This document shows positions 1 to 34,236 of a stretch of 34,236 bases of DNA, piece by piece; positions within the stretch are counted from its first letter, which is position 1; each line of letters starts with the position of its first letter. A model generated the notes under the pieces. That model had not been told where the DNA came from. It saw nothing but the letters and a program-made list of their open reading frames with translations, and did not search any database. Source of the stretch: Candidatus Woesearchaeota archaeon. GTDB taxonomy: Archaea > Nanobdellota > Nanobdellia > Pacearchaeales > GW2011-AR1. The stretch spans positions 7,254-41,489 of the forward strand of contig CAYWQI010000002.1 in NCBI GenBank assembly GCA_964460535.1. The letters run 5' to 3'. Made by a program: the position numbers and the translations under genes.

Positions 1-106
1 CTAAGACAACCTCCGAGTTAAAATTAAAAACAACAAGAATAAAAAATGAAAGTAATAAAATTAAAAATTTTAAACCCTCATTTTTTAAAAACAACAAGAA
101 TAAAAA

Positions 107-943
107 ATGAAAGTAACTAAATTTCACATAATAGGAACAATACTAGCTGTAGTTTTAATTGGAATTTCATTTTTATTTTACACTTCAAAATTTTTCCCTC
201 TTTTATTTGGTCTTGGAATTATTATTGGAATTATGCCTTATGTAATAACTATTATTAAAGAGAATCAAAAAGAAAATGAAAAAGAACAAATGTTTCTTGA
301 ATTTACACGAAGTCTTGCTGAAAGTGTTAAGACAGGAACACCAATAAGTAAAAGTATTATTAATGTTAAGGACAAGCCATTTGGGGTTTTGTCTCCTAAT
401 GTAAGGAAACTTGCAAATCAAATTTCAATTGGAATTCCATTAAGAATAGCATTAAGAACTTTTTCAAGAGATACAAATAATAGGACAATTTCTCGTGCAT
501 TAACTTTAATTGGACAAGCAGAACAAGCAGGAGGGGATATAGGAAAGATTCTTGAGTCAGCTTCATCAGCAATTAATGTTTCTGATAAACTTAAAAAAGA
601 AAGAAAAGCTTCAATTTCAACTCTTGTTGTGCAAGGATATATTATCTTTTTTATATTTATAATTATTGTATTAGTAATGCAATTTAAAATCATTCCAATG
701 CTCTCTGGAATTTCTGGATTTAGTGGAGTAAGTGGAATGGTTGGTGGAACTGAAGGAGGAGCAATAAATCAAAGTGAAATTGCAAATTCTTTTCTTTACT
801 TGTTATTAATACAGGGTTTTTTTTCAGGACTTGCTATTGGAAAACTTTCAGAAGGAAATATTAAAAACGGATTAAAACATTCAGTTGCACTTGTAGTTGT
901 TTCATTTATTATTTTTGTAAGTGCAAACTTGTTATTTGGATAA
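107..943 (+). CDS. Polytopic membrane protein, type II secretion system F-domain / FlaJ-TadC-like pilus or archaellum assembly platform
   Basis: 278 aa with several hydrophobic helices around a soluble loop, as in TadC/FlaJ-family proteins. The next gene starts 1 nt after its stop and encodes a pilin-like signal. Family assignment is by pattern only. Confidence 0.45.
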   Translation: MKVTKFHIIGTILAVVLIGISFLFYTSKFFPLLFGLGIIIGIMPYVITIIKENQKENEKEQMFLEFTRSLAESVKTGTPISKSIINVKDKPFGVLSPNVRKLANQISIGIPLRIALRTFSRDTNNRTISRALTLIGQAEQAGGDIGKILESASSAINVSDKLKKERKASISTLVVQGYIIFFIFIIIVLVMQFKIIPMLSGISGFSGVSGMVGGTEGGAINQSEIANSFLYLLLIQGFFSGLAIGKLSEGNIKNGLKHSVALVVVSFIIFVSANLLFG

Positions 944-944
944 A

Positions 945-1667
945 ATGAAATTAAGAAAATTAAATAAAAAAGCATCACATGTAGGAATGATTTTATCATT
1001 TGTGATTTTTGTAACTTTTTTGATTTATATTTTTTCTGTACTTGAACCTACTATAAAGACAGGACCTCCAAAAACTGATTCTTTAGGAATTTTAAAAAAT
1101 AGAGTTTTAACAGATGTTACTTCAGAACTTGTAACAATTACTTATAAATTAAATTTAAGTGAGGATTCTAAAGATGAAACTTGTTTGGAGATTCCTTTAA
1201 AAGATGATTATTCTGATTTAAATATTAGTGTTGTTAATATGGATGATAATGTGATTAATTCTTATAAACAAGAGGGTTCTGTTGTTTTTGAAAATCCTGA
1301 AGAAGATTTTATTAAAATAAAACATGTGAATTTTGATATTAATAGTAGTTATTCTTGTTCTGATTCTTTTAATTTAGAAAGTAAAGAATATGCAATTCAG
1401 TCAATAAAGATAAGAGAGTATGTTTTTGTATCTGAAATATTAGATTTTCTTAAAGAGTATGATTCTAATTACACTAATTTAAAAAATTCACTTGGAGTTG
1501 CAACTGGTGATGAATTTGCAATTGATTTTAAATATGAAAATGGAACTATTCTTTCATCAAGAGAAAAGTTTCCAGATAAAAATATCTTTGTAAAAGATGT
1601 TTCTGTTCAATATGTAGATATGAAAACAAAATTAAATCTTGGAGAACTTAAAATTAAAATTTGGTAA
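945..1667 (+). CDS. Hypothetical secreted/anchored protein with class III (type IV pilin-like) signal peptide
   Basis: ATG at 945 lies 1 nt after the upstream stop; the track's GTG at 921 overlaps the previous gene. The N-terminus MKLRKLNKKA/SHVGMILSFVIFVTFLIYIF is a basic stretch followed by a hydrophobic helix. Confidence 0.4.
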   Translation: MKLRKLNKKASHVGMILSFVIFVTFLIYIFSVLEPTIKTGPPKTDSLGILKNRVLTDVTSELVTITYKLNLSEDSKDETCLEIPLKDDYSDLNISVVNMDDNVINSYKQEGSVVFENPEEDFIKIKHVNFDINSSYSCSDSFNLESKEYAIQSIKIREYVFVSEILDFLKEYDSNYTNLKNSLGVATGDEFAIDFKYENGTILSSREKFPDKNIFVKDVSVQYVDMKTKLNLGELKIKIW

Positions 1668-1695
1668 AATGAGGAATATTTTTAATCTAAGAGAA

Positions 1696-1830
1696 TGATT
1701 AATAGTTGTGGAAGCATTTGAACTTGTTTTTCTACCTGTGTTTTATTAGAGTTATTTTAGTTAGTAGAGATATCTTTTAAGAGTTATTGATTTAGAATTT
1801 TAGTTTTAAGAAAAGTTTGTTCTCGTTGTG
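1696..1830 (+). repeat. Degenerate fragment of the MITE-like family (central part only)
   Basis: GATTAATAGTtgtgg and AGAGATATCTTTTAAGAGT resemble the GATTAATAGTAAAAAC and AAGATATCTTCTAATAGT core of intact copies. No termini are recognisable. Confidence 0.3.
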
Positions 1831-1901
1831 TTGCGATTGGAATTTTTATTTTTTGCCTTTTTTATTTGAATATATTTTTTCTGGATTAAAACAAGGATTT
1901 C

Positions 1902-2120
1902 ATAACTTGTAACACTGATCACAAAAACAAATAAAGTCATTAACTCTAAATTAATAGTAAAAACTTTCATAGCTTAAACATAACAATCTGTGAGATATCT
2001 TCTAATAATAAGGAATTCAAAGGCACAAATATACAAGAAAACTTCAGAAGATGTTAATTAATCCATTAAGTCTAGAAAGAAGAAAATTATGAAGAAGAAT
2101 ATGTTTTAGTTACTAGGTAC
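1902..2120 (+). mobile_element. MITE-like element, copy A
   Basis: Left end ATAACTTGTAACAC, core TTAATAGTAAAAACTTT...AAAGGCAC...GTTAATTAA, right end GTTACTAGGTAC. The flanking 8-mers AGGATTTC (1894-1901) and AGGGTTTC (2121-2128) match 7/8. Confidence 0.7.
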
Positions 2121-2163
2121 AGGGTTTCAAAACCTTAATAAAGTATTCTTATTTTATTTTTAT

Positions 2164-2793
2164 ATGAAATTAAAAGTTTGTCCAAAATGTGGGTCTACTA
2201 ATATTGATTATAAACCAACGGTTCTTGAATCAAGTCTTGGTTCAGCTTTACATACCCATAGATGTAATAATTGTGGATATGAGAGTAAATTATTCTTAGA
2301 AATAGATGAAAAGAATTTTAAAGAAAACAAAAAATCTCAAATTAAAAAATATAAATTTCTAGAACATACTGCAGATGTTAAATTTCAAGCTAGAGGAGAT
2401 ACTTTAGAACAAGCATTTAAAAATTCAGCTCTTGCTTTTCAAGAAACTATGACTCAAGGAGAGAAAATAAAATCAAAAGCCAGTAAAAAAATATCTCTTT
2501 CAGTTAAAAGCAGAGGAATTGAGGGCTTGCTTGTGGATTTTTTGCAAGAATTTTTGTATTTATTTGATTCTGAAAGTTTTGTTTTATCTAAAATAAAGAA
2601 ACTTAAGATTAAAGAACTTTTAAAGGGTTATGAATTGTATTCAGAAGTTTCAGGAGATTATCTTGAAAATACAGATAAGGGAACAAATTATAAATTTACA
2701 AATAATATAAAAGCAATTACATTAAATGATTTGTTTGTTAAAAAAGATAAAAAAACAGATAAATGGATTTGTCAAGTTGTTTTAGATGTTTAA
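2164..2793 (+). CDS. Archease (RtcB activator) with N-terminal CxxC...CxxC zinc-ribbon extension
   Basis: KFLEHTADVKFQARGDTLEQAFKNSALAF matches the archease N-terminal signature. It is preceded by CPKCGS...CNNCGY. rtcB lies about 750 bp downstream on the opposite strand. Confidence 0.75.
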   Translation: MKLKVCPKCGSTNIDYKPTVLESSLGSALHTHRCNNCGYESKLFLEIDEKNFKENKKSQIKKYKFLEHTADVKFQARGDTLEQAFKNSALAFQETMTQGEKIKSKASKKISLSVKSRGIEGLLVDFLQEFLYLFDSESFVLSKIKKLKIKELLKGYELYSEVSGDYLENTDKGTNYKFTNNIKAITLNDLFVKKDKKTDKWICQVVLDV

Positions 2794-2962
2794 TTGATTA
2801 GGGATTTTTATTTAACATTAGGATTTGATGAATCTTTTGAGAATCAAAAATTTTTGGGAGCGAAGTACAACAAGTGTTTAATAATATAAAGGCAGGCATT
2901 ACTAATTTTTAGATAGTAACACTTTCGAAATGTTTTTAAAGTTTAATTTAATTCTTTTTTAC

Positions 2963-3442
2963 ATGAATCATTTATTTGTAGCAAGACACGGAAATTATAA
3001 TCTGGATAGAAGATTAGATTATTATGGTCGCCAGCAAATGGAAGTGTTAGGTAAAGCAATCAAAGAAATTTTGAATGGAGGTTCTGCTAGAGTTATTTCT
3101 TCAACAGCTCCTCGAGCGAGGGATAGTTCAGAAGTTTTAATTGAACAACTTGCTTTACCAGAATTTAAACAAGTTCCATATTTGTGGTCTGGAAATGATG
3201 CTCCAGAGGATAGCTTTTATTATAATCCAGACAGAGATAGATTGATGAAACTTGTGAATGAAAGAAGGGAGGGTGTTAACGGACTAGTAATGGTTACTCA
3301 TCTAGAGGTGGCAGAAGAATTACCTAGTTATTTCCTTAAAAAAGAATTGGGGAAAGATGAATATGTTGGAGAGATTTCAAAAGGACAAGCTGTTCATTTA
3401 GACTTAGAAGAAAAAAATTATCAGATTCTACCAAGAAGATAA
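2963..3442 (+). CDS. Histidine phosphatase superfamily protein (PGAM/SixA-like)
   Basis: The RHG motif (LFVARHGN) directly follows the ATG at 2963, with a downstream VTHLE histidine. The track start at 2930 adds a hydrophobic leader that is probably not translated. Confidence 0.6.
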   Translation: MNHLFVARHGNYNLDRRLDYYGRQQMEVLGKAIKEILNGGSARVISSTAPRARDSSEVLIEQLALPEFKQVPYLWSGNDAPEDSFYYNPDRDRLMKLVNERREGVNGLVMVTHLEVAEELPSYFLKKELGKDEYVGEISKGQAVHLDLEEKNYQILPRR

Positions 3443-3545
3443 TGTCTGCATTACAATTTAATTTTCTAGTTTTTGAAATATAACTTTTTTAAGAAATTAT
3501 TTTTTACTTTTGATGTTAAGGATTTTAATGACTTTTGAATTTTAT

Positions 3546-4940
3546 TCAACCTTTCATAACAGCTAGAGGAACAAGACGAACAACTTTTTTTGCAATATCT
3601 AATTTATCTGAAACAAGTGCAACTTCATCAATGTCCTTGTATGCTTGAGGAGCTTCTTCAGAAATACCTCTTGAACTTCCAGCTTCTATTTCAATGTTTT
3701 TTTCTTGAAGTTGTTTTTTGATGTCATTTGAATTTAATGTATGGATTGCTTTTCCTCTTGACATAACTCTTCCAGCTCCGTGTGTTGTTGAACTCCAGGA
3801 TAGTTCTTTAGATTTTTTTCCTCCAATTAACACATAACTTGCAGTTCCCATGCTTCCAGGAATAAGAACTGGTTGTCCTTCAAATGCTCTTGTGGCTCCT
3901 TTTCTATGAACACAAACTTTTTGTTTTTTTCCTTCTACTAGATGTTCTTCTATTTTTGCAATATTATGACAAACATCATAAATCAAATCTGCTTTTGAAT
4001 TTGGAAAGTGTTTTTCTAAAACTTCTCTTGTATAATTCAATATTATTTGTCTATTACAAAATGCAAAATTAACTGCACAATTCATTGCTGAAAGATATTC
4101 TTGTCCTTGTTTTGAATTTAAAGGTGCATAAACTAGTTCTTTGTCTGGAAGGTTTTTTGTTTCAGAAGGAAATTCTTCTTCAAAGTATTTTATATAATCA
4201 CTTGCTATTTGATGTCCTAAACCTCTAGAACCACAATGAATCATTATTAAGATATTGTCTTTATTTATTCCAAAAGTTTTTGCAGTTTGTTCATCAATAA
4301 TCTCATCTACTTTTTGAATTTCTAAAAAATGATTTCCAGCTCCGAGAGTTCCAAGTTGAGGCAATCCTCTTTTCAATGCTCTTTGAGAAATATTGTCTGG
4401 ATTTGCAGGAGAAATTTTTCCATTTTCTTCACAATTTTCTAAATCTTCTTTAACTCCCTTACCTTGTTGTATAGCCCATTCTGCTCCTAATGTTAAAACT
4501 TGTTTTAATTCTTCATAATTTATATTTTTTTCTTGTTTATGTCCTCTACCCACACCAGAAGGAATTGTTCTTTTTAAATCATGAAGAAATTCTTTTCTTT
4601 TTTTTAAAAATTCTTTCACAGAAACATTTGTTGAAATTAAACGAACTCCGCAATTAATATCAAAGCCAATGCCCCCAGGAATTATAATTCCTTTTTCAAT
4701 ATCAAAAGCAGCTACTCCTCCAATTGGGAAGCCATAACCGACATGCATATCACTCATACCAATTGAATGTCTCAATATTCCTGGAAGTGTTGCAACAGAT
4801 GCAATTTGTTTTAAAGAATCTTCTTCAATTGCTTCTAAAAGCTTATCTGAAAAAAATATCCTTCCAGGAACTTTCATCTTTCCTATTTTAGGCAATTCAT
4901 ATACATTCTCTTTTATTTTTTTGAGTTTTTCTTTATACAT
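3546..4940 (-). CDS. rtcB: RNA-splicing ligase RtcB
   Basis: 464 aa with contiguous RtcB motifs GFDINCGVR, GAGNHFLE, HCGSRGLGH, HRKGAT and HGAGR. There is no intein-sized insertion. The stop codon is TGA. Confidence 0.95.
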   Translation of the reverse strand: MYKEKLKKIKENVYELPKIGKMKVPGRIFFSDKLLEAIEEDSLKQIASVATLPGILRHSIGMSDMHVGYGFPIGGVAAFDIEKGIIIPGGIGFDINCGVRLISTNVSVKEFLKKRKEFLHDLKRTIPSGVGRGHKQEKNINYEELKQVLTLGAEWAIQQGKGVKEDLENCEENGKISPANPDNISQRALKRGLPQLGTLGAGNHFLEIQKVDEIIDEQTAKTFGINKDNILIMIHCGSRGLGHQIASDYIKYFEEEFPSETKNLPDKELVYAPLNSKQGQEYLSAMNCAVNFAFCNRQIILNYTREVLEKHFPNSKADLIYDVCHNIAKIEEHLVEGKKQKVCVHRKGATRAFEGQPVLIPGSMGTASYVLIGGKKSKELSWSSTTHGAGRVMSRGKAIHTLNSNDIKKQLQEKNIEIEAGSSRGISEEAPQAYKDIDEVALVSDKLDIAKKVVRLVPLAVMKG

Positions 4941-5806
4941 TTTATTATTTCTAATGAAAGTAATTTGGCATTAATTAATCTTTCTATTTCTTCTTTTTTA
5001 TTTATATTTAACTCATAATAAATATTTCCCAACCCATTTACCCTTTTATATAATAGGCAATTAATATTATAAAAATGTTTTAAATATCTTGAAAGTTTTA
5101 AAAGATTTAATTTTTCTTTTGAAAAAATTCTTATATACTTTTTACTTCTTAATCTACATTTATCCCTCATTAATTTCTTAATGAAACTTTTTAACAAGTG
5201 TTCTTTTTTTGGAAAATCCCAAAGATAAATAACATAATCTCCAATAGCTTGTTCTAATTTTTCCCTCTTTTTTGGATGTAAAAATCCAATTTCTTTTCTA
5301 AATTTTATTAAATTGTTTTTTCCAAAAATATATATTCTAAACATCCTTCTTTTTTTATTTTGTTTCTTAATTGTTTTTATACCTAATTGATTAAGAGATG
5401 ATATGATCTGATTTATTCCTTGTTCATTTATTGAATCTAATCCAATATGCCTATTTTGGTGGGTCTTGATAAAAACCCATCCATCACAATCAAAAAAAGA
5501 TTTTAACCAAATTTTAGTTAGTTTTTTATTTAGTTTTGGCATTTTCCACTCTTTTGAGCTACAAGAACCAAATTTTTTTATTAATTTTTCATGAATTTCT
5601 TTAGAGTTTTTTCGACATCTTTCCTTTTCAGTTATCTTTGGCTTAACACCAAAATATTTAAAAAATTTATCTTGAAAATCCATTAATAAAGTTTTATCTG
5701 TATTCCTTAAACCAATTACATAATTTTTCCATTTTTTTGGATTAGTAACATAACCATCGGCACAAAGATAGGCATGAATTGAAGAGAGATTTTCATCAAA
5801 TTTCAT
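4913..5806 (-). CDS. Free-standing double-motif LAGLIDADG homing endonuclease-like protein
   Basis: Two LAGLIDADG motifs (IHAYLCADGYV and LKSFFDCDGWV) plus a basic C-terminal extension of about 110 aa. Its 3' end overlaps the rtcB start by 28 nt in another frame. Confidence 0.75.
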   Translation of the reverse strand: MKFDENLSSIHAYLCADGYVTNPKKWKNYVIGLRNTDKTLLMDFQDKFFKYFGVKPKITEKERCRKNSKEIHEKLIKKFGSCSSKEWKMPKLNKKLTKIWLKSFFDCDGWVFIKTHQNRHIGLDSINEQGINQIISSLNQLGIKTIKKQNKKRRMFRIYIFGKNNLIKFRKEIGFLHPKKREKLEQAIGDYVIYLWDFPKKEHLLKSFIKKLMRDKCRLRSKKYIRIFSKEKLNLLKLSRYLKHFYNINCLLYKRVNGLGNIYYELNINKKEEIERLINAKLLSLEIIKCIKKNSKK

Positions 5807-5842
5807 TTATATAAAAAGAACAAACACTTTAAATACCTTTTG

Positions 5843-5886
5843 ATTATCTGGCATTTTTTATTTCTTTCATTTTAGATTATTAGATA
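5843..5886 (+). repeat. Possible internally deleted MITE relic (two terminus-like motifs only)
   Basis: ATTATCTGGCA and GATTATTAGATA resemble the left and right family termini but lie only about 20 nt apart. Confidence 0.2.
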
Positions 5887-5935
5887 AATATTGTAGTTTA
5901 TAAAATTGTGGATTAATTTTTTAATTGCTAATTAA

Positions 5936-6415
5936 TTATTTTTTTAAATTTTTATTTACAATTTTTAGAGAATCTTTTTGATTTTTCCATGTTAATAATT
6001 TTATTGCTTGTTTAAAAGAACACCATTTAAAAGAAGAATGTTCTTTTTTATCAAGTTTGACTTTTTGAGAATAAGGAATTTCAACACTATAAAGATGATA
6101 GCTTTGTCCTATTGTTCCTGGACGGTCTTTTAATTCCTTAGTATAAAGATATTTTCCTTTTATAGGATATTTTTTTAATGTTTTTTTCTTAGGAACAAGT
6201 CCTGTTTCTTCTTGAACTTCTCTTAAAGCTGTATTTTTTCTATTTAATATCTCATACAATTCAATTTTTCCTTTTGGAAATTCCCAACCTTTCCAATGAA
6301 GTTTTCTTTTTAATAATAAGTATTTAATTTCTTTTTTTGAAGTAATTGTATAACAAACACAAAAGATTGCTTTTCTATATTTTCCTGTTTTTTGTTTTCC
6401 TCTTTTTTTCACCAT
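5936..6415 (-). CDS. NUDIX hydrolase
   Basis: The Nudix box is readable: GKIELYEILNRKNTALREVQEETGL (G-x5-E-x7-REVQEETG). Confidence 0.8.
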   Translation of the reverse strand: MVKKRGKQKTGKYRKAIFCVCYTITSKKEIKYLLLKRKLHWKGWEFPKGKIELYEILNRKNTALREVQEETGLVPKKKTLKKYPIKGKYLYTKELKDRPGTIGQSYHLYSVEIPYSQKVKLDKKEHSSFKWCSFKQAIKLLTWKNQKDSLKIVNKNLKK

Positions 6416-6450
6416 AAATAAAGAGAAGAATTAGAGTTTTTAAATTTTGT

Positions 6451-6661
6451 TAGGATTGTAACGCAAGTCAAAGTCTAAACAATCCACTGAAGTGGGATTA
6501 ATAGTAAAAATTTTAGGATTTGTATATAGCAGAATATAAGAATATCTATCAATAGGAGCAATAAAGGCACGATATACCTGAGAATCCCAAAAGACGTTAA
6601 TTTAAATTCCTTAAATTTGCAAGGCAGAAAATTCTTTTATTAAATAAAGATTATTAGATAC
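6451..6661 (+). mobile_element. MITE-like element, copy B
   Basis: Left end TAGGATTGTAACGC, core GATTAATAGTAAAAA...AAAGGCAC...GTTAATTTAA, right end GATTATTAGATAC. No clear target-site duplication. Confidence 0.6.
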
Positions 6662-6691
6662 TTGTATTTTATTTAAAAAATAATTAGAAAA

Positions 6692-8005
6692 TTATTCTCC
6701 CCATTTTTCTAAAGCTTGTTTTAACTCAGGATGATTTTTTGAATATTGTTTTAGAGTTTTGTTTTCAAGAGTTGCTTTAACAGCTTGTCTCATTGCCCTT
6801 GCTCCGTAAAGTGTTCCAGAAGGATGTCCGTGTATTCCTCCACCTGCCTGAATAACAACATCCTTGCCCATTGATTTCATAATTTTAGGAACTACTCCAG
6901 GATAAACTCCTCCTGATGCAACTCCAAAAACTGGTTTCATTCCATACCATCTTTGTTTTAGATATTGGTGTGTTTTTTTAGTGTAATCTTTTTCAATATC
7001 TTGTTCAATATGAAGAACTTCTTCTTTAGGACCTTGCATTTTTCCGTAAACTGCTCCAATATGAAGTGTGTCAACACCAACCATTCTAGATAGTTGAGCT
7101 ATTACTTCCATTGACATTCCAAAACCAACTCCGAATTCAATTCTGTCAAACATTGCGTGACCTGCTCTATGTGCATGAATTGGAAGTTTTGTTTGTTTTC
7201 TTGCCCATTGCAAGGCACTCCAACCAAGAGTTAATATATCTAGCATAATGTAATTTCCACCATGGTTTTCAACAAACTTGATTCTTTTTAACATTTCATC
7301 TGCAGGAGCAGTGCAATTACAAAGATAAACCTTTTTTTCTCCTGTTTCTTTTTCAGCTTCTTTGCATTTTTTTATTGTTTTTAAAAATCTTGTTTTGAAT
7401 TTATTAAAATTTTGACTTGTTAAATTTTCATCATCTTTTACAATATCACATCCTCCTAACCAAGAATCATAAGCAACTATTGCGTGCTCTTCGCTGTTTA
7501 AACCAACCTTGGGTTTTACAATTGTTCCTACTAGGGGCCTGTCATAAACCTTGAGATATTTTCTAATTCCTTTGATACCATATTGAGGACCTAGAAATGA
7601 ATGCAGTAATTTTTTTGGTAAAGTTACATCTTCCCAAAACAAACCTTTTACTGAAGACATACCATAAATATTTCCTCCAATACTTGATAAAACACCAGGC
7701 AAATTTCCTAATTCAAATAATTCTATAGGATATGCTATTCTAATTCTTTTTTCTTTTTTATTAATTTCAAAAACTTTAGGAGAAAGTTTTTTTCCAATAG
7801 ATTTGTTCATTGTCTGAACATCTGTCCAGGTTCCTACACTTGATTCTCCTGCAATAATACTTGAGATTTCTTCTAGAGTGTATCCTTTAGAAGGTTGAAC
7901 CTTAAATTGACATACAATGTCAGTTTTTTTTGGTTTGTAATTTAATTGAAGAAAACTTTCATACTTGTATGATTTCTTTTTTATTTTTTTTGAATTTTTT
8001 TTCAT
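6692..8005 (-). CDS. rbcL: Ribulose-1,5-bisphosphate carboxylase large subunit, form III-like
   Basis: Catalytic motifs are intact: GTIVKPKVGL, GGCDIVKDDENL (carbamylated Lys with Asp/Glu), HAHRAGHA and GGGIHGHPSG. A GAGGTGA Shine-Dalgarno-like motif lies 5 nt upstream of the ATG. Confidence 0.95.
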   Translation of the reverse strand: MKKNSKKIKKKSYKYESFLQLNYKPKKTDIVCQFKVQPSKGYTLEEISSIIAGESSVGTWTDVQTMNKSIGKKLSPKVFEINKKEKRIRIAYPIELFELGNLPGVLSSIGGNIYGMSSVKGLFWEDVTLPKKLLHSFLGPQYGIKGIRKYLKVYDRPLVGTIVKPKVGLNSEEHAIVAYDSWLGGCDIVKDDENLTSQNFNKFKTRFLKTIKKCKEAEKETGEKKVYLCNCTAPADEMLKRIKFVENHGGNYIMLDILTLGWSALQWARKQTKLPIHAHRAGHAMFDRIEFGVGFGMSMEVIAQLSRMVGVDTLHIGAVYGKMQGPKEEVLHIEQDIEKDYTKKTHQYLKQRWYGMKPVFGVASGGVYPGVVPKIMKSMGKDVVIQAGGGIHGHPSGTLYGARAMRQAVKATLENKTLKQYSKNHPELKQALEKWGE

Positions 8006-8008
8006 TCT

Positions 8009-8728
8009 TCACCTCTCTTGATTATCTAAGTTTTTTAGTATATTTAAAACTTTTGGAATATTTTTAATTGTAAAATCTGGCCTTGAAAAATCTTTTTTGT
8101 TTTTCTTTGTTTCTTTTTTTCCAATAAGTATGGTGTCTATACCTACAGAATTTGCCCCTTCAACATCATTTATTTTATTATCTCCAACCATTATTACTTC
8201 TTTAGGAAGCATGTTAATTTTATTTAAAGCAAGAAGAAACATAATTGAATGAGGTTTTTCAGAACCAGCTTCTTCTGAAGTTACAAGATAGTCAATGTAT
8301 TTTGTTATTTTTAATGCATGGATTTTTCTTAATTGAATATGTGTTGTTAAGTCTGAAACAATTAGTATTTTTATGTTCATTTTTTTAAGTTCTTTTAAAG
8401 TAGATAAAACACCTTTTCGTAATTTCATGTTTTTTAATGTAGTTCCCCAATAAATTTCATAAAGTCTCAAGATAATAGAGGGTTCAACTGTTCCTTGAAT
8501 TTTTTCAATTAATCTTTGGAAATACAAAATTCTATTATGAGAAGAAGCAGTTCCAGATAATTCTCTATGAATTTCTTTTTTAGATAAATTATATAATTCA
8601 GTAAATTTTCTATAACTAATATTTAATTTATTTTTTAAATATTTATAAACCTCTTGCATTGATTTTTTATGAACTGGTTTATAATCATAAAGAGTATTAT
8701 CTAAATCAAATAAAACTGCTTTTTTCAT
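8009..8728 (-). CDS. HAD-superfamily phosphatase
   Basis: Motif I FDLDNTLYD, motif II VSDLT, motif III SEKP, motif IV GDNKINDVEGA. The start at MKKAVLFDLD (8728) fits better than the track start, which overlaps the upstream gene. The stop is 3 nt from the rbcL start. Confidence 0.8.
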   Translation of the reverse strand: MKKAVLFDLDNTLYDYKPVHKKSMQEVYKYLKNKLNISYRKFTELYNLSKKEIHRELSGTASSHNRILYFQRLIEKIQGTVEPSIILRLYEIYWGTTLKNMKLRKGVLSTLKELKKMNIKILIVSDLTTHIQLRKIHALKITKYIDYLVTSEEAGSEKPHSIMFLLALNKINMLPKEVIMVGDNKINDVEGANSVGIDTILIGKKETKKNKKDFSRPDFTIKNIPKVLNILKNLDNQER

Positions 8729-8729
8729 T

Positions 8730-9002
8730 TTATTTATGATTAATTGCACAATTTTGTTTAATTGAATTAATTTCTTTGATAGTTTCATTTTTAAAATATT
8801 TTAATTCTTTTACATCATTTGAAACACTATCTAATTTATGAATTTGCCAACCTAAAATATATGCTCCAGCATAAAGAGGAGAATATTCTAACCATAATGA
8901 AGTATTAATTATTCCAAGAGTTTTTAATAAAAGCCAAACAAGAATAAATGCCAGGGCAATCCATGCAAGAATATCCCATATATTAATTTTTTTCATTTTC
9001 AC
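8730..9002 (-). CDS. Small two-helix membrane protein, first gene of the HAD-RuBisCO transcription unit
   Basis: 90 aa with two hydrophobic helices and GAGGTGA upstream of the ATG. It abuts the HAD gene start. Confidence 0.5.
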   Translation of the reverse strand: MKMKKINIWDILAWIALAFILVWLLLKTLGIINTSLWLEYSPLYAGAYILGWQIHKLDSVSNDVKELKYFKNETIKEINSIKQNCAINHK

Positions 9003-9048
9003 CTCTTAATTATTAGTATTTTTTGGTTTTTAATTGTTTTGTTTAAAT

Positions 9049-9286
9049 GGAACCTGCAACACTTGAAGTCCTTCTTAATGATTTTCTTGTTTCTAGATTT
9101 AATAGATAATAAGATATTTTAATTAATATATTCTGAGGTTTTCTTGGATATCTGTGCTTTTGTATTTTTTTAGTATTGATAAATATCTCTACAAATTGTT
9201 AGATTTAAATTATGAAAGTTTTTACTATTAATCTTTTTTCAAGGAAGATATTTGGTTTTATTTTTATAGTCAGGATTATCAGATAC
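9049..9286 (-). mobile_element. MITE-like element, copy C
   Basis: Ends are GGAACCTGCAACAC and GATTATCAGATAC. The interior is collinear with copy H (TTTTAATTAAT...GTGCTTTT...AAAGTTTTTACTATTAATC). Flanking 8-mers GTTTAAAT and TTTTAAAT match 7/8. Confidence 0.75.
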
Positions 9287-9288
9287 TT

Positions 9289-10665
9289 TTAAATCTTCCT
9301 TACAATACTTCCTTTTTCTGTATCATTAATTGTATAACCTTTTTCTTTGAGTTTTTCTCTAATTTCATCTGCTTTTGAAAAGTCCTTGTTTTTTCTTGCA
9401 TTTTTTCTTTCTTTTACTAGGTTTAAAATTTCTTGAGGAATTTTTTCTTGTTTAACAGAAAGTAAATTTAATCCTAAAACTTCATCCATTTTTTTAATAG
9501 TTCTTATTTTTCCTTCTGCTTTTTCATCTTTAATAAGATTTTGCAAAACCTGTATTGCTTCAGGAGTATTTAAATCATCATTAATAGCTTTTTCAAATTG
9601 TTCAAGGTAATCTTGATTTATTTTTTTATCATCTGGAATTTGTGAGATATTTGTTTTTAGTCTTTGATAAGTTTTTTCAGCAGAATCCATTAAAGCAAAA
9701 TCAAATTCTATTAATTTTCTATAATGTGTTAATAATAAAAAATATCTAAAAGCAAGAGGAGTATATCCTTTTTCTTCTAAATTTTTTAATCTAATTATTT
9801 TTCCCTCTGATTTTGACATTTTACCTTGTTTTAAATTAAGATGATTATTATGTATCCAATATTTTACCCAAGGAGTTTTTTCAAAAGCTGCTTCTGCTTG
9901 AGCTATTTCATTTACATGATGAGGATTCATATTATCTATTCCTCCTGTATGGATATCAAATTGTTTTCCAAGATATTTAGAAGACATTGCACAACATTCA
10001 ATATGCCATCCTGGAAAACCAAGACCCCATGGAGAATCCCATTCTTGTTGTCTTTTTCCAGGTTCTTGAGAAAATTTCCATACAACAAAATCTGTTTTAT
10101 TCTTTTTTTCACCAAGATTTATTCTTTTACCTGCTTGAAGTCCTTTAATATCAATTCTTGCTAGTTTTCCGTAATCATTAAGTTTAGAAGTATCAAAATA
10201 AATTCCATCACTTGTTTTATATGTATATCCTTTTTTTTCAAGAATCTTAACAAGTTCTATTTGTTCTTTTATATATTCTGTTGCCCAGGTCCATTTGTCT
10301 GGCATTGTAAAATTCATTTTTTTTAAATCTTCTATAAATACATTAAAATAATATTTAGAAATTTCTTTAGCTGTTTTATTTTCTTTTTTAGCTGCATTTT
10401 CAATTTTGTCATCTCCATCATCAGAATCATTTGTCAGATGCCCAACATCTGTGACATTTATTATATGTTTAACATTAAATCCATTAAAAATAAGGGTTCT
10501 ATATAGAATGTCTTCAAAAACATATCTTCTCATTCCTCCGATGTGTTGATACCAATAAACTGTTGGACCGCATCCATAAAAACCTACTTTTTTTCCTTCC
10601 TTGTCTAGAGGAATAAATTCTTGTTTTTTTCTTGTTAATGTGTTATAGAGTTTTAATTTTGTCAT
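9289..10665 (-). CDS. cysS: Cysteinyl-tRNA synthetase
   Basis: 458 aa with a HIGH-type motif (HIGGMR), KMSKS (GKMSKSEG) and the class I CysRS pattern (CGPTVY, GWHIEC). Confidence 0.95.
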   Translation of the reverse strand: MTKLKLYNTLTRKKQEFIPLDKEGKKVGFYGCGPTVYWYQHIGGMRRYVFEDILYRTLIFNGFNVKHIINVTDVGHLTNDSDDGDDKIENAAKKENKTAKEISKYYFNVFIEDLKKMNFTMPDKWTWATEYIKEQIELVKILEKKGYTYKTSDGIYFDTSKLNDYGKLARIDIKGLQAGKRINLGEKKNKTDFVVWKFSQEPGKRQQEWDSPWGLGFPGWHIECCAMSSKYLGKQFDIHTGGIDNMNPHHVNEIAQAEAAFEKTPWVKYWIHNNHLNLKQGKMSKSEGKIIRLKNLEEKGYTPLAFRYFLLLTHYRKLIEFDFALMDSAEKTYQRLKTNISQIPDDKKINQDYLEQFEKAINDDLNTPEAIQVLQNLIKDEKAEGKIRTIKKMDEVLGLNLLSVKQEKIPQEILNLVKERKNARKNKDFSKADEIREKLKEKGYTINDTEKGSIVRKI

Positions 10666-10714
10666 CTTATATAATTCTTAAGAAAAAATAACTTTAAAAA
10701 ACTTTCAATTAACA

Positions 10715-10935
10715 GTATCTTGTAATACTTGGAGTTTTTACTTAATAATTTCCTGATTAAAAGATTTAATAGATTAACTAATGTCTTTAGATTTTTTTAG
10801 ATAAATGTGTCTTTGTATTTTTCTATTCTTAAGAAATATTTTTTTAACTTGTTATGTTTAGTCTTTAAAGTTTTTTGTTAATGTTAAGTAGATAATGTTA
10901 AGCAAACTTCATAACTTAATCTAAAGGTTGCTTGG
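10715..10935 (-). mobile_element. MITE-like element, copy C2 (right end degenerate)
   Basis: Left end GTATCTTGTAATACTTGGAGTTTTT...AATAATTTCCTG is collinear with copy H through AAAGTTTTTTGTTAATG. The right terminus is not recognisable. Confidence 0.5.
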
Positions 10936-11063
10936 GCAATTTTAAATTTTCCTATGATATCTTTTTTTATTAAACCACTTTCTCTACTATTCTATTTTTC
11001 TATTAATTAAATATTTAAATTTACTAATTAAATCTATTTTGTAGTGGGTGTTGCAAGATACAA

Positions 11064-11639
11064 TTAACAAACAGTTGTTGTCAATGCACCTACAGAAGTA
11101 ATATCTAGTCTCATATAATGTGTTTCTGTTCCAAGACCTTCTTTTGTTGCTTCTACTTTTAATCTTATTGTTGTAGAATCAACTTTTTGAGGTGGTTTAA
11201 TAGTTATGAAATTAACAATGTTTTCTCCAGGAGAAATTGAAACTCCTTGAACTTCATCTTCAATAATCCAACTTTCTATTTGTTCTTCAGAAGGATTTCC
11301 TTCAAGTTTTTTTATTTCTGTTACTTTAAAATCATATTTTACATTTTCATTTGAGATAATTATACATCCAAGAGTTTTTGAATTTCCATCTGCTCCGATT
11401 TTTTGCATTTTCTCTTCTCCAACACATTTAACTTCGTATTCTTGGCTTCCAAATAAACTAGTTATTTCTCCTTTAACTGAATCTGTTATATCATCTGAAA
11501 TTGCAATACCAGAACACATTATGTTTCTTACAAAAATTAATCCAAGAATCAAAACACTAACAAGAAGAACAATAGTTACAATTGTTCCCATTGACATTTC
11601 CATTGCTGCTTTTTTGTTTTGGATTTTCATTTTATGCAA
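11064..11639 (-). CDS. Putative type IV pilin-like / class III signal peptide protein
   Basis: The N-terminus KKAAMEMSMGTIVTIVLLVSVLILGLIF is a basic stretch, small residues, then a hydrophobic helix, followed by a probably beta-rich soluble domain. Confidence 0.4.
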   Translation of the reverse strand: MHKMKIQNKKAAMEMSMGTIVTIVLLVSVLILGLIFVRNIMCSGIAISDDITDSVKGEITSLFGSQEYEVKCVGEEKMQKIGADGNSKTLGCIIISNENVKYDFKVTEIKKLEGNPSEEQIESWIIEDEVQGVSISPGENIVNFITIKPPQKVDSTTIRLKVEATKEGLGTETHYMRLDITSVGALTTTVC

Positions 11640-11889
11640 TTCCTAGTTGAGCAGAATTCATATAATAATAAATATTTAATCCAATAAAAATACTTAGGAC
11701 AATTATTCCAAGTATTAATCCAACAAGATTTAGAGTCTTTGCCTTTTTCTTTAATTCTCCTTTTTGGTTTTTAATAAAAACAAGACCAATTATTGCTAGA
11801 ACAATTCCTGCAAAAGGTTGAACTAAAGAAAGAACAATACTTAAAATACCTAGGATATAACTAGTTAATTGTTTTTCCTCTTTTTTCAT
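11632..11889 (-). CDS. Small membrane protein (two or three helices)
   Basis: 85-aa hydrophobic ORF overlapping the downstream pilin-like gene by 8 nt. Confidence 0.4.
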   Translation of the reverse strand: MKKEEKQLTSYILGILSIVLSLVQPFAGIVLAIIGLVFIKNQKGELKKKAKTLNLVGLILGIIVLSIFIGLNIYYYMNSAQLGIA

Positions 11890-11987
11890 TGTAAAAAATT
11901 AAGGTTAAGGGTGTTTATAAAGTTTTTTGTGTTTTGGTTTTTGAATTAAAAACATTTAAAGAACAATTTATTCTTTAGATATTTTAA

Positions 11988-12614
11988 ATGTTAAATGAGA
12001 ATATTGCAGAACTTGTTGGCATATTAATTGGTGATGGATATATCTATAGAAAAAATAATAAATATCAAATAGGTTTTGTAGGAAATCCTATTACAGATAA
12101 AGAACTTTTTTTTAGAATCCAGAAGATATTATTAGAAGAGTTTAATAAAGAATCTAAATTAACCTTTAGAGAAAGAGGGCTAAGGTTTGTTATTAATTCA
12201 AAAGAAATTAGTAATTTTCTTGTCAATGGATTAAGAATTCCTTATGGAGAGGATAAATGTGAAAAAGTTATTATTCCAAAAGTTTTTATGAATGACTGGA
12301 AATTGTCCAGAAAAGTTTTAAGAGGAATTATGGATACTGATGGAACTGTTTTTGTTTCAAAAAAACCAGGTATAGAAAAATATCCTACCATGGAAATAAC
12401 AACTGTAAGTCAAAAATTAGCCATACAAATTAAGAAAATTTTAGATGAACAAGGATTCAGAGTAGGGAATATAAGAAAATCTCTTTCAAAAATGAATAAA
12501 AGATTTGCATATAGGGTTCCTCTTTATGGAAAAAATAATCTTAAAAAATGGTTAAAAGAAATTGGATTTTCCAATATTTACAAAAAAAACCGTGCCCAAT
12601 CTTATATCCAGTAA
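11988..12614 (+). CDS. Free-standing double-motif LAGLIDADG homing endonuclease-like protein
   Basis: Motifs LVGILIGDGYI and LRGIMDTDGTV. It is not embedded in any recognisable intron or intein and ends 65 nt upstream of the intron-containing tRNA-Phe. Confidence 0.75.
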   Translation: MLNENIAELVGILIGDGYIYRKNNKYQIGFVGNPITDKELFFRIQKILLEEFNKESKLTFRERGLRFVINSKEISNFLVNGLRIPYGEDKCEKVIIPKVFMNDWKLSRKVLRGIMDTDGTVFVSKKPGIEKYPTMEITTVSQKLAIQIKKILDEQGFRVGNIRKSLSKMNKRFAYRVPLYGKNNLKKWLKEIGFSNIYKKNRAQSYIQ

Positions 12615-12679
12615 ATTTAAAAAGAGATTTTTTCTTTATATTCTGGAAGACATCATGGTTTTATTCCGTTGGCACTTTT

Positions 12680-12787
12680 GGGGCCCTAGCTCAGCGGGAG
12701 AGCACATGTTTGTTTTAGTCTTATATGGATTAAAGCAATGTGAAACTGAAGATCATGGTGTCCCGGGTTCGACTCCCGGGGGCCCCA
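12680..12787 (+). tRNA. tRNA-Phe(GAA) with a 36-nt intron (12709-12744) in the 5' strand of the anticodon stem
   Basis: Acceptor GGGGCCC/GGGCCCC plus discriminator A. D arm GCTC-AGCGGGA-GAGC, T arm CCGGG-TTCGACT-CCCGG, variable GTGTC. Anticodon loop CTGAAGA (GAA at 12748-12750) is closed by CATG(A)/TCATG only after removing 12709-12744. Confidence 0.85.
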
Positions 12788-12850
12788 TTTAAGAGTTCTT
12801 ATTTCCTCAAATTCTAAAGAACTCTTTCATCGCTCCCGCGATGTTGAAAT

Positions 12851-12941
12851 AGACTCAAACAGTATGTCTTTGGTTTGACCGAGTTAATCTAATTTATTAT
12901 ATTCTGAAAGTAAATGTAAAAAATAAAATTAGGTTAAGGAG
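12851..12941 (+). repeat. 91-bp direct repeat, copy 1
   Basis: AGACTCAAACAGTATGTCTTTGGTTTGACCGAGTTAATCTAATTTATTATATTCTGAAAGTAAATGTAAAAAATAAAATTAGGTTAAGGAG. It differs from copy 2 at 3 positions, all in the first 16 nt. Confidence 0.9.
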
Positions 12942-13005
12942 ACAGGGGGCCCATTTTGAGATGAAGCAAAAATTCCATCTCAATTTTGTTCTCGGGTTTT
13001 GGATT

Positions 13006-13096
13006 AGATTCAAACTATATGTCTTTGGTTTGACCGAGTTAATCTAATTTATTATATTCTGAAAGTAAATGTAAAAAATAAAATTAGGTTAAGGAG
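13006..13096 (+). repeat. 91-bp direct repeat, copy 2
   Basis: Near-identical to 12851-12941 with a 155-bp period. It is followed by CCCGGGGGCCATTT, a copy of the tRNA-Phe 3' end. Confidence 0.9.
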
Positions 13097-13189
13097 TTTC
13101 CCGGGGGCCATTTCTGAAGAGGATGTAATTCTAAAATAGTAACTACATGGAAAAGTTTAAAAAGTTAATTTTGTATAAATTTTAAGAAA

Positions 13190-13570
13190 ATGGCAAATGA
13201 AACAAGAACACCAAAAAGCAAATTAGGAAGAATAACAAATATGGTTGTCTCTAAATGTCCTGAGATTACTGATATTTTCATAGCAACTTCAGAGGGGGAG
13301 TTTGGGAGATTTACAATCCAGAATAAGGAAGCCTCAGTGGATAATGAATTAAGATACAAAGAATTAGATTTGCAAGGATATTTATCCGAGACTCAGCACC
13401 ATATTGGACATAAGAATATTGGTGCTGATTATGCTAGTAGAAGGGTTGAAGATAGGAGGCAAGAATATTTAAAGAAAATGATAGAAAAAAAAGATCAATT
13501 TGAAGAACCAAATCCAGATTATCAAATTGAACATTTAAGAGAAGAAATTGAAGATAGGAGAAGAGAATAA
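13190..13570 (+). CDS. Hypothetical protein, highly charged C-terminus
   Basis: 126-aa ORF with no recognisable motifs. Confidence 0.4.
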   Translation: MANETRTPKSKLGRITNMVVSKCPEITDIFIATSEGEFGRFTIQNKEASVDNELRYKELDLQGYLSETQHHIGHKNIGADYASRRVEDRRQEYLKKMIEKKDQFEEPNPDYQIEHLREEIEDRRRE

Positions 13571-13628
13571 AATTTTATATTTAAATCAGAGGTGTTCGTT
13601 ATAGAACACTGGAGTTATATAGAATAAT

Positions 13629-14083
13629 ATGAGAAAAAAACATTATTTAACAATATTTTACAATTAAGTATATTAACATCTGCTCTATTTTTAGGAGGAT
13701 GTATTTATAATTCAAAAACAAGAAGAGATACAGAAATAAATATAAATTCTTCTTTTGTTGAAAGAATTTATGAAGTTCCTTCAAAAGATTGGCTTAGAGA
13801 TTATGTTAATTCCATATCTACCTCTTTAGATAATAAATATTATGATTTTGCTTATTGTAAATTAGAGGTTTTAGAAAGATTTGGATATGATTTAGGTGAA
13901 TCAAAAGATATATTAAAAGAAGAAATTTTTGACGATTTGAATAAAAGAAGCAGAGATATAACAATTCCTTCTTCAGATAGAAAAATGTACTCTCTTTTAT
14001 TAAAAAGAGTTTGCCAACAAGTTAGTAATAAAGTTGAGTCAAATCTTCAAGAAAAAGTTCTTAATAACTATAAAGAAGAATAA
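13629..14083 (+). pseudogene. Lipoprotein-like gene interrupted by a frameshift at an A7 run (or homopolymer-length variant)
   Basis: ATG at 13629 stops after 12 codons. One extra A in the run 13634-13640 would give MRKKTLFNNILQLSILTSALFLGGC (a lipobox-like signal) followed by about 125 further codons open to TAA at 14081-14083. The ORF track misses it because the long frame has no start codon. Confidence 0.6.
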
Positions 14084-14668
14084 ATTATATTTAAATCATT
14101 TAAGATATCTTTATATTATAAAAACCCCTCCTTATTTGTTCCAAAACCCCCCTTACCATCTTTATTATCATCATTATTATTGTTTTTATTTATTCTTTAT
14201 GCCCTACTAAAAAAACACAACACTCTAAAACTTTACTACTTTTGTAGAAAGAACACTTGTCATTTTTAAGAAGTAACACAACCGAAAGGTTTATAAAGTT
14301 CAAAGTATTAGATTTATTATCACCTCTTTTTGCCCAGGAGAGGCTCTGAGCTAACTGTTTGGCTGGTTCAGAGAATCTCCCAGGGTTATAATCATAATTA
14401 TATTCTTTAAAGAGATTCACAATACAAAGGATGAGAAAAAAGATTGAAAAATTAATTATACAATCATCCCAATGAAGCAAAATTATTTTTATAGGCTTCC
14501 AGAGTATTGTGAATATTTATATTTATACTTATACTGAACAAAAGATTGGGTTTATTAATAACAATAATATGTTAAACATTGCCCATGTTCATATTTTTTA
14601 TATTAAATTATTTTTAAAGTATAATTTTATGTAAATTTATTTTAAAAAAAAGAAAGATGTTCATTACT

Positions 14669-14868
14669 GTATCTGGTATCACTAAATACAAAAATAAATA
14701 AAATACATTCCTTGAAAAAAAATTAATAGTAAAAACTTTTCGAGTTTAGATATAGGGAGTTCTAGAAATATCTTTTTATAGTAAAAAAATTCAAAGGCAC
14801 AGATATCCAAGAAAAATTCAGATTACATTAATAATTTAGATCTTTGAATATTAAAAAATAAAAAAAAT
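14669..14868 (+). mobile_element. MITE-like element, copy D (right arm degenerate)
   Basis: Left end GTATCTGGTATCAC, core AATTAATAGTAAAAACTTTT...AAAGGCACAGATATCCAAGAAAAATTCAGATTACATTAATAA. The right terminus is not recognisable and runs up to the stop codon of the KaiC-like gene. Confidence 0.55.
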
Positions 14869-15897
14869 TTAAGTTAAGTTAAAGTTTTTCTTCTTTTTAT
14901 CAAGAATCTTATTCGGATTTATCATAACTCCTTTTTTGTTAACTATTTGAAGATCAACTATTTTTTTAGTGAAATTTGAACCTCTCATTTTCAATACTTC
15001 AATTGCTGAACCTCTTTGACCATTGTCATAAATCACATTATAAATAACAATAATACCATCTGATAAGAATGAAACTGCTTCACCTTGTTCTGTAAAAGTT
15101 GTTCCTACATGACTTGGAGATGAAACTTCTCTAATTAAGAAATTAGTGATTTTATTTCTTTCTAAGTATCTAAATAATTGTTCCATATATATTCTAAAAC
15201 GACTTTGTTGTCCTGAGAAAGCTGAAGCAATACTTGTTAGTGAATCAATAACTACAAAATCAGGATTATAGTCTTGTGGAAAAAACACAGGGTCAACTTC
15301 AATTAATAATTCTTTTTTAGCAGCACTTAATAAAGCTTCAATAGATCTTGAAACATCAATTGCATCAAATCTTTTTATTCTTAATAATCCTTTTTTGATA
15401 TATTCTCTTGGTTTCCATCCAAAGTTTTCCATGTGGGATATAAGATTTTCTTCAGGTTCTTCAAAACTCATGTATAAACCTTTTTTACCTTTTTTACATA
15501 ATTCATTTAATGTGGCAAGACAAAAAATAGTTTTACCACTTCCAGGACCTCCCTCTACTAGAACAGCAGCTCCATCAGGTATTCCAGAATTTTTATCAAA
15601 AAGTGCGTCAAATCCTTTCATTCCTGTTTGGATATATCTTGGGCTTTCTTTTTTTATATTTTTATTTGGAGATTTTTTAGATTTAATATCTTTAACTTTG
15701 CCTTCTGTTTTCAAGTCTTTTCTTAATCTTTTTACAACATTATCTAATTTTTTCTTTTCTTCTTTAGTGGGTTTCTTATTCTTTGATTTTAAGGAATTCT
15801 TTTTAGAAGAATTATTTTTTTTATTAGAATCTTTTTTATTTTTCTTAGATATATCTTTAGATTTCATACTTTTTTTCACACTCTTTTTTTTCACCAT
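14869..15897 (-). CDS. KaiC/RadA-like RecA-superfamily ATPase with an N-terminal Lys-rich tail of about 85 aa
   Basis: Walker A GGPGSGKT, Walker B-like FVVIDS, and a KaiC-family C-terminal pattern (AIEVLKMRGS). The first ~85 residues are low-complexity K/S/N-rich. Confidence 0.75.
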   Translation of the reverse strand: MVKKKSVKKSMKSKDISKKNKKDSNKKNNSSKKNSLKSKNKKPTKEEKKKLDNVVKRLRKDLKTEGKVKDIKSKKSPNKNIKKESPRYIQTGMKGFDALFDKNSGIPDGAAVLVEGGPGSGKTIFCLATLNELCKKGKKGLYMSFEEPEENLISHMENFGWKPREYIKKGLLRIKRFDAIDVSRSIEALLSAAKKELLIEVDPVFFPQDYNPDFVVIDSLTSIASAFSGQQSRFRIYMEQLFRYLERNKITNFLIREVSSPSHVGTTFTEQGEAVSFLSDGIIVIYNVIYDNGQRGSAIEVLKMRGSNFTKKIVDLQIVNKKGVMINPNKILDKKKKNFNLT

Positions 15898-15940
15898 ATT
15901 TTATTTAATATTTTTTTATTTATAAAGGTTTTGTTGGTTT

Positions 15941-16168
15941 GTATCTGGTAATCCTAACTATAAAAATAAAATTAAATATATTTCTTGAAAAAAGATTAAT
16001 AGTAAATACTTTTAATAGGAGTGTAAAGGCTTGTAAAATATAATCAATGTTTAATCAATAATTTCTTAGTTCTAGTAATTCAAAAAAATCCAGATTGTAT
16101 TAATTAAAACTTCTCAATTTTGTAGCCTAAGTAGATTATTAATAAAAAGATAATTTTGTTTCCAGGCT
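15941..16168 (+). mobile_element. MITE-like element, copy E (subfamily with GTGTAAAGGCTTGTAAAATATA core)
   Basis: Left end GTATCTGGTAATCC, then GATTAATAGTAAATAC, TTAATTAAAAC and right end TTTCCAGGCTC. It lies 44 bp upstream of the KaiC-like start codon. Confidence 0.65.
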
Positions 16169-16338
16169 CTATTAAAGTTATTGATTTATTTTTAATAATC
16201 CTTTAGTAAACTTTGAAATTTTAATTAATAATTTTCTGTTTATATAAATTTCAAGATAATATTGATTTCTTGATTTGTAAAATAATTAATTTTTTAATAA
16301 ACCAAAAGATTTAATAATCTTAATAACTCAAAAACTTT

Positions 16339-16794
16339 ATGGTTTCAAAACAAGTTATAACTTTGGCTGTTACTTTGGTAGCATTGGCATCCTTGATTTT
16401 ATTAGTTGGAAATTTTCTTGGAATTACTGGTAATGTTTTAATTGATGTTAAAGGTGATTTTGAACAAAATGATACTTTAGAAGGAAATCTAGTTTTAGAT
16501 ATTGAAGAAGGAGATTCTTTAAGTGAAGATTTATCCATGTTATTAATGGTAAGTAAAAATGATTCTGTTTTAAGTGCTGAAACATTTTCATTAAAAAGTT
16601 ATTTGGAATTAACTGAACAAGAAATTTTACCTGTGACTAAACCTGATGGAAAGTATTATGAACAAGTTGGAACGTATAAAAACAATATTAAAGATATGAT
16701 TGATTTTACATTTGAAGAACCTGGTAAATATGAATTATTATTTGCAATACCAAGTTTAGATATAACTGAAAGAAAAGTTTTTTTAATTGAATAG
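16339..16794 (+). CDS. Hypothetical secreted or membrane-anchored protein
   Basis: 151-aa ORF with an N-terminal hydrophobic helix (ITLAVTLVALASLILLVG). Confidence 0.45.
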   Translation: MVSKQVITLAVTLVALASLILLVGNFLGITGNVLIDVKGDFEQNDTLEGNLVLDIEEGDSLSEDLSMLLMVSKNDSVLSAETFSLKSYLELTEQEILPVTKPDGKYYEQVGTYKNNIKDMIDFTFEEPGKYELLFAIPSLDITERKVFLIE

Positions 16795-16826
16795 TTTTAT
16801 ATTTTTTAATTTGTAATATTTAGATT

Positions 16827-17283
16827 GTATTTGGTAATTCAAATTAGGAAAATAAAATTTAAATTTTATTCTTTGATGAGAGATTAACAACAAGGGCTTT
16901 TGATATGGGTGTAAAGATTTGCAAAATATATTTAATGTGTATAAAGAATATGTCTCTGGTAATATTGGCTACAAGAACAATTTTCAAACACCCTCTCTGA
17001 AAAAAGATTAATTGTAAAAACTTTCAGAGTTTAGGTCTAAGGAGTTATAAAGATATCTTCTAATAGTAAAAAATTCAAAAGCACAATTATTTAAGAAAAC
17101 TCAGAGATATGTTAATTAAAATTTTTTATTACTTATCACCTCTATAAAACAGAGAAATTATTGAAAAAGAAATATCTTGGTTACTAGGTACAGGAATATC
17201 TTGGTGCTAATAATTTTAAAAAATCTAGATTACATTAATTAAAATTTCTTAAATCTTTTTAATAATCAAAAGAAATATAATTA
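16827..17283 (+). mobile_element. MITE-like element, copy F (E-type subfamily), interrupted by copy G
   Basis: Left end GTATTTGGTAATTC. The two halves, 16827-16951 and 17192 to about 17283, are collinear with copy E. The right terminus cannot be resolved because it runs into the RNase P RNA 3' end. Confidence 0.55.
16952..17191 (+). mobile_element. MITE-like element, copy G, nested inside copy F
   Basis: Ends GTCTCTGGTAAT and GGTTACTAGGTAC, with a full core. Flanking 8-mers AAGAATAT (16944-16951) and AGGAATAT (17192-17199) match 7/8. Copy E shows the uninterrupted target site. Confidence 0.75.
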
Positions 17284-17623
17284 AACCAAGCCAGAATAAG
17301 CCACCTTCTGTCTTTCCTTGTTTTTCTAAAGATAACAAACGGAAAGTGTTGACATTTCACTTTGCAGCTCACACCAATATTGTTTGGCTCTGACCTTGCA
17401 CTTGTTGGGATAGCCGTATCATCAAATCTCACTTTTCAAAGTTCAACTCAAGTTTCATAACTCAAAGTGAGCTGTGTCGTTTCTTTTCTAGAGCCTTGCC
17501 TCACAGCAATTCAGATTTCCTGAACAACTTTGTAGTGGGCGGACTTTCCTCAGAACTAAAATTCATATTCTGAATTTTTTGCAATTTAATGTATAGTTCT
17601 GAAGTCAACTTCCTGACTTGGTT
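17284..17623 (-). ncRNA. rnpB: RNase P RNA
   Basis: The minus strand reads GAGGAAAGTCCGCCCAC (CR-I) and ACAGAAGGTGGCTTATT (CR-V-like ACAGAAnnnGGCTTA). An 11-bp P1 helix forms between AACCAAGTCAG (5') and CTGGCTTGGTT (3'). The region is G+C-richer than its surroundings and has no ORF. Confidence 0.85.
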
Positions 17624-17652
17624 AAAAATATTAATTAAACATAGTTTTTAAA

Positions 17653-18357
17653 TCAACCGGTAGGTTCTGGTTTTATAAAATGTTCAATACATCTTGGAGC
17701 ATAAGTTTCTTTATTTTCTTCTTTTTTATCAGCCACACCTAGTTTAATTGTTGGATCAGAATATCTTGAAAGTGTTTTATCTGGTCTCCATCTTTGTATA
17801 TAAGGAGCAATCTTTCCACAAGTTTGATTTTTAGAATTATGAAGACAAAGAGGTTCTAAATAAATTACTCCTCCTTTATTATTTAGAGAATCTTCCTCTG
17901 ATATTTTAATTAAATCTGAAGTAGTTATATGTGAATCATATTTCTTGTCTTTTTTATTTCTTAATGGAAATTCATTTCCTCTAAAATCCTTAATTAAACA
18001 AGTAGAAATAATTCTCATTTTATTTTTATATTTTTTAATAAATTCAAGTATTTCATCATCCCAAAATTGTAATTCATCAATTCCAAGAATTTTTGTATCA
18101 GGATTTGTTTTTTTAACTAAACTTTCAATATTAGAAACAGAAGTTGCTGGAAATTTTAGTTCTTTATTATTGGCAGTAATAAAACCTTCCTCGTATCTGT
18201 TATCCCAAGAAGTTCTAAATACTTGCATTTTTAATCCTGCATGTGAAATTGATTGCAAATCTAAGATTAATCTTGCTGTTTTTCCTCCACACATGTTTCC
18301 TGCATATATATAAAATCCTGGTGTGATACCATTAAAATTTCCTAGCATTGAAATCAA
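17653..18357 (-). CDS. tdk: Thymidine kinase (TK1-type)
   Basis: P-loop GNMCGGKT, a GIDELQFW motif equivalent to the TK1 GIDEAQFF, and a C-terminal Cys/His cluster (CLH...C...C..H) consistent with the TK1 zinc lasso. Confidence 0.6.
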   Translation of the reverse strand: MISMLGNFNGITPGFYIYAGNMCGGKTARLILDLQSISHAGLKMQVFRTSWDNRYEEGFITANNKELKFPATSVSNIESLVKKTNPDTKILGIDELQFWDDEILEFIKKYKNKMRIISTCLIKDFRGNEFPLRNKKDKKYDSHITTSDLIKISEEDSLNNKGGVIYLEPLCLHNSKNQTCGKIAPYIQRWRPDKTLSRYSDPTIKLGVADKKEENKETYAPRCIEHFIKPEPTG

Positions 18358-18447
18358 AAGAGTATTTAATTTATAAAATATAATTGCAACTTTAGAGTTT
18401 TAATAATATAGAGTTAATTTAATAAATACTTATAACTTTATTTTTTT

Positions 18448-21162
18448 ATGAAAAAAGAGGAAAATAAAATTCTATGGCATTCCATTTCTGTTGAAGATAC
18501 TTTAAAGAATATTAATTCAAATGAAAAAGGTTTGCAAAAATCTGAAGCAAGAAAAAGACAGAATATCTATGGAAAAAATAAAATTTCAGAAAAAAAATCC
18601 ACTCCTTTGATTTTAAAATTTTTAAAACAATTTCATAACCCCTTGATTTATATTTTGTTTATTGCTATGACAATTTCATTTGTTTTTAAACATTTTATTG
18701 ATGGATATGTTATTTTTATTGTTATGTTTATAAATGCAATTATTGGATTTATCCAGGAGTATAAAGCAGAAAAATCTATTTCTGCATTAAAAAGATTAAT
18801 AATAACTTATGCCAAGGTTTATAGAGGAGGAGAATTATTGAAAGTTCCAGCTTCAGAATTAGTTCCAGGAGATGTGATTAGTTTAGAAGCAGGAGATAAA
18901 GTTCCTGCAGATTGTCGTATATTAAGTTGTAAAAATTTAAGAACACAAGAAGCTTCTTTAACAGGAGAATCATTACCCCAGGAAAAAAATATTAGGGTTG
19001 TTTCAGAAAAAGTTTCTCTTGGTGATAGGACAAATATGTTATTTATGTCTACTTCAGTTGTTTCTGGAAGTGCAAAAGCAGTTGTTGTAAAGATAGGAAA
19101 TAAAACTCAAATTGGAAAAGTTGCAAGTTCAATTCAGAAAGTTAAAAATCCCAAGATTCATATTAATGAGAAAGTTAGACTTCTTGCATTTCAGATGACT
19201 ATTTTTGCAAGTATTGGAGCATTTCTTGCTTTTTCTATTGGTTTTTTTATAAACAAGTTAGATTTTTTTGAAATATTTTTATTTACTGTAGCTAGTTTTG
19301 TTGGAGGAGTTCCAGAAGGTTTGCCTGCAATAATGGCTATTGTACTTGCTATTGGCGCAAGAAGAATGGCTAACAAACAAGCTGTAATAAGAAATTTATC
19401 TTCAGTAGAAACTCTCGGAGTTGCCACAATAATCGCAACTGACAAAACAGGAACTTTAACAAGTAATTCAATGAAATCAGAAAAAATAGTTTCTCTAGAA
19501 GGATTAAAAGATAAAAATAAGATAGTCTCAGTTTCTGGACAAGGATGGGAACCTATAGGAAAATTTTCTCAAAATAATAAATTTTTAAATCCTCTTGAAA
19601 ATCCTGAATTAAAAAAATTTCTAGAGATTTCAGGGTTATGTCATAATGGAAGGTTATTAAGAAAAGATGGAAATTATGAAATTATCGGTGATCCAACAGA
19701 AGTTTCACTTGCAGTTCTTGCAAAAAAAGCAGGTTTAAATAAAAAGAATTTAGAATCTAATTTTAAAATTATTGATGATTTTGCTTTTTCTTCAGATTTA
19801 AGATTTCGTGCAAGTTTAATTAAAGATAAAAAAAAGAACAAAAAAGAGATTTATACTTTAGGAGCATTTGAAGAAATCTTAAATAAATCTTCTTGGGTAT
19901 TTTCTCAAGGAAAAAAAATCTCTCTTGATAAAAAAACAAAAAAAGAGTTTTTAGATAAAGCATCAGAACTTTCTTCTCAAGGATTAAGAGTTCTTGCACT
20001 TGCTTATAGAGATGTTCCACACCATATTAATAATGTTTCTCCTAATTATGTTAAGGAATTGGTTCTTGTTGGTTTGGTTGGAATGAAAGACCCTCCTAAG
20101 AAGGGTGTTAAAGAAGCAGTTGAAAAAGCAAAAAAAGCAGGTATAAGGATTATAATGAAAACAGGAGACCATAAAGAAACAGCTTTGGCAATTGCAAAAG
20201 AAATTGGTTTAGTTGATAATAATTTTTCTGGAAAAGTTTTAACTGAATCTGATTTAGATAAATTAGATAAATGGCAATTTAAAGATGCAGTTAATAAATC
20301 AAATGTTTTTGCAAGAGTTACTCCAAAAACAAAATTGAAAATTATTCAAGCTTTACAAGAACAAGGAGAGATTGTTGCTATGACTGGTGATGGGATTAAT
20401 GATGCTCCTGCTTTAAAAAAAGCAGATATTGGAATTGCTATGGGAAAGGTTGGAACTGATGTTGCTCGAGAATCAAGTGAGGTTATCTTAACTGATGATA
20501 ATTTTGTTTCTATAGTTGATGCTGTTGAACAAGGAAGAATTGTTTTTCAGAATATAAGGCAAACAAGTTTTTTCTTAATTACTACAAATATTGCTGAAAG
20601 TGCTACTTTAGTTACTTCTTTGGCATTAAAGTTTCCATTACCTTTGTTACCTATACAACTTCTTTATTTAAATCTTGTAACTGATACTTTTCCAGGTATT
20701 GGACTTGCTATGGAACCAGGGCATTCTGAGGTTCTTGAAGAAAAACCTAGAAATAAGAAAGAGAATATTATTAATAAAGAACTTATTCCTTTTTTATTAA
20801 TTGTAGTTGGACTTATGGTTTTTTGCACAGTTCCAATTTTTCATTATTTTTTATCTCAAGGAATAAACAAGGCTCAAACAGCAGCATTTGTTTCAATGTC
20901 TTTTTTTCAATTATTTAATGTTTTTAATATGCGTTCATTAAAAAAATCTGCTTTTAAAATAGGTTTTTTAAGTAATAAATGGTTAAATTTTGGAATTTTA
21001 ATTTCATTTATATTAATGTTTCTAATAATATATATTCCATGGTTTGCAGAAATTTTTAATTTTGTTGCATTAGGTTTAAAAGAATTTATTTTTATTTTTT
21101 TAATAACTTCCACAGTATTTATTTTAGGTGAATTATATAAATTTTTTAGAATAAAAAAATAA
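18448..21162 (+). CDS. P-type cation-transporting ATPase (type II, Ca2+/cation pump-like)
   Basis: 904 aa with TGES, PEGLPA, the phosphorylation site DKTGTLT, KGAPE-region equivalents, TGDGINDAPALKKADIGIAMG and about 10 hydrophobic helices. Confidence 0.95.
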   Translation: MKKEENKILWHSISVEDTLKNINSNEKGLQKSEARKRQNIYGKNKISEKKSTPLILKFLKQFHNPLIYILFIAMTISFVFKHFIDGYVIFIVMFINAIIGFIQEYKAEKSISALKRLIITYAKVYRGGELLKVPASELVPGDVISLEAGDKVPADCRILSCKNLRTQEASLTGESLPQEKNIRVVSEKVSLGDRTNMLFMSTSVVSGSAKAVVVKIGNKTQIGKVASSIQKVKNPKIHINEKVRLLAFQMTIFASIGAFLAFSIGFFINKLDFFEIFLFTVASFVGGVPEGLPAIMAIVLAIGARRMANKQAVIRNLSSVETLGVATIIATDKTGTLTSNSMKSEKIVSLEGLKDKNKIVSVSGQGWEPIGKFSQNNKFLNPLENPELKKFLEISGLCHNGRLLRKDGNYEIIGDPTEVSLAVLAKKAGLNKKNLESNFKIIDDFAFSSDLRFRASLIKDKKKNKKEIYTLGAFEEILNKSSWVFSQGKKISLDKKTKKEFLDKASELSSQGLRVLALAYRDVPHHINNVSPNYVKELVLVGLVGMKDPPKKGVKEAVEKAKKAGIRIIMKTGDHKETALAIAKEIGLVDNNFSGKVLTESDLDKLDKWQFKDAVNKSNVFARVTPKTKLKIIQALQEQGEIVAMTGDGINDAPALKKADIGIAMGKVGTDVARESSEVILTDDNFVSIVDAVEQGRIVFQNIRQTSFFLITTNIAESATLVTSLALKFPLPLLPIQLLYLNLVTDTFPGIGLAMEPGHSEVLEEKPRNKKENIINKELIPFLLIVVGLMVFCTVPIFHYFLSQGINKAQTAAFVSMSFFQLFNVFNMRSLKKSAFKIGFLSNKWLNFGILISFILMFLIIYIPWFAEIFNFVALGLKEFIFIFLITSTVFILGELYKFFRIKK

Positions 21163-21189
21163 TTTTTAAAAAATAAATTTTTTATAGAA

Positions 21190-21217
21190 TTAACAATAAG
21201 AATGCAGGAGTTTCCAC
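21190..21217 (-). other. 23S pre-rRNA processing stem, 3' flank
   Basis: GCAGGAGTTTCCAC (21204-21217) is perfectly complementary to GTGGAAACTCCTGC (24979-24992). Imperfect pairing extends it. Confidence 0.8.
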
Positions 21218-22169
21218 AGAAGCAATACAATCATAAACAAATGAGGCTTTTAGTAGTTGTCTGCTGAATACGTCGGACGAATCCTTCGTACTTACACAGC
21301 AACTCTATCAACGTTGTCTTTTACAACGGCCTTTGTTGTCTCGTTTTGCGGAGAGCTTCGAGCTTAGATGCATTCAGCTCTTATCTCTACAATGCGTAGC
21401 TATGCAGCCTGCTATTAACAACTGCTCACCAGAGGCATCCGAGTCCTGTTCCTCTCGTACTAAAAACTCGTTCCACTCAAACAACAACACATCTAGTAGA
21501 TATCATACAAACTGTCTCGCGACGTTCTTAACCCAGCTAACGATCCCTTTTAATGTGTGAACTCCAACACCCTTGCACGCTTCTGCACGCGCAGGTTAGG
21601 GAGAGCCGACAGCGAAATACCAAACCGCCCCGTCAATACGGACTATCGGGGGCGACCAGCTTATTATCCTTGGGGTAACTTTTCTATCAGACACGGCACC
21701 TATTAAAAGTGCACGTGGGTTCACTAGGCCACTCTTACGAGCCTGCATTTCTTGCTTTTCAAAATACAGTCAGACAAACTTTTGCCCTTACACTCAACTC
21801 CAGATTTCCAAGCTGGATGAGTTTGTCTTTGGGTCCTATCGATATCTTTTCGACAGGGCGCCGCCCCAGCCAAACTGCCCGCCTGCTGCTGTCTTCATAA
21901 AGAATAAGAAAATTTAAACAAAACAGGTGGTATTACAAGATCGCTCCGTCTTAACCGAAATTAAGACATCGACGCTCCCACCTATACTAGGCATTTCGTT
22001 TAAACCCTCAACAACAAGTTGCAGTAAAGTTCCACAAGGTCTTTGCTTCCCACTAGATGTCCGTGGCCCTTGCACCACGTAGTATTTTCAGAAGGCACCA
22101 ATTAGGGACAGTGACAACCTCGTTAAACCATTCATGCAAGTCGCAATTCATACGACAAGGCATTAAGCT

Positions 22170-23064
22170 CATAATGTTAATTAGAATCTTTTTCAATGAT
22201 GATTCAATTCTTTACATCGCTGTAAAGTTCGGACTATATCTTCTACAATTTTAAATTATTTTGTAGTCGAGCATGTAGTCTCTGAGGATTCTGGAATTAA
22301 TTAAAAAAAGATTTTGAAAATAATCTATCTAATGAATCATTTATTGATATCTGAATAAACTCTTTAGGAGGAATTGCGTAAAATTCCTCTCCAGATTTAC
22401 TTGATGTGTGTTTTAATTTTCCAGATTCAAATACTTTTGAAATTGGAATCCACAACCAAGTTTTATAATCAGAATCTTCATTTGATAGAACATACCAAAT
22501 ATTTAAATTAAATTTTCTTTGTATTGAAGAATATTTTTTTGTTTCTTTAGCATCAATAGGATATGTTTTATATTCCTTATTTATCTTTTTGTATTTTGTG
22601 TCTACAAAAATAAAACCTAGATTAGGAATTAAAATCAAAAAATCAGGTCTTTTTCCACTGAAATATTTTTTAAATGCAATAGATAATGTTTGAGTATCTT
22701 GTTGCAAATAAAGATAAGGAATATTGTGTTTATTTAACCATTCCTTAAATTTGATTTCAGTTTCATTTCCCTTTCTTTTTTCTTCTTTTCCTATTTCCAT
22801 ATTCTTCCATTTTGAGATATTTATTTAAAACTTTTTATTCCAGCCTTTCCTGCTGATTGTCTGCACTCATCTAATTTTTACGCGAACTAACTATTTAAAT
22901 TTTAGTTATCGTTGTATAGTGAGATACTCAGATATTCCAGCATATAGCTCAATTTTCTCTATTAGTTTAACTTTTTAATTCAACAAATTCAACTGTTTAT
23001 TTACTATAACACCTAGAGCGTTTTTATCATTTTTCGACGATAAAAACGTAAGGCAGCTTTGTTC
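22170..23064 (-). mobile_element. Group I intron in 23S rRNA, about E. coli position 1931/1932, just 3' of helix 69
   Basis: The 5' exon ends UAAGGU. Intron nt 6-16, AAGCUGCCUUA, pairs with the 5' exon (P1, U.G at the splice site) and with the 3' exon AGCUU (P10). The intron ends in G. Core elements CAGAGACUACAUGCUCGAC (R-like) and GAAGAUAUAGUCCGAAC (S-like) lie 3' of the ORF. Confidence 0.8.
22297..22800 (-). CDS. Intron-encoded protein with PD-(D/E)xK nuclease-like motifs (candidate homing endonuclease)
   Basis: 167-aa ORF on the same strand as the rRNA and wholly inside the intron. GKRPDFLILIPNLGFIFVDTKYKK fits PD...(D/E)xK, and the N-terminal E-rich helix resembles Hjc/restriction-fold nucleases. 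There is no LAGLIDADG, GIY-YIG, HNH or His-Cys motif. Confidence 0.55.
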   Translation of the reverse strand: MEIGKEEKRKGNETEIKFKEWLNKHNIPYLYLQQDTQTLSIAFKKYFSGKRPDFLILIPNLGFIFVDTKYKKINKEYKTYPIDAKETKKYSSIQRKFNLNIWYVLSNEDSDYKTWLWIPISKVFESGKLKHTSSKSGEEFYAIPPKEFIQISINDSLDRLFSKSFFN

Positions 23065-24978
23065 ACCTTAAGAGCGTCATAGTTACGCCCGCCGTTTAAT
23101 GGGCCTTAGCTCCCTTGAAAAGGAGTTTTAGACACCACCACTGGGCAGGTCTCGCCAAGTATACACGTCATTTCTGATTAGCACTTGGCTATGTTTTTGG
23201 TAAACAGTCGGGCCGTCCTTGTTACTGAGATCTATTAATGCACTCCTATTTCTAAAAGCACAAAAATAGACACCCCTTAAACCTAAGTTACAGGGCTAAC
23301 TTGCTGAATTCCCTTAATTGGTTTAATCTTTCATGTCTTAGCTTTTTAAGCCAGAGCACCAGTGCTGGTTATGGGTACAGCTAATTAAATCCGTTCAGTA
23401 AATAACTTTTCACTGGCTCTTGGAATCAGCAATTTTGTTCAAAAAATTTATTTATATCTAAGCATTACGCTCCATAAATTTCTTTTTTGAAACACTCTTC
23501 CGAGTGCTTACTTATCCAAAAGCATTATTTACAAAAGATTTAATTAGTTCAGGAATATTAACCTGATGTCCATCATTGTTCTCGATTAAGGAACAACTAA
23601 GGCGCTGACTAACCCTTGGCTAACATATATTGCCAAGGAAACCTTGCTCTTGCGACATTTTGCGTTCTCAGCAAAATCACATCTTACTATTACCAGGATT
23701 CTCATTACTATTCGTTCCATTCCTCCTTTAAGAGAAACTTCTGCACAAATAGTACGCCTGTTTACCAGTTTTCTAAAAATAGAAAACTCTAAAGTATCGG
23801 TATTATGCTTAGCCCCGTCCATTTTCAAGGCCCTAAACCTCAATAGGTGAGCTGTTACGCTTTCTTTAAATGATAGCTGCTTCTGGGCTTACATCCCTAC
23901 TGTCTCAGGTTTAAGACACTCTTCATGACACTTAGCATAAATTTAAGGACCTTAACTTTAGTCTCCCTTGTTCGGGTCTTGGAACAGTATCTTACATACC
24001 GCCCCTTATTCCTGTCTTACGCAGTCAATAGATTCTGAGTTGAAAAAATCTCCGTAAGCATTAGCCCCTGCGAGATTTATTCGTACTTTACACCATTAAC
24101 AAACTAGACAAGACTATGCGTAGGCATATTTCAACAGGAACCAGCCATTGCCGAATTAGATAAGCTTTTCACCCCTATTCACAGATCATCCAAGTGCATG
24201 TCCACAACAACGGTTCAGGCCTCCATCCCTCTTTCGAAAGACTTCACCTTGTCCATGAATAGATCATCCGGCTTCAGGTCTTTACCATATGACTAACGCC
24301 TTTTCAGACTTGCTTTCGCTTTGGTTACCCTTTAAAGGTTAGCCTCGCCATATAGAAAAACTCCCTGGCCCGTTTTTCGAAACGTACGTTACAATCCCTT
24401 AGGACAGTAACTAACTGTAACTGTTAGATTTCAAATCTTTTCACACTCTATTAAGAGTACTTTTCAGCTTTCCCTCGCGGTACTAGTGCTCTATCGGACT
24501 TTGATTTTATTTAGGGTTACCTGTTAATCCAGGCATATTCAGACACCCAATCCAGGATGCCCTACTCTTTTTGAAAATCCTTCCTCATTCTAAATCTACG
24601 GGACTATCACCCTCTATAGTGTTCCATTCCAGGAAACTTTGAATCAAATGATAGGAATTCATTTTCACCACATCTCTATTCTTATTACTAAGAAAGATTC
24701 AGCTTGCCCTAATCCCTTTTCGCTCTCTGCTAATAAGGGAATAATTATTTATTTTCTTTTCCTACTGGTACTAAGATGTTTCAATTCCCAGTGTATCTTA
24801 TCTGACAAATGCCAGACTATTCAGAAATCTCTGGATCAATATCTGCATGCGATTCCCCAGAGCTTTTCGCAGCTTGCCACGTCCTTCATCAGAATCAAAA
24901 CCAAGCTATCCATCTAACAGCATAAAATATGTTTGCTGATTGTCTTTTTACTTTTTCTAAAAGAAAAAGTGCCAACTA

Positions 24979-25007
24979 GTGGAAACTCCTGCTATTGTCA
25001 TTGTTAT
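24979..25007 (-). other. 23S pre-rRNA processing stem, 5' flank
   Basis: Complementary to 21190-21217. Confidence 0.8.
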
Positions 25008-25151
25008 TATGAAACACTTTTTGTGTTGTAATAACTCTTTTAGATCCCATATTTTATATGGAACCCTTTCACTTCCGAATTTTGTCTTCGGATTTTTTGT
25101 GAATATGATTTGTGATTGAATATTTTTTAACTAAATAATCTTGTAAGAAAA

Positions 25152-25159
25152 TTTATAAA
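25152..25159 (+). promoter_or_regulatory. Palindromic TATA box (TTTATAAA) about 29 nt upstream of tRNA-Ala
   Basis: TTTATAAA is preceded by the purine-rich AGAAAA (BRE-like). Spacing to the tRNA 5' end at 25184 fits an archaeal promoter. The same palindrome could also serve the minus strand towards the 23S gene. Confidence 0.4.
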
Positions 25160-25183
25160 CCCTCTAAAACTTTAATTTCATAA

Positions 25184-25256
25184 GGGCCCGTTGTCCAATG
25201 GTTTAAGATACCTCCCTTGCACGGAGGAGATCCGTGTTCGATTCACGGCGGGTCCA
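25184..25256 (+). tRNA. tRNA-Ala(UGC), encoded antisense to the flanking rRNA genes
   Basis: Acceptor GGGCCCG/CGGGTCC with a G3:U70 pair. Anticodon arm CCTCC-CTTGCAC-GGAGG (TGC at 25218-25220), T arm CCGTG-TTCGATT-CACGG, discriminator A. It is followed by a T7 run. The cloverleaf forms only on the + strand. Confidence 0.85.
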
Positions 25257-25330
25257 TTTTTTTATACCCTTTTTAATCCATGAATTTTTTTGAGGTAAAA
25301 CCTTGAACATTATTTCTAACAAGATTAGTA

Positions 25331-25355
25331 TGCAAAAGCAATTATGTTTGTTGTA
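25331..25355 (-). other. 16S pre-rRNA processing stem, 3' flank
   Basis: TGCAAAAGCAATTATGTTTGTTGTA is complementary, allowing G.U pairs, to CTACAACTAACATGATTGCTTTTGCA at 26961-26986. Confidence 0.75.
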
Positions 25356-25390
25356 TTTTTATAATTATGAGTCATTTCAATAATTTAAAT

Positions 25391-26836
25391 AAGGAGGTAA
25401 TCCATCTGCAGGTTCCCCTACAGATACCTTGTGACGACTTAACCTACCTTGTCTACCCATGGCTCTCCTTCGAAAAGTTTCACCATAAATAAACTCGGTT
25501 GGTTTGACGGGCAGTGTGTGCAAGAGACCGTGACATATTCACCGTTTGTTGATAACGAACGATTACTACCGATTCCAACGTCATGAGGCTGAGTTGCAAA
25601 CCTCAATCTGAACTAAGACAGACTTTAAGGGATTAGCTTCTCCTTTCAGAGTTGCATCTCGTTGTATCTGCCATTGACGCGCGCGTGTTGCCTAGGGGAT
25701 TCGGGCTGTACTCACCTAACGTAGCCCACACTTTCATCCCAGTTACCCGGGCAATCTGTATATAGTACACATAGTAAATATACATGTGGGTCTTGCCTGT
25801 TACCTGATTTAACAGGTCATCTCACGACACAGGCTGACGTCGGCCATGCTGCTCCTCTCAGCGTGTCAGGTAAGCCCTTTAGACTGACCTTCATTCTGCT
25901 GTCGCTCCTGGTGAGGTTCACGGTGTAGAATCTAATTGAACCGCACGCGTCACCGGTTGTAGTGTCTCCCCGCCAATTCCTTTAAGTTTCAGCCTTGCGA
26001 CTATACTTCCCAGGTAGTACACTCTTCGCCTTCGCTACAGCACTAATACCTCTCGAAGAGGTACTAATGTTTAGTGTACAGTGTTTACTGCTAGGACTAC
26101 AGGGGTATCTAATCCCTTTTGCGCCCCTAGCCTTCATCCCTTACTGTCAGAACTGTTCTCGTAAGGTGCCTTCGCTATTGTTAGTCCGTTTGGGATTAAC
26201 ACATTTTACCGCTACTCCAAACGTACTCCTTACGTCTCCCAGTCTCTAGCTAAATAGTATTTCCTGCACGCCCTATCTTTAAGAGATAAGATTTCACAGG
26301 AAACTTAGATAGCAAGCTACGGATGTTTTAGACCCAATAAAAATGGCTGCGACTTGGACCGCGAGTATTACCGCGGCGGCTGGCACTCGTCTTACCCAGT
26401 CCTTATTCGCCAAACTTTTTACATTTGGCAAAAGTTTTCCAATTGGAAAACACTCTGACTCACTCTATCACACTTTAGTGCATTGTAAAAGATGCCTAGC
26501 TGCTGCACCCCGTAGGGCTGGGAATAGTGTCTCAGATTCCCTCTCAGGGCTTCTCCGCTAAGAGCCCTTACAGATCTATGGCTTGGTGGGCTATTACCCC
26601 GCCAACAACCTAATCCGCCGCAGCCCCATCCTTAAGCTCGAATTTGAGAGATAAGTCTTTCCAGGGCATATCTCTTATCAGGTATTAGCCTCAGTTTCCC
26701 GAGGTTATCCCTGACTTAAGGGTAGGTTAGCTACGTGTTACTGAGCAGTTCGCTTTCCTCTGATAAATCAAAGAAAAAACTTGCATGCCTAAGCGCAAGT
26801 CAGAGAGCCGCAGCCGCCAGCAGGATCAACTGGATT
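25391..26836 (-). rRNA. rrs: 16S rRNA
   Basis: The reverse complement begins ATCCAGTTGATCCTGCTGGCGG and ends GGTATCTGTAGGGGAACCTGCAGATGGATTACCTCCTT. It contains GTGCCAGCCGCCGCGGTAATAC (archaeal form) and the 1492 region AAGTCGTCACAAGGTA. Confidence 0.95.
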
Positions 26837-26960
26837 TAAACAATTTCATCTAACTAATTTTATTTTGTTATCTATTGCGCAATTTGAATTATAAGATAAA
26901 CAAATTACTTCACACAGAATTCCTTAACGACTGAATTGGCTCTAGTTAATTATAAAAGAA

Positions 26961-26986
26961 CTACAACTAACATGATTGCTTTTGCA
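26961..26986 (-). other. 16S pre-rRNA processing stem, 5' flank
   Basis: Complementary to 25331-25355. Confidence 0.75.
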
Positions 26987-27406
26987 TACCTCATACCTTA
27001 ACATTTGTTGTATCATTAATTTTACTAATAATATGTAAAGTTTTCATTAAGGCACTCATCTTAGTTATAAAACTAGCTCAAAAATAGTTTATAAATGTTT
27101 TGGTGAGATTTATGTCGAGAAATTAAGAGTTTACCGAGGAATAAATTAGAAGAGAATTATAATAATTCATTTAAACTCTAATAAGATTAAATTAATAGGT
27201 ATAAAATAAAAATTTAGATAAGATGAAAAAGATTTTAATTCTGCAATTTGAGATATTTCTGGGTTTGTATATATAAATTATGTAAGAAGTTTTGAATTAA
27301 AATTAAGTCTTTTTCTAGCAATTTTTGAAAGTAAAAAAGAATTGGATTTCTACATTGATGAAGGTGAACTCACAAAAGGATTTAGAAGATAATTTTATTC
27401 TTTAAT

Positions 27407-27673
27407 TTAAAAATAGATATCATCATGATGTTTGAAATTTTCAAATGAGATTAATTTTTTATTCTTATTAAATTTAAAAACCAAAACAAAACTTCCAATA
27501 TGGACCTTTTTCAAATGTTGTAATGGCGCTCTTAAATTTTTATAATGTTCAACATTATATGCATTAACAACTTCTTCAATTTTTTTCAAAACCTGTTCAT
27601 AAATTTTTTTATCTCTTTTAGATAATTTGTTGAGAATTTTTTGTAAAAGGGGTTTAATCTCATAATTATACAT
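27407..27673 (-). CDS. relE: RelE/ParE-family toxin
   Basis: 88 aa with the pattern LNKLSKRDKKIYEQVLKKIEEV...HYKNL...L...KVHIGSFVLVFKF....KLISFENFKHHDDIY, typical of archaeal RelE. The antitoxin-like gene ends 1 nt upstream. Confidence 0.6.
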   Translation of the reverse strand: MYNYEIKPLLQKILNKLSKRDKKIYEQVLKKIEEVVNAYNVEHYKNLRAPLQHLKKVHIGSFVLVFKFNKNKKLISFENFKHHDDIYF

Positions 27674-27674
27674 T

Positions 27675-27914
27675 CTAACCCTCTATGATTTTTCTTAATT
27701 CATCTATATTTTTAAATGGAATTCCTTTTTGTTTTTTAACTTTTTTCATTTCAGTAATAAATTCAGGACGAAGTTCAGGTTCTAAAAAACTATCTTCATA
27801 AATTTGAGTTACCATTGCAATTGCTTGAGATTTATTTTTTAATCCAAATTTAGCTTTAATAATATTCAAAACTCTATCTTGCCTTTCATCTAAATTTATT
27901 AAATGTTGTACCAT
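27675..27914 (-). CDS. Putative antitoxin (small DNA-binding protein)
   Basis: 79-aa ORF immediately upstream of and co-oriented with the RelE-like gene. The N-terminal INLDERQDRVLNIIKAKFGL is compatible with a ribbon-helix-helix-type fold. Confidence 0.5.
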   Translation of the reverse strand: MVQHLINLDERQDRVLNIIKAKFGLKNKSQAIAMVTQIYEDSFLEPELRPEFITEMKKVKKQKGIPFKNIDELRKIIEG

Positions 27915-27939
27915 TTTTGTATTTATAATTATTTATTAT

Positions 27940-27969
27940 GTTTTATTACTTTTTATTACGTTTTATTAT
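27940..27969 (-). promoter_or_regulatory. Three tandem 10-bp repeats between a TATA box and the antitoxin start (candidate operator)
   Basis: GTTTTATTAC TTTTTATTAC GTTTTATTAT on the + strand. TTTATAAAC lies at 27981-27989, upstream in the minus-strand direction. Confidence 0.35.
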
Positions 27970-28170
27970 ATATTGTTATGTTTATAAACTTTGCGATTAA
28001 TTTTATGATTGAGAAATAGTATATTCTAAAGAAATAATTTACATAATTTAATCATAATAATATTTATAACTTAGATATTAACAGTTTTTTAATGGGAACT
28101 TGTAATACTGAATTAATTTCTGCAGCAGTTTTATTTAATAATTCTGGAAAAACTCTTGAAGAATATTATT

Positions 28171-28719
28171 CTATTTCTTAGAACTTTTTTCATACCTTTT
28201 ATTAACAACAATAGCAAACCAAATTAAAAGTCCTGCAATTATTACACCAGTTAAGAATTTCCAAACATCCTCAGTTCCATTCCAACCTCGAATAAATCCA
28301 TAAACAAATAAAGCAATTCCAGAAAATGCAATTCCACTTGAGAGATTTGGTATTGACATAATAAATAAACTTGCTATTATAAAAATAATTGCTATTATAT
28401 TAATAATAAAAAACAATCCTTTACTATGTTTATTGTTTGCTTGGTTTAGTTTTTCAGAACAAAATTTTTGATATTCTCTATTACTACAACGAGAAGAAAC
28501 TTTTGGAATATCAGAACTTTCATTAAAATTCTCATTCCAAGTTCCATTTATTGCTTCACATTCTTGTTTAGTATTTGCTTGTTGAAAATCTTGAAAATCA
28601 TATTTACAATAATCTTCTCTTTCTGGACTTGGATAAAAAGTTTCAACACCGAGGACAACAACAAGTGTAAGGATTATTGCTATTCCTATTCCTAAAGCTA
28701 TGTTCATTGATTTAACCAT
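28171..28719 (-). CDS. Hypothetical membrane protein with Cys-containing extracytoplasmic loop
   Basis: 182 aa: an N-terminal helix, a polar loop of about 80 aa with 4 Cys, then three hydrophobic helices. Confidence 0.45.
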   Translation of the reverse strand: MVKSMNIALGIGIAIILTLVVVLGVETFYPSPEREDYCKYDFQDFQQANTKQECEAINGTWNENFNESSDIPKVSSRCSNREYQKFCSEKLNQANNKHSKGLFFIINIIAIIFIIASLFIMSIPNLSSGIAFSGIALFVYGFIRGWNGTEDVWKFLTGVIIAGLLIWFAIVVNKRYEKSSKK

Positions 28720-28782
28720 CTTGATAAATTAAAGTGGAGGAAGTATTTAAATATTTAGGGTTTTTGTAAAAAATAAATATTC

Positions 28783-29532
28783 TCAATATTTTCTAGCCTC
28801 TAATATAGTCAAACTAGGACTATCTAACCAATCTTGCCAAAACTCTTTGCCGAGTTCTTTTATTCCTCTTTCACTAACACTCATTGGAATCCATTGAATA
28901 TCTTTGAATCCAACATCTCTCATTATTTTTTCATAGGTTTGCTGTTCCCAGTGTGTGCTTGTAAAAGATATTGTTGGTTTTTCTTCAGGAGTACAAATTG
29001 TAATCTTAACTAAATCCCCTTCTTTTAGAGGATCTTTTATTGGAACAACAGTAGAACCATATTTTGGGAATAAATTTCTAGGACAATTAGGATTCATGTT
29101 TATAGCAACAACTCTTCCACCATCTTTTAAATTTTTATAAGCATCCTCAAACATTTTATAAAGTTCATCTTTTGTTTTTGCATAATGAAACAAAAAGCCC
29201 CCAACAACTATATCAAATTTTCCAATTTTTTCAAGTTCTCCCACCTTTCCTTGTTGATATTCAATACCTAATTTTTCTTCATCTTCTCTGGCTCTTGCCA
29301 TCTCTACCATCTTTTGCTCAGCATCCACACCAACAACACTTTTTGCACCTCTTTTTTTAATCTCTCTAGATAGTCTTCCATCTCCACAAGCTAAATCTAA
29401 AACATCTAATCCAGAAAGATCTCCTATTTGTTTGTATAACGAAGGATCTGTTATTCCCCATCTAAGTTTTCTATTATCTTGACTTTCTGCATATTCTTTT
29501 GCAATCTCAGCATATTGTGTTCTTGTTGTCAT
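28783..29532 (-). CDS. Class I SAM-dependent methyltransferase
   Basis: Motif I VLDLACGDGRLS, with an acidic residue after beta-2 (VGVDAEQKM) and post-I/II spacing typical of the Methyltransf_11/25 type. Confidence 0.75.
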   Translation of the reverse strand: MTTRTQYAEIAKEYAESQDNRKLRWGITDPSLYKQIGDLSGLDVLDLACGDGRLSREIKKRGAKSVVGVDAEQKMVEMARAREDEEKLGIEYQQGKVGELEKIGKFDIVVGGFLFHYAKTKDELYKMFEDAYKNLKDGGRVVAINMNPNCPRNLFPKYGSTVVPIKDPLKEGDLVKITICTPEEKPTISFTSTHWEQQTYEKIMRDVGFKDIQWIPMSVSERGIKELGKEFWQDWLDSPSLTILEARKY

Positions 29533-29810
29533 TTTTTATTACTTATTATTCTTATTTTAAATAACTTTCCTATTTATATAAATTTAAAAGTAACTATAAA
29601 ATATCAAAGAAACTCCAAAATCTACTTTGTGAGATTTTTCTATAAAACAAAATTGATAATGTAAAAGATTCTCTACAACTTGTGCGATTATATTACAATA
29701 TTCTTTATCTATACTACTAAATTCCAGAACTCTAAATGAAATTTTTTCCATTAATTTCTCCAAAGGCGACTGCCTTAAACATAGCTCCTTGTTGCAAAAT
29801 TGGGCGAAGC

Positions 29811-30047
29811 GTATCTGGTAACACCTGGAGTTTTGTTCAATAATTTCCTGTTTCACAGATGTAATAAATAATAAGAAATTTTAATTAATATCTTCTGAAG
29901 TTCTTTTGGATAATTGTGCCTTTAAATCCATTATTATTAAAAAATATTTTTATAACTTGCTATATTTAAGCCCTAAAAGTTTTTACTATTAATCTCGCGT
30001 CAGCGACTGTATTTGGTTTTATTTTTATAGTTAGTGTTACCAGGTAC
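29811..30047 (-). mobile_element. MITE-like element, copy H (best-preserved reference copy)
   Basis: Terminal inverted repeats GTATCTGGTAACAC and GTGTTACCAGGTAC match 13/14 as inverted repeats. The 8-bp direct repeat GGCGAAGC is perfect on both flanks (29803-29810 and 30048-30055). Confidence 0.85.
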
Positions 30048-30090
30048 GGCGAAGCGAATATTATTTAAACTTCTTTTTATTTGTATAATT

Positions 30091-30480
30091 ATGTCTTCAC
30101 AAAAAAATTCTAAAAAGATATTTGTAATTCAGAAACACAATGCAAGTCATCTTCATTATGACTTTCGTCTTGAGAAAAACAAAAAACTAAAATCCTGGGC
30201 AATTCCAAAAACTCCTCCAAAACAAAAAAATCTCAAGAGACTTGCTGTTCAAGTTCCAGACCATGATTTGGATTATGCTAATTTTGAAGGAGAGATTAAA
30301 CAAGGTTATGGTAAGGGAAGTGTAAAAATTTGGGATTCTGGTTTTTATGAAGAAGAATCGTGGAAAAACAATAAGATTGTTTTTAATCTTAATGGAAAAA
30401 AACTCAAAGGAAAATATGTTTTGCTTAATGCAAAACTTTCAGGTAAAAAAGAAAATTGGTTGTTTTTTAAAACTGAATAA
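30091..30480 (+). CDS. Stand-alone LigD-type 3'-phosphoesterase (PE) domain protein
   Basis: FVIQKHNASHLHYDFRLE...SWAIPKTPP...RLAVQVPDHDLDYANFEGEI..GYGKGSVKIWDSG matches the LigD PE signature. The ATG at 30091 is preferred; the track start at 30034 lies inside the MITE terminus. Confidence 0.8.
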   Translation: MSSQKNSKKIFVIQKHNASHLHYDFRLEKNKKLKSWAIPKTPPKQKNLKRLAVQVPDHDLDYANFEGEIKQGYGKGSVKIWDSGFYEEESWKNNKIVFNLNGKKLKGKYVLLNAKLSGKKENWLFFKTE

Positions 30481-30691
30481 ATATTAAAGATAAAGAATTA
30501 TTGTCTTTGGTTTTGATAATATTAAAAAGTTCTCAGAGATGTGCAAGGAATCTACAAAATAAATTAAGAGAATAATTATTGTAACACTAATTAAATCTGC
30601 ACTAAAAATTCTGACAGTCGAATGTGAAGTTTTATTTAAACTTGTATGGAAATATCTTTGGAATTTTTAGGGTGGATGATTTTAATAAAAT

Positions 30692-31074
30692 TTAATGATT
30701 TTTTCTCCAATCTCTTCCACTTTTATCTATCCATCCAACTTTAACTACTTTAAATTCATCTAGATTCAAAAAGTCCACACCAAAATCATCCATAACTGGA
30801 TGTTCATATATTTTATGTCTTATTTTATCTCCATTAATTACAAGAACAATTGGAACTGAATCAAAAGGTCCAATCTTATAGCTCTATCTCTAGCATAATT
30901 AGAAGATGTTTCAAAATTTAAACCAATCGAAGAGTATGATTCGCATCCATACCCTTCTCCAACTGGTTGTTGATATCTTCAATATTTAGCAATTTGTTTT
31001 TCAAGCCAATGCTTATGAGTTCCATGATAATATTCTTTTGCATTAGTTTCTGATTCTGTTAATCCTATCTTCAC
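30692..31074 (-). pseudogene. Decayed gene of unknown function (in-frame TGA plus one frameshift)
   Basis: The minus strand reads VKIGLTESETNAKEYYHGTHKHWLEKQIAKY-TGA-RYQQPVGEGYGCESYSSIGLNFETSSNYARDRAIRL. After a frame change it reads PFDSVPIVLVINGDKIRHKIYEHPVMDDFGVDFLNLDEFKVVKVGWIDKSGRDWRKNH-stop. Confidence 0.4.
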
Positions 31075-31112
31075 TCCTCATCTCTTTTCACCCAAACAGA
31101 ATTATAAAATCT

Positions 31113-32078
31113 CTAAACACCAAACTTGTTTTCTTCTGGATTCATATTTATTGTTTTTCCAGGTTTGGCAATTCCAGTTCCTTCTGATTCTTCACCTGTC
31201 CACCATTCTAAATCAGGAACATCATCAGTTGAAAGGCCTTTTGCTTTCATATAACCACGAGTTAAAAGATAAAACATAACTCCAAGACTTTTTTCACTTT
31301 TATTATTTCCAATTATAATTTGGTCTGCACCTTTTGAAAGATTATTAGTATCACATATCATTAAAACATTTTTATTAACTTTTAATGTATCAGCAAGAGC
31401 ATTTCTATCAAGCCAAGCATCTGAAATAATTGTTAATTCATTTTCAAAAAAATTCTTTAAATGAGTATTTGTTAAAATTCCTGCAGGATATTTTTTTGTG
31501 AAAACTCTTATACCTGTTAATTGTTCCATTTTTTCAGCAGCTCTCCATCCAGCTTCTCTTTTGCAAACTAGAATTATGTCTTCTGGATTAAAATTAGAAA
31601 GATATTCAATACTTTCTTTTAATTTTTCATCAATTAAGTCTGTATTAAAAATAGCTAATCCATCAGCTCTTCTTCTATAAACATATTTTTTCATATCTGG
31701 AGTAACTGCACGTGTTCCAATATAAATTCCTGATTTTACATAATCTTCAAGAGGAATTAACATATCTGTTCTTTTCTTTATTTTAACTTCTTTTTTTAAA
31801 TCTTCAGATGAAATCGCTTCAGTAGAAACTTTTTCTTTTAATTTAGCTGCTTTTTCTAAAAGCTCTTTTTTTCTTTCTTCAAGAGATTTTTCTTTTTTTT
31901 CTTCTTGTAATTTTTTTTCAGGAACTTCTTTTTCAGTTTCAAGAGATTCTTTTTCAGCTTTTTCTAAAGTATCTTTTGCTTCTTCAGACATTGATGATTC
32001 AACTTTTTCCTTAGTCTCAGCTACCATTTCTTCTACTGCTTTTTTTCCAGTTACTTTTTTGTTTTTTGTTTCAGTCAT
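31113..32078 (-). CDS. rps2: Ribosomal protein uS2 with an N-terminal Glu/Lys-rich extension of about 100 aa
   Basis: Core LIPLEDYVKSGIYIGTRAVTPDMKKYVYRRRADGLAIFN...PAGILTN...ICDTNN...IIGNNKSEKSLGVMFYLLTRGY matches archaeal/eukaryotic uS2. Residues 1 to about 100 are E/K-rich low complexity. Confidence 0.85.
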   Translation of the reverse strand: MTETKNKKVTGKKAVEEMVAETKEKVESSMSEEAKDTLEKAEKESLETEKEVPEKKLQEEKKEKSLEERKKELLEKAAKLKEKVSTEAISSEDLKKEVKIKKRTDMLIPLEDYVKSGIYIGTRAVTPDMKKYVYRRRADGLAIFNTDLIDEKLKESIEYLSNFNPEDIILVCKREAGWRAAEKMEQLTGIRVFTKKYPAGILTNTHLKNFFENELTIISDAWLDRNALADTLKVNKNVLMICDTNNLSKGADQIIIGNNKSEKSLGVMFYLLTRGYMKAKGLSTDDVPDLEWWTGEESEGTGIAKPGKTINMNPEENKFGV

Positions 32079-32333
32079 AGGAATTCATATAAAATTGGGT
32101 TTTTAAATTATTTGGTTGGGTTTTTTATAAGATGTTTCTTTTTTTCAAGTGATAAAAATATATTTTTTGTAATCTTAAAATAAAAACAAAAACTACTTGA
32201 ATAAACTTTCTGAAAAACCAAGATTTTAGACTTTTAGCCCCTTATAAATAAGACTTCGTTAAAAGTTTGTTATATTCAATATTACTCAGAGCCTAACCGA
32301 AAGCTTTTTTAGTTGTCCCAAAATAATATTCGT

Positions 32334-32597
32334 ATGGCAAAATATCATAATAATTTTTATTTTTACTTTTTAGAAGGTTGGGAGCAACTTAGAGAAACCC
32401 CTCATTATCGAAAGTTTGCTTCAGAACATCCAGATCTTGCCACTAAATTGTGCGAAGAGGTTCCACAGAGATTACAGACTCCTGCAGGTCGAGCAATGGA
32501 TACTGTTGATGCTATTGAACCTCTCTGTGAAGATTTGGATGAAGCATTTAATCTAATGCGCAAATATGGTGTTTCTCAAAAAGAATTAGAAATGTAG
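32334..32597 (+). CDS. Hypothetical protein
   Basis: ORF with ATG at 32334; the track uses TTG at 32313. It is visibly richer in G+C than neighbouring genes and has no recognisable motif. Confidence 0.35.
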   Translation: MAKYHNNFYFYFLEGWEQLRETPHYRKFASEHPDLATKLCEEVPQRLQTPAGRAMDTVDAIEPLCEDLDEAFNLMRKYGVSQKELEM

Positions 32598-32728
32598 TTG
32601 GGCTCCTGCGTCATACTTTCCTTTCGGTAGTAGGGAGACATAACAGAGGTTTTTTCATTAATATTAATTTTTATTTATCTTAATCATACTTGAATTCAAA
32701 ACTAATGAAAAGAAGAATATCCTAAAGG

Positions 32729-33454
32729 TTACTCCTTTTTTAAAATAAGACAATTTCTAAAAAGATTAGTCTCTATTTGAAGATTAAATTCATAAAGTTC
32801 TTGATCCATAGCTTCAGTATCATCAGAGCTGAAAAAATCAGCTCCAGTGATTATTCTTGAATTTTTATGCATACGTTTGGAAACAACTGGCAACCCATAA
32901 TCCATCTGCTTTTTTGGTTGATATAATAGAAATAGTGTTGGAGCAAGAGGGTTTACACCACAAGGAATACTTTCCCAAAAAGCATCTTGTAAATAATCTC
33001 CTCTAATCAATCTTCTATTATCTATTCCAAGTTCATTAAAAGTTTCTTTTCCTATTGTTAGAACTTCAAGATTTCTTTCTATACCTATGGCTCTATATCC
33101 TAACATTGAAGCAAGTGCAACAGGCCACCCAGCACCACAACCAAGATCAATAAATGAATCAATATTGGGGTATCTTGTATAAAGATATGGAAAACAGTCC
33201 CTAAATAACTCCAAAATATTTTGATGGTCAGAGTTAGCAATTTCAATATCATGATTTGCTTTAAAGAATTTTAAAAACACCTCTCTAAAATAACCTGTCG
33301 CATATTTCTGTGGGTCTTGATCAATTTCTTCTTTGTCATCTTTTGAAAGAACCAATCCCTTTTCATAGAATAATCTCTTCCAATCTTCTTGATGTCTTTT
33401 TATAGCTTCTGAAGTGAATTCCCCGCCCCTAAATGAATCGAAATAATGTTCCAT
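32729..33454 (-). CDS. Class I SAM-dependent methyltransferase
   Basis: Motif I FIDLGCGAGWPVALAS followed by AIGIERN (acidic residue at the end of beta-2). Confidence 0.65.
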   Translation of the reverse strand: MEHYFDSFRGGEFTSEAIKRHQEDWKRLFYEKGLVLSKDDKEEIDQDPQKYATGYFREVFLKFFKANHDIEIANSDHQNILELFRDCFPYLYTRYPNIDSFIDLGCGAGWPVALASMLGYRAIGIERNLEVLTIGKETFNELGIDNRRLIRGDYLQDAFWESIPCGVNPLAPTLFLLYQPKKQMDYGLPVVSKRMHKNSRIITGADFFSSDDTEAMDQELYEFNLQIETNLFRNCLILKKE

Positions 33455-33696
33455 CTTTAATGATTCTCAGAATTGAGTTTCTGAGGTACTAACACCCCTT
33501 ATTGATTAAAGATTAATCTATTTTAAAAAACTATCGGAAAGCGTGCGTCCAATGTCATTAAGTTAGTAAGAACCATAATGAAAAATTAACTACAAATTTA
33601 TCTAAATAAAAATATTCTTATCTGTTTTCTGCATTAAATTTTTTAAACATCAATAAAAAATCTTATTTCAAAAATTATTTAATAAAACTATTTTTT

Positions 33697-34236
33697 TCAA
33701 ATCGCCCTCTTTCGGTGAATATGAAATTTTCGACGATCCCATTTTCTTTTTCTTGGATTTTTCCTATTTGGGCGAATAGGAATTGGTTCAATTTTAAACA
33801 AGATTTTTAATTGCTCATAAACATCTTTTTTATTAGAAAAAAATATTTTTATAACTCTATCCTTCATTAAACCTAGAGAAAGATTTCTATTAACTTTGAA
33901 TTTATAATCTTTTTTCGATTTTTTCTTTTTCAAATCGCTTTTTATATCATTAATTATTATGGCTTGCAGATTAATAATAAATATACTTGCATAAAAATCT
34001 TGTTTTATCGATAAGGAAGATAAACCAGTAAAATCTTCTAGTCTTAAATTATTTTTTAGATGATCATAATTAACTTCAATACCCCAACGTAATTGATACA
34101 ACTCATTTAAATCTTCTATTGTATATTTTTTATCGTCAAGAAGAGAAGTTGCCAAAACCTCAACTTCTCCATTATTTAAAATTAATTTTACTAACCTAAT
34201 TTTAAAAGATTTAAAATTTATTCCCAGATCTTCTAA
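33697..34236 (-). CDS. IS4-family DDE transposase, C-terminal part (gene runs off the window edge)
   Basis: YQLRWGIEVNYDHLK fits the IS4 Y-(2)-R-(3)-E-(6)-K signature. The frame stays open upstream of the track's TTG start, to position 34236. Confidence 0.6.
   Translation of the reverse strand, partial: LEDLGINFKSFKIRLVKLILNNGEVEVLATSLLDDKKYTIEDLNELYQLRWGIEVNYDHLKNNLRLEDFTGLSSLSIKQDFYASIFIINLQAIIINDIKSDLKKKKSKKDYKFKVNRNLSLGLMKDRVIKIFFSNKKDVYEQLKILFKIEPIPIRPNRKNPRKRKWDRRKFHIHRKRAI

Follow-up and report, generated by a model that had tools for sequence, protein, structure and literature searches.

The DNA analysed here, called the window throughout, is a stretch of 34,236 nucleotides (C2:7254-41489) from an archaeal genome of 0.89 Mb in 89 contigs, with a GC content of about 27% and with archaeal 16S, 23S and RNase P RNA present. 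This genome is referred to as G000 and the sister species of the same genus as G001; other G numbers designate the family genomes used for comparison. The window contains an intact tRNA-Phe(GAA) gene, which was missed by ARAGORN at default settings because a 36-nt insert interrupts its anticodon stem. Behind the gene lie two copies of a direct repeat, each followed by a further copy of the tRNA 3' end. The features, all on the plus strand, are as follows.

12680-12787 (+): intact tRNA-Phe(GAA) gene (Rfam tRNA, 49.1 bits)
12709-12744 (+): non-canonical tRNA-Phe intron of 36 nt in the anticodon stem, defined by the intron-less orthologues of G001 and G004
12763-12779 (+): T-stem and T-loop of tRNA-Phe, followed by the acceptor 3' strand (12780-12786) and the discriminator A (12787)
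12775-12790 (+): target segment Y0, duplicated downstream, consisting of the T-stem 3' strand, the acceptor 3' strand, A and TTT (CCCGGGGGCCCCATTT)
12791-12826 (+): trailer hairpin after tRNA-Phe, AAGAGTTCTT (12791-12800)/AAGAACTCTT (12817-12826)
12844-12876 (+): element copy 1, 5' module of 'type B' (..TAGAYTCAAAC..CTTT..)
12872-12879 (+): X' of copy 1, GGTTTGAC, a decayed version of the tRNA-Phe T-stem/T-loop GGTTCGAC
12877-12942 (+): element copy 1, 66-nt hairpin core (CM R1, 76.6 bits, E 1.5e-14)
12945-12957 (+): Y1, tRNA-Phe tail copy GGGGGCCCATTTT (GGGGGCCC-ATTTT), 3 nt past core 1
12957-12982 (+): hairpin TGAGATG (12957-12963)/CATCTCA (12976-12982), a diverged trailer copy after Y1
12999-13031 (+): element copy 2, 5' module, with X' at 13027-13034; the repeat is 95% identical to copy 1
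13032-13097 (+): element copy 2, 66-nt hairpin core, identical to core 1 (CM R1, 77.1 bits)
13100-13113 (+): Y2, tRNA-Phe tail copy with the T-stem 3' strand, CCCGGGGGCCATTT (CCCGGGGGCC--ATTT), 3 nt past core 2

The intron of tRNA-Phe (at about position 30/31) is found at the same place in G244 (L041) and is absent from the same-genus G001 and from G004; it was therefore gained or lost recently. Directly 5' of the intron-bearing gene lies a free-standing LAGLIDADG_3 ORF (11988-12614, plus strand, 208 aa, Pfam 5e-15), and this pairing recurs in G244. A link between the endonuclease-like gene and the tRNA-Phe intron is possible.

A first-pass annotation of the window had reported two extra tRNA-Phe tails, two hairpins and two 91-bp direct repeats with a period of 155 bp. 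All three tails lie at the positions it gave, and so do both hairpins (12791-12826 and 12957-12982). The motif GGGGGCC, common to the tails, occurs three times in the 34-kb window of 27% GC, at 12778, 12945 and 13103 and always on the plus strand, against a chance expectation of 0.38; none of 100 shuffles gave three occurrences. The repeats are near-identical and have the reported period, but they are 98 nt long (12844-12941 and 12999-13096), not 91. Copies 1 and 2 differ at five positions, all within the first 20 nt. The segments that follow the tRNA body, core 1 and core 2 have in common the GC-rich tail, ATTT and a short AAGRG, and diverge beyond. The trailer hairpin at 12791-12826 is native or duplicated trailer, lies outside the conserved element and differs between copies 1 and 2. 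For the 1.5 kb downstream, which had been considered as part of a possible integrated element, membership in the element is not supported; the repeat structure ends at 13113. An ORF right after the array (13190-13570, plus strand, 126 aa) belongs to no Pfam family.

When the repeat was sought across the whole assembly, its central part was found behind other genes. The genome carries seven full copies and one that is cut at a contig end; G001 carries nine. Those outside the window lie just 3' of tRNA-Met (C35), tRNA-Gln (C55), tRNA-Ser (C12), tRNA-Asn (C39) and tRNA-Tyr (C57, the copy cut by the contig end), and, in C6, past the stop codon of a protein-coding gene. Behind each own-genome copy the 3' end of the particular gene is present once more. 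Beyond this genome, the element is established in 82 of 401 genomes and 56 of 191 genera of the same DPANN family, with copy numbers from one to at least 13, and in an order-wide sample of 301 genomes all positives fell within this one family. The type-B 5' module is also present at tRNA-Phe of G004 and at other tRNAs of G001, G296 and G103. A full-text literature search found no description of such an element, and the family appears to be previously undescribed.

These numbers bear on a simple account of the window, a local tandem duplication of a 155-nt unit without any mobile element. The constant period and the two units with identical cores would be expected from such an event, but the core is present at five other loci of the same genome and in 81 other genomes, and the two cores of the window show no difference, in contrast to the strongly diverged remainder of the unit. 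Local duplication is refuted as a sufficient explanation and is left with almost no probability; copy 2 may have originated from copy 1. A duplication after which only the element was under selection is likewise compatible with the window.

Both repeats are copies of a non-coding element that measures about 100 nt and consists of a 5' module and, at the 3' side, a rod-like hairpin core of 66 nt. The core has the layout YGAG, 9-bp stem, 5-bp stem, 3+2 bp closing a GAA triloop, and GGAG. The fold was established from an alignment of 21 copies from 11 genomes, in which 19 base pairs in three helices are supported. Paired cells amount to 88.9%, compared to 73.7% in column shuffles and 25-54% when partners were slid, and cells changed on both sides number 66 versus 21.8 in shuffles; these values are to be read with the proviso that the alignment was fitted to part of the structure and that single-stranded DNA would give an equal signal. 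The second helix and the two pairs that close the GAA triloop covary although they lay outside the model used to make the alignment (C-U-GAA-A-G, C-C-GAA-G-G, G-C-GAA-G-C). A U.G pair is retained in 16 of 20 rows, and the fold therefore works only on the gene-sense strand. Every single sequence folds to the same hairpin, and the minimum-energy fold of core 1 is that of the covariation model. As folding energies are ordinary for the composition (z of -0.3 to -2.2), the case for structure rests on covariation. Judged from the aligned letters, YGAG and GGGAR, which flank the hairpin base, could form tandem G.A pairs.

Rfam, searched at gathering and at permissive thresholds, holds no family for the repeat. 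By eye, the motifs YGAYGAG, CUGA and GGGAR fit neither hammerhead nor box C/D nor H/ACA RNAs, and a reading of the core as an antisense guide is excluded by the conserved U.G pair.

The rule by which sites are chosen was derived from 64 distinct full copies with usable flanks. Thirty of them lie less than 300 nt after a tRNA gene on the same strand, versus three after a tRNA on the opposite strand. In 24 of these 30, at least nine bases of the tail of the same tRNA start 0-7 nt past the core, and at least 14 tRNA identities are represented. The sequence just 5' of the core, X', is likewise a copy of the target and consists of three to five T-stem bases plus TTCGA. Its T-stem bases agree with the local tRNA (GGG for Met, AGG for Gln, CAG for Tyr), and at the HerA site X' reads CCTGGCA in G000 and CTTGGCA in G001, each as in its own gene. 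The order at a locus is gene(X-Y), filler or 5' module, X', core, one to six variable bases, and Y'. The working gene end thus lies upstream and a dead copy downstream, in which the core interrupts the T-loop/T-stem junction. The filler of type-A copies, like that at HerA, repeats X in inverted orientation and abuts X', which results in a tight palindrome rc(X')-NN-X' with a centre of 2 nt.

Duplications of the respective gene end are established over lengths of 11-64 nt. Perfect flanking repeats are found in G028 (64 nt), at HerA (45 nt; C6) and at tRNA-Lys of G103 (36 nt, around an element of 111 nt). The 45-nt repeat in C6 comprises the final codons, the stop codon and four more bases of a HerA-type ATPase gene, which bears an intein. 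A near-perfect repeat of 24 nt (21 of 24 matched) is present at the end of another CDS. Copies with perfect duplications are young. In other copies the recognisable duplication is limited to the GC-rich part of the tRNA, and tails have decayed by transitions and run-length changes in C12, in C39 and in both tails of the window. A unit of constant length, such as a circle of about 150 nt, was considered and rejected, the start-to-start distances of the repeats ranging from 105 to 227 nt.

At tRNA-Phe itself, related copies are present in G004 (same layout, perfect 13-nt tail), G244, G296 and G231. Their subtypes differ, and the site has therefore been hit repeatedly. The comparison of this locus in relatives, which the first-pass annotation had recommended, was productive in these four genomes; the G001 contig (C18) stops inside the T-loop of tRNA-Phe, and no empty tRNA-Phe site was obtained from this genus. 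A break at this point is what an assembler would do when confronted with a duplicated T-arm. Contigs C35, C6, C12, C55 and C57 of G000, besides C18 of G001, likewise end either some 300 nt or less from an element or in the T-loop of a tRNA; duplicated gene ends probably break short-read assemblies.

The array had originally been interpreted as a set of att sites or the scars of integrase-mediated insertion, left by a remnant island or served by a recombinase encoded elsewhere. Of this proposal, the scars have held up in so far as the tails are footprints of insertion into a tRNA gene, within its 3' part, and repeated use of the site is reflected in their tandem arrangement; the integrase origin has not. 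On this model the units would be CIME-like miniatures without an integrase, acted upon in trans by a tyrosine recombinase with its crossover in the T-loop and accumulated by tandem accretion. Direct repeats of the tRNA 3' part do flank inserted DNA and leave the gene intact, and insertion in the T-arm as well as tandem arrays (in the window, and with three units in G015) resemble attL/attR. A preference of integrases for the T-loop sublocation was reportedly noted by Williams in 2002. However, the repeat differs from target to target (at least 14 tRNA identities, HerA and another CDS) and measures 11-64 nt, so that no fixed att site can be named: the family stands behind different tRNAs and protein-gene ends, each time with a duplicate of the local gene. 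Moreover, the core sits between X' and Y' where attR should be contiguous, one to six variable bases occur at the junction, and the copy in the DNA polymerase gene PolB (see below) has no repeats at all. The inserted units are gene-less and only 90-110 nt long, about 100 nt as a rule, and no integrase or other recombinase recurs beside them. An att array is accordingly regarded as improbable.

Filled and empty versions of the same site are established by a comparison of two congeners. In G296 the tail of tRNA-Lys(UUU) and a homologous trailer occur once and without the element; in G103 they occur twice, around the element. Conversely, PolB of G296 contains the core, which lies in-frame between the motifs ExoI and ExoII and encodes the peptide KTSDFARKNSEGKNKNSERGQE, whereas PolB of G103 lacks it. 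The element is thus tolerated in an essential gene, and this insertion came without a long duplication. The duplication is not obligatory, as the PolB case demonstrates; it may represent a separate rescue event picked out by selection. Two further ORFs, both long, continue through the core in this same frame, and about half of the cores have two open sense frames out of three, versus 19% in shuffles. About half of all copies are located away from tRNAs, some of them in-frame in PolB and other ORFs.

Three loci add detail on protein genes. In L034 (G324:C142) an ORF of at least 250 aa runs through the core and through a degenerate second copy just before it, giving the tandem peptide repeat ..SSDFAREKF..ERDR / EPSDFARFNPEGKFEKSERGRE. 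In L038 (G214) and L015 (G033), which belong to two genera, the core lies at the extreme 3' end of a topoisomerase I gene; as read, the core of L038 provides the last 20 or so codons and the stop of that gene.

The T-loop is also the site of some non-canonical archaeal tRNA introns. If the core were an intron of the bulge-helix-bulge type, invading T-loops and removed from the RNA by splicing, the split tails would be retired ends of intron-containing genes. The position of the element in the T-loop and the non-canonical intron of this very tRNA-Phe are in keeping with such a mobile intron, but no core was found inside any tRNA call (a partial test, as ARAGORN sees only introns of the anticodon loop), and an intact gene lies upstream of every tRNA-linked copy. 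In two cases deletion of the core joins two ORFs; one of these proves to be the end of a topoisomerase I gene and the other an intergenic gap. Copies within ORFs keep the frame and leave it open, as translated sequence would, and no convincing bulge-helix-bulge could be drawn at the junctions. An intron of this kind is very unlikely. A split tRNA half or an alternative 3' half was rejected as well: the upstream tRNAs are complete, the tails decay, and ends of protein genes are hit too.

More weight is due to the idea that the core and its tRNA-derived arms form a functional RNA module of the host that is co-transcribed with tRNAs and needs its tail. It could act as a processing or termination signal, as a protein-binding (L7Ae/K-turn-like) element or as a decoy of the tRNA T-arm and acceptor end. 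Strong covariation, a conserved loop and the occurrence in many genera speak for it, as do YGAG...GGGAR at the hairpin base (possible tandem G.A pairs, as read from the alignment), the perfect tail copy in G004, the fact that X/X' and Y/Y' follow the species-specific sequence at the HerA site of G000 and G001, and the invariable gene sense of the element behind tRNAs. Against it stand a patchy distribution (20% of genomes, with copy numbers from one to at least 13), the copies remote from tRNAs, roughly half of the total and including those in-frame in PolB and other ORFs, the decay of older tails by transitions and indels (C12, C39, window), and the filled/empty polymorphism. The first-pass annotation had offered, as an alternative, a small RNA with a tRNA-mimicking 3' end. 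A conserved, folded unit with compensatory changes does exist; the mimicry is disfavoured, as old tail copies decay and the tail is therefore more likely a by-product. It had also proposed compensatory changes in distant relatives as the mark of a structured RNA. Such changes across genera were found in the core. Altogether a functional RNA is unlikely, though less so than an att array.

A search for an enzyme or a carrier was carried out around the copies. Among the neighbouring genes at the loci examined, no protein family recurred beyond ordinary syntenic genes, and no full-length relative encoding a transposase and having the same ends was found beside the 64 copies. RVT_1 is present in 33 of 82 element-bearing genomes (40%) and in 157 of 401 genomes overall (39%), a comparison weakened by the incompleteness of MAGs, and several high-copy genomes are without RVT_1. 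An association with reverse transcriptase was rejected given these like frequencies. With respect to viral carriers, one sequence pattern gave no match, and a looser pattern gave 16 IMG/VR contigs, none of which was confirmed by the covariance model.

The explanation we favour, with a probability of roughly 0.65 for the whole, is that the two 98-nt repeats represent a mobile element, non-autonomous, non-coding and some 100 nt long, which is restricted to one DPANN family and inserts at the ends of essential genes while leaving these intact. The window would then result from two successive insertions at the T-arm of tRNA-Phe, leaving two spare tails; the copy that adjoins tRNA-Phe is probably the younger one. 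Against a mobile element stand the compensatory conservation across genera and the perfect 13-nt tail in G004 at what may be an old insertion, which could speak for a host function over selfish spread.

For the favoured mobile element, any model of insertion has to place the core at X|Y and leave X-Y intact upstream of it, and has to accommodate a repeat whose length varies, untemplated bases where core and Y' meet and, in some copies, an inverted X. In addition, the repeat often stops at a T-run or past a trailer hairpin. A simple staggered cut explains the repeat, but neither X' nor the palindrome rc(X')-NN-X' of the type-A and CDS copies. As a tentative mechanism, to which we would give somewhat less than an even chance, we infer a nick in a target stem-loop, into which the hairpin is copied with a single-stranded intermediate, RNA or DNA, as template, and re-copying of the target end by a template-switching polymerase. 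The landing site is the loop of a target stem-loop, in tRNA genes the T-loop/T-stem junction. The 3' end at the nick would prime copying of the hairpin from the single-stranded template; copying would next switch back onto the target, where a short copy of X would be made and, after fold-back, Y re-copied. Insertion at a gene end comes with a duplicated stretch of target that starts at the insertion point and reaches 11-64 nt further downstream, with the outcome gene(X-Y) - [5' module - X' - core] - Y', that is, an intact 3' end upstream and a dead tail Y' after the core. Selection would discard events that fail to restore an essential gene, while at tolerant sites, such as the PolB loop, a plain insertion would survive. 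This course of events would account for the variable length of the duplication, for the one to six untemplated bases between core and Y', and for the inverted-plus-direct copy of X in some copies.

The element was compared with known systems of small mobile DNA. Rickettsia palindromic elements (RPEs), reportedly described by Ogata and colleagues in 2000, resemble it in several respects: both are small, gene-less, hairpin-forming, multi-copy and patchy, without a known enzyme, and both are tolerated in-frame in essential genes (here PolB, with a homologue that lacks the insert), frames being open above chance. Unlike RPEs, the present element is archaeal, unrelated in sequence, and strongly prefers tRNA T-arms and gene ends, where duplications of 11-64 nt keep the gene whole; RPEs are not known to make gene-preserving duplications. 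MITEs, Correia elements and REP/BIMEs (mobilised by RAYT) are also non-autonomous hairpin or inverted-repeat elements that often lie just 3' of genes. The outer 9-bp stem of the present element could be read as terminal inverted repeats in the manner of MITEs, yet this stem does not enclose the 5' module, and covariation extends to the inner helices. Furthermore, the target duplication is not fixed as in MITEs but ranges from 0 (PolB) to 64 nt with imprecise junctions. Distinct from MITEs, Correia elements and REPs alike, no related transposase-bearing element lies beside the copies at the loci examined, and the element folds throughout, with covariation of inner helices and a strand-specific U.G pair.

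With attL/attR sites and CIMEs the element shares direct repeats of the tRNA 3' part, an intact tRNA, entry in the T-arm and tandem arrays. It differs from them in its size of about 100 nt, in having no integrase, in taking its repeat from whichever gene is hit, in the interruption of the distal copy by the core, and in also hitting protein-gene ends and ORF interiors. Target-primed reverse transcription (TPRT) of SINEs and LINEs likewise yields variable target duplications, extra bases at the 3' junction and a variable 5' extent, and the conserved 3' stem-loop could serve as a polymerase handle; in contrast to SINEs and LINEs, the present element occurs in a prokaryote, has no association with RVT and ends without a poly-A or repeat tail. 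Finally, Fujishima and colleagues are said to have proposed transposition, in 2010, for the non-canonical (T-loop) introns of archaeal tRNAs. These occupy the same place in the tRNA, and small archaeal genomes are rich in odd tRNA introns, but the present element was never seen in a working gene copy (among the tRNA calls), no bulge-helix-bulge could be shown for it, and no sign of excision was seen.

tRNA genes are classic landing pads of large integrating elements. Here, the footprint at tRNA ends stems from a gene-less element of about 100 bases that is present in a fifth of the family genomes and even inside a DNA polymerase. The more far-reaching idea that this is a hitherto undescribed kind of DNA movement, in which a hairpin of about 66 nt that has no protein of its own is copied from a single-stranded intermediate into stem-loops that have been nicked in essential genes, namely tRNA T-arms and hairpins at gene ends, while a template-switching polymerase acting in trans rebuilds the gene end upstream, is put forward as a doubtful one. 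If it were true, the element would colonise the safest and most conserved sites of a minimal genome, and the same process would be a possible source of non-canonical tRNA introns in archaea and of short peptide inserts in proteins. New insertion chemistry would add an extra class of prokaryotic mobile DNA and would explain why, in these genomes, 'orphan tRNA ends' recur, assemblies break at tRNA genes and proteins have odd peptide inserts. The defined 66-nt hairpin and the clear target sites make the question testable at the bench.

Several further loci deviate from the common pattern. Behind tRNA-Lys(CUU) in L089 (G296:C9), a different insert of about 230 nt is flanked by 23-nt repeats of tRNA tail plus trailer, the second of which is preceded at a distance of 32 nt by AAATCCCT, a short copy of the T-loop; the style of insertion is the same and the cargo a different one. 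The mirror image is seen in L081 (G004:C57), where the first 12-14 nt of tRNA-Phe (AAGGGGCCCTAGCT) are duplicated about 55 nt upstream, around a different insert of 41 nt. In L031 and L032 (G001:C2 and G001:C4) cores lie inside a larger repeat, about 150-250 nt long, that is GC-rich and looks structured. In L031 the interrupted flanks are adjoined by a version without interruption, CCGCAAAAGAAGGGAAGGTACTAGGAAACCG, and the core therefore seems able to bring old flanks to a new site. Lastly, a tRNA-like gene with extra inserts (GCGGGGTGGAGCAG...TTCAAATCCTGCCCCCGCTA), reported neither by ARAGORN nor by the Rfam tRNA search, was noticed in G000 (C12:~360-470, plus strand). Only some 27-29 tRNAs were called in this genome, and several may be hidden by unusual introns.

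What the first reader, a model, noticed from the sequence alone, without database searches (positions are those of the whole stretch)
22170..23064. Group I intron in an archaeal 23S rRNA carrying a PD-(D/E)xK-like ORF instead of a LAGLIDADG endonuclease
The 23S gene contains an 895-nt AT-rich insert. In RNA sense the upstream exon ends UAAGGU. Intron nt 6-16 read AAGCUGCCUUA: GCCUUA pairs with UAAGGU (P1, with the diagnostic U.G at the cleavage site), and the adjacent AAGCU pairs with the first 3'-exon bases AGCUU (P10). The intron ends in G. Downstream of the ORF lie CAGAGACUACAUGCUCGAC and GAAGAUAUAGUCCGAAC, which closely resemble the conserved group I R and S elements (Tetrahymena CAGACUAAAUGUCGG and AAGAUAUAGUCGGACC). 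By hand alignment the site is about L1931, just 3' of helix 69 in the functional core. The 167-aa intron ORF has no LAGLIDADG, GIY-YIG, HNH or His-Cys box motif, but it shows GKRPDF...FVDTKYK, a PD-(D/E)xK arrangement. Only one PD-(D/E)xK homing endonuclease family is well established (I-Ssp6803I, in a bacterial tRNA intron). An rRNA-intron-borne member in an archaeon could therefore be a new homing endonuclease lineage.
Basis: partly seen in the sequence, partly recalled or inferred. Interest (0 to 1): 0.85.

Follow-up and report, generated by a model that had tools for sequence, protein, structure and literature searches.

The report
Archaeal rRNA intron with unusual nuclease gene
The 23S rRNA gene of this small (DPANN) archaeon carries a real self-splicing group I intron whose loop holds a nuclease gene from an undescribed family that moves around ribosomal RNA genes like a homing endonuclease, although no cutting activity has been shown.

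Summary
Window 22170-23064 (minus strand) is an 895-nt group I intron at 23S position L1931. P1 has the U.G pair, P10 and the terminal G are present, and the P3-P9 core with the P3/P7 pseudoknot is present. In 12 homologous introns 99% of core cells pair and 21 of 35 pairs show compensatory changes. ORF-less relatives pass Rfam's RF00028 threshold.

Group I introns at L1931 and L1923 in DPANN archaea were reported in 2018, so the intron itself is a known kind.

The ORF is the new part. A 539-nt cassette sits in loop L6, made of a TATA-like box at -29 and a 167-aa ORF. The protein has no Pfam match. Its catalytic residues E15, D53, D67 and K69 are conserved, and a confident model (pLDDT 94) has an Hjc-like PD-(D/E)xK fold. 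It is not related in sequence to I-Ssp6803I.

Of 100 distinct homologs, 21 lie in rRNA introns (L1931, L1923, one in 16S). Another 54 stand free within a few hundred nt of a 16S or 23S end, some beside ORF-less introns. Position changes within clades, ORF similarity tracks rRNA similarity poorly, and dN/dS is 0.04-0.24.

Best reading: a new family of mobile homing-endonuclease genes associated with rDNA. This is inferred and untested.

The parts
21230..24939 (-). Host gene: archaeal 23S (LSU) rRNA, 2815 nt once the intron is removed
   Evidence: Rfam RF02540, 1923.5 bits, full model
22170..23064 (-). Group I intron (IB4-like), 895 nt, inserted after the base equivalent to E. coli U1931
   Evidence: Exon break points. 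RF00028 partial hit, E = 5e-6. Core covariation. It aligns end to end at 70% identity with the ORF-less intron of L045, which scores 69.4 bits against a gathering score of 50
23065..23070 (-). 5' exon strand of P1 (UAAGGU); the last U forms the U.G pair at the 5' splice site
   Evidence: Read from the sequence. The internal guide changes with the exon at other sites: GCCGCA/UGCGGU in the 16S copy L071 and GGCCUC/GAGGCU at L1923 in L061
23049..23059 (-). Internal guide sequence: AAGCU (P10 strand, 23055-23059) and GCCUUA (P1 strand, 23049-23054)
23019..23048 (-). P2 hairpin (a 10-bp stem, CGUUUUUAUC/GAUAAAAACG)
   Evidence: Read from the sequence. Its length varies among homologs, so it was left out of the covariation test
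22957..23018 (-). Tentative P2.1 extension closed by CUCUA/UAGAG
   Evidence: Sequence only; not tested
22947..22952 (-). P3 5' strand (UUGAGC); pairs with 22267-22272
   Evidence: 4 of 6 pairs show compensatory changes, 100% paired
22851..22942 (-). P4-P5 domain: P4 UGCUG/CAGCA, P5 UCUG/CAGA, P5a CUCA/UGAG plus a variable extension
   Evidence: P4 is invariant. 2 of 4 P5 pairs are compensatory. P5a covaries by eye
22837..22843 (-). P6 5' strand (CUGGAAU); pairs with 22291-22297
   Evidence: 6 of 7 pairs show compensatory changes
22298..22836 (-). 539-nt gene cassette that fills loop L6 (promoter-like box, ORF); in ORF-less relatives L6 is only a few bases
   Evidence: L6 insert is 539-576 nt in 13 of the 15 L1931 introns; the two outliers are L049 (653 nt) and L060 (253 nt, no homolog of this ORF). 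In L045, L6 reads CUAGAAU-UGA-AUUCUAG
22822..22830 (-). TATA-like box (UUUUAAAUA) starting 29 nt before the ATG; suggests the ORF has its own archaeal promoter and a leaderless mRNA
   Evidence: The same box sits at -27 to -29 in intronic and free-standing copies: 39 strict motif hits at those three positions against 1-4 at any other position, among 94 upstream regions. Its function is inferred
22297..22800 (-). 167-aa ORF: PD-(D/E)xK nuclease with E15, D53 (RPDF), D67-x-K69 (VDTK) and Q94
   Evidence: Residues invariant in 24 close homologs and at least 90% conserved in 110 diverse ones. AF2 pLDDT 94.2. Foldseek best matches are Hjc, E = 1.6e-5. dN/dS 0.04-0.24
22291..22297 (-). P6 3' strand (AUUCCAG); its first base is the last base of the stop codon
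22276..22290 (-). J6/7 (AAUCCUC) and the P7 5' strand G-A(bulge)-GACUA; this is the classical R element
   Evidence: Rfam alignment. 3 of 6 P7 pairs are compensatory
22267..22272 (-). P3 3' strand (GCUCGA)
22243..22266 (-). P8 hairpin (CUACAA...UUGUAG)
   Evidence: Sequence. A hairpin is present in all homologs but varies in length
22231..22242 (-). J8/7 (AAGAUA) and the P7 3' strand (UAGUCC); this is the classical S element
22210..22227 (-). P9 hairpin with a GCGA loop
   Evidence: 6 of 7 pairs are compensatory
22171..22209 (-). 3' peripheral region: tentative P9.1 (GAAUC/GAUUC, 22184-22205) and the conserved AACAU motif
   Evidence: Sequence. AACA is conserved in all 12 introns. The pairing was not tested
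22170..22170 (-). Terminal G of the intron (omega G)
   Evidence: G in all 15 L1931 introns
22165..22169 (-). 3' exon strand of P10 (AGCUU)

Best explanation
The insert is an IB4-type group I intron at 23S position L1931 in a DPANN archaeon related to Pacearchaeota and Woesearchaeota.

Inferred splicing mechanism (not assayed): P1 presents the U.G pair. An exogenous guanosine bound in P7 attacks the 5' splice site. The terminal G then takes its place, and P10 aligns the 3' exon for ligation. Genomes of this phylum almost always have a single rRNA operon, so the intron has to be removed for the ribosome to work.

Loop L6 carries an autonomous gene cassette, made of a TATA-like promoter box 29 nt before the ATG and a 167-aa ORF. 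The protein is a metal-dependent PD-(D/E)xK nuclease with an Hjc-like fold.

It belongs to a DPANN gene family that has not been described and that behaves as a mobile homing-endonuclease gene tied to rDNA. Copies sit in L6 of L1931 and L1923 introns, in a 16S intron, or free-standing at the ends of 16S and 23S genes.

Proposed action (inferred): the enzyme cuts an intron-less rDNA allele near L1923-L1931. For free-standing copies the target would be a site near their own insertion point. Repair from the occupied allele then copies the gene, and the intron if there is one, into the cut chromosome. The intron makes an insertion into an essential rRNA harmless.

Shown here: intron fold, ORF fold and catalytic residues, purifying selection, changes of position, decoupling from host rRNA.
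Inferred: DNA cleavage, target site, homing.
For: Intron
- P1, P10 and the terminal G are present.
- The RF00028 hit covers R, S and P9, E = 5e-6.
- On 12 homologs, 99.3% of cells pair and 21 of 35 pairs are compensatory. 0 of 500 shuffles reach this, and slid controls pair at 32-42%.
- ORF-less homologs L045 (69.4 bits) and L033 (57.7 bits) exceed the gathering score. L045 aligns end to end with the ORF-excised window intron.
- The splice junctions do not form a BHB-like duplex: -13.1 kcal/mol, equal to the shuffled mean.
- 203 of 208 complete Nanobdellota genomes have a single rRNA operon (bioRxiv 10.64898/2026.05.13.725050).

Protein
- E15, D53, D67 and K69 are conserved.
- Distant family members hit Pfam NERD, RmuC and Hjc.
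- The model has pLDDT 94. Foldseek finds Hjc, SSV D212, RecU and I-Ssp6803I.
- dN/dS is 0.04-0.24.

Mobility
- Of 100 distinct ORFs, 21 are in rRNA introns and 54 are free-standing within about 70-840 nt of an rRNA gene end, in every orientation.
- Free-standing copies are nested inside the intron clade.
- The same intron core and ORF (88.8% nt) sits at L1931 in L064 and at L1923 in L061, and in 16S in L071.
- Empty sites, ORF-less introns and ORF-carrying introns coexist.
- ORF identity and LSU identity correlate weakly (Spearman 0.34). The ORF is more similar than the rRNA in 83 of 351 pairs.
- L042 holds a truncated remnant.
- A LAGLIDADG intron occupies another site in the same 23S genes, which shows that these genes host homing elements.
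Against: - No biochemical evidence exists for cleavage or for self-splicing.
- The window intron alone scores below Rfam's gathering score (31.6 against 50).
- Several genomes with a free-standing copy from the intron clade, such as L008, keep an intact, consensus, intron-less L1923-L1931 site. Those enzymes therefore cannot simply cut that site, unless specificity has diverged or some immunity exists.
- The family looks like one well-conserved copy per locus under strong purifying selection, which would also fit a host-useful gene.
- I could not measure how patchy the gene is across complete genomes.
- The closest folds are Holliday-junction resolvases, which are specific for DNA structure rather than DNA sequence.
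Confidence: 0.62

Rival explanations
1. The ORF is a host-useful or domesticated nuclease that merely lives beside or inside rRNA genes. It could be an Hjc-like resolvase or repair enzyme, or a factor that maintains rDNA or processes pre-rRNA. The intron copy would then be an accidental capture, not a homing endonuclease.
For: - The best structural matches are Hjc and RecU resolvases.
- Purifying selection is strong in all contexts.
- The window has one copy, and the gene has its own conserved promoter box.
- Genomes with a free-standing copy can keep an uninterrupted consensus L1931 site.
- More distant family members (33-34% identity) sit in ordinary contexts without rRNA.
Against: - A host gene has no obvious reason to sit in loop L6 of group I introns at three different rRNA sites.
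- Position and orientation change repeatedly within clades.
- ORF similarity is decoupled from rRNA similarity: for L016 and L108 the LSU is 98% identical but the ORF only 77%, and for L051 and L057 the LSU is 74% and the ORF 83%.
- A truncated remnant exists.
- The canonical acidic and lysine residues argue for a metal-dependent DNA nuclease rather than an EndA-type RNA enzyme.
Confidence: 0.22
2. The ORF encodes a maturase-like splicing cofactor for the intron and has no role in mobility.
For: Some intron-encoded proteins help splicing, as stated in PMC11270868. The ORF sits inside the ribozyme.
Against: - Most family members are not in introns at all.
- ORF-less introns of the same lineage persist, and L045 and L033 pass the Rfam threshold.
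- The nuclease residues are conserved.
- No RNA-binding domain was found.
Confidence: 0.04
3. The insert is not a self-splicing group I intron. It would instead be an archaeal bulge-helix-bulge intron cut by the tRNA splicing endonuclease, or an intervening sequence that is removed without ligation and leaves a fragmented 23S rRNA.
For: BHB introns are the classical archaeal rRNA introns (PMC6125680). The window intron is below the RF00028 gathering score.
Against: - The junction duplex is no more stable than shuffled sequence, and no bulge-helix-bulge forms.
- The full group I core shows compensatory changes.
- P1 guide sequences change with the exon at three insertion sites.
- ORF-less homologs pass the RF00028 threshold.
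Confidence: 0.03

Closest known systems
IB4 group I introns at LSU/1931 and LSU/1923 of DPANN and other archaea (Nawrocki, Jones & Eddy 2018, PMC6125680)
   Same: Same host gene, same two insertion sites, same phyla (Pace- and Woesearchaeota) and the same core. ORF-less relatives found here pass RF00028.
   Different: The 2018 set carried either no ORF or LAGLIDADG ORFs, and ORFs were scored only against Pfam. This intron carries a gene with no Pfam match and a PD-(D/E)xK fold in L6.
I-Ssp6803I, the PD-(D/E)xK homing endonuclease of a cyanobacterial tRNA intron (PDB 2ost)
   Same: Small protein encoded in a group I intron, with the PD-(D/E)xK catalytic fold. Foldseek match at E = 7e-4, TM 0.45-0.53.
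   Different: No detectable sequence relationship: the PDB sequence and profile searches do not find it at E up to 10. The fold match is weaker than to Hjc. The host is an archaeal rRNA gene rather than a bacterial tRNA gene. Most members here are free-standing. Oligomeric state and target are unknown here; I-Ssp6803I is a tetramer (PMC3943268).
Archaeal Holliday junction resolvase Hjc (PDB 2wcw, 1gef, 1hh1; Pfam PF01870)
   Same: Best structural match (E = 1.6e-5, TM up to 0.66 on the target). Same order of catalytic residues: Glu in helix 1, Asp in strand 2, (D/E)xK in strand 3.
   Different: Only 10-16% identity. The window protein does not hit the Hjc Pfam model, and only 2 of 110 relatives do so, weakly. 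It has an extra C-terminal beta/alpha region (residues 120-167) and a genomic link to rDNA and introns.
F-CphI and the psbA intron of cyanophage S-PM2 ('collaborative homing'), and free-standing homing endonucleases of T4-like phages ('intronless homing')
   Same: A free-standing nuclease gene next to a conserved gene that carries an ORF-less group I intron. L045, L108 and L033 show this arrangement. F-CphI also derives from a resolvase family, Endo VII (PMC6083498).
   Different: Different catalytic fold, and a cellular archaeal rDNA host rather than a phage gene. That the enzyme cuts the intron insertion site is not shown here. Some genomes carry the free-standing gene with no protecting intron.
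LAGLIDADG homing endonucleases in 23S introns at L1931 (CPR bacteria, PMC11270868; I-CpaI in a Chlamydomonas chloroplast, from memory)
   Same: Same rDNA site and the same niche, an ORF in a peripheral loop of a group I intron.
   Different: Unrelated protein fold and catalytic mechanism.

Membership tests
Group I intron (Rfam RF00028; IB4-like) | P1 helix between the 5' exon end and an internal guide, with U.G at the splice site | tested here: met
   UAAGGU/GCCUUA. The guide changes to match the exon at L1923 and in 16S
Group I intron (Rfam RF00028; IB4-like) | Terminal G, and P10 pairing with the 3' exon | tested here: met
   G at 22170; AAGCU/AGCUU; G in all 15 homologs
Group I intron (Rfam RF00028; IB4-like) | Conserved core P3-P4-P5-P6-P7-P9 with the P3/P7 pseudoknot and a bulged base in P7, supported by covariation | tested here: met
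   99.3% paired, 21 of 35 pairs compensatory, 0 of 500 shuffles; slid controls 32-42%
Group I intron (Rfam RF00028; IB4-like) | Score at or above Rfam's gathering threshold (50 bits) | tested here: inconclusive
   The window scores 31.6 bits (E = 5e-6) with the ORF splitting the model. ORF-less homologs score 69.4 bits (L045) and 57.7 bits (L033), and L045 is 70% identical end to end to the ORF-excised window intron
Group I intron (Rfam RF00028; IB4-like) | Guanosine-dependent self-splicing | not testable with these tools
   Needs an in vitro splicing assay or transcript reads across the ligated junction
PD-(D/E)xK nuclease superfamily | Catalytic signature: Glu in helix 1, (P)D in strand 2, (D/E)xK in strand 3 | tested here: met
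   E15, P52-D53 and D67-x-K69 are invariant in 24 close homologs and at least 90% conserved in 110 diverse ones
PD-(D/E)xK nuclease superfamily | alpha-beta-beta-beta-alpha-beta core fold | tested here: met
   AF2 pLDDT 94.2, pTM 0.89. The top 50 PDB matches are almost all PD-(D/E)xK enzymes: Hjc, D212, RecU, I-Ssp6803I, DpnI, HincII
PD-(D/E)xK nuclease superfamily | Match to a curated family model (Pfam or NCBIfam) | tested here: not met
   The window protein has no Pfam hit. NCBIfam HYExAFE gives 17.3 bits against a cutoff of 60. Only distant relatives hit NERD (11), RmuC (9) or Hjc (2), weakly
I-Ssp6803I-type homing endonuclease family | Sequence homology to I-Ssp6803I | tested here: not met
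   Not found by phmmer or a profile search of the PDB at E up to 10. There is only a fold-level match, TM 0.45-0.53
Homing endonuclease (functional class) | Encoded in a peripheral loop of a self-splicing intron, or free-standing between conserved genes | tested here: met
   In L6 of L1931, L1923 and 16S introns; free-standing at rRNA gene ends
Homing endonuclease (functional class) | Empty, ORF-less and ORF-containing alleles coexist, and the gene tree is decoupled from the host | tested here: met
   truncated remnant in L042
Homing endonuclease (functional class) | Site-specific cleavage of the unoccupied allele, followed by gene conversion | not testable with these tools
   Needs protein expression and cleavage assays. 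One caution: L008 keeps a consensus empty site next to a free-standing copy
Archaeal Hjc resolvase (PF01870) | Membership of the Hjc sequence family | tested here: not met
   The window protein has no PF01870 hit. The profile against PDB Hjc gives only E = 0.32. Identity is 10-16% in structural alignments
Archaeal bulge-helix-bulge intron | BHB motif formed by the two exon-intron junctions | tested here: not met
   The junction duplex is -13.1 kcal/mol, the same as shuffled sequence (-13.1 +/- 3.3). The minimum-energy fold forms P1 instead

The most novel reading that the evidence does not exclude
This DPANN family is a new homing-endonuclease lineage with an Hjc-like PD-(D/E)xK fold, and the first of that fold in archaea and in rRNA introns. 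The loci found here would then be a natural series showing how mobile introns arise:
1. free-standing genes at rDNA borders;
2. free-standing genes paired with protecting ORF-less IB4 introns, as in 'collaborative homing';
3. repeated capture of the promoter-plus-ORF cassette in loop L6 at L1931, L1923 and a 16S site.
Probability: 0.35. Interest if true: 0.8.

Novelty: new variant of a known kind. Interest (0 to 1): 0.62.

Why it matters
If the protein is a site-specific endonuclease, it adds a new family to the six recognised homing-endonuclease families listed in PMC6083498. It would be a compact 165-175 aa scaffold. The representative library holds 362 sequence clusters (50% identity level) for the wider family, and their targets lie in highly conserved rDNA.

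It would also show that earlier surveys of rRNA introns, which recognised intron genes only through Pfam, missed a whole class of such genes.

The coexistence of empty sites, ORF-less introns with a neighbouring free-standing gene, and introns that contain the gene gives a cellular, archaeal test case. The idea that homing-endonuclease genes and introns meet by 'collaborative homing' has so far been documented in phages.

There is also a practical point. These inserts and flanking genes sit in and around the 16S and 23S genes of DPANN archaea, where they can disturb primer sites, assembly and binning.

Tried and rejected
- Rfam at gathering threshold found no intron in the window. The E-value mode was needed.
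- Pfam, the PDB sequence search and the PADLOC library gave nothing for the ORF. A PDB profile search gave only chance-level matches, interleukin-1 beta tied with Hjc at E about 0.3.
- The first AF2 run, on 24 close homologs, was poor (pLDDT 58) and was not used. The run on 110 diverse homologs was used.
- NCBIfam 'HYExAFE' matches 91 of 110 relatives, but the window protein and the best hit (E = 1.2e-9) fall well short of membership (cutoff 60 bits), and the name appears in no paper in the library. It adds no functional information.
- PHROG 28481 matches at E = 7e-8 but has no known function. tblastn against 50,697 phage records found nothing.
- Fixing the E. coli coordinate by BLAST was imprecise. 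Only four E. coli records matched, and the two I inspected carry indels. I relied instead on H69 landmarks from memory and on the published LSU/1931 label.
- I looked for rRNA next to distant homologs at 33-34% identity (L123, L126, L127). There was none, so the link to rDNA is a property of the DPANN subfamily only.
- I looked for exon substitutions that could protect genomes carrying a free-standing copy but no intron. There was no consistent difference.
- tRNA genes do not explain the loci without rRNA.
- BHB-intron reading: rejected.
- Non-functional ORF: rejected by dN/dS.
Full report
**What is in the window**

An archaeal rRNA operon lies on the minus strand: 16S at 25392-26836 and 23S at 21230-24939. 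The 23S match is 3710 nt long against a model of 2987 positions. The exon alignment breaks between 23065 and 23064 and resumes at 22169. This leaves an 895-nt insert with GC 0.21-0.33, inside rRNA of GC 0.41-0.51.

- The 5' exon ends UAAGGU.
- Intron nt 11-16 (GCCUUA) pair with it, giving a U.G pair at the splice site.
- Intron nt 6-10 (AAGCU) pair with the first 3' exon bases, AGCUU.
- The intron ends in G.
- The R-like and S-like elements follow a 167-aa ORF at 22297-22800.

The insertion point corresponds to E. coli U1931|A1932. I derived this from the helix 69 landmarks, from memory. It matches the 'LSU/1931' label that Nawrocki et al. 2018 use for introns of this kind in the same phyla. 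A BLAST transfer to E. coli was only accurate to about one base.

**Is it a group I intron?**

Rfam finds nothing at its gathering threshold. In E-value mode RF00028 aligns to 22210-22344 at 31.6 bits, E = 5e-6. The alignment covers J6/7-P7, P3', P8, J8/7-P7' and P9, and the 5' half is lost because the ORF splits the model.

I collected homologous introns through the ORF from species genomes and metagenomes. I removed the L6 insert from 12 of them and aligned them. On a structure I defined from the window sequence (P3, P4, P5, P6, P7 as a pseudoknot, P9):
- 99.3% of cells form standard pairs.
- 21 of 35 pairs show changes on both sides.
- No shuffle out of 500 reaches any of the observed measures.
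- Sliding the partners by 1-3 columns drops pairing to 32-42%.

P7 has the usual bulged base. The guide sequence also changes with the exon:
- GCCUUA with UAAGGU at L1931;
- GGCCUC with GAGGCU at L1923 (L061);
- GCCGCA with UGCGGU in a 16S copy.

Two ORF-less relatives pass the RF00028 threshold: L045 at L1931 with 69.4 bits and L033 at L1923 with 57.7 bits. The L045 intron aligns end to end with the ORF-excised window intron at 70% identity. Its L6 is a bare hairpin loop where the window has 539 nt.

The two splice junctions do not form a bulge-helix-bulge motif. I regard the group I assignment as settled at the sequence level. Self-splicing itself is untested. Genomes of this phylum nearly always have one rRNA operon, so removal of the intron must be efficient.

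**Is that new?**

It is not. Nawrocki, Jones and Eddy (2018) reported 39 archaeal group I introns. They include IB4 introns at LSU/1931 and LSU/1923 in Woesearchaeota and Pacearchaeota, and 21 of the 39 carry LAGLIDADG genes. The intron here is a further member of that group.

**The ORF**

- The protein has no Pfam match and no sequence match in the PDB.
- It has 173 close relatives (62-89% identity, 160-216 aa) in the clustered protein database, mostly from Pacearchaeota and Nanoarchaeota metagenome-assembled genomes. All but one of the source names are 'hypothetical protein'; one JGI record says 'predicted HTH transcriptional regulator'.
- It has 362 representative clusters in an exhaustive search.
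- E15, K50-R51-P52-D53, D67-x-K69 and Q94-R95 are invariant in 24 close relatives.
- E15, Q34, R51, P52, D53, D67, K69, W102 and W115 are kept in at least 90% of 110 diverse relatives.
- Some distant relatives weakly match the Pfam families NERD, RmuC, Hjc and HSDR_N, all of the PD-(D/E)xK superfamily.
- With the diverse alignment, AlphaFold gives a confident model (pLDDT 94.2, pTM 0.89) with the alpha-beta-beta-beta-alpha-beta core.
- Its best PDB matches are archaeal Hjc resolvases (E = 1.6e-5, TM up to 0.66). After these come fusellovirus D212, the SPARDA nuclease domain, I-Ssp6803I (rank 23, E = 7e-4, TM 0.45-0.53), RecU and several restriction enzymes.
- Viral matches are uncharacterised phage proteins and resolvases.

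So the PD-(D/E)xK reading is right. The protein is not a member of the I-Ssp6803I sequence family or of the Hjc family. Pairwise dN/dS is 0.04-0.24 in intronic and free-standing copies, so the gene is functional.

**The unexpected part: where the family lives**

I classified the context of every fetched homolog by aligning the window's rRNAs to the loci. The 100 distinct ORF sequences are distributed as follows:

| Context | Count |
|---|---|
| L6 of an L1931 intron | 14 |
| L6 of an L1923 intron | 6 |
| The same intron core inserted in 16S near position 955/956 (L071) | 1 |
| Free-standing, just after the 23S 3' end, same strand | 25 |
| Free-standing, convergent on the 23S 3' end | 6 |
| Free-standing, just after the 16S | 3 |
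| Free-standing, divergent from the 16S 5' end | 17 |
| Free-standing, upstream of the 16S, same direction | 3 |
| No rRNA in the fetched flanks (5 with 2.3-3 kb on each side, 2 on contigs cut short on one side) | 7 |
| Contig too short to tell | 18 |

The free-standing copies lie 59-838 nt from the rRNA gene end. The seven loci without rRNA have varied neighbours. The window has only the intronic copy.

Three of the '23S-downstream' loci carry an ORF-less intron in the same 23S gene: L045 and L108 at L1931, and L033 at L1923. L063 probably does as well. Others have no intron at either site. L060 has both introns in tandem, separated by the 8-nt exon CUUAAGGU.

**Evidence that the gene is mobile**

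- In a neighbour-joining tree, the intronic copies form one clade. Copies at L1931, L1923 and 16S, and free-standing copies, are interleaved in it.
- L064 (L1931) and L061 (L1923) come from hosts with 92.7% identical 23S exons. They share the intron core plus ORF at 88.8%.
- Pairwise ORF identity tracks identity of 23S positions 1900-2700 only weakly (Spearman 0.34). The ORF is more similar than the rRNA in 83 of 351 pairs. Hosts with 98% identical 23S (L016 and L108) have ORFs only 77% identical.
- The window's closest 16S relatives (L039 and L041, 89.5%) carry only a 44-46% identical copy, upstream of the 16S.
- L042 holds a truncated C-terminal remnant.
- The same 23S genes can hold a LAGLIDADG intron at a second site. 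The motif IAGFLDGDGS is visible in L004 and L057. The PD-(D/E)xK gene therefore occupies the same niche as accepted homing elements.

**Expression**

A TATA-like box (TTTATAAA, TTTAAATA and variants) preceded by an A-rich stretch starts 27-29 nt before the ATG, in both intronic and free-standing copies. Strict motif hits number 39 at those three positions, against 1-4 at any other position. In the window the box is at 22822-22830.

This suggests that the cassette brings its own archaeal promoter and makes a leaderless mRNA. That would solve the problem of translating a gene buried in an rRNA intron. It is an inference from sequence.

**Most likely mechanism**

The intron splices by the standard group I pathway. 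The L6 cassette encodes a metal-dependent PD-(D/E)xK endonuclease that acts as a homing endonuclease. It would cut unoccupied rDNA alleles, and double-strand-break repair would copy the gene, and the intron if present, into them.

The arrangement 'ORF-less intron plus neighbouring free-standing gene' resembles the collaborative homing described for F-CphI and the cyanophage psbA intron. F-CphI also derives from a resolvase fold (PMC6083498).

I put this reading at about 0.6. The main difficulty is that some genomes with a free-standing copy keep a consensus, uninterrupted L1923-L1931 site (for example L008). Those enzymes must have other targets, or immunity of some kind. I could not measure presence or absence across complete genomes.

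The main rival, at about 0.2, is a host-useful Hjc-like nuclease that merely resides at rDNA. Maturase and BHB or fragmentation readings are unlikely.

**Novelty and verdict**

The intron is a new member of a known kind. The ORF family appears undescribed: no paper in the searchable library mentions it, and the two systematic surveys of rRNA inserts recognised intron genes only through Pfam.

Overall this is a new variant of a known kind of element. It combines a group I intron with a homing-type nuclease gene of a fold so far represented among homing endonucleases by a single bacterial family, and it has an unusual free-standing lifestyle bound to rDNA. Interest is moderate to high, and the functional claim awaits biochemistry.

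Noticed in passing
window 25184-25256 (+): The tRNA-Ala(UGC) gene in the 16S-23S spacer lies on the opposite strand from the rRNA genes. It is nearly identical to the spacer tRNA of relatives L039 and L041, where it is on the same strand as the rRNAs (also in L006 and L024). A TTTATAAA box lies about 30 nt upstream of it on the + strand. This suggests a local inversion with its own promoter.
   Followed up: partly
window 12680-12787 (+): Rfam calls a tRNA spanning 108 nt (49.1 bits) that ARAGORN does not report. It is probably a tRNA gene with an archaeal intron.
   Followed up: no
window 17290-17617 (-); L033 4022-4355; L045 4394-4610: The RNase P RNA gene lies 1-4 kb downstream of the 23S gene in the window and in two relatives, which looks like conserved synteny. 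In the window a P-type ATPase gene (18448-21162) and a thymidine kinase gene lie between them.
   Followed up: partly
L004 4327-5091; L057 3804-4578; also L054 and L056: There is a second insert of 630-775 nt in the same 23S genes, at window-LSU position 2524. In L004 and L057 it encodes a protein of about 150 aa with a clear LAGLIDADG motif (IAGFLDGDGS). It is probably the LSU/2593 intron type listed by Nawrocki et al..
   Followed up: partly
L043 968-1538: A 570-nt insert in the 23S gene near window-LSU position 1153-1172 holds a 102-aa ORF of unknown type. Its nature was not examined.
   Followed up: no
L071 116-1028: The same IB4-like intron core and ORF are inserted in a 16S gene after ...GCGUGCGGU (about E. 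coli 955/956), with a matching guide GCCGCA. This is an ectopic copy of the 23S intron.
   Followed up: partly
L060 1-1604; L061: L060 has tandem L1923 and L1931 introns separated by an 8-nt exon (CUUAAGGU). The nuclease ORF is in the first intron. L6 of the second holds 253 nt with an unrelated 62-aa ORF.
   Followed up: partly
window 27407-27914 (-): Two small adjacent ORFs lie just upstream of the 16S gene: 79 aa with a DUF2683 match, and 88 aa with no match. They may be a toxin-antitoxin-like pair. L001 and L002 also have a 79-aa ORF between the 16S and the nuclease gene; I did not compare the two.
   Followed up: no
L011, L017, L020, L025, L028, L031 (record titles); P0037: Contigs carrying this DPANN-type gene and DPANN-like rRNA are labelled Methanomassiliicoccales, Thermoplasmata, Methanosarcinales, 'bacterium' or Heimdallarchaeota in their genome bins. 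These are probably mis-binned rRNA-region contigs.
   Followed up: no
L006, L009, L016, L020, L033, L059, L073, L106, L108 (23S helix 69 region): One group of these 23S genes reads GGCGGGCCUAAUUCCUGAGGCUC where the others read GGCGGGCGUAACUAUGACGCUC. That is a different helix 69 loop sequence, just upstream of the intron sites.
   Followed up: no
L001, L002, L005 (16S at 2102-3542 of L001): In this Pacearchaeota lineage the 16S gene is followed by the nuclease gene, a histidine phosphatase gene and an integrase gene, with no 23S within 5 kb. The rRNA genes are therefore unlinked there.
   Followed up: no

Follow-up and report, generated by a model that had tools for sequence, protein, structure and literature searches.

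The tRNA-Ala(UGC) gene lying between the genes for 16S and 23S rRNA of a Candidatus Woesearchaeota archaeon is encoded on the strand opposite to both of them, and this antisense orientation is real biology. The locus was analysed in a window of 34,236 nucleotides (the whole stretch of DNA studied, the positions of which are used throughout). Comparison with relatives indicates that the gene belongs to a repeat-flanked cassette that has been flipped repeatedly, in a family in which the spacer tRNA commonly appears to have its own promoter-like site. We propose that the locus is a linked one containing an inverted cassette, that the flip took place through flanking repeat arms and that the rRNAs are still made as a read-through transcript; we give this explanation as a whole a probability of roughly 60%. 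The features of the region are collected in Table 1, and the genomes compared are referred to by labels, G000 being the window's own genome.

Table 1 Features of the 16S–23S region (positions in the window)
Feature	Position	Strand	Basis
16S rRNA	25392-26836	-	Rfam RF01959 (SSU_rRNA_archaea), 1302 bits
23S rRNA	21230-24939	-	Rfam RF02540 (LSU_rRNA_archaea), 1923.5 bits
tRNA-Ala(UGC), antisense to both rRNA genes	25184-25256	+	ARAGORN; Rfam RF00005, 55.6 bits
BRE/TATA promoter-like site of tRNA-Ala	25145-25160	+	A-rich BRE and TTTATAAA at 25152-25159; matrix, 10.7 bits
T7 run, likely terminator of the tRNA transcript	25257-25263	+	sequence; directly after the discriminator A
Further T-runs 3' of tRNA-Ala, before the 16S 3' end	25270-25274 (T5), 25285-25291 (T7)	+	T-run list
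23S-proximal inverted-repeat arm, overlapping the BRE	25136-25150		inverted-repeat search
16S-proximal inverted-repeat arm, at the base of the 16S processing helix	25313-25327		inverted-repeat search; relatives compared
Promoter-like site ahead of 16S, from which the whole rRNA unit is probably transcribed	27087-27102	-	matrix, 12.4 bits
16S processing helix, 5' strand	26926-26990	-	co-fold of flanks, partner 25327-25385; also genome self-match
16S processing helix, 3' strand	25327-25385	-	co-fold of flanks
23S processing helix, 5' strand	24971-25000	-	co-fold, partner 21191-21223
23S processing helix, 3' strand	21191-21223	-	co-fold
T6 and T7 runs, likely end of the rRNA transcript	21153-21173	-	T-run list; 56 and 70 nt past the 3' end of 23S

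A sequence-only reading of this DNA had placed the spacer tRNA-Ala antisense to 16S and 23S, and searches of both strands bear it out. ARAGORN calls a single tRNA in the rRNA region, on the plus strand, and the Rfam match agrees with it in coordinates and strand, scoring above the gathering score of 29, while the minus strand of 20800-27400 holds no tRNA-like Rfam match at E ≤ 1; other genomes agree, as described below. A G3:U70 pair and an A73 discriminator are identity features of tRNA-Ala, and both can be read in the sequence. All three elements claimed for the gene beforehand are present: G3:U70, an anticodon loop reading CTTGCAC and a T loop reading TTCGATT. The gene has no encoded CCA and no intron. 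It is the sole tRNA-Ala found among the 30 tRNA genes that ARAGORN detects in the source metagenome-assembled genome (MAG; 0.89 Mb in 89 contigs, 88.5% complete, about 27% G+C), and its sequence matches with 100% identity that of the spacer tRNA of the relative G211, which has the canonical orientation. A 904-aa gene was considered as a candidate alanyl-tRNA synthetase and rejected, its product being a P-type ATPase; among the matches listed for that ATPase, the nearest are nearly all from bacterial MAGs, with one labelled Thermoplasmata.

Both rRNA genes lie on the minus strand, separated by a spacer of 452 nt. Their earlier placement (16S at 25391-26836, 23S at 21236-24935) stands as to strand, with the ends adjusted by Rfam to those in Table 1. 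The 23S gene is about 700 nt longer than its model and has a low G+C content at 22001-23000; we attribute the excess length to an intron near 22170-23064. At E ≤ 1 the tRNA is the only RNA that Rfam finds in the spacer, and a sub-threshold match to DUF805b falls inside 23S. The spacer holds no MITE and no other repeat of the genome, and an exact-pattern scan of genome contigs and metagenome contigs with two spacer words gave no match.

The spacer of Borrelia is kilobases long and is counted as unlinked. The tRNA-Ile that lies between rrs and the 23S–5S repeats of this bacterium is transcribed opposite to the rRNAs (PMC4370689), which the window resembles in that its classic spacer tRNA between 16S and 23S is also on the opposite strand; it differs in being archaeal and in having a spacer of 452 nt, one tRNA and a flanking inverted repeat. 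Archaeal rRNA units, as set out in the running text of PMC8997704, carry tRNA-Ala between the small- and large-subunit genes, or have no tRNA, or are unlinked, the last being common in DPANN archaea. Like the canonical euryarchaeal-type 16S–tRNA-Ala–23S unit of that account, the window has tRNA-Ala(UGC) set between two rRNA genes that share a strand and are separated by 452 nt, as well as a separate helix for each rRNA and a promoter-like site about 250 nt before 16S. It departs from the canonical unit in that the tRNA is encoded opposite to the rRNAs, with a promoter-like site and a likely terminator of its own, so that pre-rRNA processing cannot release it. A further departure concerns the family, about half of whose spacer tRNAs have their own promoter-like site even when canonically oriented. 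Our full-text literature search returned no description of an archaeal antisense spacer tRNA; the words 'opposite' and 'orientation' are absent from the running text of PMC8997704, the supplementary organisation tables of which might list cases. By the distance used by Brewer et al., for whom a 16S–23S spacer of more than 1500 bp is 'unlinked' (bioRxiv 10.1101/705046), the window locus is linked, and two relatives discussed below, G006 and G210, are unlinked, having spacers of 3.1 and 4.9 kb, respectively, with protein genes inside.

An inverted segment in a MAG of 89 contigs raises the possibility that the tRNA segment was misoriented during assembly, or that the contig is chimeric through the conserved tRNA. 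Relatives from the same habitats with identical or near-identical tRNAs, such as the 100% identical one of G211, could indeed join assembly graphs at this point. We compared the window with Logan contigs of four runs (X1-X4), the first three of which come from three studies. A contig of X1 matches exactly over 24600-25258, one of X2 exactly over 24901-25161, and one of X3 covers 24776-25132 with 2 differences; the junction between 23S and the spacer on the promoter side of the tRNA is present in contigs of three runs from three studies. On the other side, the stretch from the 3' flank of the tRNA to 16S (25297-25378) has no Logan contig cover in X1-X4, and record 1 of X1, the one contig extending across the tRNA, departs from the window at 25258; the right-hand junction rests on the MAG and on the relative G189 for these two reasons. 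Past 25258, record 1 continues with 466 unmatched letters and then a 23S 5' end in the sense orientation, on the other strand, which differs from that of the window by indels only. We read this contig as a chimera through the shared tRNA.

Such a chimera keeps the direction of the tRNA and therefore cannot make the two non-canonical flanks of the window, the 23S-proximal promoter flank and the 16S-proximal 3' flank, which fit one another. G189, which belongs to another genus and is assembled in 4 contigs, is collinear with the window over 16S, the spacer, the antisense tRNA and its promoter, and a similar arrangement recurs in G006 and G261. Repeat arms of 14–16 nt with mismatches are shorter than assembler word sizes, which also counts against an artefact. 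We consider an origin of the locus in misassembly extremely improbable and conclude that the antisense arrangement is not an assembly artefact.

The tRNA carries signals of its own. The candidate promoter was scored with a position weight matrix of 16 columns, trained on 60-nt upstream regions of the other G000 tRNA genes with that much sequence before them (28 genes), tRNA-Ala being held out; the pattern captured is an A-rich BRE with a TATA box behind it, and its training set is G000 alone, although it was also applied to relatives. Most tRNA sites of G000 start at -37 to -41. The tRNA-Ala site starts at -39, the modal position, and sites reaching at least its 10.7 bits occur genome-wide at 1.9e-4 per position. 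An own TATA box and a T7 run had been claimed for the gene, and both are borne out, with the T7 run directly downstream of the tRNA; the distance between box and tRNA, put earlier at about 29 nt, measures 24 nt. The box is a perfect palindrome. The plus strand of the spacer as a whole is rich in such runs, with 9 of at least five Ts against 3.0 expected, a number reached in 2 of 5000 shuffles. The spacer tRNA-Ala is thus predicted to be an autonomous unit of BRE/TATA, tRNA and oligo-T, with a promoter of the genome's standard tRNA type.

The same kind of promoter-like site is found well beyond the window. In G189 it scores 12.0 bits at -38, and it is conserved in canonical relatives too: sites scoring 8 bits or more start at -37 to -41 ahead of the tRNA-Ala gene in 17 out of 28 spacers of the family, and in a wider set of 64 loci a promoter-like site falls at -42 to -36 in 30, against a chance expectation of about 0.5. 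Because most loci carrying an internal promoter are canonical, we regard it as a family trait and not as a consequence of the flip. The antisense locus of G261 has no promoter-like site at the standard distance and no T-run after the tRNA.

Whether the inversion is a trait of the lineage had been raised by the sequence-only reading, and the related genomes present it as a recurrent minority state. Among the 87 genomes of the family with a readable orientation, four are antisense (G000, G189, G006 and G261); the tally combines 31 genomes read by ARAGORN (3 antisense), another 34 read by ARAGORN (1 antisense) and 22 read from the strands of BLAST pieces (0 antisense). In other families of the order, none of the 14 examined is antisense, and two of these 14 gave a same-strand call of another tRNA type. 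Among forty loci taken at the level of the order, G223 gave a same-strand call of tRNA-Arg and three gave no tRNA call, their spacer-side sequence being 129 nt, 4 nt and, in locus L135, 1559 nt.

The four antisense loci differ in how closely they can be set against a canonical one. On contig C3 of G189 (locus L073), 23S(-) occupies 1-2568, tRNA-Ala(+) 2837-2909 and 16S(-) 3030-4460, and this locus is collinear with window positions 25150-25700 at 82% identity over 551 nt, the spacer aligning over the 16S-proximal arm and what immediately follows that arm, as well as over the antisense tRNA and its promoter. The sequence that G000 and G189 have in common just after the 16S-proximal arm suggests a single flip for both. 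In G006, 16S lies on the plus strand and tRNA-Ala on the minus strand, while its congener G210 is canonical; here the inverted part comprises only the tRNA with its promoter, and the outer flanks are collinear. G261 is antisense, whereas 10 loci of 9 congeners are canonical, and G298, the nearest relative of G261 that was compared, has a tRNA that is 98.7% identical and in the opposite orientation. With G006 set against canonical G210 and G261 against its canonical congeners, at least three flips are therefore indicated.

Inheritance of the antisense state as a lineage trait by descent finds no support in the 16S trees. The two trees (one of them made without the four partial rows G210, G091, G055 and G165) are star-like and do not group G000, G189 and G006; G189 groups with canonical G067 with a support of 93/98, and the first tree sets G006 weakly beside G021. 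Neither a G000 and G189 clade (p 0.267) nor a clade of G000, G189 and G006 (p 0.124) is rejected by AU tests.

All four flipped genomes have inverted repeats around the cassette. In the window the arms are 15 nt long, 93% complementary and 162 nt apart, and are the sole pair reported in 25080-25400. The pair at the homologous place in G189 (14 nt, 93%) differs from that of the window in the sequence of both arms; the arms of G006 are 14 nt long and 100% complementary and those of G261 16 nt and 75%. The relatives tell what these arms are in the canonical state. There, the 16S-proximal arm corresponds to the ancestral sequence that leads straight into the BRE/TATA of the tRNA (compared in G015, G024, G211, G067 and G298), and a complementary T-rich copy follows the tRNA (for example, in G015, G024 and G298). 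The arms of the flipped genomes hold these canonical positions, and the interior alone is reversed. We infer that the repeat arms are the probable substrate of the flips. With the BRE side in one arm and the terminator side in its partner, a complete gene would result whichever way round the interior lies.

The pairing of the two flanks extends to canonical loci. Among 24 of them, with flipped loci and loci having less than 75 nt before the tRNA set aside, as in both tests, cognate flanks pair better than non-cognate ones (means of -11.33 versus -8.66 kcal/mol), and among 54 the means are -10.53 and -8.85 kcal/mol; in neither test did any of 20000 permutations reach the observed mean. A minority of loci carries the effect, 10 of the 54 canonical cognate pairs forming a helix of -14 kcal/mol or below, as against 8.7% of non-cognate pairs. 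When the 100-nt flanks of single genomes were shuffled 60 times, most z-scores were unremarkable, and the shuffles that did as well as the real flanks numbered 9/60 for G000, 1/60 for G189 and 2/60 for G006. What keeps the arms complementary may be their pairing in the pre-rRNA, or else exchange from one arm to the other.

Exchange between arms could also be continuing, with the cassette still flipping within populations and the MAG showing one of two coexisting states. Inverted repeats around the cassette in 4 of 4 flipped genomes are what such a switch would use, flips separate species within two genera, and the arms of G000 and G189 have changed in concert, as repeated arm exchange would give. 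We nevertheless think a live switch very unlikely: the arms are very short and imperfect, G000 and G189 have kept the same orientation at 82% identity, and no Logan contig was found with the window's own flanks in the other orientation, although contigs drop rare variants.

The signals on the rRNA strand bear on how 16S and 23S are transcribed around the inverted gene. A processing helix for each rRNA had been suggested from the letters, and co-folding of the flanks supports both, with 52 intermolecular pairs at -61.3 kcal/mol for 16S and 27 at -51.7 kcal/mol for 23S. The likely promoter of the unit is the best minus-strand site within 20900-27300 and lies 251–266 nt ahead of 16S, and no matrix site on the minus strand of the spacer reaches 7.5 bits. 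Read in the rRNA sense, the palindromic box amounts to 5.2 bits, both in G000 and in G189; in the window it is weak on this strand because GAGGG occupies the position of the A-rich BRE. The sole rRNA-sense T-run of at least five in the spacer sits 29 nt before 23S, with none between 16S and that point, and the spacer of G189 has no rRNA-sense run of this length; in the window the scarcity is not significant for the base composition, with 0.66 runs expected and at most one found in 87% of shuffles.

The sequence-only reading had suggested that the palindromic TATA box, placed about 145 nt from the 23S processing stem, might act as a divergent promoter driving tRNA-Ala one way and 23S the other, so that 16S and 23S would be transcribed separately. 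The palindrome is there, and its distance from the stem, which starts at about 25000, measures 152 nt. In the form weighed here, the box would fire in both directions, giving tRNA-Ala on the plus strand and a separate pre-23S on the minus strand, and the 16S transcript would end before the cassette. There is precedent in Pyrococcus furiosus, in which, in the account of bidirectional initiation in PMC6640164, transcription starts both ways from a single TATA box in a BRE-TATA-BRE motif, with starts 49–50 bp apart; the window likewise has a symmetric TATA box between divergent RNA genes in an AT-rich genome. The box also lies 227 nt before 23S, inside the range of -204 to -320 at which relatives have 23S promoter-like sites (at least 8 bits in G016, G003, G009, G017, G075, G115, G155, G138, G006 and G210), and the shared box of flipped G261, read on the rRNA strand, scores 8.5 bits at -282. 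In canonical G015, G101, G202 and G080, moreover, a T-run directly follows the tRNA in the rRNA sense, and 23S in these genomes would therefore need a start of its own.

Whereas P. furiosus has a BRE on both sides (PMC6640164), the window has an A-rich BRE on the tRNA side only (10.7 versus 5.2 bits). At 5.2 bits, neither G000 nor G189 has a BRE-like element on both sides, G-rich sequence standing in place of the A-rich BRE on the rRNA side; the figure of 8.5 bits belongs to G261. The rRNA strand has no T-run of at least five between 16S and the cassette at which a 16S transcript might end. Furthermore, the arms of G000 and G189 differ in sequence yet stay complementary, and if their pairing is selected in RNA, the transcript must therefore span the whole cassette. 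The sequence lends no support to the box as a divergent 23S promoter, nor, given the empty minus strand of the spacer at 7.5 bits and above and the missing T-run after 16S, to separate transcription of the two rRNAs, and we judge the divergent-promoter model as a whole to be unlikely. Taken together, the weak box, the lack of a T-run and the site upstream of 16S therefore favour read-through from the 16S promoter, which on these signals appears more likely than separate transcription of 16S and 23S.

In the explanation that we prefer, the window holds a linked archaeal 16S–23S locus inside which a self-contained tRNA-Ala(UGC) cassette would have been turned round, with recombination between the repeat arms, or template switching from one to the other, as the cause of the flip. 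The A-rich BRE side would come from one arm and the T-rich terminator side from its partner, such that the unit could work either way round. tRNA-Ala would be made solely from its own plus-strand promoter, its transcript starting within a few nucleotides of the mature 5' end, stopping at the T7 run and then undergoing trimming and CCA addition. The 16S and 23S rRNAs would still be transcribed together on the minus strand from the site upstream of 16S, reading through the antisense cassette, and each would be freed through its own processing helix. In the read-through RNA the two repeat arms would be able to pair.

A broader reading, which joins several claims and which we put forward as tentative, would make the spacer tRNA-Ala of this family an orientation-neutral module, the arms of which double as BRE and terminator sides and can pair in the pre-rRNA. 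Flips of the interior, having occurred at least three times, would then be harmless both to the tRNA gene and to the rRNA precursor. The family would stand halfway on the path from a true rRNA operon to unlinked genes of the DPANN type, its genes being physically linked and already split into autonomous units. If this holds, every pre-rRNA molecule of the flipped genomes would carry a full-length sequence complementary to the only tRNA-Ala detected, which could tie the supply of tRNA-Ala to rRNA synthesis.

A 16S–tRNA–23S arrangement is generally held to prove that its tRNA arises as a by-product when pre-rRNA is processed. In this locus, the spacer tRNA appears to act as an independent gene, its orientation being labile in evolution, with the rRNA genes kept 452 nt from one another. 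Calls of linked or unlinked genes made by distance alone, as by Brewer et al. (bioRxiv 10.1101/705046), may hide functional uncoupling of this kind. The natural genome pairs G261 and G298, and G006 and G210, would be suited to the study of head-on transcription within the locus that a cell transcribes most heavily, and of the steps by which rRNA operons break up in small-genome archaea.

Between the tRNA cassette (the BRE/TATA site, tRNA-Ala and oligo-T enclosed by inverted-repeat arms) and the processing helix of the 23S rRNA, a short motif conserved across genera occupies window positions 25100-25135. It reads TTAGTTAA, followed at most about 30 nt further on by CACAAATCA(T/C)ATTCAC, and has counterparts at the homologous place in six related genomes (G189, G067, G211, G015, G298 and G261); the motif at 25100-25135 does not register as a promoter when scored. 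In sequencing run X1, a Logan contig of 1757 nt (record 1) matches positions 24600-25258 exactly, spanning the 23S 5′ end, the spacer and the tRNA, then continues through 466 letters without a match into a further copy of that 23S 5′ end, now in the opposite orientation. This second copy differs from the window by indels only, and the contig may represent a chimera or a fold-back.

In the window's family, many of the spacer tRNA-Ala genes have an intron according to ARAGORN, 17-71 nt in length, but that of the window has none. In two loci from other families, the same program calls something other than tRNA-Ala: a tRNA-Arg(GCG) in L127 (G223, contig C1) and an intron-containing tRNA-Ser(UGA) in L017 (G039, contig C3). 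Introns may have led to wrong calls here, or tRNA-Ala may really have been replaced. The 23S gene of relative G009 contains a group I intron; the 16S-23S spacer of this genome measures 1.65 kb, and its tRNA is canonically oriented.

Rfam found no 5S rRNA gene in the whole 34-kb window, and 5S therefore does not adjoin 23S. The neighbour there is a P-type cation ATPase of 904 aa; its nearest among the matches listed, from assembled genome contigs, share 33-40% identity and are nearly all bacterial, with one MAG labelled Thermoplasmata also among them. This mostly bacterial affinity may reflect gene transfer.

Features of the rRNA loci in the window and related genomes
Feature	Location	Strand	Detail
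P-type cation ATPase, 904 aa	18448-21162	+	convergent with 23S 3′ end
Group I intron within 23S, G009	L035 (C9) 772-1028		Rfam RF00028, 76.6 bits
Intron call in spacer tRNA-Ala, examples	L006, L007, L010, L076, L080, L082		ARAGORN
Intron call in spacer tRNA-Ala, further examples	L084, L085, L088, L090, L091, L094		ARAGORN
16S-23S gap, G006 (genus g6)	L034 (C42) 767-3849		3.1 kb
16S-23S gap, G210 (genus g6)	L075 (C12) 626-5530		4.9 kb

In genus g6, the 16S-23S gaps of both G006 and G210 contain protein-coding ORFs, mostly not common to the two species; those of G006, with 244 and 415 aa, run antisense to the rRNA genes. Each genome also carries a strong promoter-like site before 23S, at 204 nt in G006 (14.7 bits) and 279 nt in G210 (12.3 bits). 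The rRNA loci of these two genomes look truly split.

Follow-up and report, generated by a model that had tools for sequence, protein, structure and literature searches.

The 34,236-nucleotide stretch of DNA analysed here (termed the window) carries a family of short repeats that are very probably non-autonomous DNA transposons (MITEs) residing within a Pacearchaeota/Woesearchaeota-type DPANN genome. These repeats are small, lack a transposase gene, end in terminal inverted repeats, are flanked by a duplication of constant length (8 bp), and occur as dispersed copies with past mobility: one copy is inserted within another, and the element is absent from the orthologous spacers of related genomes. 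The MITE-like character that the original prediction ascribed to them is supported by terminal repeats and flanking duplications well above chance, by the nested insertion and the empty spacers, by the absence of a consensus RNA fold beyond a single 4-bp hairpin, and by contigs from an independent assembly (Logan) that reproduce the junctions between element and flank. The window, part of a contig of 41,489 nt, is archaeal, has a G+C content of 29%, and contains a 16S-23S rRNA region, the RNase P RNA and an intron-containing tRNA; its genes include those for form III-type RuBisCO, cysS, RtcB, archease and a P-type ATPase.

Copies were located by searching the 34-kb window, using nhmmer, with a profile built from the copies that had been claimed. 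This search returned eight strong matches (E = 1e-31 to 1e-55): those at 29811-30047, at 9049-9286 and from 10715 onward on the forward strand, and those at 16952-17191, 1902-2120, 6445-6661, 14669-14884 and 15941-16169 on the reverse strand. Weaker collinear pieces, at 16827-16943 and 17192-17278, lie on either side of the copy at 16952-17191. The tally is thus eight full copies plus one copy that is split by another--that is, nine copies in 34 kb--and a repeat scan of the window also recovers the family. The predicted family therefore stands, with two corrections: relics proposed at 1696-1830 and 5843-5886 are unsupported (nhmmer E > 1), and the copy starting at 10715, which had been thought to end at about 10935, extends to 11061 according to a scan for the end motif. 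Copies range in size from 211 to 347 bp and are typically about 220-240 bp, with one 347-bp variant. They are 46-75% identical to each other; relative to the family consensus, identity falls from 88% for the copy at 29811 to 66% for the copies at 6445 and 15941. Comparison of the copies confirms that their sequence blocks occur in the same order in all of them; their summed length of 2154 bp corresponds to 6.3% of the window, close to the roughly 6% first estimated; and, again as predicted, they have no coding capacity, inasmuch as their longest stop-free stretches encompass 35-54 aa and are not common to different copies. The copies (referred to below by their first position) and their target duplications are as follows:

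29811..30047, forward strand: best-preserved copy, 237 bp, with ends GTATCTGGTAACAC (left) and GTGTTACCAGGTAC (right), which match as inverted repeats at 13/14 positions; about 45 bp upstream of the start of a LigD_N gene.
29803-29810 and 30048-30055: target duplication of copy 29811, GGCGAAGC, 8/8.
10715..11061, forward strand: long variant, 347 bp, with ends GTATCTTGTAATAC and GTATCTTGCAACAC (12/14); 49 bp upstream of the cysS start.
10707-10714 and 11062-11069: target duplication of copy 10715, AATTAACA, 8/8, which includes the stop codon of a gene encoding 191 aa.
9049..9286, forward strand: 238-bp copy with the duplication GTTTAAAT / TTTTAAAT (7/8), which overlaps the cysS stop codon; the copy itself lies 2 bp away from that codon.
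1902..2120, reverse strand: 219-bp copy with the duplication GAAACCCT / GAAATCCT (7/8), located 43 bp upstream of where the archease gene starts.
16952..17191, reverse strand: 240-bp copy located inside an older copy; duplication ATATTCCT / ATATTCTT (7/8).
16827..17283, reverse strand: older outer copy, which 16952-17191 has divided on insertion into the pieces 16827-16951 and 17200-17283; right end GTATTTGGTAAT kept, left end decayed; 6 bp from the 3' end of the RNase P RNA.
6445..6661, reverse strand: old copy (66% identity to the consensus) in the spacer that separates the RuBisCO stop from the NUDIX start; right end and duplication lost.
14669..14884, reverse strand: copy without its left 38 nt; right end GTATCTGGTATC kept; left part extends over the final codons and the stop codon of a KaiC-like gene (14869-15897).
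15941..16169, reverse strand: old copy, 66% identical to the consensus; right end GTATCTGGTAAT kept, no duplication recognisable; 43 bp upstream of the start of the KaiC-like gene.
16206..16260, forward strand: possible tenth copy, a weak left-end fragment (blastn 82% identity over 38 nt to copy 10715, E = 3.6e-4; nhmmer E = 0.45).

The family's ends are 12-14-bp inverted repeats (GTAYCTGGTAACAC), which are decayed in older copies. The end motif GTAYCTGGTAAC occurs 15 times in the window at up to 2 mismatches, versus 1.65 occurrences expected (a 9-fold enrichment), and 11 of the 15 occurrences sit exactly at copy ends. Five of the nine copies, with boundaries set by the terminal repeats, are flanked by 8-bp duplications. 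The best copy has the predicted termini and the predicted perfect duplication, the three 7/8 duplications that had been reported can be assigned to copies 9049, 16952 and 1902, and the long variant adds a second perfect one. For random placements in this window the probability of a match of at least 7/8 is 0.0019, and therefore the joint probability of finding such matches at five of nine copies is about 3e-12; terminal repeats and duplications both lie far above chance, and the termini are consistent. No target consensus is apparent. Whether a copy has a duplication follows its identity to the consensus: duplications survive only in those copies that are closest to it, and one terminus together with the duplication has been lost in four of the nine (copies 6445, 14669 and 15941 and the outer nested copy). 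That the members are only 46-75% identical, and that duplications persist only in those closest to the consensus, points to an old family most of whose copies have decayed.

Past mobility is indicated both within the window and by comparison with other genomes. When positions 16952-17199--that is, copy 16952 plus one 8-bp duplication--are removed in silico, the two weak matches on either side merge into one, which is collinear with the profile over positions 46-226 (E = 5e-12). Therefore one copy has inserted into another and, in doing so, has made the usual 8-bp duplication. The region around cysS, moreover, can be compared with syntenic regions from three relatives, for which orthology was checked by blastp and whose cysS proteins are 74% (L103), 72% (L105) and 71% (L106; GCA_018653175.1) identical to that of the window. 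All three keep the gene order DUF4190, 191-aa gene, cysS, HAD, RuBisCO and NUDIX, and their intergenic spacers compare with those of the window as follows:

Spacer from the 191-aa gene to cysS: 55, 38 and 40 bp in the relatives; 398 bp in the window.
Spacer from cysS to HAD: 42 bp in relative L103; 500 bp in the window.
Spacer from RuBisCO to NUDIX: the genes overlap in relative L106; 276 bp in the window.

Deleting the 347-bp element and one duplication from the first of these window spacers leaves 43 bp. Empty sites in related strains were what the original prediction proposed to look for; in the three relatives the orthologous spacers are short and devoid of the element, as judged from spacer lengths in syntenic regions, the nearest relative, at only 74% identity in cysS, affording no exact empty site. 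The profile, which recovers the copies of the window, detects no copy in the 33 kb of sequence from these relatives; therefore the element does not behave as an RNA gene that is kept at the same place in related genomes. Within a collection of 5.8 billion proteins the closest cysS proteins are at most 74% identical, and those that are named come from Pacearchaeota, Nanoarchaeota or an 'archaeon', from which it follows that the host is a DPANN archaeon lacking a close sequenced relative.

These features suggest how the family would have spread. The elements would be short, non-coding derivatives of a cut-or-copy DNA transposon, which a transposase encoded elsewhere would mobilise in trans by recognising the terminal repeats of about 14 bp (GTAYCTGGTAACAC). 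Insertion would follow a staggered cut of the target, offset by 8 bp, the repair of which would give rise to the 8-bp flanking duplication; the enzyme would presumably be a DDE-type transposase of the sort that makes duplications of this length.

Because repeats break assemblies and because the contig is derived from a metagenome, one might suppose that the copies are artefacts of a single collapsed or mis-joined repeat. That the copies differ from each other by 25-54% and that each lies within unique flanking sequence argue against this, as does an independent assembly, namely the Logan contigs of run SRR11308339: four of these match the window across flank-element junctions with 0-1 mismatch, and one (L108) passes unbroken through the old copy at 6445-6661. 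An assembly artefact is thus practically negligible as an explanation. Logan contigs also end within copies: L107 and L001 terminate within copy 29811, 30 and 29 nt from its respective ends, L101 and L108 break inside copy 1902, and there are breaks inside copy 9049 as well. Logan assemblies use 31-mers. The longest exact stretch shared by any two window copies is 23 nt, and therefore these breaks imply that closer siblings are likely to be present elsewhere in the sample; to go by the breaks, the genome probably harbours, at other loci, a younger subfamily similar to copy 29811. The same Logan contigs also break at a repeated 31-mer near window position 85. A very different reading, which is suggested by the confinement of the copies to intergenic DNA beside housekeeping genes and by their conserved internal blocks, is that they are paralogous structured non-coding RNA genes or else a non-mobile, intergenic regulatory repeat. 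Applied to all eight copies, RNAalifold predicts no consensus pairs (0) and, with the divergent copy left out, a single 4-bp hairpin among the remaining seven; Rfam yields no match to the element even at E-values up to 1; and the fold z-scores of single copies (-2.2 and -2.05) are due mainly to pairing between the terminal repeats. Terminal repeats, flanking duplications and a nested insertion are likewise not what such genes would display, and the corresponding spacers of the three relatives are empty. Genes for structured RNAs, or fixed regulatory repeats, are therefore very unlikely, and transposition remains the preferred reading.

A separate question is which element supplied the transposase. 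The window contains one transposase gene, at its right edge, and the original prediction tentatively named this as the autonomous partner of the repeats, citing a loosely similar motif (GGTACTAACAC) nearby, at 33485. The relevant feature is the following:

33550..34236, reverse strand: insertion sequence of the IS4 family, unrelated to the repeats and truncated at the window edge, with end CAATGTCATTAAGTTAG at 33550.

That the gene encodes an IS4-like transposase is borne out: positions 33697-34236 specify the C-terminal part, which matches Pfam DDE_Tnp_1 and the NCBIfam IS4 family model NF033592. (Relatives of this transposase are named Woesearchaeota.) The ends of the insertion sequence, as defined by four contexts--the window and three contigs carrying related elements, one of which (L002) shows both ends while the others (L003 and L004) show one each--are CAATGTCATTAAGTTA and TAACTTAATGACATTG; the same 17-mer occurs in the window at 33550, and the sequence beyond it is unrelated in every context. 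Since the insertion sequence ends at 33550, the motif at 33485 lies outside of it, and the comparison of termini that had been called for reveals no resemblance between CAATGTCATTAAGTTA and the MITE end GTAYCTGGTAACAC. Because its ends are unrelated to those of the repeats, the edge element is not their partner; the MITE profile, moreover, finds nothing in the three related contigs. Despite its being the sole transposase gene in the window, the proposed partnership must accordingly be regarded as extremely unlikely. An autonomous element having matching ends, and copies of the repeat in other genomes, were sought more widely as well. There is no such partner in the 34-kb window, and the following searches revealed no copy outside this genome. 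A scan of genome contigs with the 18-mer AAAGTTTTTACTATTAAT, a pattern that is short for an AT-rich motif, gave at least 96 chance matches in AT-rich bacteria, none of which is the element by nhmmer; a scan of metagenome contigs with the pattern GTGCYTTT-N(50-80)-AAAGTWTTTACWATTAAT gave one chance match (L102), and the same pattern gave none among viral contigs; a scan of viral contigs with a pattern spanning both terminal repeats found no match; and a blastn search of plasmid and phage collections with the best copy likewise found none.

Within the element, conservation is greatest not at the ends but in an internal module, which in the best copy is located as follows:

29976..30007, forward strand: most conserved internal module, consisting of the 19-nt block AAAGTTTTTACTATTAATC, then a 4-bp hairpin (TCGC-GTCA-GCGA), then a T-rich run.

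The 19-nt block has the fewest mismatches of any 19-column stretch (permutation p = 0.0004), and, at up to 1 mismatch, occurs seven times in the window, versus 0.18 expected, and only inside copies; the terminal repeats are conserved no better than the element average. A block that is better conserved than the terminal repeats is unusual for a purely selfish element. Across the copies 92.9% of the hairpin's cells are paired and three of its four pairs change on both sides; none of 500 shuffles reaches the observed values, and a control in which the register is slid peaks sharply at register 0. RNAalifold, moreover, recovers this hairpin independently--it is the sole pairing predicted--and only on the strand where G-U pairs work. 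The block and hairpin may represent either a subterminal binding site that is kept by selection in replicating lineages or a co-opted module. Co-option, which is compatible with the MITE explanation and adds to it, would mean that the block, the hairpin and the T-rich run constitute a functional module that has been spread through intergenic regions, and that might serve as a binding site for a protein or belong to a small transcript as its core and 3' end. In addition to the conservation and covariation just described, however, one must consider that the hairpin is only 4 bp long, was first spotted by eye, rests on seven sequences and has a consensus energy of -0.57 kcal/mol; that the copies show no bias in orientation to neighbouring genes, with three to four sense and three antisense to incoming transcription; that these genes possess TATA boxes of their own, which lie beyond the element; and that conservation could instead reflect a constraint on replicating master copies, such as a subterminal transposase-binding site. 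Co-option of this part of the element is consequently possible but unlikely. It is distinctly unlikely that, going further, the family spread a conserved module that was kept after insertion, in which case its members would be transportable regulatory or small-RNA units, as opposed to inert parasites. Two specific roles were considered and rejected: that of a terminator formed by the hairpin and T-run, given the mixed orientation to incoming transcription, and that of a promoter for neighbouring genes, given the TATA boxes that these keep outside of the element. More generally, a terminator or promoter role is disfavoured because the orientation to neighbouring genes is mixed.

Returning to the MITE interpretation, several known systems provide points of reference. 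Archaeal MITEs have been known since the description of SM1-SM4 in Sulfolobus solfataricus (Redder et al. 2001, as cited in PMC10969869). Across 8220 archaeal genomes, a census from 2024 found DPANN archaea to be the most densely populated with MITEs, with 146 per Mb in Altiarchaeum and 105 per Mb in a Woesearchaea genome (PMC11602168). Like SM1-SM4 and the MITEs of that census, the elements described here are short, non-coding, multicopy, mostly intergenic, and bounded by inverted repeats and by a duplication of fixed length, and, presumably in this family too, they are moved by a transposase acting in trans; unlike the SM elements, for which parent IS elements have been identified, this family has no parent element in the window. 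Structurally it is a textbook MITE family; neither Rfam nor the contig scans nor the plasmid and phage collections yielded a match to it. The claim that its density is unusual for a small archaeal genome must be qualified: 6.3% of the window is occupied, but DPANN archaea are already listed as the MITE-richest archaea (PMC11602168). Nine copies in 34 kb would correspond to about 260 per Mb if genome-wide, which lies above the published maxima, yet this figure pertains to one window and is not to be extrapolated; were the local density to hold genome-wide, this would be the most MITE-dense archaeal genome reported.

Among insertion sequences that might be akin to the parent, the IS6/IS26 family has 14-bp terminal repeats, makes 8-bp duplications, is common in archaea and includes two known MITEs, of 227 and 336 bp (PMC7986276). 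The present family is similar to IS6/IS26 in its repeats of about 14 bp, in its 8-bp duplication, in its nearly equal element sizes (about 220-240 and 347 bp), and in having a CTGxT core at repeat positions 5-9. It departs from the IS6/IS26 signature (GG tips, cTGTt and caaa) in that the consensus GTATCTGGTAACAC has GT tips, with GG at only one end, and in that its core is CTGGT (4/5 of cTGTt), caaa is missing and the repeat ends in AACAC; nor is an IS6-type transposase seen in the window. Duplications of 8 bp are also made by IS1595, ISL3, IS256, ISH6 and IS66. Because the signature is not matched and because several other families make duplications of the same length, the resemblance to IS6 can serve as a lead, not as an assignment.

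For the internal module a possible analogy is offered by the Correia elements of Neisseria and the ERIC-type MITEs of enterobacteria, which are dense and intergenic within a small genome, lie beside gene starts or ends, and carry internal promoters, IHF sites and RNase sites (PMC10969869). The family described here resembles these in being a set of dense, intergenic MITEs having an internal motif, to which the block and hairpin may be analogous. It differs in that the promoter and processing functions of Correia elements have been shown experimentally, whereas the window's module is known from sequence, and in that its host is archaeal, with TATA/BRE promoters. Correia elements, moreover, duplicate TA and have long inverted repeats.

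DPANN genomes are very small and gene-dense, and a strong pressure towards DNA loss is assumed to act on them. A repeat family filling 6% of 34 kb, with copies only a few bases away from cysS, the RNase P RNA and RuBisCO, shows that such genomes nevertheless tolerate waves of selfish DNA. The current understanding of MITEs is unchanged by this. The repeats do explain fragmented assemblies of this organism, and they serve as a marker specific to this lineage and as a means of tracking down the transposase.

The family also maps where insertions have been tolerated, namely right behind stop codons and a short way upstream of TATA boxes. The predicted adjacency to cysS, to the RNase P RNA gene (rnpB) and to the RuBisCO (rbcL) operon is borne out: one copy is separated from the cysS stop codon by 2 bp, another from the RNase P RNA by 6 bp, and a third lies between RuBisCO and NUDIX. 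Four copies stop 43-49 bp short of a start codon, on its upstream side, and just miss TATA-like boxes (for example CTTTATAAA and ATTTAAAAA), which are still present between element and gene; two copies are 2 bp from a stop codon, which lies within the duplicated 8 bp. This pattern fits with selection purging harmful insertions from a compact genome: surviving copies would sit only where they are harmless--that is, upstream of TATA boxes or right after stop codons, two of which would have been regenerated by the target duplication itself.

An independent assembly of run SRR11308339, represented by the Logan contigs matched to the window, stops at positions 87, 1981, 2034, 9143, 27043, 29840, 30019 and 34181, with ends located within the miniature-element (MITE) copies at 1902-2120, 9049-9286 and 29811-30047 and within the IS4-family element at the right edge, as well as beside a 31-mer that is repeated at positions 24 and 85. 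Such contig ends provide a useful map of the sequence that is repeated at lengths of at least 31 nt in this sample.

The IS4-family element (33550-34236, cut by the window edge) is estimated to be about 1.57 kb long, based on L002, a related locus that carries both element ends, and its terminal repeats, CAATGTCATTAAGTTA, measure 16-17 bp. Two relatives have a transposase that is split between two ORFs (128 + 284 aa and 162 + 271 aa). The contigs that carry database relatives all measure 0.7-13 kb, and where the relative is at least 51% identical to the query, the contig is shorter than 2.4 kb--a pattern typical of repeats that break assemblies.

Between the gene for a HAD hydrolase and the copy at 9049-9286 there is a spacer of roughly 260-320 bp (8729-9048), which shows no similarity to the MITE and whose counterpart in L103, a relative with a syntenic cysS region, spans 42 bp. 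A gene caller places an 88-aa ORF within this spacer, for which Pfam gives no match. In a second relative with a syntenic cysS region (L106, from GCA_018653175.1), a reverse-transcriptase (RVT_1) gene occupies positions 1-563, at one end of the L106 sequence and about 9.4 kb from cysS.

Another group of repeats follows a tRNA gene that contains an intron:

12680-12787, intron-containing tRNA (matched by Rfam; missed by ARAGORN)
12844-12941, first 98-nt direct repeat
12999-13096, second 98-nt direct repeat, 95% identical to the first

Both repeats contain a promoter-like TTTATTATATTCTGAAAG, which is similar to the CTTTATATTCTGGAAG found upstream of the tRNA itself, and after each repeat comes an incomplete copy of the tRNA's 3' acceptor end (GGGGGCCCA and CCCGGGGGCCA). 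An Rfam scan of the repeat region after the tRNA (to 13110), at E-values up to 1, yielded no match. The 98-nt repeats and acceptor-end copies may be scars left by integration at the tRNA gene; alternatively, they may represent small, promoter-driven RNAs.

The rRNA region comprises the following features:

21230-24939, minus strand, 23S (LSU) rRNA
22297-22800, minus strand, ORF of 167 aa inside the LSU rRNA match
25184-25256, plus strand, tRNA-Ala(TGC) in the 16S-23S spacer
25392-26836, minus strand, 16S rRNA

The LSU rRNA match covers 3710 nt as compared with 2987 nt for the model, so that insertions or introns account for about 720 nt of it; the enclosed 167-aa ORF has no Pfam match. Within archaeal rRNA operons the spacer tRNA-Ala(TGC) is normally oriented in the same direction as the rRNAs; here it lies on the strand opposite to both and has a TTTATAAA box of its own, positioned about 30 nt upstream.

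The window also contains two free-standing homing-endonuclease-like ORFs:

4913-5806, LAGLIDADG_3 ORF
11988-12614, LAGLIDADG_3 ORF

One of these ORFs lies directly upstream of RtcB, which it overlaps, whilst its counterpart precedes the intron-containing tRNA; common to both is a 48-nt inverted repeat that is 81% complementary.
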